Positions 1-50,912 of a DNA stretch of 50,912 nt are shown piece after piece; position 1 is the first letter of the stretch, and each line of letters starts with the position of its first letter. The DNA comes from Elusimicrobiota bacterium (lineage in GTDB: Bacteria; Elusimicrobiota; Elusimicrobia; UBA1565). The position numbers were made by a program, and so were the translations under genes. The DNA lies in assembly GCA_043827405.1 (NCBI GenBank), contig JBDRPD010000033.1, forward strand, positions 1-50,912. The letters run 5' to 3'. The notes under the pieces are model-generated. The model was not told the origin of the DNA. It saw nothing but the letters and a program-made list of their open reading frames with translations, and searched no databases.

Positions 1-1
1 G

Positions 2-820
2 GCCGCCGCCCGCCGGCGGAAGACGCCGCGGGAGCCGGAAGCGGCGGCTTCGCCGCTCGCGCCGGCTTCCAGCACGCCGGCTCATCCTCGCGGCCGGGAG
101 GATATCCGCGCCGAGCAGGCGGCGGATCAAGGCGCGAAAGGTCTTAAGGACGGGGATTTCGCCCAAGTGATGCGCAAGGCCCGCCGCCGGGCCAAGCTGA
201 CGCCGGTTGAGAGCGCCTTTATCCGCCGCAGCCACGCGCGCGCCCTGGAAAAAACGGAGAAAGCGATGGACCAAGCCGCCGCCCAGGGGGTGGTTCTGCC
301 CGTGCGGGAAATGGCGAGCGCCGTACCGACGGCGACCTCCGGCGTCGATCCCCGCGCGCAGCGGGACAAGTCGGCTGCGCTTCTGGATCCCCGTACGACA
401 TGGCCCTGCGCCGGCCGGGTTTCGTACGAGTTCGGCCCGTCGGATTTCCATCTCAGCCCTCCGCGGACCTATAAAGGGTGGAACTACGCGCACTTTCACT
501 CAGGGTTGGACGTGGCCGCGCCTCGCGGCACGGCGCTCGGCGCCATCGCCGCCGGCAAGGTCACGCACGTCCAGCGCCATCAGAGCGGTCTGGGCATGCA
601 CGTGATCATCGCGCACACCGACGGCAGGGTGAGCACCTACGGGCACCTCGACGTGGGCCAACGGGCGCCGACGGTGAAGCCGGGGCAGCTTGTTCGCCCG
701 GGCCAGAAGATCGGCTACATCGGGATGACCGGCACGACCACGGGCCCCCACGTGCACCTGATGATCAAGAAGAACGGGGACTTGGTCGATCCGCGCACCA
801 TTCTGCCGCGGTCCCGCTGA
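2..820 (+). CDS. M23 family metallopeptidase, 5' partial (frame open from the window edge)
   Basis: M23 zinc motifs HSGLD (HxxxD), YGHL and TTGPHVH (HxH). No stop in frame between position 2 and the ORF-track start at 167. Confidence 0.85.
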   Translation, partial: AAARRRKTPREPEAAASPLAPASSTPAHPRGREDIRAEQAADQGAKGLKDGDFAQVMRKARRRAKLTPVESAFIRRSHARALEKTEKAMDQAAAQGVVLPVREMASAVPTATSGVDPRAQRDKSAALLDPRTTWPCAGRVSYEFGPSDFHLSPPRTYKGWNYAHFHSGLDVAAPRGTALGAIAAGKVTHVQRHQSGLGMHVIIAHTDGRVSTYGHLDVGQRAPTVKPGQLVRPGQKIGYIGMTGTTTGPHVHLMIKKNGDLVDPRTILPRSR

Positions 821-828
821 CGGCGGAC

Positions 829-1677
829 TTAGCGCGCGCCGACCGTATAGGGCCGCGGGTTGCAGAACTCGCCGCGTCCCCCGAAAAGATCGATGATCGC
901 CGCCCGGAGCCAGTAGCTCCCGCGCGGCAGCTGCGCGATCTTCTGGACGTCGATTTTCGGCTTGGCGAAGGCGTCGACGGAGCGGTCGAATAGTAGCTGC
1001 GTGAACTCCCGGTCGCGCGCGATCTGGAGGTGGTAGGCGGCGACGGGATTGTCGCCGCCGGCCGCGCGCAGCTGCGACGTGTCGAGAGTGGTGCCGGGCG
1101 GTTTTTCCGCCTGCAGCTTGACCGGCTCCGTCGGAACGCCGTCAAGCGATATGCGGGTCTCGTAGCCGGCGGACACGATAACCTGCCGGCGTCCCTTTAG
1201 GTCGCTGACGTCGGCCTCGCCGGAGGTGACGCGGACCACGGTTGAGCGGTCCTTCTTCTGCGCGACGTCGAACGACGCGTTTTCTCCGCGCGGCCGGATG
1301 ACGGCGCTTTCCGTTTGGACCGGCTTCTGCGCCGATAGGACCGCGCCCTGGAACAGGCGCAGGTGCTGCTCGGCCGCTTTTGGCGCTTTGAGGATGACCA
1401 TCGAGAGCGGGGCGACCCTCAGCTCCTTACCGTCCGGGAAGCGTACGCGCGCCCAGGATTCGCGGCGGGTCCTCAGGCCCGTATTATGGCGCAGCTGCCG
1501 GCCCTCTTCCACCTGCTTCCAGGCGGCCTTGTTCTCCTCGCGGGTCAGCACCGTGCCGACCGCGCGCACCAGCGTTCCCAACGGGTGCGGCTGCGGCTGA
1601 GCGCACCTTGCCGGCGGCGCCCATAGCGCCGCCGACAGGATGGAGCCAAGACCGACCGCCGTTCGGAAAACCCGCAT
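829..1677 (-). CDS. Secreted FecR-domain protein with C-terminal FN3/Ig-like segment
   Basis: Signal peptide; FecR-like pattern LRTRRESWARVRFPDGKELRVAPLS...STVVRVTSGEADV; C-terminal YHLQIARDREF...GSYWLRAA. Confidence 0.65.
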   Translation of the reverse strand: MRVFRTAVGLGSILSAALWAPPARCAQPQPHPLGTLVRAVGTVLTREENKAAWKQVEEGRQLRHNTGLRTRRESWARVRFPDGKELRVAPLSMVILKAPKAAEQHLRLFQGAVLSAQKPVQTESAVIRPRGENASFDVAQKKDRSTVVRVTSGEADVSDLKGRRQVIVSAGYETRISLDGVPTEPVKLQAEKPPGTTLDTSQLRAAGGDNPVAAYHLQIARDREFTQLLFDRSVDAFAKPKIDVQKIAQLPRGSYWLRAAIIDLFGGRGEFCNPRPYTVGAR

Positions 1678-1745
1678 TCATATGTGATAGCAGGCGCTGC
1701 GGGAGCTGTCGATTCACAGCGGTGATACCTACGGTAACACCAATG

Positions 1746-3365
1746 TTACATTTGGTCCGGCGCCGAGACGCCGAGCAGGCCGAGGCCGTCCTTGATGACG
1801 ACCGCGACGCCGTCGCACAGCGCCAGCCGCGCCCTGGAGAGCTCCGGCTGCGCCGGGTCGAGCACCTTGCACTGCTCGTAGAAGGCGTGGTAGAGGGTCG
1901 CCAGCTCGCCGAGATAGGTCGGCAGGGCATGCGGCGAGAGGTCGCGTTCGCAGACCCGCAGGACATCGGGGAACCACGCCAGCTTGACGAGGAGCGCCCG
2001 TTCGGATGGGTGGGTGAGAAGCCGGAGTTCGTTCGCCGACGCCTGGTCGGGCGCGACGCCCTTGGCCGGCGCCTCGCGGAAGATCGAGCGGATGCGCGCG
2101 TGGACGTACTGCACGTAGTAGACGGGGTTTTCCTGCGTCTGCTTCTTGGCCAGCTCGATGTCGAAGTTCATGTGCGCCGTGGGCGAGTGCTTGGCGAAGA
2201 AGTAGCGGCAGGCGTCGACGCCGACGTCTTCGAAGAGCTCGCGCAGCGTCACGAACTCGCCCGCGCGCTTGGACATCTTGACGGCCTCCTGGCCGCGGAA
2301 CAGCCGCACCAGCTGGTGGAGGATGATCTTGAGCGTTCCTTTGGCGCGGCCCAGGGCGGTCATCGCATCCTGCATGCGCGCGCAGTAGCCGTGATGGTCC
2401 GCGCCCCAGATATCGATGAGCTCCCGGTGGCCGCGGTCGAGCTTGTCTTGGTGATAGGCGATATCGGCCAGGAAGTAGGTCGGGCGGCCGTCGGAGCGGA
2501 CGAGGACGCGTTCTTTATCGTCCGCGGAATCCCCGTCTGCGGCGGCCAGCCAGACGGCGCCGTCCCGGTCCTTGACGCGGCCCAGCTCTTTGAGCTTGGC
2601 GAGCGTATTCTCCACCGCTTGCCGGCGGTGGAGCTCCGATTCGCGGAACCAAAGGTCGAAAATTGTGCCAAAATCCCGCATGTCGGCCTGATGGGCGGCG
2701 AGCATGCGTTCCACCGCGAAGCGCGAGAACTCCGCCGGCGTCCATCGCGCGGCTTCCGGAGGGGCGGCCGCGGCGAGGTCCTTGATGTAGTCGCCCTGAT
2801 ACCCGTCTTCCGGAACGGCCGCTTTGTCGTAACGCGCCTTGACCGACAGGCCAAGGAGCTCGACCTGGCGGCCGGCGTCGTTAACGTAGTTTTCGGTCGC
2901 GACCGCATGGCCGCGCCGTCGCAGGATGCGGGCGAGCGAGTCGCCGAGCGTCGCCGCCCGGCCGGAGGCCAGGTGCACCGGTCCCGTGGGGTTGGCGGAT
3001 ACGAACTCCAACAGAATGCTGCGCGGCTTGAGGCCCGGCTCGCGGCCGTGCTCTTGCGGAGCCTTGAGGATGGCGGCCAGATTGCCGGCCAGGGCCTCGG
3101 GGCTGAATGAGAAGTTGATGAAGCCCGGAGGTACGCTCTGTGCCGTCCCCGGAGCGCGGATTTTGTCCGCGATCGCCTGCGCCGCGTCCAGCGGCCGGCA
3201 TTTGGCGGCCTTGCCGGCGGCCAGTGGCGTCGGGATCGATACGTCGGTTTCGACATGCGGCGGCGGCACGGTGAAAACGACGGGCAGCGCTTTGCTGATT
3301 CCCGCCTCCTCGCTCCAGGCGTCGACCGCCGCCTGGGCGGCGGCGCGCAGTTCGTCGAGGATCAC
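1746..3365 (-). CDS. argS: Arginine--tRNA ligase
   Basis: EFVSANPTGPVHL (HIGH-like region), NDAGRQ, WGADHHGY, KMSKRAG, NPVYYVQYVHAR. Confidence 0.97.
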   Translation of the reverse strand: MILDELRAAAQAAVDAWSEEAGISKALPVVFTVPPPHVETDVSIPTPLAAGKAAKCRPLDAAQAIADKIRAPGTAQSVPPGFINFSFSPEALAGNLAAILKAPQEHGREPGLKPRSILLEFVSANPTGPVHLASGRAATLGDSLARILRRRGHAVATENYVNDAGRQVELLGLSVKARYDKAAVPEDGYQGDYIKDLAAAAPPEAARWTPAEFSRFAVERMLAAHQADMRDFGTIFDLWFRESELHRRQAVENTLAKLKELGRVKDRDGAVWLAAADGDSADDKERVLVRSDGRPTYFLADIAYHQDKLDRGHRELIDIWGADHHGYCARMQDAMTALGRAKGTLKIILHQLVRLFRGQEAVKMSKRAGEFVTLRELFEDVGVDACRYFFAKHSPTAHMNFDIELAKKQTQENPVYYVQYVHARIRSIFREAPAKGVAPDQASANELRLLTHPSERALLVKLAWFPDVLRVCERDLSPHALPTYLGELATLYHAFYEQCKVLDPAQPELSRARLALCDGVAVVIKDGLGLLGVSAPDQM

Positions 3366-4441
3366 GGCTGCTTCGGCTGTCCGACTTGGAGTAGGGCGCG
3401 GAGGTTCGCGGCGTCATGCGCCTTGGCGAGCGCCTCCTGCGGTTCGACCAGGTTCTGCTTGACGAGGAAGGCGAGGTGCTGGTCCATGGAGATCATTCCG
3501 TGCTTGGCTCCCGATTCGATCGCGCCGTAGAGCATATGGGTCTTGCCCTCCCGGATCAGGCTGCCGACGGCGGAGGACATGATCATGACTTCGCGCGAGC
3601 AGACCCGGCCCTGCCCGCCCTTTTTCGTCATCAGGACCTGGCTGATGACGGCCTTCAACGTCGTCGAGACCTGGACCCGGATCTGCTCCTGCTGGCTCGG
3701 CGGGAAGACGTCGATGATGCGGTCGATCGAGGTCGGCGCGTCCTGCGTGTGCAGCGTGGCGAAGCAGAGGTGGCCGGTCTCGGCGGCCGAGAGCGCGAGC
3801 TTGATCGTTTCCAGGTCGCGCATCTCGCCGACCAGAATGACGTCGGGGTCCTGGCGCAAGGCGTGGCGCAGGGCCTCGCCGAAAGACTTCGTATTCTGTC
3901 CGACCTCGCGCTGCAGAACGATCGACTGCTTGTCGTCGTAAACAAACTCGATCGGGTCCTCGATCGTGAGAATCGACTTGCGCTGGGTCGCATTGATCGT
4001 TTCGACGAGACTGGCGAGAGTTGTGGATTTCCCCGAGCCGGTCGGCCCGGTCACCACGACGAGGCCGCGCGGTTCGTTAAGCAGCTTGAGGACCGACGGC
4101 ATCAGCCCGATCTCCTGCGGCGTCGGAATCTTGGACGGGATGACGCGGAAGACGGCGCCCACGCCCTTGCGCTGCTGGTAGACGTTGACGCGGAAGCGTG
4201 AGACCCCCGTCAGGGCGATGGAGCAGTCAAGCTCCATATCCGCCTCAAAGCGCGCGCGCTGGCCCTCATAGAGAACCGAGTAGACCATCTTCCTTGTGTC
4301 CTCTTCGGACAGCGCCGGCAGGTTCGGGACCGGCAGAATCTCTCCGTGCAGCCGGATCATCGGGGGGCGGCCGACGACGATATGAACGTCGCTGGCGCCC
4401 GCCTGGACTGCGGATTTAAGCACGTCCGTCAGTTCAGCCAT
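3362..4441 (-). CDS. pilT: Type IV pilus retraction ATPase PilT/PilU family (copy 2)
   Basis: ASDVHI, Walker A GPTGSGKSTT, TIEDPIE, LRQDPDVILVGEMRD, AETGHLCFATLHT; C-terminal AVGSLIRE. Confidence 0.93.
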   Translation of the reverse strand: MAELTDVLKSAVQAGASDVHIVVGRPPMIRLHGEILPVPNLPALSEEDTRKMVYSVLYEGQRARFEADMELDCSIALTGVSRFRVNVYQQRKGVGAVFRVIPSKIPTPQEIGLMPSVLKLLNEPRGLVVVTGPTGSGKSTTLASLVETINATQRKSILTIEDPIEFVYDDKQSIVLQREVGQNTKSFGEALRHALRQDPDVILVGEMRDLETIKLALSAAETGHLCFATLHTQDAPTSIDRIIDVFPPSQQEQIRVQVSTTLKAVISQVLMTKKGGQGRVCSREVMIMSSAVGSLIREGKTHMLYGAIESGAKHGMISMDQHLAFLVKQNLVEPQEALAKAHDAANLRALLQVGQPKQP

Positions 4442-4937
4442 GGGCGCGTCTCCGGGCGGGGGGTTTCTTGCCGGCGGCCTTCGTCTTTTTCTTTTTTGCG
4501 CCAGCCTTCTTTTCGCTCGCCGGCTTCTTCTTCGTTTTCTTTACTGCCGGCTTCTTTTTCTCCGGCTGCGGCATCCACTCGACCGGACGCGCGTCGTGGA
4601 ACAGCTTGTCGAGAGCGTAGAAATCGCGCGCTTTGGGATGCATGAGATGGACCAGCAGCCCGCCGTAGTCGAGCACGCGCCAGACGTCGCTCTGCCGGCC
4701 GTCGCGGTGGTTGATCTTCACGCCGCCGTCTTTGAGCCGCATGCGGATCGCCTCTTCGATAGCCCGCATGTGAGGGGAGGAGGTCGCGCTGACGAGGAGC
4801 AGGTAGTCGGCGATGGAGCTGACCGGGCGGATATGCAGCAGGAGAATTTTCTCGCCTTTCTTGTCGTCGGCGGCGAGTGCGGCCTGCGTCGCGATGTTCT
4901 TAAAGTGCCGGCCTTGCTGCTGTGGTGTCGGGCTCAT
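4434..4937 (-). CDS. rsfS: Ribosome silencing factor with Lys-rich C-terminal tail
   Basis: DKKGEKI, IADYLLLVSATS, WRVLDYGGLLVHLM, RDFYALDKLF; lies downstream of nadD as is typical. Confidence 0.92.
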   Translation of the reverse strand: MSPTPQQQGRHFKNIATQAALAADDKKGEKILLLHIRPVSSIADYLLLVSATSSPHMRAIEEAIRMRLKDGGVKINHRDGRQSDVWRVLDYGGLLVHLMHPKARDFYALDKLFHDARPVEWMPQPEKKKPAVKKTKKKPASEKKAGAKKKKTKAAGKKPPARRRAHG

Positions 4938-4938
4938 T

Positions 4939-5859
4939 TTAATACTCTCCGCCGAGGTGGTGCACGTTTTTTTGCAGCCGCGCCCGCATGGCGTCTTCCG
5001 TGCGGTAGCCGATATTTTCGAGCGCCGAGGTGATCAGGCGCGCGGTCGTTGTCATGGTGCGGGTGAATTCGTTGCGCTCTTCGCCGTCGAGCGGCGGCTG
5101 GCGGTGGAAAATGAGAAAGCCCATGACGCGCTTCTTCCCGGGAAAAATGACCTGATAGGTCGAGTCGTCGGTCCAGCTGCTGCTGTGCGGCGACTCGCTG
5201 ATCGGCAGCGAATCCTTGACCGACTCGTAGTCGCCCTCAACGTCGATGAGGTCCATCTCGGCGTTGAACTCGTTGTAGACATAGGCGCCGGCGGACCAGT
5301 CGCCTTCGAGGTACTGCATGATGCGGGTCATGACCCGGTCCAGCAGGTCCTTCGGGCTCTCGAAGGACTCCAGCAGCAGCTGGCTGAGATCGTAGAGCAG
5401 CGTCAGTTCGTTGGATGAGTTGCGCAGCCGGCCGGAAAGCACCTCAACGAGCTGGGCGAAAAATCCCATCGCCAGCTCGGGATTGGACTTAAGCCAGGCA
5501 TCGAGCTCGCTGCGGCCCAGGCGCAGGAGCACGCTGTCGCCGGAGGCGATGGCGTCGGCTGAGCGGCTGACCTTCTCAATGAGCGCCATTTCGCCGAAGC
5601 AGTCGCCGGGCCCGAGGATCGCGAGCTCCTTGAACGTCGTTTCTTTTTTGTCCTGAGTGCGCAGCTTCTTGGCGATGCGGACGTGCCCCTGGGAGATGAA
5701 GTAGAGGCTGTCGCCCTGCGAACCTTCCTCGAATACGATGCCGCCGTCGGAAAAGTTCTCGGGCACCAGAAAGTCCCCGAGTTTCGTCAGCTGATCGTCC
5801 GGGATAGATGAGAGCAGTTTGACCGTTTTGAGCAAGCCGAGCTTCTCTTGGTCGTCCAT
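4939..5859 (-). CDS. Cyclic-nucleotide-binding domain protein with C-terminal GAF-like region
   Basis: VFEEGSQGDSLYFISQGHVRI and GDCFGEMALIEKVSRSADAIA (phosphate-binding cassette); C-terminal LYDLSQLL...VMGFLIF...ARLITSALEN resembles a GAF fold; no HTH seen. Confidence 0.8.
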   Translation of the reverse strand: MDDQEKLGLLKTVKLLSSIPDDQLTKLGDFLVPENFSDGGIVFEEGSQGDSLYFISQGHVRIAKKLRTQDKKETTFKELAILGPGDCFGEMALIEKVSRSADAIASGDSVLLRLGRSELDAWLKSNPELAMGFFAQLVEVLSGRLRNSSNELTLLYDLSQLLLESFESPKDLLDRVMTRIMQYLEGDWSAGAYVYNEFNAEMDLIDVEGDYESVKDSLPISESPHSSSWTDDSTYQVIFPGKKRVMGFLIFHRQPPLDGEERNEFTRTMTTTARLITSALENIGYRTEDAMRARLQKNVHHLGGEY

Positions 5860-5869
5860 GCCGTCGCCC

Positions 5870-6958
5870 TCACATAGAAACGGCTTTATTGACGTCGATC
5901 CTGCGCCCGGTCAACTGTTCGAGGTTCTTGATGCTGTGGGCGCGCTTGGCGGCTTCCTCAAGGCCGATCAGGCCCTGCTTGACCAGATGGGCCAACGCCT
6001 GGTCCATCGACTGCATACCGGCCTTGGCCCCGGTGTCGATGGCGCCGTAAATCATGTGGTTCTTGCCCTCGCGGATCAGGTTCGAGATGGCCGGCGTGGT
6101 GATCATGATTTCGCGGGCGGCGATGCGGCCGCCCCCGTCAGCGCGCGGCAGGAGCAGCTGGCTGACCACGCCCTGCAGCGTTACCGAGAGCTGGACGCGG
6201 ATCTGGGTTTGCTGGTGCGGGGGGAAGACGTCGATAATGCGGTCGATCGTCGACGGGGCGTCTTTGGTGTGCAAAGTGCCGAAGCAGAGGTGGCCGGTTT
6301 CCGCCGCCGTGATGGCGAGGGAGATCGTCTCAAGATCGCGCATTTCTCCGACGAGGATGACGTCGGGGTCCTGCCGCAGCGCGCCTTTGAGGGCGGCGCC
6401 GAAGCTCTTGGTGTTCTGTCCGACCTCGCGCTGGCGGAATATGGATTTCTTCGATTCGTAGACGAATTCGATAGGGTCCTCGACGGTGAGGACGTGGTGG
6501 CTGAACTTCTGGTTGATCATCTCGATCATGCAGGCCAAAGTCGTGGATTTGCCCGAGCCGGTCGGGCCCGTCACCAGGACGAGTCCGCGCGGCAGATTGG
6601 AAAAGTTGATGATGGACGGGGTCAGCCGCAGCTGCTCCGGCGTCGGGATAACCGAGTTGATGACGCGCATCACGGCTTCCACGCCGTTTCTCTGCAGCAG
6701 GACGTTGACGCGAAAGCGCGCAAAGCCCTTGACGGCGAACGAGCAGTCGAGCTCCCAGTGCTCCTCGAATTTGGCGCGCTGTTCCTCATACAGGATCGAG
6801 TAGATCAGCCGCTTGGCCTCATCCGCGGAAAGGGGATTAAAGCCCGGGATCTCCTGAATCTCGCCGTCCACGCGCATGATGGGAGCGCGGCCGATGACGA
6901 TGTGGATGTCGCTCGCTCCTGAGCCGACGGCCTGCTTGAGGATTTCTACCAATTCCAT
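5870..6958 (-). CDS. pilT: Type IV pilus retraction ATPase PilT (copy 1)
   Basis: ASDIHI, GPTGSGKSTTLA, EDPIE, LRQDPDVILVGEMRD, AETGHL, AISNLIRE (AIRNLIRE-like); SD AGGAGG upstream. Confidence 0.95.
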   Translation of the reverse strand: MELVEILKQAVGSGASDIHIVIGRAPIMRVDGEIQEIPGFNPLSADEAKRLIYSILYEEQRAKFEEHWELDCSFAVKGFARFRVNVLLQRNGVEAVMRVINSVIPTPEQLRLTPSIINFSNLPRGLVLVTGPTGSGKSTTLACMIEMINQKFSHHVLTVEDPIEFVYESKKSIFRQREVGQNTKSFGAALKGALRQDPDVILVGEMRDLETISLAITAAETGHLCFGTLHTKDAPSTIDRIIDVFPPHQQTQIRVQLSVTLQGVVSQLLLPRADGGGRIAAREIMITTPAISNLIREGKNHMIYGAIDTGAKAGMQSMDQALAHLVKQGLIGLEEAAKRAHSIKNLEQLTGRRIDVNKAVSM

Positions 6959-6974
6959 AATGCGCCTCCTACGG

Positions 6975-8000
6975 CTAAGACTTGGTTAATTCCGTACAGC
7001 GGGTGTAGTCCCTGCCCAGCATAACGGTGATATCGGTTCGCGGCGTCTCTTCCATGGCGGTCAGGACATTGCTGTCCCGGCAGCCGAGCGCCCGCAAAAC
7101 GGCGCGCGCTGCCTCGTAGCGCCCGGTCTTGTCGACGACGCGCAACTCCTGCTGCAGGGTCTGCGAGTTGCCGAAATGCAGTACGTCAAACCCCTGCAAT
7201 CGTAGTATTTTTGTCGCTTTCAAGGCGACTCCGGGTTCTTCGGTGGCGTTGAGAATTTCCACCTTGGCCGCCTCGTTCGTGTCCTGCGCCGACGTTCCGT
7301 TCGCGCGCTTGTTGAGCCACTGGAGGAAATGGGGCTGCAGCCCGGGCGCCGGGAGACTGGACAAGCGGATATTCTCCTGCCGTATGCGCTGGAATTCGCG
7401 CGCGGCGATGAGGAGATCGTACGGGCCCCAGCGGGTCTGTTCGGCGGCCAGCAGTGCGCGCGCCGCCGCCGCGAATTTCGGCCAGTAGAGGGTGCTGGAT
7501 AAAATACCGATGACCGAGCGCTTCATTTCTACGGGGAAAGCGGGCCGCGCGTCCGGCGGCAGCTCCAGGTCCAGCCAGAACGCATGCTTCGGCCAAAAGC
7601 CCTCCCCGTCCGTTCCGGCGCGCCGCACCAACTGCAGCGCGGCCTCGCCCATCGCCCGCGCGGCGCGGGCGGGGTCGCCGGCGGCGGCGTAGGCCTCGCC
7701 GTAGACGTCCGCGAGCGTGCGGTCGCGCCGGCCTTCGCCGGGCGTCATCTCCGCCGGCGCGGCCGGCGGGATCAGGACCAGCTCCAGGGCGCCGGCGGGA
7801 GCGCTGTATATGAGGTAGTACAGCGCCGGCGGAACGGTCTTCCCTTGACCGGCAAAGCGCGCCGACAGCAGACCATGTACGGGCCGGGACAGCGCCAGCT
7901 CGCCGGCCAGCTGCGACCGCTGCTGGCAGAGGATCGCCGCCAGCACCACGGCCAGTGCCGAGAGCGCCAGGATTCTGCCCGCGGTGTCCCGGCGCGTCAT
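6975..8000 (-). CDS. Membrane-anchored protein with LytR C-terminal domain
   Basis: Start MTRRDTAGR overlaps the nadD stop (ATGA); N-terminal TM helix; C-terminal KVEILNATEEPGVA...LRLQGFDV...GN...DITVMLGRDY typical of LytR_C. Confidence 0.75.
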   Translation of the reverse strand: MTRRDTAGRILALSALAVVLAAILCQQRSQLAGELALSRPVHGLLSARFAGQGKTVPPALYYLIYSAPAGALELVLIPPAAPAEMTPGEGRRDRTLADVYGEAYAAAGDPARAARAMGEAALQLVRRAGTDGEGFWPKHAFWLDLELPPDARPAFPVEMKRSVIGILSSTLYWPKFAAAARALLAAEQTRWGPYDLLIAAREFQRIRQENIRLSSLPAPGLQPHFLQWLNKRANGTSAQDTNEAAKVEILNATEEPGVALKATKILRLQGFDVLHFGNSQTLQQELRVVDKTGRYEAARAVLRALGCRDSNVLTAMEETPRTDITVMLGRDYTRCTELTKS

Positions 8001-9163
8001 CCTTCCCCGACCAGCTTGTTCCAGACGCCGACGCCGGAGCTGTGCAGCCAGCCGTCGAGGCGGAGCACGTAGGTTAGTTTCGTGCGCACCGTCTCCTTGA
8101 AGCCGGCGTCCAAATCCTGGAGCGCCAGGCGCCGGATGGCGGCGGCCTCGGGAAAACGCCGGTCGAGCGAGCAGGCGTCGGCGGTGAAGACGAGCCGGTC
8201 CAGCGGCGACATCAGCAGGTCGCCGAGCGTGTGCTTGCGGATTGCGCACAGGATCGCCGGGGTTTCGATGCCGTATTCGCGCCGCGCCACATCTTCTCCT
8301 ATGTGGGCGTGAAAGAGGGAGGGCTGATGGCGGGCAATCTCGCTCGCCAGCGGGACGCTTAGACGGTTGTCGCGCACGTAGCGCGCCATATCCGCGGCCG
8401 GCATCTTTTGCCCGCAGTCGTGCAGCAGCCCCGCGAGGACCGCATTTTCCAAATCCAAGCCGTGGCGCCGCGCCAGTTCCAGCGCCATGCGGGCGACCGC
8501 CAGCGAATGCCGGAACAGTGGCGGCGGCAGCGCGGACTTCAGGCGCTTGTGGATATCGAGTCCGTAGAGGCCGCGGCGCGTGATGCGGCTGCGGACCGCG
8601 TTGGGCAGCCAGTCCCCGACCTGCTCTCCGGCCAGCAGGCGTGCCCGCACCTCGGTCGACGATATGTCGGGAAAAACCCCGGGCAGTATTTCGTAGGGGG
8701 GCAGGCCCAGCCCCGCATGCGGCAGCGGCGCCCGCGGCCGCCGGCCGATCAAGAACCGGGACAGGTCGCGGATCTCGCTGGTGTGCTTCCATTTACGGAA
8801 GTTTAAGGTACTGTCGGAGCCGAGGAGGAAATAAAGCTGCGCCTCGGGATGCTGTCGTGCGAAATAGCGGAGCGTCTCATAGGTGTACGTCATGCACCCG
8901 CGCGCCAGCTCGAATCGGGAGAGCTCGACCAGGCGGCGCTCCCGCCGGGTTAGACCTTTTTCGAGCGCGAGGGCCGCCATCTTTTCCCGCTCGGCGCCGT
9001 CGGCACGGGCGGGATGCTTCAGCGGTGAATGGAAAGCGGGCACGACGTACGCCTGCGCGGGCTTGATCTGCCGGAGCGCCGCCTTAAGCATTCGCATGTG
9101 GCCGGTATGCGGCGGATCGAAACTGCCGCCGTAGATGAGTACCCGCGCGCGTCGATGGTCCAT
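7997..9163 (-). CDS. nadD: Nicotinate-nucleotide adenylyltransferase fused to YqeK HD-domain (Ap4A) hydrolase
   Basis: IYGGSFDPPHTGH, LLGSDS, ISSTEVR, followed in frame by RHSLAVA, GLLHDC, HAHIG, AIRKHT, FTADAC (YqeK HD domain). Confidence 0.92.
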   Translation of the reverse strand: MDHRRARVLIYGGSFDPPHTGHMRMLKAALRQIKPAQAYVVPAFHSPLKHPARADGAEREKMAALALEKGLTRRERRLVELSRFELARGCMTYTYETLRYFARQHPEAQLYFLLGSDSTLNFRKWKHTSEIRDLSRFLIGRRPRAPLPHAGLGLPPYEILPGVFPDISSTEVRARLLAGEQVGDWLPNAVRSRITRRGLYGLDIHKRLKSALPPPLFRHSLAVARMALELARRHGLDLENAVLAGLLHDCGQKMPAADMARYVRDNRLSVPLASEIARHQPSLFHAHIGEDVARREYGIETPAILCAIRKHTLGDLLMSPLDRLVFTADACSLDRRFPEAAAIRRLALQDLDAGFKETVRTKLTYVLRLDGWLHSSGVGVWNKLVGEG

Positions 9164-9177
9164 GTGCGGATGCCGCG

Positions 9178-9726
9178 CTAGAGGACTTCCCTGATCATTT
9201 CCGGCCGCGGCTGCGGGATGACGACCCGGTCCGACAGCAGGCCCTTCTTCCCCGCGCTGTCGGCGGCGGCGGCGACCGCCGCGTTCACGGCGGCGACGGG
9301 TCCGGTCAGCACGACGTAGGCCTTGCCGCCCAGAGCCATCGCCAGCTTGATGTCGACCAGCTTGACGTGCGCGGCTTTGACCGCGGCGTCCGCGGCTTCG
9401 ATCAAGGAAGCCACCGAGAATGTTTCGACGAGTCCCAGCGCTTCGATCTCGCCGACCACGGCCGTGCCTTCGATCGCCGGGAAGACATCGGGATGGATGT
9501 TCGGGATCACGAACTGATCGACCAAGGCTTCCTTGGCGCGGGCGGCGCCGGCGTCCACGGCCGCCCGTACATCCGCGACTTCTCCGGCGGCCAGGCAGAT
9601 ATACTTGCCCGGGCATATCGTGCGCGCGAGCAGCAGGCGTATATTGGCGGCTTTGAGCATGGTGTCGCCGACGTCATAGCCGCGCACCATGGAACTGGTT
9701 TCGACGCCTCCGATGGAATTCAGCAT
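9178..9726 (-). CDS. pduT: Bacterial microcompartment tandem-domain shell protein, PduT-like
   Basis: Two BMC domains: SIGGVETSS...DTMLKAANI...TICPGKY and ALGLVETFSVASLIEAADAAVKAAHV...LGGKAYV...VIPQP; has the Cys of the PduT CPGK motif. Confidence 0.85.
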   Translation of the reverse strand: MLNSIGGVETSSMVRGYDVGDTMLKAANIRLLLARTICPGKYICLAAGEVADVRAAVDAGAARAKEALVDQFVIPNIHPDVFPAIEGTAVVGEIEALGLVETFSVASLIEAADAAVKAAHVKLVDIKLAMALGGKAYVVLTGPVAAVNAAVAAAADSAGKKGLLSDRVVIPQPRPEMIREVL

Positions 9727-9728
9727 GG

Positions 9729-11063
9729 CTAAGCCTCTATAGTGACGGCGGCGCCGACCGCCCGGACCGTCCCGCCGATGCTGGCATGGACTCGGGCGCC
9801 GAGCGCGTTGGGTGGCGGCTCGCCGATCACGTCTCCTTTGTTGACCTTCTGTCCGGCGCGCACGACGGCCTCGGCCGCGGCGCCCAGGTGCTGCTTGAGC
9901 GGGATGCGCACGCTCGGGAAATCCCGGCCGGCGGCGATGAGGGGGGCCTTTTTCTTGTAAGCGGACAGTCCCAGGCGTTTGGTCAGCCTTTCGACCGGCA
10001 CCTTGCGGTACTCTATTAGTGAATGCGCTTGGGGTGTCTGCCCGGTGTTGAGCTTGGAGTTCTTCCAGGTTACGCCTGTTTCCCGGAGATCGGCCTTGCC
10101 TGAGACGCAGACGTTCTTCGGATCTAGGTTCTCGGGGCAGGCGTAGAGGCTGCATAGGGAACACTCGCAGCAGAGGAGCGCCCATTCGCTGAGCAGATTC
10201 TTCTTCGCCCCGGCAAACGACAGGCTCCGCATGACGCGGTGCGGTTCGATGGCATAGCCCAGCAGGTAGCGCGGGCAGAACTGCGTGCACAGCGAGCACT
10301 GGTCGCAGGCGGCGCGGCCGATGCGCGAGAACTGTTCCCGGGACGCTGATTTCCGTCGAATCAAGTGATGGTTTTTCGACAGGACGATAAGGCCGCCGGT
10401 CGTCTTGGTGACGGGCGCCTCCAGGTCGGTCGTGACACGGCCCATCATCGCGCCGCCGTCGATGACCGCGATGTCCTCTATGGCCGCGCCGCCTGCGCAG
10501 GCGATCGCCTCGGCGATGGAGACGCCCACGGGAAGGCGCAGGGTGCAGGGGCGTTTGACCGCCCCGGCCACGGTCAGAAAGGTTTCGGTGACGGGGATGC
10601 CTTGCGACGCGCGGAAGACGTTTAAAAGCGACTCGACGTTGTTGACGACGGTTCCCACCTGGAGGGGGATGCCGCCGGGTGGAATCAGCCGCCCCGTGGC
10701 CGCATGGACCAAGCAGTACTCGTCGCCGGCCGGGTAAAAATCGCCCATGGTGAGGAGCTTGATGAGCGGGTCGTCTTTAAGCCGCTTGCCGTAGTCGGCC
10801 GCGAGGTCCGCGTGCTTTTTTTTAAAGGCGAAGGTCGCGCGCCGGGCGCCCACCGCTTCGGCCATCAGGCGCAGGCCGCCGAGGACCTCGTCGGGAAAAG
10901 CCTTCATGATCTCGCGGTCCTTCTCCAGCAGGGGCTCGCATTCGGCGCCGTTGGCGACCGCGTACTCTGCCCGGGCTTCCGCCTTGACGTGCGTGGGAAA
11001 GCCCGCGCCGCCCGCGCCGACGACGCCGGCGGCTTTTATGCGGTCCGCAGCCTTCTCGTTCAT
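9729..11063 (-). CDS. pduS: PduS/RnfC-like flavin and 4Fe-4S oxidoreductase (SLBB domain)
   Basis: AGVVGAGGAGFPTHVK, NGAECEPLL, YPAGDE, GGAMMG, CDQCSLCTQFCP, CCECSLCSLYACP, PLKQHLGA, GARVHASI; directly upstream of a PduT-like gene. Confidence 0.82.
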   Translation of the reverse strand: MNEKAADRIKAAGVVGAGGAGFPTHVKAEARAEYAVANGAECEPLLEKDREIMKAFPDEVLGGLRLMAEAVGARRATFAFKKKHADLAADYGKRLKDDPLIKLLTMGDFYPAGDEYCLVHAATGRLIPPGGIPLQVGTVVNNVESLLNVFRASQGIPVTETFLTVAGAVKRPCTLRLPVGVSIAEAIACAGGAAIEDIAVIDGGAMMGRVTTDLEAPVTKTTGGLIVLSKNHHLIRRKSASREQFSRIGRAACDQCSLCTQFCPRYLLGYAIEPHRVMRSLSFAGAKKNLLSEWALLCCECSLCSLYACPENLDPKNVCVSGKADLRETGVTWKNSKLNTGQTPQAHSLIEYRKVPVERLTKRLGLSAYKKKAPLIAAGRDFPSVRIPLKQHLGAAAEAVVRAGQKVNKGDVIGEPPPNALGARVHASIGGTVRAVGAAVTIEA

Positions 11064-11107
11064 GGGCAAACATTCTACAACTTCTCGTGTCGCGGCCGGG
11101 ACGCTTC

Positions 11108-11136
11108 TTGACAGGGACCGGGAAAACGTTCATGAT
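11108..11136 (+). promoter_or_regulatory. Sigma70-type promoter of the DUF1015 gene (probably leaderless)
   Basis: TTGACA (11108-11113), 17-nt spacer, CATGAT (11131-11136); ATG at 11144 with no SD. Confidence 0.6.
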
Positions 11137-11143
11137 GCCTCCG

Positions 11144-12319
11144 ATGAGCCTGACCGTCCGTCCATTCTGCGGCGTACGCTTCGATGAAAAACGGTTTTCT
11201 CTGGGCCGCGTGCTATGCCCGCCCTATGACGTTTTTACGCCGAAGCTCACGCGCCGGCTGCGGCGGGTGCGCGAGAACGCGGTCCACCTCGAGCTGCCGG
11301 CCGGGGCTTCGTCCGTCCGCTACTCGGCGTCCAGAAGGCGTTGGGAGAGCTGGCTGCGGGCCGGAGTTCTGCGCCAGGATAGGACGCCCGCGTACTATGT
11401 CGTCGAACAGCGCTTTCGCTTCCGCGGCCGCGGCCGCGTGCGGACGGGCATTCTCTGCGCGCTGGGGCTCGACGCCGGCACCGCCCGGCGGGTTTTACGC
11501 CACGAGCGGACCATGGCCAAGCCCAAGGTCGACCGCACCCGGCTGTTAAAGACCCTTAAGGCAAATACGTCGCCGATTTTCGGCATCTGCACGGATCCCG
11601 GAGGGCGGCTGCGCCGCGAGCTCGCGGCGGCGCGCCGGCGGCGTCCGCTGGCGGCGGGGCGCGATGTCCAGGGAGTGTCCTATCGGCTGTGGCGGCTCGA
11701 CGATCCGAGAAAGACGGGGCGCATCGAACGGATATTCCGCACCCGCAGCGTTCTGATCGCGGACGGGCATCATCGCTACGAGGTCGCTCGCGACTACTGG
11801 CGGGCTTCCCGCGCCGACGGCGCCGACGGCGTGCTCGCCTATCTTGTCGCCGAGACGGACCCGGGCCTGCTGGTGAGCCCGACGCAGCGCGTGGCGCGTC
11901 CGACGGCGGCGGTGCGGCGGGCATTGGAGCGGCGCTGCGCGGGGCGATCCAGCGCCGGCCTGGCGGCGCTCATGCGCGGGCTGGCCCGCGCTCGTTCGCC
12001 TTACGCCTTCGGCCTCTATGACGGCGCTTATCGTTTAATGGAGCCGGCGGCAGGCGACCGGGGCGTGCGCAGCCGCTTCGGACTCGACTGGCTGGCGCGC
12101 CGGATTCTGGCCGCGGTCGATCCGCAGGAAATCGCTTATTTTCACGCAGCGGGCGACGCTGTCCGGGAGGCGAAGCGGCGGCACGGGCTTGCGTTTATGG
12201 GCCGTCCGTTCTCCGTCGCGGATATCCGGCGCGCGGTGCGGCGGGCGGGCCTGCTGCCGCAGAAATCGACGTACTTCTTCCCCAAGATCGCGAGCGGTCT
12301 GGCTTTTCGGTCCTTTTAG
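11144..12319 (+). CDS. DUF1015 family protein
   Basis: VRPF, PPYDV, HERT, NTSPIF, LIADGHHRYE, LPQKSTYFFPK. Confidence 0.88.
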   Translation: MSLTVRPFCGVRFDEKRFSLGRVLCPPYDVFTPKLTRRLRRVRENAVHLELPAGASSVRYSASRRRWESWLRAGVLRQDRTPAYYVVEQRFRFRGRGRVRTGILCALGLDAGTARRVLRHERTMAKPKVDRTRLLKTLKANTSPIFGICTDPGGRLRRELAAARRRRPLAAGRDVQGVSYRLWRLDDPRKTGRIERIFRTRSVLIADGHHRYEVARDYWRASRADGADGVLAYLVAETDPGLLVSPTQRVARPTAAVRRALERRCAGRSSAGLAALMRGLARARSPYAFGLYDGAYRLMEPAAGDRGVRSRFGLDWLARRILAAVDPQEIAYFHAAGDAVREAKRRHGLAFMGRPFSVADIRRAVRRAGLLPQKSTYFFPKIASGLAFRSF

Positions 12320-12348
12320 AAGCGTCTCCGATACGGTAGAATCTGCGC

Positions 12349-13119
12349 ATGCAATTCTCGGTGATCATTCCGGTTTGGAACGAAGGCCGCCAGCTCGCTT
12401 CGGCGCTGCGGCGTCTGCGCCAGATATCGATCTACGACAATATGGAACTGATCGTAGTCGACGGCGGAAGCAGCGATGATACGCGGGAGGTGGCCGCGAA
12501 ATGGGCCGACACCGTGATAAATCACCGCCAGCCCAATCGCGGCGCGCAGCTGCATGCCGGCGCACAGATCGCGGCCGGGGACCTGCTTTTCTTCCTGCAC
12601 GCCGATACCCAGCCTCCCGGCAACTGGCAGGAATGCCTCGAGCAGTTCTGGCTCTCCTCGCACCGGGTCACGCCCGCGGCGACGGTATTCAGCGTGGACT
12701 ACGGCGCGCACTGGAACTACCGTCTGGTGGCCTGGGGGCAGAACGCGCGGGTGCGTTGGCGGCAGGTCGCCTACGGCGACGCCGGGTTCTGTACGACGCG
12801 CGAGGTCTACGCCGCCTGCGGGGGAATCCCGGAGATCCCGCTGATGGAGGATGTGATCTTTTCCGAGCGATTGCGTCGGCATGGCGCGATCACCCTCCTA
12901 CCCGCCCGCATCCATCCCGGCGCGCGGCGCCTGCATGAGACCGGTCCGCTGCGCAACTCCCTGCGCAATTTGTGGATTCGGTCGCGCTTCGCGCTGGGGG
13001 CGAACGCGGAGGATTTGTGGACGGCGTATTACGCAAAACGGCCGCATCAAGCGGCCGGTCTTGCGGACGGCGAAAGCGCGCTGAAAGCCGCGGTTCGCTC
13101 CAGGCGTCGAAAGCGCTGA
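12349..13119 (+). CDS. Glycosyltransferase family 2 (TIGR04283-like)
   Basis: SVIIPVWNE, IVVDGGSSDDT, NRGAQLHAGA, FLHADT, YGDAG, IPLMEDV. Confidence 0.88.
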   Translation: MQFSVIIPVWNEGRQLASALRRLRQISIYDNMELIVVDGGSSDDTREVAAKWADTVINHRQPNRGAQLHAGAQIAAGDLLFFLHADTQPPGNWQECLEQFWLSSHRVTPAATVFSVDYGAHWNYRLVAWGQNARVRWRQVAYGDAGFCTTREVYAACGGIPEIPLMEDVIFSERLRRHGAITLLPARIHPGARRLHETGPLRNSLRNLWIRSRFALGANAEDLWTAYYAKRPHQAAGLADGESALKAAVRSRRRKR

Positions 13120-13124
13120 CTGTT

Positions 13125-13490
13125 TTAGGGGACGATCTCCTTAACCTTCGACACGAGCGCGTCCATCCCCGTACCCTTCTGCAGCGCGCCGTCGGCGCCC
13201 TTGAGCCCCTGACCCTTTCTCTCATGCGCGAGGTCGCGGCCCGTCATGATGAGGATTTTCGCCGTGGTGCGGGTGCGGGTGCGGATATCATACGCCGGGG
13301 TGTCGGGGTTGAGGCCGGGCATGCCCATGTCGAGCAGAATGAGATCGGCCTTGAATTCCTTGAGTTTCGCGATGATGGCGTCCGCTGAAGCGGCGGTTTC
13401 GACCTTATAGCCCTCGGCTTCCAGCGCGGCCATAAGAAAATCCGCCATATCGGGTTCGTCGTCACAAATAAGAATATTCTTCTCAGCCAT
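13125..13490 (-). CDS. Single-domain response regulator (receiver)
   Basis: ILICDDE, DLILLDMGMPG, ILIMTG, GADGALQK. Confidence 0.85.
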   Translation of the reverse strand: MAEKNILICDDEPDMADFLMAALEAEGYKVETAASADAIIAKLKEFKADLILLDMGMPGLNPDTPAYDIRTRTRTTAKILIMTGRDLAHERKGQGLKGADGALQKGTGMDALVSKVKEIVP

Positions 13491-13533
13491 GTTTCCTGCC
13501 TCCGCAGCGCGATAGATCACGCGAATCTGATAA

Positions 13534-13615
13534 ATCATATCCCCTCATCAGGCAGAGGTCAAGGGCGGGCCGCCGCCGCTTCTCCTTGACCCTTCCGCCG
13601 AGGGAATGTTACCTT
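13534..13615. promoter_or_regulatory. Back-to-back divergent sigma70-type promoters
   Basis: Minus strand: TTGACC (13562-13557), 17 nt, TATGAT (13539-13534). Plus strand: TTGACC (13586-13591), 18 nt, TACCTT (13610-13615) with an extended TG. Confidence 0.5.
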
Positions 13616-13645
13616 TGAGCATATTCCGTTTTGTGAGCGATAACT

Positions 13646-14428
13646 ATGGAAGAAGCGGCGACTCAGGATGTTCTATCGCGCACCGAGGGGGCGGTCGGGA
13701 TAGTGCAGATCAACCGGCCCAAGGTCCTCAACGCGCTTAGCTACTCGGTGATCGAAGATATCGGCGCGGCGCTCGAGGCGTTTGACCGCGACGATTCCAT
13801 ACGCTGCATGGTGCTGATGGGCAGCGAGAAGGCTTTCGCGGCGGGTGCGGATATTAAGGAGCTCGAGGGCGAGACCAGCGTCGATATGGTCCTGAGCGGC
13901 CGCATGCTCGGCTGGGACCGTCTCCGGCGGCTCGCCAAGCCCGTCATTGCCGCCGTAAGCGGCTTCGCGCTCGGCGGCGGCTGCGAGCTGGCGATGTCCT
14001 GCGATATTATCGTCGCCAGCGAGTCGGCTGTTTTCGGACAGCCGGAAGTGGATATCGGGGTTATCCCGGGCGCCGGCGGGACCCAGCGGTTGACGCGCGC
14101 GCTCGGCAAATCCCTCGCCATGGATATGGTCCTGACCGGGCGCCGGATCGACGCCGAGACGGCGCTGCGCCACGGCCTGGTCAGCCGCGTTTTTCCCGTC
14201 GAAACCTGCCTTGAGGATGCCGTCGCGCTGGCCAAGAAGATCGCGGAGAAGCCCCCGGTCGCGGTGCGGCTGGCCAAGGACGGCGTTTCCCGCGCGCTCG
14301 ATATGAGCCTGGAAACGGCGTTGGAGTATGAGCGGAAGCTTTTTTATTTAGTGTTCGGCACTGCGGACCAGAAAGAGGGGATGCGGGCGTTCCGCGAAAA
14401 GCGCAAGCCCGAGTACAGGGGACGATGA
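13646..14428 (+). CDS. Enoyl-CoA hydratase (PaaF-like)
   Basis: INRPKVLNAL, KAFAAGADI, FALGGGCELA, FGQPE, PGAGGTQRL; both catalytic Glu positions present. Confidence 0.92.
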   Translation: MEEAATQDVLSRTEGAVGIVQINRPKVLNALSYSVIEDIGAALEAFDRDDSIRCMVLMGSEKAFAAGADIKELEGETSVDMVLSGRMLGWDRLRRLAKPVIAAVSGFALGGGCELAMSCDIIVASESAVFGQPEVDIGVIPGAGGTQRLTRALGKSLAMDMVLTGRRIDAETALRHGLVSRVFPVETCLEDAVALAKKIAEKPPVAVRLAKDGVSRALDMSLETALEYERKLFYLVFGTADQKEGMRAFREKRKPEYRGR

Positions 14429-14432
14429 AGCC

Positions 14433-15224
14433 ATGAGCGAGACGGCGGCGCAGGAAGAACTGCTGGTCCGGCGGGAGAACGCCGTCATCACGCTGACGCT
14501 CAATCGTCCCGGCGCGCTCAACGCCCTGACTTGGAGCTTGCTGCGCGGCCTGCTCGCCGAGCTCAAGGCGGCCGAAAAGGACCCGAGCGTGCGCGTGGTG
14601 GTGATCACCGGCGCCGGGCGCGCATTTTGCGCGGGGAAAGACATCAAGGAAACGCCGGAGTCCGCCCCCGCTTTGGGGCGGGAGCTGGAGCGCTACTATA
14701 ACCCCGTCGTCAGCCAAATCCGCCGCATGGAAATTCCGGTTATCGCCGCGGTAAACGGAGCCGCCGCCGGAGCGGGCGCGGCGCTGGCTTTCGCCTGCGA
14801 TATAAAGATCTGCTCGGCCACCGCGAAGTTTATCCCGTCTTTTATCCAGGGCGGGCTCAGCCCGGCCGCCGGCTTCACGCGGGCGCTGGTCCGCACCGTC
14901 GGTCTGTCGTTGGGGCTGGAGCATGCCTGGACGGCGAAGCCTCTTTCGGCGCGGCGGGCGGAGCAGTTCGGTCTCGTCAACGAGGTCGTGCCCTCCGAAG
15001 AGCTCGAGCGGACCGTGCGCCGGCTGACCGACCGGCTGCTGCGGGCGCCGGCGCGGGCGGTGGCGCTCACCAAGCGGGCGTTTAACCGCGCCGCCGGAGG
15101 CGAGTATGAGGCGATGCTTGAGTACGAGGCGAAGCTGCAGGATTTTTTGGGACGGACGCAGGATCATGCCGAAGGATTGGCGGCGGTCCGCGAAAAGCGG
15201 GAGCCGCATTTTAAGGGCGAGTAG
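14433..15224 (+). CDS. Enoyl-CoA hydratase/isomerase (PaaG-like)
   Basis: LNRPGALNAL, GAGRAFCAGKD, AVNGAAAGAGAALAFACD, LGRTQDHAEG. Confidence 0.88.
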   Translation: MSETAAQEELLVRRENAVITLTLNRPGALNALTWSLLRGLLAELKAAEKDPSVRVVVITGAGRAFCAGKDIKETPESAPALGRELERYYNPVVSQIRRMEIPVIAAVNGAAAGAGAALAFACDIKICSATAKFIPSFIQGGLSPAAGFTRALVRTVGLSLGLEHAWTAKPLSARRAEQFGLVNEVVPSEELERTVRRLTDRLLRAPARAVALTKRAFNRAAGGEYEAMLEYEAKLQDFLGRTQDHAEGLAAVREKREPHFKGE

Positions 15225-15228
15225 CCTT

Positions 15229-15831
15229 GTGCGGTTACGGCTCATTTTCGGCGTTCTCTTGCTGTCGCTGACCTTGCCCGCTGCCGCGGCCAAAAAATCC
15301 AAAACGCGCGACAGCCGGCAGCTGTCTCGCGGCAAGGACTTCTCCTACCTTTTGCCGCCAGGCTATCGCCGTCACGATGCCGACGCGGCGGCCGTCGCCG
15401 GCTGGTCGCATACCGCCGACGGTTCTGTTGTCGCGATGACCCGGGTCTCCGCCCGGCAGGTGAAAGCGTATGCCGCCGCTAAAAAGGCGCGCGCCGCCAT
15501 GGCGCCGGAAAAGAGCAAGGATTTCGCATTCTCTAAAGTCTATAAGAAGACCCTCCCAAACAGCCTCAAGTACTACTTCTTCACCCGGCGCAGCCGTCAG
15601 GGCCGGTCGGCGCGGCAGAAAGTCGCGGGTTTTATGAATATGGGCGAGACGCTCTACCGTATCGAGGGAGAAGTGCCGGTCCAGCCGGACGGAATGAACG
15701 GCCTGTATCAAATTCTGGGCACCATCAAGCCGGTTAAGCGCCCCAAGCGCGAGCGCGCGTTCGATCCGAGCGGAAAGCCTTCCGCTTTACAGGATCAGGA
15801 AGAGCGGGATAAAGGCGTCCCGCTTTACTAA
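15229..15831 (+). CDS. Hypothetical secreted protein
   Basis: GTG start 4 nt after the upstream stop; signal peptide RLRLIFGVLLLSLTLPAAAA. Confidence 0.6.
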   Translation: MRLRLIFGVLLLSLTLPAAAAKKSKTRDSRQLSRGKDFSYLLPPGYRRHDADAAAVAGWSHTADGSVVAMTRVSARQVKAYAAAKKARAAMAPEKSKDFAFSKVYKKTLPNSLKYYFFTRRSRQGRSARQKVAGFMNMGETLYRIEGEVPVQPDGMNGLYQILGTIKPVKRPKRERAFDPSGKPSALQDQEERDKGVPLY

Positions 15832-15911
15832 ATATTTACCTGCCGGTAACACCGGCGTTCCATTGTTCCGGCATGTTATTGGCAGGACTTGCCCCGGTCC
15901 TGGAGGGTGCC

Positions 15912-16409
15912 ATGAAAACAGCTTCCGTAGTCATTATTGGAGCAATAATAAGTGCTTTTTCATGCTCTCCCGCGGCCGCGGGGACGGTCAGTCAGCGCGC
16001 GGCAATCCGGAGTACTCGGTCTCGGCCCATGCTGCGCCGGGCCGCGACGCCGCCGCCCGCGCCGGTTCCCACGGCGCCGGCTTCTCGCGGGACCGAGCCC
16101 AGCCCGGCCCGGGCGCCGCATAATATGGGATTAAGTGGACCCTACAAGTTTCAGCCGGCCGCTCCCCCGCCGCCGCGCAGCGCGCTCGCGCCCTTGCCGT
16201 CGATTGAGCAGGAGTTTCTCAGCCGTATCGCCGCCAAGCACGCGCAGGGGACGGAGGTTCGGGCGACGCGGGCCGACCGCATCGCGGATTTTGACCCCGA
16301 CAAGGCGTCCGACAGCGAAGTCGTTGTATTGGGCGGTGGAGTCCCCGCCGATACCGGCGGTCATAATCGCGACCAAGGCGGCAAGCCCGCGGACAAGAAG
16401 GACAAGTAG
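15912..16409 (+). CDS. Hypothetical secreted Pro/Ala-rich protein
   Basis: SD GGAGG before ATG; signal-peptide-like N-terminus; low-complexity body. Confidence 0.55.
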   Translation: MKTASVVIIGAIISAFSCSPAAAGTVSQRAAIRSTRSRPMLRRAATPPPAPVPTAPASRGTEPSPARAPHNMGLSGPYKFQPAAPPPPRSALAPLPSIEQEFLSRIAAKHAQGTEVRATRADRIADFDPDKASDSEVVVLGGGVPADTGGHNRDQGGKPADKKDK

Positions 16410-16480
16410 CGCTCTTTCCCGCCGCTTTGAATCGCCGTACTCCCATGTGATATAAGGTACGTACGTCTATGGGAGGAAGC

Positions 16481-17137
16481 ATGGCTAAGATCGGTGTTGT
16501 TCTTTCCGGCTGCGGCGTCAAGGACGGCGCCGAGATTCACGAATCCGTTTTAACTTTGCTGGCCCTGGACCGGCACGGCGCCGAGGCGGTGTGCATGGCG
16601 CCGAACATCCCCCAGGCCGACGTCATTGACCATGCGGCGGGCAAGCCCGTTGCGGAGACGCGCAACGTTCTGGTGGAATCCGCCCGCATCGCGCGCGGAG
16701 TGATTAAGGATATCCGCGACGTGAAGGCCGAAGACCTGGACGCCGTGATCCTGCCGGGCGGCTTCGGCGCCGCGAAGAACCTCTCGACTTTCGCCAGGGA
16801 CGGCGCGGACTGCACCGTGCAGGAGGACGTGGCGCGGCTGCTCAAGGAGATGCGCCAGGCCGGCAAGCCGATCGGCGCATTGTGCATTGCGCCCGCGGTG
16901 CTGGCCAAGGCGCTGGGCGACGAGCATCCGGTGCTGACCATCGGCAGCGATCCCGGAACCGCCCAGGCGCTGGAAAGCATGGGCGCCCGGCATGCGGTCT
17001 GCGCGGCGGGCGACGTGGTCGTGGATAATGAGCGGCTGATCGTGACGACGCCGGCCTATATGCTCGCGGGACGAATCTCCGAGGTCGCGGAGGGCGCGGA
17101 TAAGCTGGTGCGCGCCCTGCTCAAGCTTCTTGGATAA
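16481..17137 (+). CDS. elbB: Glyoxalase ElbB (DJ-1/PfpI, ES1 family)
   Basis: VVLSGCGVKDGAEIHE, RNVLVESARIARG, PGGFGAAKNLS, GALCIAP, VTTPAYM; SD GGAGG. Confidence 0.95.
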   Translation: MAKIGVVLSGCGVKDGAEIHESVLTLLALDRHGAEAVCMAPNIPQADVIDHAAGKPVAETRNVLVESARIARGVIKDIRDVKAEDLDAVILPGGFGAAKNLSTFARDGADCTVQEDVARLLKEMRQAGKPIGALCIAPAVLAKALGDEHPVLTIGSDPGTAQALESMGARHAVCAAGDVVVDNERLIVTTPAYMLAGRISEVAEGADKLVRALLKLLG

Positions 17138-17146
17138 CGAACGCCG

Positions 17147-17740
17147 ATGAGTCTTTCCGAGGAAGAGAAGCAGTCCCTCATAAAGCTCCTTGAGGTCGGG
17201 GTCGAGCGCAGCTCGGAACGGCTCGGCAAGATGTCCAAGACCCAGTGGGACATCACGACCGCCAGTACTAAAGAGATAGCCGAGGAGCGTCTGCTGGTCG
17301 CGGCCAATGCCGGCAAGCAGCCGGCGCTGGCGGCGCGGCTGACGGTCGCCGACAACCTGAGCGCGGACTTCGCGGTGTTCTTCCCGGAGAAGAGCGCTCT
17401 CGCCATCGCCCGCGCCGTGCTGCGGGACCACGCCCACCGGATGAAGCAGGTCAAGAACGTTCTTGAGCATACCATGGGCGAGGTCGCGAATATTCTGGCG
17501 CAGAGCGTGGTCGGGGCGCTGGCGGATGAGTATGAAACCTCGATCACCCTCTCGGTTCCCGCGGTGAGCCGGGGCGCAAAAGAGATGCTGCTGTGCACAT
17601 TCTTCGCCGAGTGCGACGATCCCTCCAAGCTGCTGCTGATGTCGCATGTGGAGCTGTTCTCCGGCAAGCTCTCGGCGGAGTGCAGCCTGGTGGCGCTCTT
17701 TGATCCCGAACCGCTTGACCGGCTCTTTCACGCCGTCTAA
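17147..17740 (+). CDS. CheC-like phosphatase family protein
   Basis: SLSEEEKQSL N-terminus; single ExxN motif GEVANIL; SITLSVPAV; adjacent to a CheY-like gene. Confidence 0.7.
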   Translation: MSLSEEEKQSLIKLLEVGVERSSERLGKMSKTQWDITTASTKEIAEERLLVAANAGKQPALAARLTVADNLSADFAVFFPEKSALAIARAVLRDHAHRMKQVKNVLEHTMGEVANILAQSVVGALADEYETSITLSVPAVSRGAKEMLLCTFFAECDDPSKLLLMSHVELFSGKLSAECSLVALFDPEPLDRLFHAV

Positions 17741-17758
17741 AACTGATCCGGAGCCGAC

Positions 17759-17787
17759 TTGCGGGATATCGCCGACCTTGCTACACT
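17759..17787 (+). promoter_or_regulatory. Internal sigma70-type promoter of the cheY-like gene
   Basis: TTGCGG, 17 nt, TACACT with an extended TG; SD AGGAGG follows. Confidence 0.5.
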
Positions 17788-17806
17788 GAAAATCCAGGAG
17801 GCAGTT

Positions 17807-18181
17807 ATGGGCTACCGTATTTTGATCGTTGACGATTCCCCCGTTCTGCGCATCATGCTGCAGGAGATGCTGGAGGCTATGGGCCATGAGATCGTAGGCG
17901 AGGCCGAGGACGGGGCGACGGCGGTCGCCCTCTACCGTGAGAAGAAGCCGGACCTGGTCACCTTGGATGTTTCCCTTCCCGACATGAACGGCATTGAGGT
18001 GCTGCAGAATATCCGGCGCGTCGATTCGGCGGCCAAGGTCCTGATGGTCACCGGCAATGACCAGAAGGCGATCGAGACCAAGGCTCTGGCGCTCAAGGCG
18101 CTGGGCGTGCTGCGCAAGCCTTTCGACGAGGGGGACCTGCGCAAAATGCTGGAAAAGTGCGCATCTCACATCAAGCGGTAG
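17807..18181 (+). CDS. CheY-like response regulator
   Basis: ILIVDDS, IVGEAEDG, KPDLVTLDVSLPDMNG, VTG, RKPF; SD AGGAGG. Confidence 0.9.
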   Translation: MGYRILIVDDSPVLRIMLQEMLEAMGHEIVGEAEDGATAVALYREKKPDLVTLDVSLPDMNGIEVLQNIRRVDSAAKVLMVTGNDQKAIETKALALKALGVLRKPFDEGDLRKMLEKCASHIKR

Positions 18182-18186
18182 GAGAT

Positions 18187-18789
18187 ATGGAGCTTACCGA
18201 AAGAGAGCGGCGCGCTATTCAGGGGCAATTTTCCGCCGGCGTTACCCGCTGCACAAGTCAGATCGAGAAGCTGTCGCGGACCCAGTGGGGGCTGATGTCC
18301 ACCGGCTCCCAGCAGATGACGGCCGTCGGCATGCTGTCGTGGTTTCGCCGCAACAAGGAAAAACACTACGCGGTAAAATTCAGCTCCACCTCCGAATTGC
18401 TTATTGAGGTGCTGTTTCTCTACGCGCAGGGCAGCGCCGAGGCCGTGTGCGATGTGGTCACCAGGCCCTATCGCGAGAAAATGAGCAAGCTCAGCAACCT
18501 CGTCACCCTGACGGTCGGCGAGGTGTCGAATATCCTCGGCCACGGGATCGTCGGCGCGCTCGCCGACGCGATCGAGGTCCCGATTATCCTCAGCGTGCCG
18601 CAGATCAGCGAGGGGCCGAAGGTCGACCTATTGGCGGACGCTTTCAAGGATTATGACGGCCGTAAGGATACTCTCCTGCTGTCGCAGGTCGAGCTTTATT
18701 CAATGAGCCTGAAGGCCGAGTGCACAATTCTTTTTATTCTTGATACCAAGAGCATTAAGAAGTACGTCCGGAAGATTCCCGTCAATTGA
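18187..18789 (+). CDS. CheC-like phosphatase family protein (second paralog)
   Basis: MELTERERRAI; GEVSNIL; VGALAD; IILSVPQI; shares motifs with 17147..17740 (TQW, VGALAD, LSVP, SxVEL, AEC). Confidence 0.7.
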   Translation: MELTERERRAIQGQFSAGVTRCTSQIEKLSRTQWGLMSTGSQQMTAVGMLSWFRRNKEKHYAVKFSSTSELLIEVLFLYAQGSAEAVCDVVTRPYREKMSKLSNLVTLTVGEVSNILGHGIVGALADAIEVPIILSVPQISEGPKVDLLADAFKDYDGRKDTLLLSQVELYSMSLKAECTILFILDTKSIKKYVRKIPVN

Positions 18790-18832
18790 TGTGACGGCGG
18801 GAACCCGGCATCCCCAGCGGGGTCCAATCGTC

Positions 18833-21800
18833 ATGAGAACAGCATCCAGCCTCCTGTCCGCTCTGTTAGCCGCCGTCCTGGCGGCGCCGGCTGCCGCCGG
18901 TTTGCGGGAAGCCGACGCGAACTTCGATAAAGGGCTCTACCAAGAGGCGCTCAAGGAATACGAGCTTTTGTCGGCCGCCGCGAAAAAAGAGACGCGGTGG
19001 AGGGCGCTTTACCGCGCCTGTGAGTCCGAGGCTTTGCTGTTCCGCTACGGCAAGGCCGTGGAGCGCCTGCGCAAGGTCGAGCTGCCGAAAGCGCCGGCAT
19101 GGCGCGCGCGCTTCCTGCTCCTGCGGGCCGAGATGCACCGCGAATACCTCAAACAGTACGGTCGCGGCCAGCACGCTGATGTCGTGGAGGACGCCGCGGA
19201 GGTCTACCGGCTGACGCCCAAACAGCTGCGCTCCGAGGTGGAACAGGCCTATTGGGAAGCTTGGGGGCTGCGCAAGAAACTGGTCGACCAGGAAATCGAA
19301 GACGAGAAGTACTTCGTGGATGTGGAGAAGGCCGACCGCGCGGTGTATCCTACTTTTTTGGATTTCCTCATCCACCGCTGGAGCGGCTATCTCCTTGACG
19401 AAGCGGAGCTCCCCCAGGATCAGGCCAAGCCTAAGGCCATCTCTTTCGCCGGCCGCGCCTATGGGAAAAAGGTTTCCCTTTCCGCCCATCCGACGGCGCT
19501 GGCCGGAGCGATCATGGAGGAGGGGTGGCTGCTGAAGGGCGAACCCGGCCGCCGGCAGGCCCGGGAGCTGTGGCGCCTGCGGCGGCTCATGCTCGGTTTT
19601 CGCCATGGCGGGAGAGTGCTCCCTTTCGCGGATCGCGAAAAAGCGTCGCTCGCCGCCGCCGAGCTGTTGAAAAAATGGATGGAGGAATTTGTCACGCCCG
19701 GCGGCCGCGCCGCCGCGGCCTATGAGGCGGCCGAGCTGTACAACGGCAGCGCGCGCTTTGACGATGCGGTCGCGCTATGCGAAGAGGCGGGCAAGCGCTG
19801 GCCGGACACGCGGGGCGGCGAGAAATGCGAAAAGCTCTTGGCGCAGATCCGGCGGCCGGACCTGGGTCTCTCGGCGCGCATCGTCCCGCCGCCCGGCGAC
19901 CAGGCGCTGACGCTGACTTCCCGCAATCTCGGGCAGGTTTACCTGCGCCGGTACAAGACCACCCCCGGAGATTTGCTCAAGACGGAGCGCGGCGTTTCCC
20001 GGCGTTGGGACAGCGATGAGCGCTGGAGCTGGTCACAGGCGCTTAACTATCCTTCCACCGAGCTTATTGAGAATTTTCTCTCGGCGCGGCAGCCGGACAA
20101 GAGCTGGACGGTCGCCGTTAAAGGCAAGAGCATCTACGACCATGCCTCGACCACCGCCGATTTGCCGGATGCCGCGCCCGGCGTATACCTGGTCGTGGCT
20201 TCCGGTGACGCATCGTTCGAGCCGGGAGCGTCGCTGCTTTACGGCGCGATCGTCAACGTTTCGGATATCGTTCTGGTGGGAACGACGGGACTGGAAGGCT
20301 ATGACCGGGACTTGATCTTCCGGCCGCAAGAGCCGGGCGCGCAGCGCATCCTGCCCGCCTTTCATTTCTACCTGCTGAATGGAAGAAGCGGTGAGGCCGT
20401 GTCCGAAGCGCCGCTGGCGCTGCGGCATTCCGTGGGCAATGGGCGCTGGTCCGACGCCGACTTGGCGACCGATGCGCTGGGCCGCGCCCAGTGGTCGGTG
20501 GCGGTGCAGCTTAATCCGCGTTCACCCAACTCTTACCGTATCGACCCGCTGGCGGAGCATCGCGGGCACTGGGCCTATTGGGCAAGCCCGTCGCATTTGG
20601 GATTCTCCGTGCCCTCGCAGATCCAGCTGTTCTCCGAAACCGACCGCCCGATCTATCGTCCCGGACAGACCGTGCGCTATAAGTTCACGGTGACCGAGCG
20701 CATTCCGCGCGGCTATAAAGCCTATGTCGGAACTTCGAAGGTCGATATCCGTATTCGGGACGCCAACTGGCAGGAGGTGCATAAGACGGCCAAGAAGGTC
20801 GGACCGGACGGGACGCTCTCCGGGGAATTCCGCATCCCCACGGGCCGGCTGCTCGGCAGCTACTCGATCCAGGCGCAGATCGTCGTGGCGGGACAGACGT
20901 ATTCCGCGTCGGCCTCCTTCGCCGTGGAAGAGTACAAGCGGCCGGAATTTGAGGCTTCGCTTGAAGACGCCGCGGGGGCCTGGCGTTTCGGCAAAGAAGC
21001 GAAAGTCGGCGGTAAGGTCCGCTATTACTTCGGCGGACCGGTGCCGGACGCGGCGATCACGTATAAGATTCAGCGTGAAACCTATCGCCCATGGTTCTGC
21101 TGGTGGTGGTCGTGGCGGGCGCCGTCGGGCGGGCGCCAGGAGGTCCTGCGCGCCGCTACCCGCACGGATGAGGATGGTAATTTTTCCTTCCCTTTTACCC
21201 CGCAGCCCACGGACCGCTTCGCGGAGGATTCGCTGCCGGCGCGCTTTATCGTCGAGATCGAAGCCCGCGATTCGGGAGGACGAACGATCAAGACCGAGAA
21301 GGCTTATCTTGCCGGCAGCAAGGCATACCTTTTCAAGTTGGAGCCGCAGGCGGGCTTCGCTGCGCGGGGAAAGGCGCACGCCGTGGAGGCGCGCCTGGTC
21401 AACCTCAACGGCGAGCCGCTCGCGGGTGAGGGCCGCTATACGCTGCATCGTCTGGAGGGCGATCCCGAGGCCGCGGACCCCGCGCCGATATGGGGCGGGG
21501 GTTTCCCGAGCAGCCCCTCGCTGGAGCAGGTATACAGTAAGGTTAAGAATGGTCCGGAGGCCGCGGCGGGACGGCTGTGGTTCAATAAGGAAAAGGCCGA
21601 TACGATCCAGCTGACGGGGATGGAGCCGGGCGCTTACCGGCTCACGCTCTATGCCGAGGACCCCTGGGGCGGAGAGACCGAGCAGTCGATTATCGTGCTG
21701 GCGGTCGACCCGCGGGCGCAGCGGCACCCGCTCAGGATTTATTCCCTGTCGCTTCCCGAACACCAGGAATACCGGGTGGGGGAGACGGCGCGAATGCTTA

Positions 21801-24800
21801 TCGGCTCAGCGGAGCTCGACGCCCTGACGCATGTGGAGATCTGGGGCGGCGGCTTTCTGCTGGAACGCCGGGCGCTGCGCGGCGGCGGCATCCGGACCCT
21901 GGAGCTGCCGCTGACCGAGCAGCACAAAGGCGGCGTGACCGTGCGCTGGTTCGGGGTGCAGAATTTCAAGCCCCGCAGCGGCGCGCTGACGCTCCGGGTG
22001 CCGTGGAAGGAAAAGGAGCTCAATGTCGCGCTGAAGTATGACCAGGTCCTAAAGCCCGGCCAGCAGGCGAAGTGGTCGGTCACCGCCGAGGATTCGCAGC
22101 GGCGAAAAGTGCGCGGCGAGGCCACGGTGCGCATGTTTGACCGCTCGCTCGAATACTATGCCAAGGAGATCAGCGCGCCGATCGAGTCCCTGTACGCGGC
22201 GCGGCCGCGGCCGAGCTCGGCGCGGGGCTCGCTGCATGCGCTGAGTTCGACCCATATCCGGATCGTCCGCGGCGTGATCAAGAAGATCTTTGAGCTGTTT
22301 CAGAAGCGCATCGAGGAGCCGCTGGCGCCGGCGCTGCGCCTCAACCGCAGCCGGGTCGGGCGCTGGGATATGATGTTCCAAACAAAAGGTTTGGCGATGG
22401 AAAGGGGAGGGCGGCTGGATGCGTCGGAGATGATGGCGGACAAGATGATGCCCGCTTCGGCGCCGATGGGGGGAATGGCGAAGAAGTCGATGCGCCGTTC
22501 AGAGGCTGCCGCAGCGGAGCCGCTGGACCCGCCGGCGCCGGAGGTTCAGGTCCGCAAGGACTTCTCCGAGACCGCGGTTTTTGCGCCGCACTTAAAGCTG
22601 CGCGCCGGGGTCGGCGAGTTTTCCTTCAAGGCGCCCGAACGCCTGACGTCCTGGCGGGTGTCGGGGCATGTTATAACGAGCGATGTGAAGTTCGGCCGCT
22701 TTTCGCAAGAGGCGGTTACCAAGAAGGAGCTCATGGTGCGGGTGGAAACGCCGCGCTTCTTCCGCGAGGGCGACCGGGGCACGCTCAAGGCGATCGTGCA
22801 CAATGAGACCGATTCCATAATGAGCGGCGAGGTGACGATCGCGGTAAGCCGGGACGGCCGGCCCGCCGCCTCCGAGCTGGGGCTCAAGACGCTCGGCCGC
22901 CGCTTTGCAGTTAAGCCGCATGGCCTGCAGGCCTTCTCCTGGAAGATCGAGGTGCCCGGCGGGATCGCGACCTACAAGGTCCAGACGATCGCCCGCGCCG
23001 GCGAACGGGTCGACGCCGAGGAGCGGGAGCTGCCGATTTTCCCGTCGCGCCAGCGTCTGATCGAGAGCCTGGTGGTGGCGCTTAACGGCGACGTCAAAAA
23101 GACGCTCGAGCTCAAGAGCCTGATCGAGAAGGATCCCTCGCGGATCAGCGAGCTGCTGCAGCTGCAGGTCGATCCGCAGCTGATACTGACGGTAATGAAC
23201 TCGCTGCCGTTTCTGGTGAGCTATCCCTACGAATGCGTGGAGCAGACTCTCAACCGTTATGTGCCGCTGGCGGTCGTCCACGCCCTGTACGGGAAGCATC
23301 CGGCGCTGGCCCAGGCGGCGGCGAAGCTCCCGAAGCGTCAAACCATTACGCCGGCCTGGGAGAAAGACGACCCCAAGCGCATGACGCAGCTCATGGAGAC
23401 GCCGTGGGTTCAGGCGTCGCAAGGGCGCGAGAGCTTTTGGCCGATCATCGACCTCTTTAATGCCAAGACGGTCGCCAGGCAGAAGAAGGATGCGCTGGAG
23501 AAGCTCAAAGCCGCCCAGCTGCCCGGCGGCGGCTTTCCGTGGTTCCCCGGCGGGCGGGCCGACCCCTATATTACGCTGCTTGTCCTGGCGGGTTTTTCCG
23601 AGGCGCAGCACTACGGCGTACCGGTTCCGGAAGACGTCGTCCGCCAAGCCCTGAACTACCTGATGAATGAGATCCCGCTGCATCTCAAGCCCGAAGAGCG
23701 GGATGTCGCGCTGCTCCTCTACGCCTCCTACGTCGTGACGTCCTTTCCCGAAGCGTTGGGGAAGACCGACATCCGCGAGTTCGGCCGGGCGCGGCAGATG
23801 GCCAAGGCCTGGCTCGATTACGCCGATAAGCACTACCAGGCCATGACCCAGCTGGGCAAGGCCTATGCCGCCTATGCGTACTGGCGGCTCGGCGATAAGC
23901 AGAAGGGCGACCTGTATCTCAAGCGCGCGATGGACGGCGCGCGCGAGGATGAGACCGCCGGGGTCTACTGGCAGCCGGAGAAGAACTCCTGGCTGTGGTA
24001 CAACGACACGCTGGAGACGCACGCCTTCATTACCCGGGCTTTGCAGACGCTGCGGCCCAAGGATAAGCGCATCCCGGGCCTCATCCAGTGGATGATTTTC
24101 AACCGCAAAGGGACCGAATGGAAGTCGACCAAGGCTTCGGCGGCGGCGATCTTCACTTTGCTCGACTTCATGAAGCGCCGCGGGGCGCTGGACAAGGGCG
24201 ACAGCTACGCGGTCGACTGGGGCGGGGTAAAGGACAGCGTCCAGGTGGAGCCCTACGACTGGCTGGCCAAGCCGCTGCGCTGGACGAAGAGGGGCGCGGA
24301 TATCACGCCGGCCGAAGCCCGGCCCCGGGTCGATAAGAAAGGTCCCGGACTCGCCTTCGCTTCCGTCACCCACATCTACTCGACCGAAAAGCTCGCCGAG
24401 GCCTCCAAGGAAGGGATGCTTAATGTCCGGCGGAAGTTCTACCGCCGGGTCAAGCAGGGGGAAGACTATCATCTCAAGCCCTTGAAGCGCGGCGACACGG
24501 TCCGCGTCGGCGACGAGATTGAGGTGCGGCTGACGATCAATACCCGCTCGCAGTTCGAGTACGTCCATATCAAGGATCCGCGCGGCGCGGGCTTTGAAGC
24601 CGAGGAGCTGCGCTCGGGGTGGAAGTGGGACCGGCTTGGCCGCTACGAAGAGCCGCGCGATTCCCTGACCAACTTCTTCGTTTCCTGGCTGCCGCACGGC
24701 GAGTACGTTCTGCGCTACCGCGTACGGCCGACGACGCCGGGCGAGTACCGCATCGGCGCCGCCGTAATGCAGTCGATGTACGCGCCCGAGTTCGCGGCGC

Positions 24801-24841
24801 ATTCTTCGGGGTTTACGCTGAAGGTTGAGGAAGCGCCGTAA
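18833..24841 (+). CDS. Bacterial alpha-2-macroglobulin family protein
   Basis: Signal peptide; TDRPIYRPGQ, VEEYKRPEF, VRKDFSETA, PRFFREGD, thioester YPYECVEQ (Cys codon at 23234), C-terminal QSMYAPEF. Confidence 0.93.
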   Translation: MRTASSLLSALLAAVLAAPAAAGLREADANFDKGLYQEALKEYELLSAAAKKETRWRALYRACESEALLFRYGKAVERLRKVELPKAPAWRARFLLLRAEMHREYLKQYGRGQHADVVEDAAEVYRLTPKQLRSEVEQAYWEAWGLRKKLVDQEIEDEKYFVDVEKADRAVYPTFLDFLIHRWSGYLLDEAELPQDQAKPKAISFAGRAYGKKVSLSAHPTALAGAIMEEGWLLKGEPGRRQARELWRLRRLMLGFRHGGRVLPFADREKASLAAAELLKKWMEEFVTPGGRAAAAYEAAELYNGSARFDDAVALCEEAGKRWPDTRGGEKCEKLLAQIRRPDLGLSARIVPPPGDQALTLTSRNLGQVYLRRYKTTPGDLLKTERGVSRRWDSDERWSWSQALNYPSTELIENFLSARQPDKSWTVAVKGKSIYDHASTTADLPDAAPGVYLVVASGDASFEPGASLLYGAIVNVSDIVLVGTTGLEGYDRDLIFRPQEPGAQRILPAFHFYLLNGRSGEAVSEAPLALRHSVGNGRWSDADLATDALGRAQWSVAVQLNPRSPNSYRIDPLAEHRGHWAYWASPSHLGFSVPSQIQLFSETDRPIYRPGQTVRYKFTVTERIPRGYKAYVGTSKVDIRIRDANWQEVHKTAKKVGPDGTLSGEFRIPTGRLLGSYSIQAQIVVAGQTYSASASFAVEEYKRPEFEASLEDAAGAWRFGKEAKVGGKVRYYFGGPVPDAAITYKIQRETYRPWFCWWWSWRAPSGGRQEVLRAATRTDEDGNFSFPFTPQPTDRFAEDSLPARFIVEIEARDSGGRTIKTEKAYLAGSKAYLFKLEPQAGFAARGKAHAVEARLVNLNGEPLAGEGRYTLHRLEGDPEAADPAPIWGGGFPSSPSLEQVYSKVKNGPEAAAGRLWFNKEKADTIQLTGMEPGAYRLTLYAEDPWGGETEQSIIVLAVDPRAQRHPLRIYSLSLPEHQEYRVGETARMLIGSAELDALTHVEIWGGGFLLERRALRGGGIRTLELPLTEQHKGGVTVRWFGVQNFKPRSGALTLRVPWKEKELNVALKYDQVLKPGQQAKWSVTAEDSQRRKVRGEATVRMFDRSLEYYAKEISAPIESLYAARPRPSSARGSLHALSSTHIRIVRGVIKKIFELFQKRIEEPLAPALRLNRSRVGRWDMMFQTKGLAMERGGRLDASEMMADKMMPASAPMGGMAKKSMRRSEAAAAEPLDPPAPEVQVRKDFSETAVFAPHLKLRAGVGEFSFKAPERLTSWRVSGHVITSDVKFGRFSQEAVTKKELMVRVETPRFFREGDRGTLKAIVHNETDSIMSGEVTIAVSRDGRPAASELGLKTLGRRFAVKPHGLQAFSWKIEVPGGIATYKVQTIARAGERVDAEERELPIFPSRQRLIESLVVALNGDVKKTLELKSLIEKDPSRISELLQLQVDPQLILTVMNSLPFLVSYPYECVEQTLNRYVPLAVVHALYGKHPALAQAAAKLPKRQTITPAWEKDDPKRMTQLMETPWVQASQGRESFWPIIDLFNAKTVARQKKDALEKLKAAQLPGGGFPWFPGGRADPYITLLVLAGFSEAQHYGVPVPEDVVRQALNYLMNEIPLHLKPEERDVALLLYASYVVTSFPEALGKTDIREFGRARQMAKAWLDYADKHYQAMTQLGKAYAAYAYWRLGDKQKGDLYLKRAMDGAREDETAGVYWQPEKNSWLWYNDTLETHAFITRALQTLRPKDKRIPGLIQWMIFNRKGTEWKSTKASAAAIFTLLDFMKRRGALDKGDSYAVDWGGVKDSVQVEPYDWLAKPLRWTKRGADITPAEARPRVDKKGPGLAFASVTHIYSTEKLAEASKEGMLNVRRKFYRRVKQGEDYHLKPLKRGDTVRVGDEIEVRLTINTRSQFEYVHIKDPRGAGFEAEELRSGWKWDRLGRYEEPRDSLTNFFVSWLPHGEYVLRYRVRPTTPGEYRIGAAVMQSMYAPEFAAHSSGFTLKVEEAP

Positions 24842-24866
24842 TTTGCGACAATAGCTCTAAGGAGCT

Positions 24867-25709
24867 ATGCGGGTCCTCACCTTCAACTGCTGCGCCCTTC
24901 CCGTGCTTACCGGGGATATTCCGGCCCGGCTGCGGCGGCTCGGGCGCGAACTCGTTGTCCTGGCGCCCGATCTGATCCTGCTCCAGGAGGTGTTTCTCGC
25001 CCGTCACCTGCGTCTCCTGAAGCAGGCGCTCAGTTCCTGGCCGTACAGTTTTTTCGGGCCGCGCACGCTGCGGCGGCATGCCGGCGGGCTCGCGATCTTC
25101 TCCCGCTATCCGCTTACGGGCGCGAAGTTCTTTCTCTACCGCGAGCAGGGTTCCTGGATCCGCTATTCGGCGCTGGCCAAGTTCAGCGGCAAGGGCTATA
25201 TGGCGGCGCGGCTCCATCACCCGTCGGGCGCGGATTTTAAGCTGGTGCATACGCATATGCTCGCCGACTACCGTCGTCCGACCAAGACAGGCGCCGGACG
25301 GCGCGATCCTTACCAGGTATTTCAGCATGGCCAGATCGAGGAGCTGCGGGCGTTCATCGGCGGCATGGACCGCTCCGAGCCGGTCCTGCTCGCCGGGGAC
25401 TTCAATCTGACGCCGGCTTCCGACATGATGCGCCGCTTCCTGCAGAGAACCGGCCTTGGCGACAGCATGGCGGGAGTGCGCACGCCGAGCATCATCGGCC
25501 GCAAGTACTACCGGGTGCCCTTCAATCGCGCGCCGGAGAAGCGCCTCGACTATATCCTGCACCGCGGCGGCGGCAGCTGGCGCGTGCGGGCTCGGAAGTG
25601 GCGCTATGTTTTCGCGCGGCCGCGCAAGCTCGCCGATTCCCGCCGCGTCACGCTCAGCGATCATCGCGGCGTGCACATCGACCTGGAGGTTCGCCATGCC
25701 GGATGCTGA
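24867..25709 (+). CDS. Endonuclease/exonuclease/phosphatase family protein, neutral sphingomyelinase-like
   Basis: RVLTFN, DLILLQEVF, GGLAIFSRYP, HTHM, LAGDFN, RLDYI, LSDHRGV; SD AAGGAG. Confidence 0.82.
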   Translation: MRVLTFNCCALPVLTGDIPARLRRLGRELVVLAPDLILLQEVFLARHLRLLKQALSSWPYSFFGPRTLRRHAGGLAIFSRYPLTGAKFFLYREQGSWIRYSALAKFSGKGYMAARLHHPSGADFKLVHTHMLADYRRPTKTGAGRRDPYQVFQHGQIEELRAFIGGMDRSEPVLLAGDFNLTPASDMMRRFLQRTGLGDSMAGVRTPSIIGRKYYRVPFNRAPEKRLDYILHRGGGSWRVRARKWRYVFARPRKLADSRRVTLSDHRGVHIDLEVRHAGC

Positions 25710-27045
25710 CGCGAAGCGGACGGCGATGCTGCGGGCCTACGGCTGGCTGTTTCTGGCGTCCGGCGCGGTCTTTCTTGTCCGGCCCGCGCTCCTGACCGAG
25801 GCGCTCGGAATGCTGGCGGCCCATCTCCCCGGCGCCCGTCCGCCGGCGGGCGCCGCGCCGTCTCTATGGCTGGGGCTGACGGGCTCGATGATGGCGATGA
25901 TCTCCCTGCTGGCGTTCGCGCTGGCGCGCGATCCCGGTCAGGCGATCGCCTGGGATGCCTTGCTGCTGTCGAAAGGCTGCTCGACTTTGCTGTTCGCGCT
26001 GTTCGCGCTGACCGAACGCAATGCCGTATTCCTCCTTGGTTCGGCGGTGGATGGGCCGATCTTCCTGCATCTGCTGTATCTTCGCGTGCGGGCGGACGAG
26101 CGCTGCGGCGAGGTCGCGGCCGACCCCTGGCGTTCGCGCTTCGCGCGGCTGACGCCGTGCGGCTATGAGGTTTGGTTCATCAAGCTCAATGACCCGCGGT
26201 CGCGTGACGCCCTGTGGCTGCGCTATGCTCTGCGGCGCACCCCGGAAAAGGCGGAGGGTTCCTGCTGGTATGTGCTCTTTGACGCGGAAAATCGCCGGCT
26301 GGAGCAGGGACGATGGGAGGGCGCGCTTGCGCCGGCGGCCGCGGGCGAGCTTTGCCGCATCGGCCGGAGCGTCCTGCGCCGGGACGGCGCGCGCGCCGCG
26401 GGCCCGGATGCGAGCTGGGACATCGCCTGGGAGCCGGGAGCGCCGCCGCCGTTCTCGTTCGTGCCGGATATCCTCTACCGTCTCGGCGTCGCCGGCACGC
26501 TGTACGGTACGCCGCTGCCGTCCGGGAAGTTCCGCGGCGAAGCGTGCATCGCGGGCCGCAAGTTCGCGCTGGCGGATGCCGTCGGCGGCGTCGGCCATCT
26601 CTGGGGCCGGCGCATGGGGGACAACTGGCGCTGGGCGCATGCGGTATTCCCCGCGGAGGCGGCCGTCTTCGAAATCCTCTCGGCGCAGGGAAAGGCCGGA
26701 GGGCTGCGTACGCCGCGCTGGACGGCCGCGCACTTGTGGTATCAGGGGAAGCACTACCGTTCCGCCGGGCTGTGCCGCGGATTCTTCAACTCGACGGCCG
26801 AGGAGGGAAGAGGGTGGACGTTTTCTGCGGATTTCGCGGACTTCCGCGTCGAGGGAGAATGCTGCTGCGCTCCGGATATGGTCGCCGCGCTGGAGTACGC
26901 GGATGTCGACGGACGCCGGCTCGTCTGCCGCAATTCCAAGACGGGTTCTCTGCGCTTGTCCATTATCGGCCGGGACGGCAGGACGCTGGGACGTTTGGCG
27001 ACGAATGACACGGCCGCGGTGGAGACGGTCGCGGGCGCAATATGA
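25696..27045 (+). CDS. Membrane protein with C-terminal tocopherol-cyclase/lipocalin-like beta domain
   Basis: About four N-terminal TM segments, then YEVWFIKLND...ALWLRY...GHLWG...WRWAH pattern; SD GGAGG. Confidence 0.6.
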   Translation: MPDADAKRTAMLRAYGWLFLASGAVFLVRPALLTEALGMLAAHLPGARPPAGAAPSLWLGLTGSMMAMISLLAFALARDPGQAIAWDALLLSKGCSTLLFALFALTERNAVFLLGSAVDGPIFLHLLYLRVRADERCGEVAADPWRSRFARLTPCGYEVWFIKLNDPRSRDALWLRYALRRTPEKAEGSCWYVLFDAENRRLEQGRWEGALAPAAAGELCRIGRSVLRRDGARAAGPDASWDIAWEPGAPPPFSFVPDILYRLGVAGTLYGTPLPSGKFRGEACIAGRKFALADAVGGVGHLWGRRMGDNWRWAHAVFPAEAAVFEILSAQGKAGGLRTPRWTAAHLWYQGKHYRSAGLCRGFFNSTAEEGRGWTFSADFADFRVEGECCCAPDMVAALEYADVDGRRLVCRNSKTGSLRLSIIGRDGRTLGRLATNDTAAVETVAGAI

Positions 27046-27401
27046 CGAGCTCGCTGCAGCACTACGCCAGCGCCTATGCGGCGCTGGCCGGCCGTGAAGT
27101 TTCCGCGGACGATATTCGGCGGCGGACGGCCGCCATGCCGCCGTGGGCCCGCGGCGTCGCGCGGGCGAGCGCCTGGGCGATCCGCTGGTGGGCGCCGCTG
27201 TTTTTTCTCGGCCGCTGCCGCCGGTTTGAGCAGCTCTCCGCCGAGGACGCCGACGCGCTGCTGCGGCGGCTGCAGTTCACGCGCTGCCGTATGGTCCGCG
27301 GAGCGTTTACATTGCTGAAAGTAATCGTGCTTCCCGCCTGCTACGGGCGGAAGGATTTTCTTTCCAGCATAGGCTACTCGCTCACGGAGAGACCGCGGTG
27401 A
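27042..27401 (+). CDS. Small helical partner of the GMC oxidoreductase (gluconate 2-dehydrogenase subunit 3-like)
   Basis: RRFEQLSAEDADALL, LKVIVLPACY...IGY pattern; ATGA/GTGA coupling to both neighbours. Confidence 0.6.
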   Translation: MTSSLQHYASAYAALAGREVSADDIRRRTAAMPPWARGVARASAWAIRWWAPLFFLGRCRRFEQLSAEDADALLRRLQFTRCRMVRGAFTLLKVIVLPACYGRKDFLSSIGYSLTERPR

Positions 27402-28801
27402 AAAATCCCGATGTCGTCGTCGCGGGCAGCGGCGCCGGCGGCGCCGCCGTCGCCGGCCGGCTGGCGGCCGGCGGCGCCCGGGTGCTGCTGCTGGAGAAAG
27501 GCCGCCGCGCCAAGGCCCCCGCTGACGCGATGGACGCGGTCGCCCGGTATTATGCCGAAGCCGGCTGTACCGCGGCGCTGGGCAGCGCTCTTTTGCCGAT
27601 TCCAACCGGGATCACCGTCGGCGGCACCACGACGATCAACTCCGGAACCTGCCTGAAAACTCCGCCGGAGCTCCTGCGCCGCTGGCAGCGAAAATCCGCC
27701 GGGCGCTTCGCTGCCGCCGATTTTTCGCAGCGGCTCGATGAGGCCTGGAGCGCGCTCAAGGTCCGCCGCGCTCCCGAGAGCACGCTGAGCCGGTCTTCGC
27801 GCCTGGTCCTCGAGGGGCTGGCGCGCCTCGGCATCGCCGGCGGACCTCTCGACCGCTGCGAGGACGCCTGCACGGGGCTGGGGCGCTGCTGCTTCGTCTG
27901 TCCGAGCGGCGGCAAGATGACCTCCGATCGCGCCTTCCTTCAGGACGACGGGCCCGAGCTGCGTACCGGCTGCGAGCTGGTCTCGATCCGGCCGCCGCGC
28001 GCCGCCGGTGAGCCGGTGCGGCTGACCGTGCGCGGCGGCGGGACGATCGAGTGCGGCACCTTGGTGCTGGCGACGGGGGCGCTGGCAACGCCGTACTACC
28101 TGCGGGCCTGCGGCGTGAAAGCCGGCGACGGGCTCTCGCTGCACCCGGCAGCCAAGCTGTTCGCGCGCTTCGCCGCTCCGGTGCGGGGCTGGGAGGGCGT
28201 GCCGCAGGGGGTGGGTTTTCTCGACCCGGAAGACGACGCCGTGCGCTGCGAGGGGGTCTATACGCCGCCCGAGATGGCGGCGCTCACCATGCCGCTCGAG
28301 GGCCGCGCGCTGCGGCGCTGGATGGAGAGCTATGAGCGGGTGGCGACCTTCGGCTATATGATCCGCGATGATTCCCGCGGCAGCGTCCGCTACCCGCTGG
28401 GCCCCGCCCGGCCGCTGATCCGCTATGAAATGTCGGGCGCGGACCTCGCGCGGATGGGGCGCGGCATGCGCCGGGTCGCCCAGGTGTTTTTCGCCGCCGG
28501 CGCCGAGCGCGTCGTGCTGCCCGTCAACCGGCCGGACTGCGAACTGGGAAGCGAGCGGGAGCTCGCGGAGTTCGATTTCGCGTCGCTGCGGCCGGGCCAG
28601 CTGCAGATGATGGCCTTCCATCCGCTGGGAACCTGCGCTATGGGCGAAGTAGTCGATGAGGATCTCCGTGCGGCTCCCGGCGTCTATGTCTGCGACGGCT
28701 CGGTCGTTCCCGAAAGCCTCGGCGTCAACCCGCAGATTACGATCTACTCCTTCGCGCTGCGGCTCGCCGCGCACCTCCTCGGGCGGCGGGCGGCCGCATG
28801 A
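27398..28801 (+). CDS. GMC family flavin oxidoreductase (long-chain alcohol oxidase-like)
   Basis: DVVVAGSGAGG, LLEKG, VGGTTTINSG, CTGLGRCCFVCP, FHPLGTCAMG, VCDGSV, GVNPQITI. Confidence 0.9.
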   Translation: MKNPDVVVAGSGAGGAAVAGRLAAGGARVLLLEKGRRAKAPADAMDAVARYYAEAGCTAALGSALLPIPTGITVGGTTTINSGTCLKTPPELLRRWQRKSAGRFAAADFSQRLDEAWSALKVRRAPESTLSRSSRLVLEGLARLGIAGGPLDRCEDACTGLGRCCFVCPSGGKMTSDRAFLQDDGPELRTGCELVSIRPPRAAGEPVRLTVRGGGTIECGTLVLATGALATPYYLRACGVKAGDGLSLHPAAKLFARFAAPVRGWEGVPQGVGFLDPEDDAVRCEGVYTPPEMAALTMPLEGRALRRWMESYERVATFGYMIRDDSRGSVRYPLGPARPLIRYEMSGADLARMGRGMRRVAQVFFAAGAERVVLPVNRPDCELGSERELAEFDFASLRPGQLQMMAFHPLGTCAMGEVVDEDLRAAPGVYVCDGSVVPESLGVNPQITIYSFALRLAAHLLGRRAAA

Positions 28802-29466
28802 GCGTGGAGAGCCGCCGGCGGGATATCCGGATCCTGGAAACCGCCGGAGCGGCGGCCGCCTTCGCGGCCGCCTTCGTGGCCAACTACTACGCCGGACGCT
28901 ACGTGGACCGGGTGGCGGGCCGGCTTCCGGCTCTCGAGGGGGATTTGCTGCTGCAGGTGCTCCCCCGGGTCGACCTCACGGTGCTGTTCGTCTGGGGTTT
29001 CGCGGCCTTCCTCGCCTTCGCCGGCGCGGCGGCCTATCTTTATGAGCGGGACCGCATCTTCTATATCGCCTGGATGTACGCGATACTGATCGCGATCCGC
29101 GCCTTTTTCCTGATCCTTACGCCGATGGGTGCGCCGGCGGGCGCCTTCCCGGTCGAAGGCTCCGCGCTGTTCGATATGATCGGCAACTACATGACGTTCA
29201 AAAACGATCTCTTCTTCTCGGCCCATACGTCGATGCCGTTTCTGGGCTATCTCATCTACCGCGCCCGGTGGGTGCGCGGCGTCTTTCTCGGCCTTTCGTT
29301 TGCCTTGGCGTCCTGCGTGCTGCTCAGCCGCCTGCATTATTCCATCGACGTGGCGGGCGCCTTTTTCATAACCTCAGGCGTGGCGTGGACGCACCGGGCG
29401 CTGATTGAGCCCATCTACCGTTCGTGGAAGAAGAACTACGTCGCGGGCCGGCGGGGGAAACCATGA
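28798..29466 (+). CDS. PAP2-superfamily membrane enzyme, sphingomyelin synthase-like
   Basis: About six TM helices; IRAFFLILTP, DLFFSAHT and RLHYSIDV match the SMS D3 (FSGHT) and D4 (HYxxDV) motifs. Confidence 0.8.
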   Translation: MSVESRRRDIRILETAGAAAAFAAAFVANYYAGRYVDRVAGRLPALEGDLLLQVLPRVDLTVLFVWGFAAFLAFAGAAAYLYERDRIFYIAWMYAILIAIRAFFLILTPMGAPAGAFPVEGSALFDMIGNYMTFKNDLFFSAHTSMPFLGYLIYRARWVRGVFLGLSFALASCVLLSRLHYSIDVAGAFFITSGVAWTHRALIEPIYRSWKKNYVAGRRGKP

Positions 29467-30266
29467 GAGAGCTGCAAGACAAGGTCGCGGTCATTACGGG
29501 CGGCGCCGGCGGTATCGGCCGCGCGGTCGGGCTGCGCCTGGCGCGGCGCGGGGTCCGCGTCGCGCTCTGGGATCTGGACGCCAAACGTCTCAAGCACGCG
29601 CAGGAGGAATTCGCCAGCCGGGACCTCGCGGTGCGCACCTATAAGGTCGACGTCACGGACTGCGCCGCGGTACAGCGGGCCGCGGCCAAGGTGCGGGCGG
29701 ATCTCGGCGAGGTGGATATCCTCAACAACAATGCCGGTATTGTATTCTCCGGCGATTTTCTTGCGGCCACCGAGGAGCAGCTGAGCAAAACGGTGGACGT
29801 CAACCTGAAATCATATTTATGGTGCACCCGGGCTTTTCTGCCGGGCATGCTCGAGCGCGGTTCGGGGCATCTGATCTTCATCGCCTCGGCGGCGGGGCTG
29901 CTCGGCGTGCCGGGGATGGCCGTTTACAGCGCGACCAAGCATGCGGTGGTGGGCTTCGCCGAATCCCTGCGCCTGGAGCTGCGCAAGGCCGGGGCGACGA
30001 ACGTGCGCACGACGATCGTCTGCCCGAGCTTCATCGCCAGCGGGATGTTCAAGGGCGTGAAGCCGCCGCTGTTTACCAATTGGCTGAGCCCGGACGCTAT
30101 CGCCGACAAGATCGTCGCCGCCGTCGGGAAAGACCAGCTCTACGTGCGTGAACCGCTGCTCATTAAGTTCGTGCCGCTGCTCAAAGCGCTGGGCGCGGGC
30201 ATCACGGATTGGGCCGGCGATCTGACCGGGATGCACAGCTCCATGGAGGAGTTCAAGAAACAGTGA
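29463..30266 (+). CDS. Short-chain dehydrogenase/reductase (retinol DH/17beta-HSD11-like)
   Basis: VITGGAGGIG, VDVTD, NNAGI, AFLPGM, YSATKHA, ESLRLEL, VCPSFI. Confidence 0.92.
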   Translation: MRELQDKVAVITGGAGGIGRAVGLRLARRGVRVALWDLDAKRLKHAQEEFASRDLAVRTYKVDVTDCAAVQRAAAKVRADLGEVDILNNNAGIVFSGDFLAATEEQLSKTVDVNLKSYLWCTRAFLPGMLERGSGHLIFIASAAGLLGVPGMAVYSATKHAVVGFAESLRLELRKAGATNVRTTIVCPSFIASGMFKGVKPPLFTNWLSPDAIADKIVAAVGKDQLYVREPLLIKFVPLLKALGAGITDWAGDLTGMHSSMEEFKKQ

Positions 30267-31621
30267 GCGGCGGCGGCAAGATCCATTTCGTCGGCATCGG
30301 CGGCTGCGGGATGAGCGCGCTGGCGCAGTTTCGCGCGCTCGGGGGCGACGCGGTGACCGGTTCGGACCGCGACTTCGACCGCGGCGGGCAGGCTGATTTG
30401 AAGCGCGCGCTCCAGGACCTGGGCGTCGTTCTTTTTCCGCAGGACGGAAGCGGCGTCGACGCGGGAACGGCCAAGCTTGTGGTTTCGGGCGCTATTGAGG
30501 CGGACAATCCCGAGCTGGTCCGTGCCCGCGCCCATGGGGTTCCGGTCGAGCATCGCGCCGACGCCCTGGCCGGTCAGGTTTCGGGAAACAGCACCTTGGC
30601 GGTCGCGGGCACCAGCGGTAAATCCACGGTTACCGCCATGATCTTTGAGATTCTCGTCGCGGCTCAACGCAGCCCGTCGCTGATTACCGGGGCGCCGCTG
30701 ATCACGCTCAGCCGCAAGGGCCTGGTGGGCAACGCTTTTCGCGGCCAGTCCAACCTCCTGGTCATTGAGGCGGACGAGAGCGATGGGACGCTCCCCCGCT
30801 ACCACCCCTGGATCGGCGTGCTGCTTAATATCGGCAAGGACCACAAGGAGATCGCCGAGCTGGCGGAGCTGTTTTCCCTTTTCCGGTCCCAGTCCGAGCG
30901 CTGCGTGGTAAACGCCGATGACGCGGGGCTGGCGCGGCAGGCCGCGGGGGCTCTCACCTTCGGCTTCACCGGAGGCGACCTGCGCGGCGAGCACCTTGAC
31001 GTGATGCCGGACGGGAGCTGGTTTGTGGCCGGCGGAGTGGAGTTTAATGTTCCGCTTCCGGGCCGGCATAACGCCGAGAACGCGCTCGCGGCCGCGGCCG
31101 CGGCCCAGGCCGCGGGCGCATCTCTCAATGCGGCGGCGGCGGCGCTCTCCGTCTACAAGGGTGTGGCGCGCCGCTTCCAGTACGTCGGGAGCGCGCGCGG
31201 AATCGAGGTGTACGACGATTACGCGCATAACCCGGACAAGGTCCGCGCCATGCTGGCGGCCGCGCACCTGCGCGCCGAGCGCGTGCTCGCGGTGTTTCAG
31301 CCGCACGGCTTCGGCCCCACGCGCTTTCTGCGCGACGAATTCATCGAGTCGTTCGTCGCGGCGCTGGGCCCCCGGGACGTTTTGTGGATGCCCGAGATCT
31401 ATTACGCGGGCGGCACCGCGGTCAAGGACATCTCGGCGGAGGATTTGACGCGGCCGGTTCAGGAGCGGGGCCGGGATGCCCGTTTCGTCGCGGATCGCGC
31501 GGCTATCCCCGCCGCCATCGCCCGGGAGGCGCGCGCGGGGGACCTCGTGCTCGTTCTGGGCGCGCGCGACCCATCATTGAGCGGGTTCGCCGGCGAGGTC
31601 CTGGAGGCGCTTAAACCATGA
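30263..31621 (+). CDS. murC: UDP-N-acetylmuramate--L-alanine ligase MurC/Mpl-like Mur ligase
   Basis: IHFVGIGGCGMSALA, GTSGKST, EADESDG, GRHNAEN, DDYAHNP, VFQPH; GTG overlaps the SDR stop. Confidence 0.8.
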   Translation: MSGGGKIHFVGIGGCGMSALAQFRALGGDAVTGSDRDFDRGGQADLKRALQDLGVVLFPQDGSGVDAGTAKLVVSGAIEADNPELVRARAHGVPVEHRADALAGQVSGNSTLAVAGTSGKSTVTAMIFEILVAAQRSPSLITGAPLITLSRKGLVGNAFRGQSNLLVIEADESDGTLPRYHPWIGVLLNIGKDHKEIAELAELFSLFRSQSERCVVNADDAGLARQAAGALTFGFTGGDLRGEHLDVMPDGSWFVAGGVEFNVPLPGRHNAENALAAAAAAQAAGASLNAAAAALSVYKGVARRFQYVGSARGIEVYDDYAHNPDKVRAMLAAAHLRAERVLAVFQPHGFGPTRFLRDEFIESFVAALGPRDVLWMPEIYYAGGTAVKDISAEDLTRPVQERGRDARFVADRAAIPAAIAREARAGDLVLVLGARDPSLSGFAGEVLEALKP

Positions 31622-32997
31622 TCGCCGCCGAGCCCCGGATCAGGCCGCCGCTCGATCACGAGTTCCAGCCCGTGCGCTCGCAGCGCAAGGAGCTCCGGGA
31701 GGTGCTTGATTGCGCGTCCTACGAAGAGCGGCGCGCGGAAGGGACGCTGATCACCATGGCCGTCCTGCGGGGAGGGGCCAAAGTCCACTGGCGAGAGTTT
31801 CGCATCCTGCCGCATGCGGGGGAAGCGAAGGCGCATAATGAATGGGCGGTTGAGCGCTGGGCGAAGCTGCTGCAATGGAAGGTCGGCGGCGACGTCGTGA
31901 CGCTCTCCGGGTGCCGGGAGCTGGCGGACTTCCTCGACGCCCTGTATGCTCCCGGCGGCAAGCGCGCTTTCGACCGCGAGTTCTTCCGCCGGATTTATAA
32001 AGGCACGGCGGCGGCGGGCGCGGCGCCTTTAGGCGGTCACTGGAAAGGCTGCCGTGTAGGTTTTGATCTGGGCGCGACGGATCGCAAGTGCGCCGCGGTA
32101 AAAGACGGCGAGGTTGTGCACACCGAAGAGGTCGCCTGGAATCCGGGGTCGTTTACGGACCCGCGGCGCCATATTGAGGAAATCCAGGATTCGATCCGCC
32201 GCGCCGCCAGGAAGCTGCCGCGGGTGGATGCGATCGGCGGCTGCGCCGCCGGCATCATCGTCGGCGGCGAAATCCGGCGCTCGAGCCTGTTTCGCGGCAT
32301 CCCGGAGGACGGCTATGAAGCGCTGGTGCGGCCGGTTTTGCGCGAGGTCCGGCGGCCGTGGAAGGACGCGCCCTTTGCGGTTCTCAACGACGGGGCCGTA
32401 ACGGCGCTGGCGGGCGCGCGGGCGTTGGGGCGCGATTGCGTTCTGGGGCTCGCCATGGGCTCAAGCCTGGCGGCCGGCTACGTGCATAAGGGCGGCTGCC
32501 TGCCGGACACGATCGATGAGCTGGCCTTCGTGCCGATCGATGACAGCGCCGATGCTCCCCGGGATCCTTGGTCGGGCGAACGCGGCTGCGCGGCGCAGTA
32601 TCTCTCCCAGCAGGGGGTCGTGCGTCTGGCCAGGGCGGCGGGCTTCGGCGACCAAGCCAACAACGCCCCGGCGGAGGTTTTGCGGTTTGTCCAGCAGCGC
32701 ATGGGCGCCGGCGATTCCGCCGCGTTCTCGATTTACGAGAGCATCGGCGTTTACCTCGGCTATGCGCTGCTGCAGTACTTGTTCTTCTATGCCTTTACCG
32801 ATGTCCTGCTTCTGGGCCGGGTGATGTCGGGTCCGGGCGGAGCGGTGATCATCTCAGCGGCACGCGAGGTTTTAGATATCGAACTGCCGGGGCTCGGGGA
32901 GAAAATCGCTCTGGGTACGCTCGACGAGCGGGATAAGCGGCACGGCCAGGCGGTAGCGGCGGCGAGCCTGCCGCCGGGAGGCGGGAATGGAGGATAA
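31618..32997 (+). CDS. ROK family protein (sugar kinase-like) with N-terminal extension
   Basis: GFDLGATDRK, LNDGAVTALAG, GLAMGSSLAAGYV, ELAFVPID. Confidence 0.8.
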   Translation: MIAAEPRIRPPLDHEFQPVRSQRKELREVLDCASYEERRAEGTLITMAVLRGGAKVHWREFRILPHAGEAKAHNEWAVERWAKLLQWKVGGDVVTLSGCRELADFLDALYAPGGKRAFDREFFRRIYKGTAAAGAAPLGGHWKGCRVGFDLGATDRKCAAVKDGEVVHTEEVAWNPGSFTDPRRHIEEIQDSIRRAARKLPRVDAIGGCAAGIIVGGEIRRSSLFRGIPEDGYEALVRPVLREVRRPWKDAPFAVLNDGAVTALAGARALGRDCVLGLAMGSSLAAGYVHKGGCLPDTIDELAFVPIDDSADAPRDPWSGERGCAAQYLSQQGVVRLARAAGFGDQANNAPAEVLRFVQQRMGAGDSAAFSIYESIGVYLGYALLQYLFFYAFTDVLLLGRVMSGPGGAVIISAAREVLDIELPGLGEKIALGTLDERDKRHGQAVAAASLPPGGGNGG

Positions 32998-34048
32998 GGC
33001 GCGGGCAGCGGCGCGGCATTTTGCGCTGGACGGCGAGGCGCGCAGCGTCGAGCCGTACGGGAGCGGCAATATCCACGATACGTTCCGGGTCTCCTGCGGG
33101 CGGCGCTATATCCTGCAGCGGCTCAGCCTGGGCATGGTGGCCGATCCCCGGCCCTATATCGAGAACTCGCGTAAGGTTATGGCGCATCTGCGGGCGAAGG
33201 TGGATGAGCCCCGCCGCCGCCTGACGGCGGTCGACGCGGCGGACGGGAGAGGCTATTGGCAGGACGAGGACGGGGCGTTCTGGCGCGCCTTTGACTTTAT
33301 CGAGGATACGGTGAGCCGCGACGTGATCGATACGCCGGAGCAGGCCGGCGAAGCGGCCAAGGCTTTCGGCTTTTTCTCCAACTGCATGAAAGACCTGCCG
33401 CCGCGGGATTTCGCCGCGCCGCTGCCGCACTTCCATGATACGCCGAAGCGCTTCTTGATGTTTGAGCGAGCATTGGCCAATGACGAGAAGAACCGCGCGG
33501 CGGATGCGAAGTCCGAAGTGGAGTTCGCGCTGGCGCGCAAGGACCTAAGCGGGGTCCTCGTCGCCTTTCAGGAACGCGGTGATATCCCGGAACGGATCGT
33601 CCACAACGACACCAAGGTCAATAACGTCCTCTTCGACGCCGCCAGCGGAGAAGGGATGTGCGTAGTGGACCTCGACACGGTCATGCCCGGGCTGGTGCTC
33701 TACGACTTCGGCGACCTGGTGCGCTCCGCGGTCAGCGATACCGCCGAAGATGAGCGCGACCTGTCGCGCGTCGGGGTACGGATGCCGGTCTACGCAGCGC
33801 TGGCGCGGGGCTTTCTCGAGGCCAAGGGCGGGATCAGCCGCTTGGAGCAGGACTATATGGCGTTCTCGGCCAAGCTTATCGCCCTCGAGCTCGGCATGCG
33901 TTTCCTCACCGATTACCTCAACGGCGACGTCTACTTCAAGACCGTGCGGCCGGAGCAGAACCTGGACCGCTGCCGCGCACAGTTCGCGCTGGCGCGCGAC
34001 ATCGAGCGCAAAGAAGAGGCGATGAGCCGGATCGTGGAGGGGATGTAG
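32987..34048 (+). CDS. Aminoglycoside phosphotransferase-fold kinase (N-acetylhexosamine 1-kinase/MdsC-like)
   Basis: GSGNIHDTF, FHDTPKR, HNDTKVNN, VDLDTVMPG, DFGD, RFLTDYLNGDVYF. Confidence 0.85.
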   Translation: MEDKARAAARHFALDGEARSVEPYGSGNIHDTFRVSCGRRYILQRLSLGMVADPRPYIENSRKVMAHLRAKVDEPRRRLTAVDAADGRGYWQDEDGAFWRAFDFIEDTVSRDVIDTPEQAGEAAKAFGFFSNCMKDLPPRDFAAPLPHFHDTPKRFLMFERALANDEKNRAADAKSEVEFALARKDLSGVLVAFQERGDIPERIVHNDTKVNNVLFDAASGEGMCVVDLDTVMPGLVLYDFGDLVRSAVSDTAEDERDLSRVGVRMPVYAALARGFLEAKGGISRLEQDYMAFSAKLIALELGMRFLTDYLNGDVYFKTVRPEQNLDRCRAQFALARDIERKEEAMSRIVEGM

Positions 34049-34052
34049 GGGC

Positions 34053-35516
34053 CTAGCCCCACTTGCCGGGGTTCATAATTCCTTGCGGATCGAGGCGCGC
34101 CTTGCGTTCCCGCCAGTCCTCGATCCACTCGCTGCTCTTGATGTCGTTGAGCCAGGGCTTCTTGGCCAGGCCGATGCCGTGGTGGTGGTCGGGACGGCCG
34201 CCCGCATCGATGCAGGCTTCGATCATCGCCCGCCAGCAGCCCGCGTAGTGGCGCAAGGTTCCCGTGTCGCTCATGCCGGCTCCCGAGAGCGTGAAGTACA
34301 GGCAGGCCCCCCCCTGATGAAGGTGCGAGGCATGCGCCATGGCGAGGCCGTGCGCCGATGCGGCGCGGATCATGTCGGAGTAGACCGTCTCGATCTTCGC
34401 CCACGGCGCGACCACGTCGAGGGTGTCGGCGAAGCAGCCGAGCTTGCGGTAGTTCTCGACCTTCTCGAAGTTGAGGCGGTAGCGGTGGCGCCACCAGCTG
34501 CGGGCCGGCTTCTCGCCGAGGTTCGCGGCGTCGTAGTGCTTTACGATGTCCGCGGCGCGCGCGAGCTGGGAGCGCGCGGCCGCGCCTTCGGTGATCAGTA
34601 CCAGAAGCGGCTTGAGCATCCCGCGTACTCCCGGCAGGTCGGCGAGGCGGCGCAGGCTGCCGCGCAGGAGCAGCAGCCTGGATTTGATGCGGTCGCCTTC
34701 GCCGCCGGCGTCCGAGACCTGTTCCTTCTCCGGTCCTAAAAACCGCCGGTCGAGGCCGTCGTAAAGGCGCGCCACCGCCGGCCGCAGGCCGGCTTCGGTC
34801 ACGGCGCGCAAAGCGCGCAGGCCGGCGGCCATATCCGGAAACTCATAGGCGGCGTAGGCGTGCTCGCGCTCATCGCGCATGGCGCGAAAGGTCACGCGGG
34901 TCATGACGCCGAGCGATCCCTCGCTGCCGATCCAGGCCGCGGGATCGGCGCTGCGCAGAATCTGCCCGTCGGGCAAAACGCAGTCCACCGCGGTTACCCG
35001 GTCGCGGAAAGGGCCATGGGCCGTTGAGCACTGCCCCCAGCCGTCGGTCGCGACCCAGCCGCCCAGGGTGGAGACGGCCATGGACGCGGGAAAGTGCGCG
35101 CAGGAAAGGCCGCGGGCGTTGAGGCTGCGCTCAAGCGCGTCGCCGTAAATGCCGGCGCCGGCGCTGATCAGCTCCGGCTCACCGTCGGCGGTCAGCGGCT
35201 TGTCGTCAAGCCGGGTGAGATCCAGCACGATCGCGCCTTCCGTCGCGGGTACCGCCGCGCCGAGGACTCCGGAGCCGCCGCCGCGCGGGACGACCGGAAC
35301 CGATCGTTTATGGCACCAGCGCAGCAGCGCGGCCGTCTCCTGCGCGGAGCGCGGCAGGGCGACGGCGGCGGGGGTATGCGTGCGGGCTTCCTCAGCGGTC
35401 CACCACAGGGCGCGCGGCCAGGAATCCCGGCGGTATTCTTCCCGCGTGTGCCGGTCGCGCAGCAGCCGGTCGGCGGGCAGGGCGTCCTCGATGCCGCTGA
35501 GCGCGTCTTCAGTCAT
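34053..35516 (-). CDS. FAD-binding oxidoreductase, alkyl-dihydroxyacetonephosphate synthase-like
   Basis: VVPRGGGSGV, HFPAS, STLGGWVAT, GSEGSLGV, ARLYD, GACLYF, HHHGIG, LDPQGIMNPGK. Confidence 0.85.
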   Translation of the reverse strand: MTEDALSGIEDALPADRLLRDRHTREEYRRDSWPRALWWTAEEARTHTPAAVALPRSAQETAALLRWCHKRSVPVVPRGGGSGVLGAAVPATEGAIVLDLTRLDDKPLTADGEPELISAGAGIYGDALERSLNARGLSCAHFPASMAVSTLGGWVATDGWGQCSTAHGPFRDRVTAVDCVLPDGQILRSADPAAWIGSEGSLGVMTRVTFRAMRDEREHAYAAYEFPDMAAGLRALRAVTEAGLRPAVARLYDGLDRRFLGPEKEQVSDAGGEGDRIKSRLLLLRGSLRRLADLPGVRGMLKPLLVLITEGAAARSQLARAADIVKHYDAANLGEKPARSWWRHRYRLNFEKVENYRKLGCFADTLDVVAPWAKIETVYSDMIRAASAHGLAMAHASHLHQGGACLYFTLSGAGMSDTGTLRHYAGCWRAMIEACIDAGGRPDHHHGIGLAKKPWLNDIKSSEWIEDWRERKARLDPQGIMNPGKWG

Positions 35517-36783
35517 AGGTCGTCTCGAAATCCTCGAGCGTCGACTCCGCGCCGCGCTTCGCGAGCCCGCGCATCTGGTGGCGCAGATAGGCGGCGCCGA
35601 GCCCGAGGCCGGCGGCGGCGATGCTCAGGAGCTTGCGGCGCTGGCGTTCGGGGGCGGCGGCCTTGCTCTCCCCGAGCTTGTACATGAGCAGGCGGCGGGC
35701 GGCGTCGGCCATGGACGGGAAGGCCGTCATCTTGCCGCCGGTGACCGTAACCAGGCCCTGCACGCCGTCGCGGAGCTCGTGGTCGATCACTTCGAAGTCG
35801 CGCGAGAGCAGGAACTCCGGCCCGCTTTGTCCCAGGATCGGCCGTACGCCGGTGCGGGGGGCGAGTCCCTGCGCGGGCAGCGCGGGGAAAATCCGCCGCA
35901 TGGAGGCGTCGAGGTATTCCACATCCGCCTCTTCGGCGCCGGCGGCGCCGGGGTCGTCGTCGAACGGAGTGTCCGTCGGGCCGAGCAAGGTGACGTCGCC
36001 GCTCGGGATAAAGAAGATGTGGCGCTTGCGGTCGACGGCTTCGGCGAGGATCGCGCAGCGGGTCAGGCGCCCCGGGTAGACGAGATGGACGCCTTTCTGC
36101 AGGCGCATGGGAATCTCCAGCCCCGCGAGCGCCGCCACGCGGTTGGTCCAGGGTCCGGAAGCGTTGATCACCCAGCGGCTGCGCAGGGTCGTGCCGTCGG
36201 CGAGCTGTACGCCGCCGATCCGGCCCGACTCCTGCACGAAGCCGATGACCTCGCGGCCGGTAAGTATTTCGCCGTCGCCGCCGGTCGCGGCCGCCGCCAC
36301 GGCGGCGGTCAGCCGGCGGGGATCGACCAGCCATTCGTCGAAGCAGAGCGCCCCGCGCAGGCCGCGGGCCTTGAGCCCGGGCTCGATGCGCAGCGTCTCC
36401 TCGGCGTTGAAGCGCATATGCGGCCGCGCCCCCTTGTCCTTGCTGAATCCGTCGTAAACTTCGAGCAGGGACTCGACGGTTTCCAGTCCGTGCTTGTCGC
36501 CCTCGTAGATGGGCCACAAGAAGGGCAGCCGGGTCAGGAGCTGCGGGAACTCATCGCGGATGCGTCCCGCGTCGCGGCAGCACTCCGCCGTCATATTGGG
36601 ATCGTACGCGAGATAGCGCAGGCCGCCGTGGATCAGCCAGGAGGAGTTGAAGGTGGTCTCGCTGCCCAGCTGCTTGTTGGCTTCCACCAAGGTGGTACGC
36701 AGCCCGGCGCGCCGCAGCTCGCGGTAGATGCCGGCGCCGGTGATGCCGCCGCCGATAATGACGGCGTGCAGCTCAGGGCGCAT
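35509..36783 (-). CDS. glpD: FAD-dependent glycerol-3-phosphate dehydrogenase-like protein (short form)
   Basis: IIGGGITGAG, LIHGGLRYL, INASGPW, KGVHLV, LGPTD, GVRP, GGKMT. Confidence 0.8.
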   Translation of the reverse strand: MRPELHAVIIGGGITGAGIYRELRRAGLRTTLVEANKQLGSETTFNSSWLIHGGLRYLAYDPNMTAECCRDAGRIRDEFPQLLTRLPFLWPIYEGDKHGLETVESLLEVYDGFSKDKGARPHMRFNAEETLRIEPGLKARGLRGALCFDEWLVDPRRLTAAVAAAATGGDGEILTGREVIGFVQESGRIGGVQLADGTTLRSRWVINASGPWTNRVAALAGLEIPMRLQKGVHLVYPGRLTRCAILAEAVDRKRHIFFIPSGDVTLLGPTDTPFDDDPGAAGAEEADVEYLDASMRRIFPALPAQGLAPRTGVRPILGQSGPEFLLSRDFEVIDHELRDGVQGLVTVTGGKMTAFPSMADAARRLLMYKLGESKAAAPERQRRKLLSIAAAGLGLGAAYLRHQMRGLAKRGAESTLEDFETTYD

Positions 36784-37534
36784 CGAGCGTCTCCCGCGTC
36801 ATGGGCACGTCGTCGGTCCAGACGCCGGATACTCCCTGGTCGGCGAACCAGCGCACCTCGTCCGGAGTGTTGGCGACGCCGCCGGTGACTTCGATGCCGG
36901 CCGCTTGGGCGCGCCGTACGCTGCCGCGGAAATCCGTCAGGCCGGCGACGAGCCGGAACCACTTCTTGGCGATCCACCATTGGTTCCACCCCGTGCATAC
37001 CGTGGCCGCCCCGGCCAGCCGGGCCAGTTCCAGCAGGCGCACCGGCGTCAGGGGCATCACCGAGAGCCGGACCTCGGGGCAGACCCTCCGGGCGTGGGCG
37101 AGCCGCCGCCGCAGGTGGATGAATGCCAGGATATGGAGGCGGTCCGCCAAGCCCGCATCGACGACCGCGCGCGCGAGCTTTTCGATATCCCGCCGCTGGT
37201 CCAGTGAAATATCAAGAAAGCAGGGCTTGCCCGGATATTCGGCGAGCAGCGCGAAGAGCTCGTTGAGATGCGCGACCGGCTCCTTGCCGAAGACGCGGAT
37301 TTCCTTGAATTGCTTGTAGGGGATGTCGGCGATGCGCTCGGGACGGCCGGCCACGCGCCGCAAGTCGGGATCATGAAACAGCACGAGCTCGCCGTCCTTG
37401 GTTCGGCGGATGTCGCATTCTATGCCGTCGGCGCCGTTGGCGAAGGCCAGCCGGAAAGCCGCGAGCGTGTTCTCCGGGGCATTGAGCAGAGCCCCGCGAT
37501 GCGCGAAGATTCTGGGACGGGAGTTGACGCTCAC
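36773..37534 (-). CDS. Glycerophosphodiester phosphodiesterase
   Basis: FAHRG, PENT, GIECDIRRTKDG, FHD, GVWTD; the GTG start is approximate. Confidence 0.88.
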   Translation of the reverse strand: MSVNSRPRIFAHRGALLNAPENTLAAFRLAFANGADGIECDIRRTKDGELVLFHDPDLRRVAGRPERIADIPYKQFKEIRVFGKEPVAHLNELFALLAEYPGKPCFLDISLDQRRDIEKLARAVVDAGLADRLHILAFIHLRRRLAHARRVCPEVRLSVMPLTPVRLLELARLAGAATVCTGWNQWWIAKKWFRLVAGLTDFRGSVRRAQAAGIEVTGGVANTPDEVRWFADQGVSGVWTDDVPMTRETLDAP

Positions 37535-37574
37535 GGAGTCATCAGTATGCAATATTTCATACACTGGGACGCTT

Positions 37575-39242
37575 ATGAAAATGAACCCCCTGCGTCTTAT
37601 CCCCGTCATGCTTCTGCTCGCCGCCTGCGCGAAGAAGGAGCCGGCGTTCACCGCGGTCAATACCGAGCTGCTGGCGGAGGTCCCCGAGCGCATCCTCGCC
37701 AATGAGGTGCTGACCCTTAAGCCGGCCGCCGAGCACCATTTCGAGATGCAGGCGCCGCAGAAGTGCGCGGATTTCCCCTTTGAGCTCAAGACGCCGCGGG
37801 TCATGCGCTGTCAGGTGACCGCGCCCGGCACGCACCGCCTTGAGCTCAGCGTCTGCGATGACAAGAGGACCTACTGCAAGTTCGTGAAATTCGCGGCGAC
37901 CGCGGAAGCGCCGAAAGGCTATGCCGGTTCCGCGGCGGCGAAGAAATCCGTTCTCCAGCCGCCGACGCACGCCCACCCGCCGCTGCCCGGCTTCATTATG
38001 AACGATACCGGCAAGGCCCTAACGGAGGCGGAGGCGGGCGGCAAGCTCTTGTTTATCGATTTCTACGGCATCTGGTGCCCGCCCTGCAATATGCTGGAGG
38101 AATACGTCTACAAGAAGCGGCCGTTTCTGGACGCGACCAAGGATATGGTGCGGGTGATGCTGGATGCGGACTCGGATCTGTCGTGGGAGTGGAAGGCGCA
38201 TTTCAAGGTCGGCGGCTACCCGACGATTATCATCGCCAACGAGAAGCTTGAGGAGATCACGCGCGTCGTCGGCTACCGGCCGCTCGGCGCGATGGTGCGG
38301 ACGGTGCGGGAGGCGGCGGCGCACAAGGATGAGCCGATCGACCGGCTGCTCGCCGCGCATGAAGCCGGAGGGGCGGATGCCGCGCCGTCCGCCGCGCGCA
38401 AGCGGATCGGAATTTGGCGGCATCAGCGCGCGGAATACGCCGAGGCCGTGAAGTGGCTTGACGGCCTTGCCGACCCGGAAGCGCGCAAGACCGCGCTGCA
38501 GGCGGCGAGCAGTCAAGCGAGCCAGGAAGGCGATGAAAAGGCGTCGCTGGCGGCGGTCCGCCTGCTGGTGCGCGAGTTTCCCAATGATGTGGAGTACGCC
38601 TCCTGGGTTGAAGTCCTGCTGGATAAGAAGGACGCGGGCGCGGCGGCGCTGCTGGCTCCGGCGCTCAAGAGCCTGGAGCGCTGGCGCCGGTCGCCGGCGC
38701 TGGATGCGACGGGCTATACCCGCACGGATATGTACTGGCAGGAGGCGTCTTTGTTTCAGGCCGCCGGCGATGAGAACGCCGCCAAGGCGGTCTACATAAA
38801 GACCGCCGAACTGCTGCAGGAGGTCGCCGCCCGCTCGGACCTGAAGCTCGCGCGGGGCGCCAATATGGAGCGCGCCTCCTGCCTGCATCTGGCGGGCAAA
38901 AACGCCGAGGCCAAGGCGCTCTACGAGCAGCTGGCCGAAACCTACGGCGAGGAGTTTACATTCAACTACAATTACGCCAGCGTGCTGCATAAGCTCGAAG
39001 AATACGAGCTGGCTTATGCGCGCATCCGCAAGGCCGAGGCGCACGCTTACGGCGACAACTGGCTGCGGACGGTCTACCTGAAGGCCAAGCTGGAACTGAA
39101 GCTGGGAAAAAGGGAGCAGGCACGGACGTCCGTTCGCGCCGCGCTGCGGGAGGCCGTGGTCCCGCGCTCAACCGCCGTGCGCACGCACCGTTATCTGGCC
39201 AACCTGCGCGGCTTGCTGCGGGAGATCGACTCGCCTACCTGA
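37575..39242 (+). CDS. Lipoprotein with thioredoxin domain and TPR-like repeats
   Basis: Lipobox LLAAC; IDFYGIWCPPC; GGYPT cis-Pro loop; helical TPR-like C-terminus. Confidence 0.8.
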   Translation: MKMNPLRLIPVMLLLAACAKKEPAFTAVNTELLAEVPERILANEVLTLKPAAEHHFEMQAPQKCADFPFELKTPRVMRCQVTAPGTHRLELSVCDDKRTYCKFVKFAATAEAPKGYAGSAAAKKSVLQPPTHAHPPLPGFIMNDTGKALTEAEAGGKLLFIDFYGIWCPPCNMLEEYVYKKRPFLDATKDMVRVMLDADSDLSWEWKAHFKVGGYPTIIIANEKLEEITRVVGYRPLGAMVRTVREAAAHKDEPIDRLLAAHEAGGADAAPSAARKRIGIWRHQRAEYAEAVKWLDGLADPEARKTALQAASSQASQEGDEKASLAAVRLLVREFPNDVEYASWVEVLLDKKDAGAAALLAPALKSLERWRRSPALDATGYTRTDMYWQEASLFQAAGDENAAKAVYIKTAELLQEVAARSDLKLARGANMERASCLHLAGKNAEAKALYEQLAETYGEEFTFNYNYASVLHKLEEYELAYARIRKAEAHAYGDNWLRTVYLKAKLELKLGKREQARTSVRAALREAVVPRSTAVRTHRYLANLRGLLREIDSPT

Positions 39243-39798
39243 GAATCTCGAACAGGCGCGCGAGGACGCGCTGGGTCGCGCCCCAAATGACGTAATCCTT
39301 CACGCAGTAGGCGGGTACGGTCAGGCGCCGCCCTTTCTCTTCAACCGTCGCGTCTTTCCTGCTCGCGGCTATCCGCTCGAGCGGCAGCCAGAATACGTCC
39401 GCTACCTCGGCGCTTAAACGGGTCGCGGCGCGACCGTCGATTTCGAAGACGAAGGGCTGGAAGACGATGGGCGGCAGCCCGCGCCCCTTCGGCTGGGTGT
39501 CGTCGAGCCGGCCGAGCACCTGTTCGCGCGTCAGAGAAAGGCCTATTTCCTCCAGGGTTTCCCGCAGGGCCGTCGCCAGCAGGTCATTATCGCAGTCCTC
39601 CCGCCGCCCTCCGGGCAGGCCGATCTGCCCCGACCAGGGGTCTTTGGGGTCCACCGCGCGGCGGATGAACAGGGCTTCGCAGCCGCCGCCGCGCAGGGGC
39701 GAGAGGATGAGAGAAACGGCGGCTTCGCCGGCGCCCGGCACGGTCAGGCCGCGCGGGCGGTATTGCGCCAGACGGGCGCGCACATGATCGGGCCGCAT
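39235..39798 (-). CDS. Nudix hydrolase, CoA pyrophosphatase type
   Basis: WSGQIGLPGG, TALRETLEEIG, IWGAT. Confidence 0.9.
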   Translation of the reverse strand: MRPDHVRARLAQYRPRGLTVPGAGEAAVSLILSPLRGGGCEALFIRRAVDPKDPWSGQIGLPGGRREDCDNDLLATALRETLEEIGLSLTREQVLGRLDDTQPKGRGLPPIVFQPFVFEIDGRAATRLSAEVADVFWLPLERIAASRKDATVEEKGRRLTVPAYCVKDYVIWGATQRVLARLFEILR

Positions 39799-39870
39799 GC
39801 GCCCGTTATATCATTTCGTACCTTGCGAAGTTGTAAAATGTGCGCCTAGCGGCGGAAAGAGAGGGAAGCT

Positions 39871-41739
39871 ATGCGCGAGAGGCTTGAGCTGACGGTCCGG
39901 GCGGTGGTCCTGGGCGTCGTATTGTCGGTCGTAATGGCGGCGGCGAACGTCTATCTGGGCCTCAAGGCCGGAATGACGGTGTCGGCGTCCATCCCCGCGG
40001 CCGTGATGGCGATGGGCATCCTGCGCTTTTTCCGGCCTCGCGGCACGATCTACGAAAGCAACCTGGTGCAGACCAGCGCCTCGGCGGGCGAGTCGTTGGC
40101 CGCCGGCATCATCTTCACCATGCCGGCATTGGTGATCGCGGGCGTCTGGCAGACCTTCAACTTTTGGACCACCTCTCTGATCGCCCTGACCGGAGGGCTG
40201 CTGGGCATCCTGTTCATGATTCCCATGCGCAAGGTCTTCGTAGTGGACTCCAAGGAGCTGGCCTTTCCTGAAGGGCTCGCCTGCGCCGAGGTCCTCCGCT
40301 CCGGCGAGCAGGGCAATGAGACGGGGGCGGCGCTGGTTTTCCGCTCGATCCTGGTGGGCGGCCTGTTCAAGCTCCTGGGCTCTTTCGCGGGGCTGCTCAA
40401 GGGGTCCCTCGAGGCGGCGAAGATTCTCGGTTCCCGGGTGTTCTTCTTCGGCAGCGATGTCTCTCCGGCGCTGGTGGCCGTGGGCTATATCGTCGAGCTG
40501 CCGATCGCCGTGCTCATCTTTCTCGGCGGCGCCGGGGCCTGGCTCGTGGGCATCCCGCTGCTCGGGGGAGCGGAGGGCGATCCTATCGAGTCGGCCTGGA
40601 ACCTGTGGAGCACCCAGATCCGCTATATCGGCGTCGGCGCCATGGTGGTGGGCGGCATCGACTCGATCTACAAGGTCCGCAACGGCCTGCGGCTCGCGGT
40701 TAAGGAGATGAGCGGGCACCTGCGCGGCCGCACCAAGGAGGTGCCGGAGACCGAGCGCAATCTCGCGGGCAGCACCATTATGATTTTGGGCGGCATTACC
40801 ATCGCGATGATCCTGGCCATCTACTACCACCTTACGGGCGATGTCGGCGAGACCATAGTCACCGGCATCGCGATGATCGTGCTGTCGTTTTTCTTCACCG
40901 CGGTCGCAAGCTATATCGTGGGCTTGGTCGGCAACTCCAACAGCCCCGTCTCGGGCATGACCATTACCGCCGTCCTGGCCACGGCGGGGCTGCTTTACGT
41001 TATGGGCTATACCGGGGTAAAGGGGATGCTGGCGACCCTTGGTGTCGCGGGCGTGGTTTGCTGCGTGGCCTGCACTTCGGGCGACGTCTGCAACGACCTG
41101 AAGACCGGCGCGCTGATCGGGGCCTCGCCGCGCAGCCAGCAGATTATGCAGATCGTCGGCGTGGTTTTCGCCGCCTTCATTCTGGCGCCCGTTCTGATCG
41201 CCATGCATGAGGGCTCGCTGCGCATGGGGGGGACCGGGATCGGCGGCAAGGACTATCCCGCCCCGCAGGCCAACCTTTTCGCCAGCCTGGCCAAGGGCTT
41301 TTTCGGCGAGGGGTCCCTGCCTTGGGGCATGATCGTGGTGGGCGTGATCGTCGGCCTGCTCATTCTGGTCGCGGACTGGATGCTGAAAGGGCGGCGCTCC
41401 GGCTTCCGCCTGCACCTCATGCCGGTCGCGGTCGGCATCTACCTGCCGTTCGGGCTTTCGGTGCCCATTCTCCTGGGCGGTATTTTGGCGCACCTGGTGG
41501 GCCGGGATTCCGGCGCCGCCGAAAAAACCAAGAACCTGCAGCGGGGCGTGCTGGTCTCATCGGGCATCATCGCCGGCGAGTCGCTTATCGGCGTGGCCCT
41601 GGCGATTCTCGCCTACTTCGGGATCGGCGGACTGGGGTTGGGCAAGAGCCTGTCTTCCGGCACGCTCGACATCTTCTCGGTTTGCGCCATGGTTCTGATC
41701 TGCTGGATGTTCTACAGCTGGTCGTTTAAGAAGCGCTGA
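39871..41739 (+). CDS. OPT family oligopeptide/metal-chelate transporter
   Basis: ELTVRA, NVYLGLKAGMTVSASIPAAV, FPEG, SNSPVSG, NDLKTG, APQA, SGIIAGES; many TM helices. Confidence 0.93.
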   Translation: MRERLELTVRAVVLGVVLSVVMAAANVYLGLKAGMTVSASIPAAVMAMGILRFFRPRGTIYESNLVQTSASAGESLAAGIIFTMPALVIAGVWQTFNFWTTSLIALTGGLLGILFMIPMRKVFVVDSKELAFPEGLACAEVLRSGEQGNETGAALVFRSILVGGLFKLLGSFAGLLKGSLEAAKILGSRVFFFGSDVSPALVAVGYIVELPIAVLIFLGGAGAWLVGIPLLGGAEGDPIESAWNLWSTQIRYIGVGAMVVGGIDSIYKVRNGLRLAVKEMSGHLRGRTKEVPETERNLAGSTIMILGGITIAMILAIYYHLTGDVGETIVTGIAMIVLSFFFTAVASYIVGLVGNSNSPVSGMTITAVLATAGLLYVMGYTGVKGMLATLGVAGVVCCVACTSGDVCNDLKTGALIGASPRSQQIMQIVGVVFAAFILAPVLIAMHEGSLRMGGTGIGGKDYPAPQANLFASLAKGFFGEGSLPWGMIVVGVIVGLLILVADWMLKGRRSGFRLHLMPVAVGIYLPFGLSVPILLGGILAHLVGRDSGAAEKTKNLQRGVLVSSGIIAGESLIGVALAILAYFGIGGLGLGKSLSSGTLDIFSVCAMVLICWMFYSWSFKKR

Positions 41740-42119
41740 TGGAAAAAGAGCGGCGCATCCTGGCGGTCGACGACGATGAGAGCATCCTTAATGTCTTGTC
41801 GCGTTTTCTCAAGCCGCTGGGCTATGCGCTGGCGATCGCTTCCAGCGGCGCGGAAGCGCTGGAAATCATCCGCCGCCAGCCGCCGGACCTCATCCTGCTG
41901 GATATCAATATGCCGGGCATCGACGGCCTGGAGGTGTTAAGGCAGGCCCGGCAGCTCATTCCCGCGGTGCCGGTGATTATGGTTACCGGCAGCGATGATG
42001 CCGAGGTCGCAAAGCAGGCGATGGCGCTGGGAGCGGTCGACTATGTCACAAAACCTTTCGACTTGGGCTATCTCGAAGACAGCATCAAGGCCAATCTCGC
42101 CTCAGGACAGAAGGAATGA
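41739..42119 (+). CDS. Single-domain response regulator (receiver)
   Basis: ILAVDDD, DLILLDINMPG, IMVTG, DYVTKPF. Confidence 0.92.
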   Translation: MEKERRILAVDDDESILNVLSRFLKPLGYALAIASSGAEALEIIRRQPPDLILLDINMPGIDGLEVLRQARQLIPAVPVIMVTGSDDAEVAKQAMALGAVDYVTKPFDLGYLEDSIKANLASGQKE

Positions 42120-42619
42120 AAAGAATCTGCGCCTGGTGCCGGAACGAGATGCCGTCCGCGGGAGCGGAGCAGGATTCCTCCGCGATGGTCACGCATGGCA
42201 TCTGCGCCGCGTGCGAGGCCCGTCTTTTTCCGCAGGACGCGATATCCCTGCAGCAGGCGCTCGAAAAGATGGACGTCCCCATCCTGCTGCTGGAATCCGA
42301 TGTTGTCACCGTGACCGGTAACCGGCGCGCGCGTGAACTCTTGGGGCGGACCCTCTCGGAGATCCGGGGCGTCAAGGGCGGCGAGTTGATTCGATGCGTC
42401 AACTCCGCCGGCCCCGGGGGCTGCGGCAGGAGCGAGCACTGCGCGGGCTGCGTGATCCGCGAAACGGTGCAGACGACCTATGCGACGGGCCGGCCCTTTT
42501 TCGGCTTGGTGGTGGAAAAGGACGTCGAGACTCCGGCGGGCGTAAAAAGCCTAAAACTCCGCATCTCCACCCAGAAGATCGGTCCGGCGGTCTTCCTGAG
42601 CATCGACGAAGCCGGCTGA
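42116..42619 (+). CDS. Cys-rich PAS-like domain protein
   Basis: N-terminal CAWC...THGICAAC; PAS-like core (NRRARELLG) with C...GCGRSEHCAGCVIR. Confidence 0.7.
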   Translation: MKRICAWCRNEMPSAGAEQDSSAMVTHGICAACEARLFPQDAISLQQALEKMDVPILLLESDVVTVTGNRRARELLGRTLSEIRGVKGGELIRCVNSAGPGGCGRSEHCAGCVIRETVQTTYATGRPFFGLVVEKDVETPAGVKSLKLRISTQKIGPAVFLSIDEAG

Positions 42620-42637
42620 GACTTTCCCGCCCGCTGT

Positions 42638-42750
42638 TTGACCCAGATCAATAGTTTCCATCAACGGCGATAATCAACTTTTTCCGTTGCCTGCGGTCAT
42701 ATGGTCCTAGACGGCGGCTGGGTACAATAGCATTAGAAGATTTTTAGGAG
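42638..42750 (+). promoter_or_regulatory. Upstream region of the repeat-peptide gene: FNR/CRP-like box, -10 and SD
   Basis: TTGAC-CCAG-ATCAA (42638-42651); TACAAT (42723-42728) without a good -35; AGGAG (42746-42750). Confidence 0.45.
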
Positions 42751-42758
42751 TCAATGAA

Positions 42759-43079
42759 ATGATCGAGATTCTGATGCTACTGAGCCTGAGCGGACTGAAC
42801 AGCCAGCCGACCATGATCGCCGGTTTTCAGCCCTGCGTTTACCCCAATCCCTGCGGCGTGACTCTGGAAGAGACGACGACCGTCGCCCAGTACCGCCCCT
42901 GCGTATGGCCCAACCCCTGCAGCGAGCAGGAAGAGCCGGTCCAGGTCGCCCAGTACCGCCCCTGCGTATGGCCCAACCCCTGCAGCCAGAACGAGCCGGT
43001 GCAGGTGGCTCAGTTCAAGCCCTGCGTATGGCCCAACCCCTGCGGCGTCGTCGGACGCGAGGAGTCGCGCCTCATATAA
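42759..43079 (+). CDS. Small protein with hydrophobic N-terminus and four tandem PCV(W/Y)PNPC repeats (putative peptide precursor)
   Basis: SD 8 nt upstream; cores AGFQPCVYPNPCG, AQYRPCVWPNPCS twice and AQFKPCVWPNPCG; synonymous differences between copies; terminator downstream. Confidence 0.8.
   Translation: MIEILMLLSLSGLNSQPTMIAGFQPCVYPNPCGVTLEETTTVAQYRPCVWPNPCSEQEEPVQVAQYRPCVWPNPCSQNEPVQVAQFKPCVWPNPCGVVGREESRLI
42831..43043 (+). repeat. Four in-frame imperfect tandem repeats with a 24-nt core CCCTGCGTATGGCCCAACCCCTGC
   Basis: Cores start at 42831, 42897, 42960 and 43020 (periods 66, 63, 60 nt); cores 2-4 are identical. Confidence 0.92.
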
Positions 43080-43108
43080 CAATCTGACCGGATATCAACG
43101 TCCGATCG

Positions 43109-43140
43109 AAAAAAGCCCCCAACCACCCCTGGGGGCTTTT
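43109..43140. terminator. Bidirectional intrinsic terminator
   Basis: Stem AAAAGCCCCCA / TGGGGGCTTTT with an 8-nt loop, between convergent genes. Confidence 0.85.
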
Positions 43141-43153
43141 AATTTGCGGGGTT

Positions 43154-43462
43154 TTAGCCGCCGAAGACCTGAATATCCCGCTCCTCGTCGGGGATACGCA
43201 GTTTTTCTATGTGGTGGGTCTGCTTCATTTGCAGGATAATGCGGATTCCGGCCAGATTAACCTTGCGCTGGAGGAGCGCCGCGACTTCCTGCAGGAGCTC
43301 TATATCCGGATTGGAGAATAGCCGCTGTCTGCCGGCGCTTCTTGAGGCCTCTACTATGCCCTGCTTCTCCAGCCAGCGTATGGTATGAATGGGCAGAGAG
43401 GTCAGGCGTGAGGCGATCGAAATCGTATAAACCGGCATTTCATCCAGGCCTGCATGTTCCAT
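43154..43462 (-). CDS. MerR family transcriptional regulator (HspR-like)
   Basis: PVYTISIASRLTSLPIHTIRWLEKQGIV..SRSAGRQRLFS, VNLAGIRII. Confidence 0.85.
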   Translation of the reverse strand: MEHAGLDEMPVYTISIASRLTSLPIHTIRWLEKQGIVEASRSAGRQRLFSNPDIELLQEVAALLQRKVNLAGIRIILQMKQTHHIEKLRIPDEERDIQVFGG

Positions 43463-43573
43463 TTATTTATTATATAAGGTTATTTATATGATATCAATAG
43501 ATTATCTAATAAAATATATCAGATATTATTTTATATTGACAATATCGTTTATAAATAAGCAAAATTATTAATC
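43463..43573. promoter_or_regulatory. AT-rich divergent promoter region
   Basis: Minus strand: TTGATA (43497-43492), 17 nt, TATAAT (43474-43469). Plus strand: TTGACA (43536-43541), 18 nt, CAAAAT (43560-43565). Several short palindromes. Confidence 0.7.
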
Positions 43574-44071
43574 ATGATAGAAATATCAGGTGGAGATATA
43601 ACCAGGGAAAATGTGGATATCATTGTTAATGCGGCTAACAACTCCCTTTTAGGGGGCGGCGGCGTTGACGGAGCCATTCATTTCGCGGCGGGTCCGGGTC
43701 TTCTGGAGGAGTGCCGTGGTTTAAGCGGCTGCGAGACCGGGCAGGCGAAGATAACGCGGGGGTACAACCTTCCAGCTAGGTGGATTATCCACACCGTGGG
43801 GCCTGTTTGGCAGGGCGGCCGCGCCGGCGAGCCGGAGCTTCTCGCTTCCTGCTATCGGAATTCGCTGGCGCTGGCGCGGGATAAAAATGCGGAATCGATA
43901 GCCTTCCCCTGCATCAGCACCGGGGTGTTCGGCTATCCGAAAAAGCCCGCCGCCGATATCGCCTGCCGTGAGGGCTGGAGCTTCATAAGCAAATACCCGG
44001 GGATGCGCATTCGTTTCGTCTGCTTTGACGAGGAAAGCCGCCGGATATATCGGCAGTTGTTGGACCTTTGA
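43574..44071 (+). CDS. ymdB: Macrodomain O-acetyl-ADP-ribose deacetylase
   Basis: GDIT, IVNAANNSLLGGGGVDGAIH, IIHTVGP, IAFPCISTGVFGYP. Confidence 0.93.
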   Translation: MIEISGGDITRENVDIIVNAANNSLLGGGGVDGAIHFAAGPGLLEECRGLSGCETGQAKITRGYNLPARWIIHTVGPVWQGGRAGEPELLASCYRNSLALARDKNAESIAFPCISTGVFGYPKKPAADIACREGWSFISKYPGMRIRFVCFDEESRRIYRQLLDL

Positions 44072-44075
44072 GGGC

Positions 44076-45077
44076 TTAGAGACTCTCCCGGAATTTCCGG
44101 ATCTGATCGGTGTCGCCGATAACGACGAGAATATCGTCTTCCTCTATCTTGTGCTCGGCCGGCGGGTTGATGCGGTAGCGCGCGATCTCGGGCTCCTTTA
44201 TGGCGAGCACCAGCGGCGAGTCATCATCGTCGTGCTTGAGCGAGCCGATATTTTTCCCGATGACCCGGGCGCCTTTGCGTATCGTGACTTCCTCGAATCG
44301 ATAGGCGCTGTCGCGGTCCCGGATCATGGAGTCCAGAAATCCTACCGTGGTCGGCCGGATCATCTCCGACGCCATGCGCAGGCCGCCGATATGCGTCGAG
44401 CTGACGCAGACGTCGGCGCCGCCGCGCAGCAGCTTGTCGCGCACCCGTCCGTCGTGGACCTCGCTGATGATGCGCAGCCGCGGGTTCAGTCCGCGGGCGC
44501 TGATGGCGACGAAGACATTGTCGGGGTCGCGGTCGAGGGTGCAGAATAGGCCCTTGGCGTCCATGATGGCGGCCCGTTCCAGGGTCTCGTCGCGCAGGGC
44601 GTCGCCCTGAATCACGAGGTGCCCGCGATCCGCGAGGCTGCTCACCTTCTTTTCGTCCATGTCGACGATGACGAACGGGCGGTCGGTCTTGTCGAGCTCG
44701 TCGATAATCGACTGCCCGGTGAAGCCCGCGCCGCAGATGATGTAATGGTCTTTAAGCTGTTTGATGCGGTCTTCCATCCTCCGCCTCCTAAGCGTTTCCG
44801 ACAAGCCGCCTTCGACGATGTAGGCGGTGATGGCGGAAAACGAATACGCGACGACGCCGAGACCCGATATGCTGAGCATAATAGTGAAGGCGCGGCCGGT
44901 GTTGGAAAGGGGGTGAATCTCGCCGAAGCCGATGGTGGCCAAGGTGATGACGGTCATGTAGAGGGCGTCAAACAGCGGCCAGCCCTCGATCAGGGTATAG
45001 CCGGCGGTGCCGAGCGCCAGCACGGTGAAGAGCGATCCCAAAATGAAGCGGAACCGGGTGTAGATTTCAGCGTACAT
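44076..45077 (-). CDS. Potassium channel protein with RCK (TrkA-N/TrkA-C) domains
   Basis: Selectivity filter TIGFGE; DHYIICGAG; GDALRDETL; C-terminal RCK-C. Confidence 0.92.
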   Translation of the reverse strand: MYAEIYTRFRFILGSLFTVLALGTAGYTLIEGWPLFDALYMTVITLATIGFGEIHPLSNTGRAFTIMLSISGLGVVAYSFSAITAYIVEGGLSETLRRRRMEDRIKQLKDHYIICGAGFTGQSIIDELDKTDRPFVIVDMDEKKVSSLADRGHLVIQGDALRDETLERAAIMDAKGLFCTLDRDPDNVFVAISARGLNPRLRIISEVHDGRVRDKLLRGGADVCVSSTHIGGLRMASEMIRPTTVGFLDSMIRDRDSAYRFEEVTIRKGARVIGKNIGSLKHDDDDSPLVLAIKEPEIARYRINPPAEHKIEEDDILVVIGDTDQIRKFRESL

Positions 45078-45110
45078 GATGGGGATTATAGCTTTTGGGC
45101 CCGGACGTTC

Positions 45111-46160
45111 TTAATGCTTCTTCTCGATAACGTGGCGGTCCCGGACGCGCCCGTGCCGGTCGATCATCTCCAGCGTCAGTTGGTCGCGGGTGAGCGTTAT
45201 TCCGACAAAGCCGAAATCTTTTAGGAACTTCACCGACTGCGGGCCCTGCTCGGCGACTTCATAGAGCCCCGCCCCGCCCATGCCGGCGGTGATATGCGTT
45301 ATCTCCTTGATCGGCTGGTGGCGCTCGTAATGATGGTTGTGCCCGGAGAAGACCACGTCGACGCCGTGCTGGACAAGGAGGGGTTCCAGTTCGTCGCGCA
45401 GCCGGCCATGGTTGCCGTGCGGGCGGGAAGTGTAGAGCGGGACGTGGAGAAATACGATCTTCCAGCGCGCCTGCGCGGCCGCCAGGTCCCGCTCCAGCCA
45501 CTGCCGCTGTTCGCTGCCGGGGGCCAGGGACGCCGCCGCCTTGACCCCGTAGCCCTCGCGGTTGTCGTCCAGCGAGATGAAATGCGCCCCGCCGGCGTCA
45601 AAGGAGTAGTAGCGCGGCCGGTGATGGATCGGACGGTAGTGCTTGCGAAAGCGCTTTTCGCCCTTTTCGCGCTCGCTTGTATTGCCGTAGTCGTGGTTGC
45701 CGAGCGCGGGAAAGAACGGCGTCCGCGTCAGCAGCCCGCCGTAGGGCAGAAAGTACTTGGCGTCGTAGCTTTGGTCCTTGCCTTTGGGATAGACGACGTC
45801 GCCGGTGATCAGCACCAGCTCGGGCTCCCAGCGTTCGAGCACGGCGGCGACGCTGTGCTGCGCGGGATCGCCCGAGCCGATATCGCCGAATACGGCGAAG
45901 CGCAGGTCGGCGCCGTCCGCGGGCAGGGCCTTCGCGGTCCAGGCCGCGGTGGAGTCGTCGATGGTATAGGAAAAGGTCGCGCCCGGCGCGAGCCCTTCGA
46001 TCCGGCGGCAGGCATCGCCCTCCCGCGCGGGGCCGGAGCGCCAGCATACGCGGGCGGCGGTCGAGGAGGCGGCGACGAAGTACGGCCCGCGGCTCGGCGG
46101 CCGCGCTTCCCCGTGAGCGGCTCCTGCGAGCAGCAGCGGGAGAAGAGCGGCGGCGATCAC
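45111..46160 (-). CDS. Secreted metallophosphoesterase (purple acid phosphatase-like)
   Basis: FGDIG, TGDVVY, LGNHD, FLHVP, SGHNHHYER; signal peptide; GTG overlaps the FKBP stop. Confidence 0.88.
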   Translation of the reverse strand: MIAAALLPLLLAGAAHGEARPPSRGPYFVAASSTAARVCWRSGPAREGDACRRIEGLAPGATFSYTIDDSTAAWTAKALPADGADLRFAVFGDIGSGDPAQHSVAAVLERWEPELVLITGDVVYPKGKDQSYDAKYFLPYGGLLTRTPFFPALGNHDYGNTSEREKGEKRFRKHYRPIHHRPRYYSFDAGGAHFISLDDNREGYGVKAAASLAPGSEQRQWLERDLAAAQARWKIVFLHVPLYTSRPHGNHGRLRDELEPLLVQHGVDVVFSGHNHHYERHQPIKEITHITAGMGGAGLYEVAEQGPQSVKFLKDFGFVGITLTRDQLTLEMIDRHGRVRDRHVIEKKH

Positions 46161-46780
46161 GGATTGACGGCCAGCAGCTCTACGTCGAAGATTAAAGTCG
46201 CGCCGCCCGGGATGCCGCCGCGCCCCTGCGCGCCATAGGCGATCTCCGCCGGGCAGGTCAGGCGCGCCTTGCCGCCCGCGTGCATCAGCTGGATTCCTTC
46301 GGTCCAGCATTTGATGACCCGGTTGAGGGGTGCGACGAAGGGCTCGCCGCGCGTGACTGAGCTGTCAAATACCTTGCCGTCGGTGAAGGTCCCGTGATAA
46401 TGCGCCCGGACCCGGTCGGCGGATGAGCTCGGGCTTGGTCTGGAGCCTTTGCGGATTTCCTGGTATATCAGGCCGGAGGGCTTCTTTACGCCTTGGACCT
46501 TAGCGGCGTCAAGGAAGGGGTGATGCCAGCGCTCCTGCTTCAGGAGGGCCAGCTTGGGGCGCATGGCGGAGAGCTCCATCTGCGCTTTTCCCTTGAGCGC
46601 GTCCTCGAGTCCCATGGTGACGTAAACGCGCTCTTCGGGCTTGAGCTCATAGCCGCGCGCCTCTTCGCCGAGGCTCAGGCCGATGGCATAAAGCGTTTTT
46701 TGGTGCAGGGTCTTAAGCTCTTCGGCCTGCAGGGCCGGAGCCAGGAACAGGAGCAGACAGGCGGCGGAAATTCTTTTCAT
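46157..46780 (-). CDS. FKBP-type peptidyl-prolyl isomerase (FkpA/Mip-like)
   Basis: Signal peptide; YAIG, SGLIY, HYHGTFTDGKVFDSS, VIKCWTEG, IAYG, TLIFDVEL; SD GGAGG. Confidence 0.93.
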   Translation of the reverse strand: MKRISAACLLLFLAPALQAEELKTLHQKTLYAIGLSLGEEARGYELKPEERVYVTMGLEDALKGKAQMELSAMRPKLALLKQERWHHPFLDAAKVQGVKKPSGLIYQEIRKGSRPSPSSSADRVRAHYHGTFTDGKVFDSSVTRGEPFVAPLNRVIKCWTEGIQLMHAGGKARLTCPAEIAYGAQGRGGIPGGATLIFDVELLAVNP

Positions 46781-46859
46781 AGCTTTGACCTCCAAGGTGC
46801 CCAAGTTTAGCAGATTCCCCGTAGCGGCGGGACCGGCAAAATGCGAAAATGACCGTCCT

Positions 46860-48827
46860 ATGGGACAACAGAATACCTGCCGGGGCGTGCTGCAGCATCG
46901 GGGAAACTTCGCCTTCCTGCTCGTCGATGAGCCGGGGGAGCGCGACATCTTCGTGCGCGGGCCCAGCCTGCGTTTGGCGATGGACGGCGACACCGTCGAG
47001 GTGCGCCGGCGCGGCGGCGGCGGGCGCCCGGAGGGGGAGATCGTCCGCGTTCTCCACCGCTCCCGCAGCACCGTCGTCGGCGTGCTGCGTACGCTGAGCG
47101 GCAAATGGTGGCTCGAATCCACCGACCAGGAGGACGCCCCCTGGATCGAGGTGGCGGGTTTTGATGCCGTACATCCGCAGGCGGGTATGCTCGCCGCCGC
47201 GCGCATTACCCGCTGGCCGACGCCGTCGGTGGGCGCCGCCGGCCAGGTGACCGAACTGCTGGGCCGTCCGGGCGAGCCGGGGGCGCGGACGCGGGCGATC
47301 GTGCGCGCGCTGGAGATTCCCGAAAGATTTCCGGAGGCGGTCCTGCGCGAGGCGCGGACCTTCCCCGGCAGCGTAACGGCCGCCATGAGCCGCGGGCGGC
47401 TGGACCTGCGGGCGACGCCGCTGTTTACCATCGACGGCGCGGATGCCAAGGATTTCGACGACGCGGTGTCTTTGCAGCGGCTGGACCGGGGCGTCGTCCG
47501 TCTCGGCGTGCATATCGCGGACGTCAGCAGCTACGTGCTGCCGGGCTCCGAGATCGACCGCGAGGCGGCGCGGCGCGGCACCAGCGTGTACCTGCCGGGC
47601 CGCGTGATACCGATGCTGCCGCCCAATCTCTCGGACAACCTATGCAGCTTGATGCCCGAGGTCGACCGCCTGGCTTTCAGCTGCTTTATGGACATCGATG
47701 ACGCGGGCCGGGTCGTGGACCGCAAGTTCGTCCAGAGCGTTATCCGCAGCTGGCGACGGTTCACTTATGAGGAAGTCGAAACATTGCTGCAGGGCGCAAC
47801 GGTACGCGGCGTGCGCGGTCCGGTGAAGGACGCGGTGCTGGCCATGGGCCGTTTGGCGAAGCGGCTGACGCAATCGCGGCTGCAGCGCGGCGCGCTCGAT
47901 ATCGATCTGCCGGAATACGCGGTCGAGGTGTCGTCCTCCGGCGCGCCGACGGCGATCATTCGGCGCGAGCGTCTGGACAGCCATCGCCTCATCGAAGAGT
48001 TTATGATTCTGGCCAATGAGGCGGTCGCGGTTCACCTGCGCGGTCTCGGCCGGGTCTTTCCCAATCGCATCCATGAGGACCCCGACCCGGAGAAGCTGGC
48101 GGCGCTGCGTGAGGAGCTGCAGACGCTCGGGGTCAACGTCGCGGGCGGTTTGGCGACCGCCGGCAGCCGCGGCCTGCAGAACGTCCTCAAGACCATCCGC
48201 AACCACCCGCTGCGCGACATCCTCGGCGTCATGGTCATGCGCAGCCTCAAGCAGGCGGTGTATTCCGTGCGCAATTTGGGCCACTTCGGCCTGGCGTCGA
48301 AGGCCTACTGCCATTTTACTTCCCCGATCCGGCGCTATCCCGATCTGCTCACGCACCGGGAGCTGCAGGCGAGCCTTAAGCCGGACGCCGCGAACAGGAG
48401 GGGCAAGAGCCGCGGCCGCGGCCGCAAGGGCCGCGCGCGCGGTCAGACGCATGAGTACGAACAGCTCTGCGTGCACGCCTCGCAGCGGGAGCGCAACGCC
48501 GCCGAGGCCGAGCGCCAGGTTACCAAGGTGCTGCGGGGCGAGTTTATGGGGCGGCAGGTCGGTCAGGAATTCGACGGGGTGGTGATGCGGGCGGCGCCTT
48601 ACGGCGTTTTCGTGGAACTCGTCGGGACCGGCGTCTCGGGGCTCGCGCGCAGCGCCAAGACGCGCATCGGCACGCCCGTTCGGGTACGCATTCAAGGAGT
48701 GCTGGAGGCCAAGGGCGAGATCTCTTTGGAAATCCTCCGCTCCGGCCTCAAGAAGGCCGCGCCCCGGCCGGCCGGGAAGAAGGCCGGGAAGAACACCAGG
48801 AATAAATGGAAGCGCGGCAAGAAATGA
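46860..48827 (+). CDS. rnr: Ribonuclease R (VacB/RNase II family)
   Basis: FTIDGADAKDFDDA, VHIADVS, RGTSVY, LIEEFMILAN, HFTSPIRRYPDL; basic tail. Confidence 0.92.
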   Translation: MGQQNTCRGVLQHRGNFAFLLVDEPGERDIFVRGPSLRLAMDGDTVEVRRRGGGGRPEGEIVRVLHRSRSTVVGVLRTLSGKWWLESTDQEDAPWIEVAGFDAVHPQAGMLAAARITRWPTPSVGAAGQVTELLGRPGEPGARTRAIVRALEIPERFPEAVLREARTFPGSVTAAMSRGRLDLRATPLFTIDGADAKDFDDAVSLQRLDRGVVRLGVHIADVSSYVLPGSEIDREAARRGTSVYLPGRVIPMLPPNLSDNLCSLMPEVDRLAFSCFMDIDDAGRVVDRKFVQSVIRSWRRFTYEEVETLLQGATVRGVRGPVKDAVLAMGRLAKRLTQSRLQRGALDIDLPEYAVEVSSSGAPTAIIRRERLDSHRLIEEFMILANEAVAVHLRGLGRVFPNRIHEDPDPEKLAALREELQTLGVNVAGGLATAGSRGLQNVLKTIRNHPLRDILGVMVMRSLKQAVYSVRNLGHFGLASKAYCHFTSPIRRYPDLLTHRELQASLKPDAANRRGKSRGRGRKGRARGQTHEYEQLCVHASQRERNAAEAERQVTKVLRGEFMGRQVGQEFDGVVMRAAPYGVFVELVGTGVSGLARSAKTRIGTPVRVRIQGVLEAKGEISLEILRSGLKKAAPRPAGKKAGKNTRNKWKRGKK

Positions 48828-49216
48828 GAAGGGCAAGCATGCGCGATCTCGTGCGGACCATGCATACGCTGCGGGCGCCGGGGGGCTGCCCCTGGGACCG
48901 CGAGCAGACCCATGCCTCTCTCCTCAAATACCTGCGGGAAGAGACGCGTGAAGTGTCCCGCGCCGTGAAGAATGAAGATTGGGACAATCTGCGGGAAGAG
49001 CTGGGCGACGTGCTGCTGCAGGTCCTTTTTCATGCGGAGATCGCCCGCGAGGCCGGGCGCTTCGATATTTATGACGTTCTCACCACGCTCAAGTCCAAGC
49101 TCATCCGGCGGCATCCCCACGTTTTCGGCAAAACACGCGGGAAAAAAATGACGCCGCTAGAAGTCGTGCGGCGCTGGAATATCCTCAAGGCCAAGGAAAA
49201 ACGGCGTAGGAAATAG
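48824..49216 (+). CDS. mazG: Single-domain MazG nucleotide pyrophosphohydrolase
   Basis: LRAPGGCPWDREQT, EELGDVLLQVLFH, KLIRRHPHVF. Confidence 0.88.
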   Translation: MRRASMRDLVRTMHTLRAPGGCPWDREQTHASLLKYLREETREVSRAVKNEDWDNLREELGDVLLQVLFHAEIAREAGRFDIYDVLTTLKSKLIRRHPHVFGKTRGKKMTPLEVVRRWNILKAKEKRRRK

Positions 49217-49346
49217 CATTTCTCCCGGGGGGCCTTTTTGGTAATTTTTCCCTTAGGCCCATTGCCTTTCTGAACCTCCCTCTCCGGCCCATGCCGAGTT
49301 TTGCCGCTGCGGCTATCCTTTATGCAGAGCCGTACCGGAGGGACTT

Positions 49347-50912
49347 ATGAAGAAGATTTTAAGCCTCATCACCGCCCTGCTCCTGGCGCCCGGAATCAGC
49401 GCCGCGGAATTGCTCATTCCCTCGTATAACGGCATGCGTTCGATCACGCCCGCGGGCGGCGTCAAGCCGGCGGCCGTCATGCCGGTCAAGTACCGGACGG
49501 AGCAGAATCCCGGCTATGTGGACCCCGACAGCGCGGCGCCGCCCAACCTGCGGCAGCTGCAGGTCGTGGGCCTGATGGAGCGGATGGTGCAGCTCGAGGA
49601 AAAGAAGCGCGGCATCACGGACGGCGAGGTCGCCCGGGGCGGAATAGGGGGCATGCTGGACCTGCGCGCCCCGAATAAGCGGCTGAAGCTTTCGGAGTCG
49701 CATCTCAACCGCCTGATCAACCGGCTGGCCCAAGTCGACCGCAACTTCGTCGATCCGATATCGACCCGGCGCTGGACCGAGATCGTCGGCGAGCTCGACA
49801 AGATCGCCGAGACCGAGCTCGACGCTTCGGCCGCCAACTGGGACGAAGTGGTCGATAAGATGCTCAAAAAGGCGGTGCGCGAGCAGAAGGACATTCACTC
49901 TTCCTACATGAATCCGGCGGAGGTTAAAGAGTTCATGGAGATGATGCAGGGCTCCTTCTCCGGTATCGGCGCCTCGATGAAGCTCGAGGAGGGCAAGGGC
50001 GCCAAGGTCGAAATCGTTTTCCCCGATTCGCCCGCCGAGAAGGCCGGGGTGAAGAACGGCGACATCGTTACCGCGGTCGACGGCGTACCGGCCGGCGATA
50101 AGGACCTGGGCGAGATTATTAAACGCATCAAGGGCGTCGAGGGAACCGCCGTCAAGCTGTCCATCGAGCGCGGCGGCGTGCAGATCAGGCCGATTACCGT
50201 TACCCGCGGCCAGGTCCAGATGGCCAATGTCTACTCGAAGATGCTGACTCCCAGCATCGGCTATGTTTACTTCTCGGAGTTCCGCGGCGATACCGACCAG
50301 GAGGTGTTTAAGCACGTCAAGCAGCTCAAGCAGGCCGGGATGAAGTCGCTCGTTATCGATGTCCGGGGCAACCCCGGCGGCCGCGTTACGGCGGTGGCGT
50401 CGATCGCTTCCGAGTTTCTGCGCGACGGCGACCCGATCGTCACCTTCAAGAAGCAGGGCGTCTGGCAGTCGCGCGAGGTCACCGACGGCGACGGCATGTT
50501 CGTCGATATCCCGGTCGCGGTTCTCATCAACGGCGGCTCGGCCTCGGCCAGCGAAATCCTCGCCGGCGCCATGCAGGACCATGTGGATGCCCCCATTATT
50601 ATCGGCACCCGCAGCTACGGCAAGGGCACGGCCCAGTCGATCACTCCCGGCCCCAGCGGCCGGGCCCTGAAGCTGACGGGCTCGCGCTGGCATACGCCGC
50701 ATGACCGCACTATCGACGCCGATAAGGATCCGGCGACCGGCGCCAAGATCGAGGGGACCGGCGGCGTCGTGCCGGATATCGACGTCGAGGTCACCCCGGA
50801 GCAGGCGGGCAGGATCATGCAGGACATCTACCGTGAGCTCAACGGCGGAGATGTCGCCGAGCCCGCGCCGGACCCGCAGCTCAAGAAGGCGATCGAAGTT
50901 CTCGGCGGCGGG
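49347..50912 (+). CDS. S41 family C-terminal processing peptidase with PDZ domain, 3' partial
   Basis: Absent from the ORF track because there is no stop. SD GGAGG; MKKILSLITALLLAPGISAA signal; FSGIGA, SPAEKAG, DVRGNPGG, SASASEILAGAMQD, SYGKGT. Confidence 0.9.
   Translation, partial: MKKILSLITALLLAPGISAAELLIPSYNGMRSITPAGGVKPAAVMPVKYRTEQNPGYVDPDSAAPPNLRQLQVVGLMERMVQLEEKKRGITDGEVARGGIGGMLDLRAPNKRLKLSESHLNRLINRLAQVDRNFVDPISTRRWTEIVGELDKIAETELDASAANWDEVVDKMLKKAVREQKDIHSSYMNPAEVKEFMEMMQGSFSGIGASMKLEEGKGAKVEIVFPDSPAEKAGVKNGDIVTAVDGVPAGDKDLGEIIKRIKGVEGTAVKLSIERGGVQIRPITVTRGQVQMANVYSKMLTPSIGYVYFSEFRGDTDQEVFKHVKQLKQAGMKSLVIDVRGNPGGRVTAVASIASEFLRDGDPIVTFKKQGVWQSREVTDGDGMFVDIPVAVLINGGSASASEILAGAMQDHVDAPIIIGTRSYGKGTAQSITPGPSGRALKLTGSRWHTPHDRTIDADKDPATGAKIEGTGGVVPDIDVEVTPEQAGRIMQDIYRELNGGDVAEPAPDPQLKKAIEVLGGG

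Follow-up and report, generated by a model that had tools for sequence, protein, structure and literature searches.

Precursors in which a signal peptide is followed by several near-identical units with spacers are familiar from yeast alpha-factor and other Kex2-processed peptides. Among bacteria, the RRNPP systems (Phr, PapR, NprX, AimP/arbitrium) export a small propeptide of 10-100 aa through Sec, derive a short peptide from it and encode an adjacent cytoplasmic TPR receptor of 250-500 aa; intragenic duplication and phage copies occur, and exported-propeptide signalling and its capture by phages are known almost only from Gram-positive bacteria (PMC10075063). WprA, the closest described multi-unit W-P-X precursor, carries three W-P-R motifs with an 18-residue period that are cross-linked by WprB, and needs the adjacent WprB and WprC (PMC11851443); uniform protease cutting is described for the same WprA/WprB/WprC system (PMC11851443, PMC12957482). 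Bufferins and oxazolins are small, signal-peptide-bearing Cys peptides that bind copper (PMC12452194).

The four-unit gene analyzed here, from an Elusimicrobiota genome, resembles each of these systems in part. It encodes a small protein (106 aa, in a family of 36-143 aa) that would resemble RRNPP propeptides if it is exported by Sec and converted to short peptides, and intragenic duplication and phage copies occur here too; unlike them, it belongs to a diderm phylum rather than Firmicutes, has a two-Cys loop of 12-15 residues, a core that is conserved across families rather than diversified and an FNR-type promoter, no cytoplasmic TPR receptor gene adjoins it, and the TPR gene near its relatives has a signal-like start and lies one or two genes away. 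The several W-P-X motifs, their period of about 18 residues and a putatively uniform protease cutting recall the Wpr system, whereas most motifs here are W-P-N inside a Cys pair, the leader is of export type, and no radical SAM, chaperone or S9 protease gene stands alongside. In contrast to triceptide and Wpr systems generally, there is neither an adjacent radical SAM (SPASM or twitch) maturase gene nor a shared leader for a maturase or RRE, one-unit genes having unrelated signal peptides before the core. Bufferins and oxazolins differ in that copies here have no MNIO or partner gene beside them, the genome itself encodes none, and their Pfam/NCBIfam models do not match. If the reading favoured below holds, the multi-unit layout would be of the alpha-factor type, but bacterial, with a disulfide loop and with dibasic sites in only 18 of 260 spacers.

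A four-unit precursor gene

The window, that is the whole stretch of DNA analyzed (50,912 nt), is the complete contig C33 (JBDRPD010000033.1) of a genome with 63% GC. The precursor gene and its surroundings comprise the following features:

39871-41739, + strand: OPT-family transporter gene, syntenic neighbour and possible importer (Pfam)
42746-42750, + strand: Shine-Dalgarno sequence AGGAG, 8 nt 5' of the ATG (sequence)
42759-43079, + strand: four-unit precursor gene, 106 aa (ORF call, translation, family matches)
42759-42821, + strand: leader, aa 1-21, a putative export signal with a short hydrophobic stretch at aa 2-11 and without a basic n-region (judged by eye)
42822-42854, + strand: unit 1 (G22-C32), the Tyr variant, without N-terminal Gln (translation)
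42888-42920, + strand: unit 2 (Q44-C54), preceded by Val-Ala (translation)
42951-42983, + strand: unit 3 (Q65-C75), identical with unit 2 over 42 nt of DNA (sequence comparison)
43011-43043, + strand: unit 4 (Q85-C95) (translation)
43111-43140, no strand assigned: terminator-like hairpin, probably common to the convergent MerR-family gene (folding)

An initial annotation of this ORF, made from the sequence, had reported four in-frame cores, and both translation and shuffling agree: PCV(Y/W)PNPC begins at 42831, 42897, 42960 and 43020, giving in-frame periods of 66, 63 and 60 nt, and the motif did not occur in 200 shuffled windows read in six frames. The gene's repeat is the top-scoring tandem repeat of the window, and GC3 of the ORF is 0.84. 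Over the 8 residues of the core, two synonymous changes and the W/Y exchange set unit 1 apart from units 2-4, a pattern that had been taken as a sign of selection on the peptide. These differences are real, but because the core DNA of units 2-4 is identical, the gene alone says little on selection; the evidence comes instead from codons across the family (see below).

The gene had also been credited with its own -10, Shine-Dalgarno sequence and terminator. TACAAT, AGGAG and an 11-pair hairpin are present (-19.0 kcal/mol, z -4.18 on the + strand, with a short U run; z -2.70 on the - strand for the 71-nt stretch at the hairpin), although a consensus scan called neither a promoter (no -35) nor a terminator for the precursor gene. 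An out-of-frame mini-ORF, ATG-AAA-TGA at 42754-42762, overlaps the start codon; in two relatives its bases stand in frame as an MK extension. Contigs from three RNA runs of the same study neither cover the gene nor show this organism, and are thus uninformative on its expression.

By Pfam, the genes upstream encode an OPT transporter, a receiver protein and a PAS-like protein, and the other neighbour is the convergent MerR-family gene; as first noted, no modifying enzyme adjoins the precursor gene. Two other genera also have an OPT gene near a family copy, directly upstream in one and at 0.6 kb in the second. OPT as peptide importer was considered and set aside as non-discriminating, since 39 of 41 genomes contain OPT with or without the peptide. 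The description "stand-alone" is apt for this copy only: the genome holds two further family genes (three units on C50, one unit on C81) and a longer one-unit protein, and the family's home locus lies directly behind an FNR-type regulator gene.

A repeat-peptide family of related Elusimicrobiota

The family search covered 1.84 billion cluster representatives (50% clusters) and gave 153 matches at E <= 0.001, 150 of them listed; of 154 proteins collected, the 150 shorter than 200 aa were kept and four long matches were dropped as chance. Together these 150 proteins hold 391 C-x2-P-x2-C units, one to five per protein and mostly two to four, with the consensus (V/T/L)-A-Q-(F/V/I)-x-(P/T/I)-C-V-W-P-N-x-C. 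Each unit has two invariant Cys, and Cys count is even in 146 of the 150 proteins; Pro occupies position +3 in 391 of 399 C-x5-C intervals, and Trp position +2 in 84%. Among internal units, 155 of 260 have A-Q at -5/-4, as do 81 of the 150 first units, and an Ala lies within -7 to -4 in 354 of 410. The aromatic-P-N triad occurs in 288 of 410 units (aromatic-P-other in 97, non-aromatic in 25), and W-P-R in 9%. Units recur every 16-23 aa in 224 of 260 cases, one precursor can mix three recurring unit subtypes, and His and Met account for 0.6% and 0.4% of mature residues.

Spacers are short and rich in A/V/E/P/K, with double-Gly sites in 16 of 260. Their acidity, emphasized in the initial annotation, holds for the four-unit gene but is not a family trait, because only 86 of 260 are net negative (111 neutral, 63 positive). 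Leaders lack K/R within residues 2-5 in 129 of 149 relatives and have it in 20; judged by eye, the signal peptide is canonical in phage copies and about 20 of the 149 relatives, and atypical in the 106-aa protein. Synonymous differences under shared residues affect 27% of codons between genes and 20% within them (190 units, 61 genes). Furthermore, variable spacers keep the frame, and signal-like leaders, Shine-Dalgarno or leaderless starts, stops and terminators are retained across the family. Because synonymous variation lies under fixed residues, selection acts on the family's protein, and the repeat is conserved at that level across the 190 units.

No match to the family was found in Pfam, NCBIfam or PHROG, and the best PDB match has E 0.068; the two scorpion peptides behind the PDB matches (E 0.068 and 0.18) were discarded as Cys-spacing noise. 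AlphaFold2 predicted no stable fold for the precursor (pLDDT 44.7; a second pLDDT value obtained was 0.21), and ESM Atlas gave no usable match. Neither curated models nor fold prediction thus assign the repeat to a characterized structural repeat family, EGF-like or other. A search for longer homologues returned a single match, which proved to be a family member with a wrongly called frame upstream, and one for shorter homologues returned nothing; the longer one-unit proteins described below came from the genomes themselves. CVYPNP is reminiscent of the YPNP start of T9SS-type sorting domains, and the leader of a pilin N-terminus; both likenesses were put aside, given that Pro follows Asn in 13% of units and Glu3 is present in 44% of leaders. 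The literature searched, mostly open papers, holds no description of the family. The peptide family is real and, on this search, undescribed, with a candidate regulator and putative phage mimics, which supports the original view of an unrecognized group of C-x5-C repeat peptides, likely exported and without an adjacent maturase. In L421, L425, L469, P0107 and P0114, a different Cys-pair unit is inserted between the usual cores, partly in phage-like contexts.

Pattern and profile searches across genomes and MAGs, as the initial annotation had proposed, located the family in related Elusimicrobiota and in viral and metagenome contigs. Among 41 genomes in the search of relatives, 31 match, with up to five matches per genome. 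In a phylum sample, all matches fall in four related Elusimicrobiota families (three of the same order, one of the same class): 40 of their 60 genomes carry the peptide family, against 0 of 340 others. Named loci (n = 21) comprise 19 from Elusimicrobia/Elusimicrobiota, one "bacterium" and one weak Peptococcaceae match, and a GTDB pattern scan (22 of 64 parts) gave 120 loci, 15 of them multi-unit; 11 of the 12 multi-unit loci with titles are Elusimicrobia. On this evidence, the peptide family does not extend beyond a single group of uncultured bacteria from groundwater and the viruses that infect them. One family-bearing record belongs to lineage IV, and since oxygen and nitrate respiration are described for that lineage (bioRxiv 10.1101/765248), this host is read as facultative.

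An FNR-type box array and its linked regulator

Class II promoters of E. coli FNR contain a TTGAY-N4-RTCAA box centred at -41.5, the site position in 19 of 23 directly activated promoters (PMC3688515). The region before the precursor gene resembles this arrangement and includes:

42638-42651, + strand: symmetric FNR-type box TTGAC-N4-ATCAA, centre -90.5 from the predicted start (sequence)
42651-42677, + strand: two abutting degenerate boxes with a 13-nt period, centres -77.5 and -64.5, only the ATCAA halves intact (sequence)
42687-42700, + strand: proximal asymmetric box TTGCC-N4-GTCAT, centre -41.5, the class II position; its last T would be base one of the -35 hexamer (family consensus)
42703-42709, + strand: GGTCCTA, a second recurring motif and possible site of another regulator (enrichment, weak)
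42723-42728, + strand: -10 hexamer TACAAT, with predicted start at 42735 (conserved hexamer)

A symmetric FNR-type box was present in all 43 distinct peptide-gene upstream regions compared (two loci left out: no upstream DNA; mis-picked start), against 36 of 3658 upstream regions of the genome itself. The proximal box has the consensus TTGAC-N4-VTCMT and lies 22-23 nt 5' of the -10 in 41 of the 43 promoters. In 12 of 43 relatives the ATG comes 6 nt after the -10, as in leaderless mRNA, and because these genes place the start, the register is fixed, with the proximal box at -41.5 and upstream boxes at -64.5, -77.5 and -90.5; relatives carry intact boxes at the -77.5 and -64.5 offsets. With the start taken from these 12 leaderless-type genes, the peptide promoters have the TTGAY-N4-RTCAA-like box at about -41.5 of FNR class II promoters. 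They differ from the E. coli type in that the proximal box is asymmetric and has between one and three further boxes upstream, spaced by 23 and 13 nt, and in that the likely regulator, a Crp/Fnr protein specific to the lineage, scores below the Fnr cut-off. TAGGNCC/GGNCCTA is weakly enriched, in 12 of 43 peptide promoters versus 198 of 3658 upstream regions of the genome.

Searched as a two-box pattern, the array gave 50 matches in 30 of 41 genomes and none in a reversed control: 31 stand before family genes, 18 before other small proteins with signal-like N-termini, and the remaining one behind a regulator gene with no ORF left. The window promoter is one base off this strict pattern. Metagenome contigs carry the proximal box with a -10 before 48 of 60 distinct genes and the symmetric box before 52, and 36 of the 53 genes not used before have both box types. 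Strict boxes number 21 in the genome, including that at 42638-42651, compared with 6 and 5 in two shuffles. Symmetric boxes of the same spacing precede dsrA in the genome, and in relatives they are found before genes for 2-oxoacid oxidoreductase, succinate dehydrogenase/fumarate reductase and PEP carboxykinase; other strict boxes of the genome precede genes that we read as pyruvate oxidoreductase and hybrid cluster protein. Because the same boxes precede dsrA, oxidoreductase and Sdh/Frd genes, the pattern fits activation at low oxygen. Transcription from this array, activation rather than repression, and oxygen as the cue are likely; alternatively, the cue may be NO or a different one, or control may lie with either of the two further Crp/Fnr proteins of the genome that have an E-x3-R helix.

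Neighbour clustering of 43 loci (duplicates included) brought out a single recurring same-strand neighbour, a Crp/Fnr gene found in 18. Its product has CxxC-x5-C, a fourth Cys and an ETTVR helix, with C11, C14, C20, C63 and E199/R203 invariant throughout the 8 sequences aligned, and thus shows the E-x3-R helix and candidate Cys Fe-S ligands of a class II regulon's Crp/Fnr protein; Fnr is its best NCBIfam match, below cut-off. The fourth Cys is presumably not at the E. coli FNR position, and of 20 orthologues at greater distance, 6 yielded no VC[TS]G motif. Orthologues are present in 55 of 60 related genomes and 6 of 340 others. All 41 peptide-bearing genomes have the regulator, with a peptide copy <=2.6 kb downstream in 36 (<=500 nt in 32); one further genome has a diverged copy behind the regulator, so that 37 of 41 have a copy there. 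Of 20 regions behind the regulator without a peptide gene, taken from 18 of the 21 genomes that lack the peptide and from two further ones, 18 contain no box and no core. The TPR gene of this home locus is retained in peptide-less genomes; a complex of its product with two units scored 0.00 (controls not folded), which counts neither for nor against binding.

Two loci with this promoter stand out. In L103 (G008:C31), a full promoter and a terminator lie behind the regulator gene with no peptide ORF, suggesting that the gene was lost or that a small RNA is made. In L110 (G038:C102), from a peptide-less genome, a two-box promoter precedes a 53-aa signal-peptide gene ending in another C-x5-C loop, a possible analogue.

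One-unit copies in phages and in longer secreted proteins

Eight distinct one-unit genes were recovered, four in five IMG/VR records and four in metagenome contigs, two of the latter among phage-type genes. Three overlapping viral scans gave 2, 17 and 14 stretches, mostly chance matches; the metagenome scan gave 63 loci, re-found two of the viral one-unit genes and included one two-unit gene beside an Acb1-like gene. INPHARED phages yielded no family match. The one-unit genes have mutually unrelated, hydrophobic, signal-like leaders ending in A-x-A (7) or S-x-A (1), directly followed by the core, e.g. QFKPCVWPNTC, and by a stop 1-4 residues after the second Cys. Phage copies sit among phage accessory genes. 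An FNR box precedes four of the eight and is missing before the other four; in two phage records (33 and 66 kb), the sole boxes stand before the peptide gene. Neither an integrase nor a TPR receptor was recognized in the 77 of 104 longer ORFs scanned in these two records. Because unrelated signal peptides directly precede the same 12-15-residue core, the free peptide appears to be the working unit, and the arrangement points to a free, exported peptide of 12-15 residues as the smallest product under selection. For the same reason, no leader is shared that a maturase could recognize.

The unit is also found in a longer setting. A secreted-type protein of 176 aa in the same genome (contig C62, L175:2936-3466) contains one unit, and orthologues of 160-210 aa occur in 13 of 16 relatives of the genome's own family and 0 of 24 others. 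In all 14, a unit follows within a few residues of a signal peptide that looks canonical, a second unit is present in two, and A-Q lies several residues ahead of the unit rather than within it; none of the 14 genes is preceded by an FNR box. Since it is kept within all 14 longer proteins, the unit is also a portable module. In this genome, the gene (L175) is convergent with a PorV/PorQ-family gene; the upstream regions of L175 and of L197-L209 carry repeated TAGGNCC motifs.

Search for a linked maturase

The initial annotation had raised the possibility of an MNIO substrate or a triceptide and had suggested an analysis of gene neighbourhood and co-occurrence; this analysis, run for MNIO, radical SAM/SPASM and peptidase genes, revealed no linked maturase. 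MNIO (PF05114) is absent from the genome, which is 98% complete, and from the scanned neighbours of family genes, and its presence elsewhere (11 of 41 genomes: 8 of 31 peptide-bearing, 3 of 10 peptide-less) is uncorrelated with the peptide, which argues against an MNIO substrate. The triceptide proposal fares no better: the aromatic-P-N triad is incomplete across units (see above), and no radical-SAM motif lies beside any copy. An ORF with CxxxCxxC was found at none of 43 genome loci bar one ferredoxin-type match five genes away, and in none of 256 metagenome neighbour ORFs, as called by a heuristic gene caller that can miss genes. Likewise, no recurring maturase, protease or exporter appeared in Pfam scans of 35, 32 and 54 neighbour representatives, the third leaving out 8 ORFs of a duplicate phage locus.

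Genome-wide, 10 of the 31 genomes with the peptide lack a SPASM domain over cut-off, and three of these 10 are 96-98% complete; a WprB-like enzyme would escape this count, because WprB has only a twitch domain. A WgkB-family protein over cut-off was found in none of five genomes, nor was glutaminyl cyclase (PF05096); DsbA-like genes are present in all five and VKOR in one. The genome has 62 radical-SAM matches, and its two PqqD loci are both parts of other clusters, of which one includes a 45-aa peptide of its own. A twitch-type enzyme may act from elsewhere.

Proposed mechanism and alternative explanations

We tentatively favour, at somewhat less than an even chance, an exported, disulfide-looped peptide that serves as a ligand or signal, is induced at low oxygen and is mimicked by phages. 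At low oxygen, the FNR-type regulator would become active and bind the box array, yielding a monocistronic message. The precursor would then be exported, the short host leader likely being used by Sec, and its Cys-x5-Cys pairs would likely be oxidized to disulfide loops by a DsbA-like enzyme. Cutting at (V/T/L)-Ala|Gln before each unit would release short peptides, likely with an N-terminal pyroglutamate; the site is proposed because internal units (155 of 260) share this junction with the signal-peptide ends of one-unit genes. Cutting at Ala|Gln alone would leave the 8-10-residue spacer as a tail on each unit, unless trimmed. Released peptides would act on a conserved envelope protein of the same bacteria, and phages would imitate them. 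Aromatic-Pro turns constrained by a disulfide are typical of epitopes that proteins read. A protein is the likely target, and because the core is fixed across four families and several phages, one conserved host target is suggested.

If this ligand reading is true, a lineage-wide, maturase-free two-Cys peptide under redox control would extend propeptide signalling to an uncultured diderm phylum, and would be a new kind of bacterial signal imitated by phages; to our knowledge, exported-propeptide signalling with phage capture is otherwise almost exclusively Gram-positive. The product as delimited by the phage copies has 12-15 residues, and can be synthesized as bait without host culture. The promoter signature also stands before further undescribed secreted proteins, which it groups into a small regulon, and it can be of help in linking phages with Elusimicrobiota hosts. 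A bolder version, which we regard as doubtful, is an oxygen-gated, disulfide-looped peptide pheromone of a diderm phylum, in which the FNR-type sensor would turn on the polyprotein precursors and the released units would announce anoxia to neighbouring cells via a receptor outside the known families; with captured single units, some under the host promoter, several unrelated phages would fake the signal.

Several observations weigh against the favoured ligand or signal. No receptor is linked, and the only conserved secreted neighbour, the TPR protein, also occurs in peptide-less genomes; kin-specific quorum peptides diversify, unlike this nearly invariant core across four families. Cleavage would have to accommodate 105 of 260 internal units without A-Q, few dibasic or double-Gly spacer sites, and a residue three before the cut that is often unsuitable for signal peptidase. 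The prevalence of host leaders without a basic n-region (129 of 149), together with the missing PF05096 and the single VKOR in five genomes, speaks against export and maturation as proposed, and the four one-unit genes without an FNR box and the two other E-x3-R Crp/Fnr proteins of the genome against FNR control, as do the position of the regulator's fourth Cys and the distant orthologues lacking VC[TS]G. The core also sits uncut-looking in all 14 longer secreted proteins, which would fit a docking module equally and is the strongest argument for that alternative. On that alternative, which we consider unlikely though still a serious contender, the precursor would be an exported, uncut, flexible chain of disulfide loops docking multivalently on an envelope structure, and the phage copy would be a monovalent competitor that, for example, blocks superinfection or an export machine. 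The placement of a unit right after the signal peptide in the longer proteins, which would use the same envelope structure, agrees with such a chain, as do the mixing of three subtypes in one precursor, the regular period and the position of phage copies among accessory genes, one beside an Acb1-like gene; the A-Q of most internal units, placed exactly as at the one-unit signal-peptide junction, does not, and in the longer proteins A-Q is no part of the unit.

Two invariant Cys per unit, one to five units per gene, up to five matches per genome and promoters that look strong would also suit a buffer of thiol or soft-metal (Cu(I), Hg, Ag) type in the periplasm, produced in large amounts at low oxygen, bufferin-like but without enzymatic modification and carried by phages as a stress gene. 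We think this somewhat less probable again, because His and Met are scarce, the conserved Q, F, V, W, P and N resemble an epitope that proteins read, the neighbours include no recurring copper or metal gene, the boxes are FNR-type, and DsbA-like oxidases are present. An enzyme-modified RiPP, with MNIO acting on Cys or a WprB-like radical SAM enzyme cross-linking W-P-N/R from elsewhere in the genome, could draw on the WprA precedent, the W-P-R units, the 62 radical-SAM matches and an anoxic induction that would suit an oxygen-sensitive enzyme. It is nevertheless improbable in light of the distribution of MNIO, SPASM and WgkB, the commitment of both PqqD loci to other clusters, the dearth of radical-SAM motifs among neighbours and the unrelated signal peptides, which leave no common maturase leader. 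Finally, the DNA identity of units 2 and 3 might indicate that the repeats are a DNA or RNA element in an untranslated ORF; synonymous variation under fixed residues in 190 units, frame-keeping spacers and the retention of leaders, starts, stops and terminators make this scarcely credible.

Other systems in the genome and its relatives

In the regions G000:C105:36000-52800 and 78400-87600 and G000:C81:47455-48651, the genome encodes dsrA over the TIGR02064 cut-off and genes read from the sequence as dsrB, dsrMKJOP, aprAB, qmoABC and sat, with FNR-type boxes before dsrA and between aprB and a SulP gene; on these genes, the genome is likely that of a sulfate-reducing Elusimicrobiota member. A separate RiPP system, the conserved cluster at L163:6584-12039 (also L164, L165, L166), comprises polyprenyl synthase, PqqD, three radical SAM proteins, UbiA and a short peptide ending in AQPYIRFT.

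TAGGNCC/GGNCCTA is enriched between genes of the genome (229 in ~0.31 Mb vs 538 in ~4 Mb of coding DNA), and its clusters before many signal-peptide genes could reflect a second global regulator. Two further secreted families have related promoters: a Pro-rich family of 155-190 aa with a conserved LFDG...LPExDL end, no NCBIfam match and the peptide's two-box promoter (L173:3657-4220, i.e. G000:C23:17656-18219; L083, L084, L094, L095, L104, L106, L108, L109), and a Cys-containing family of ~245 aa with a two-box-type promoter (G000:C91:35919-36839, L092, L093, L099, L105, L107).
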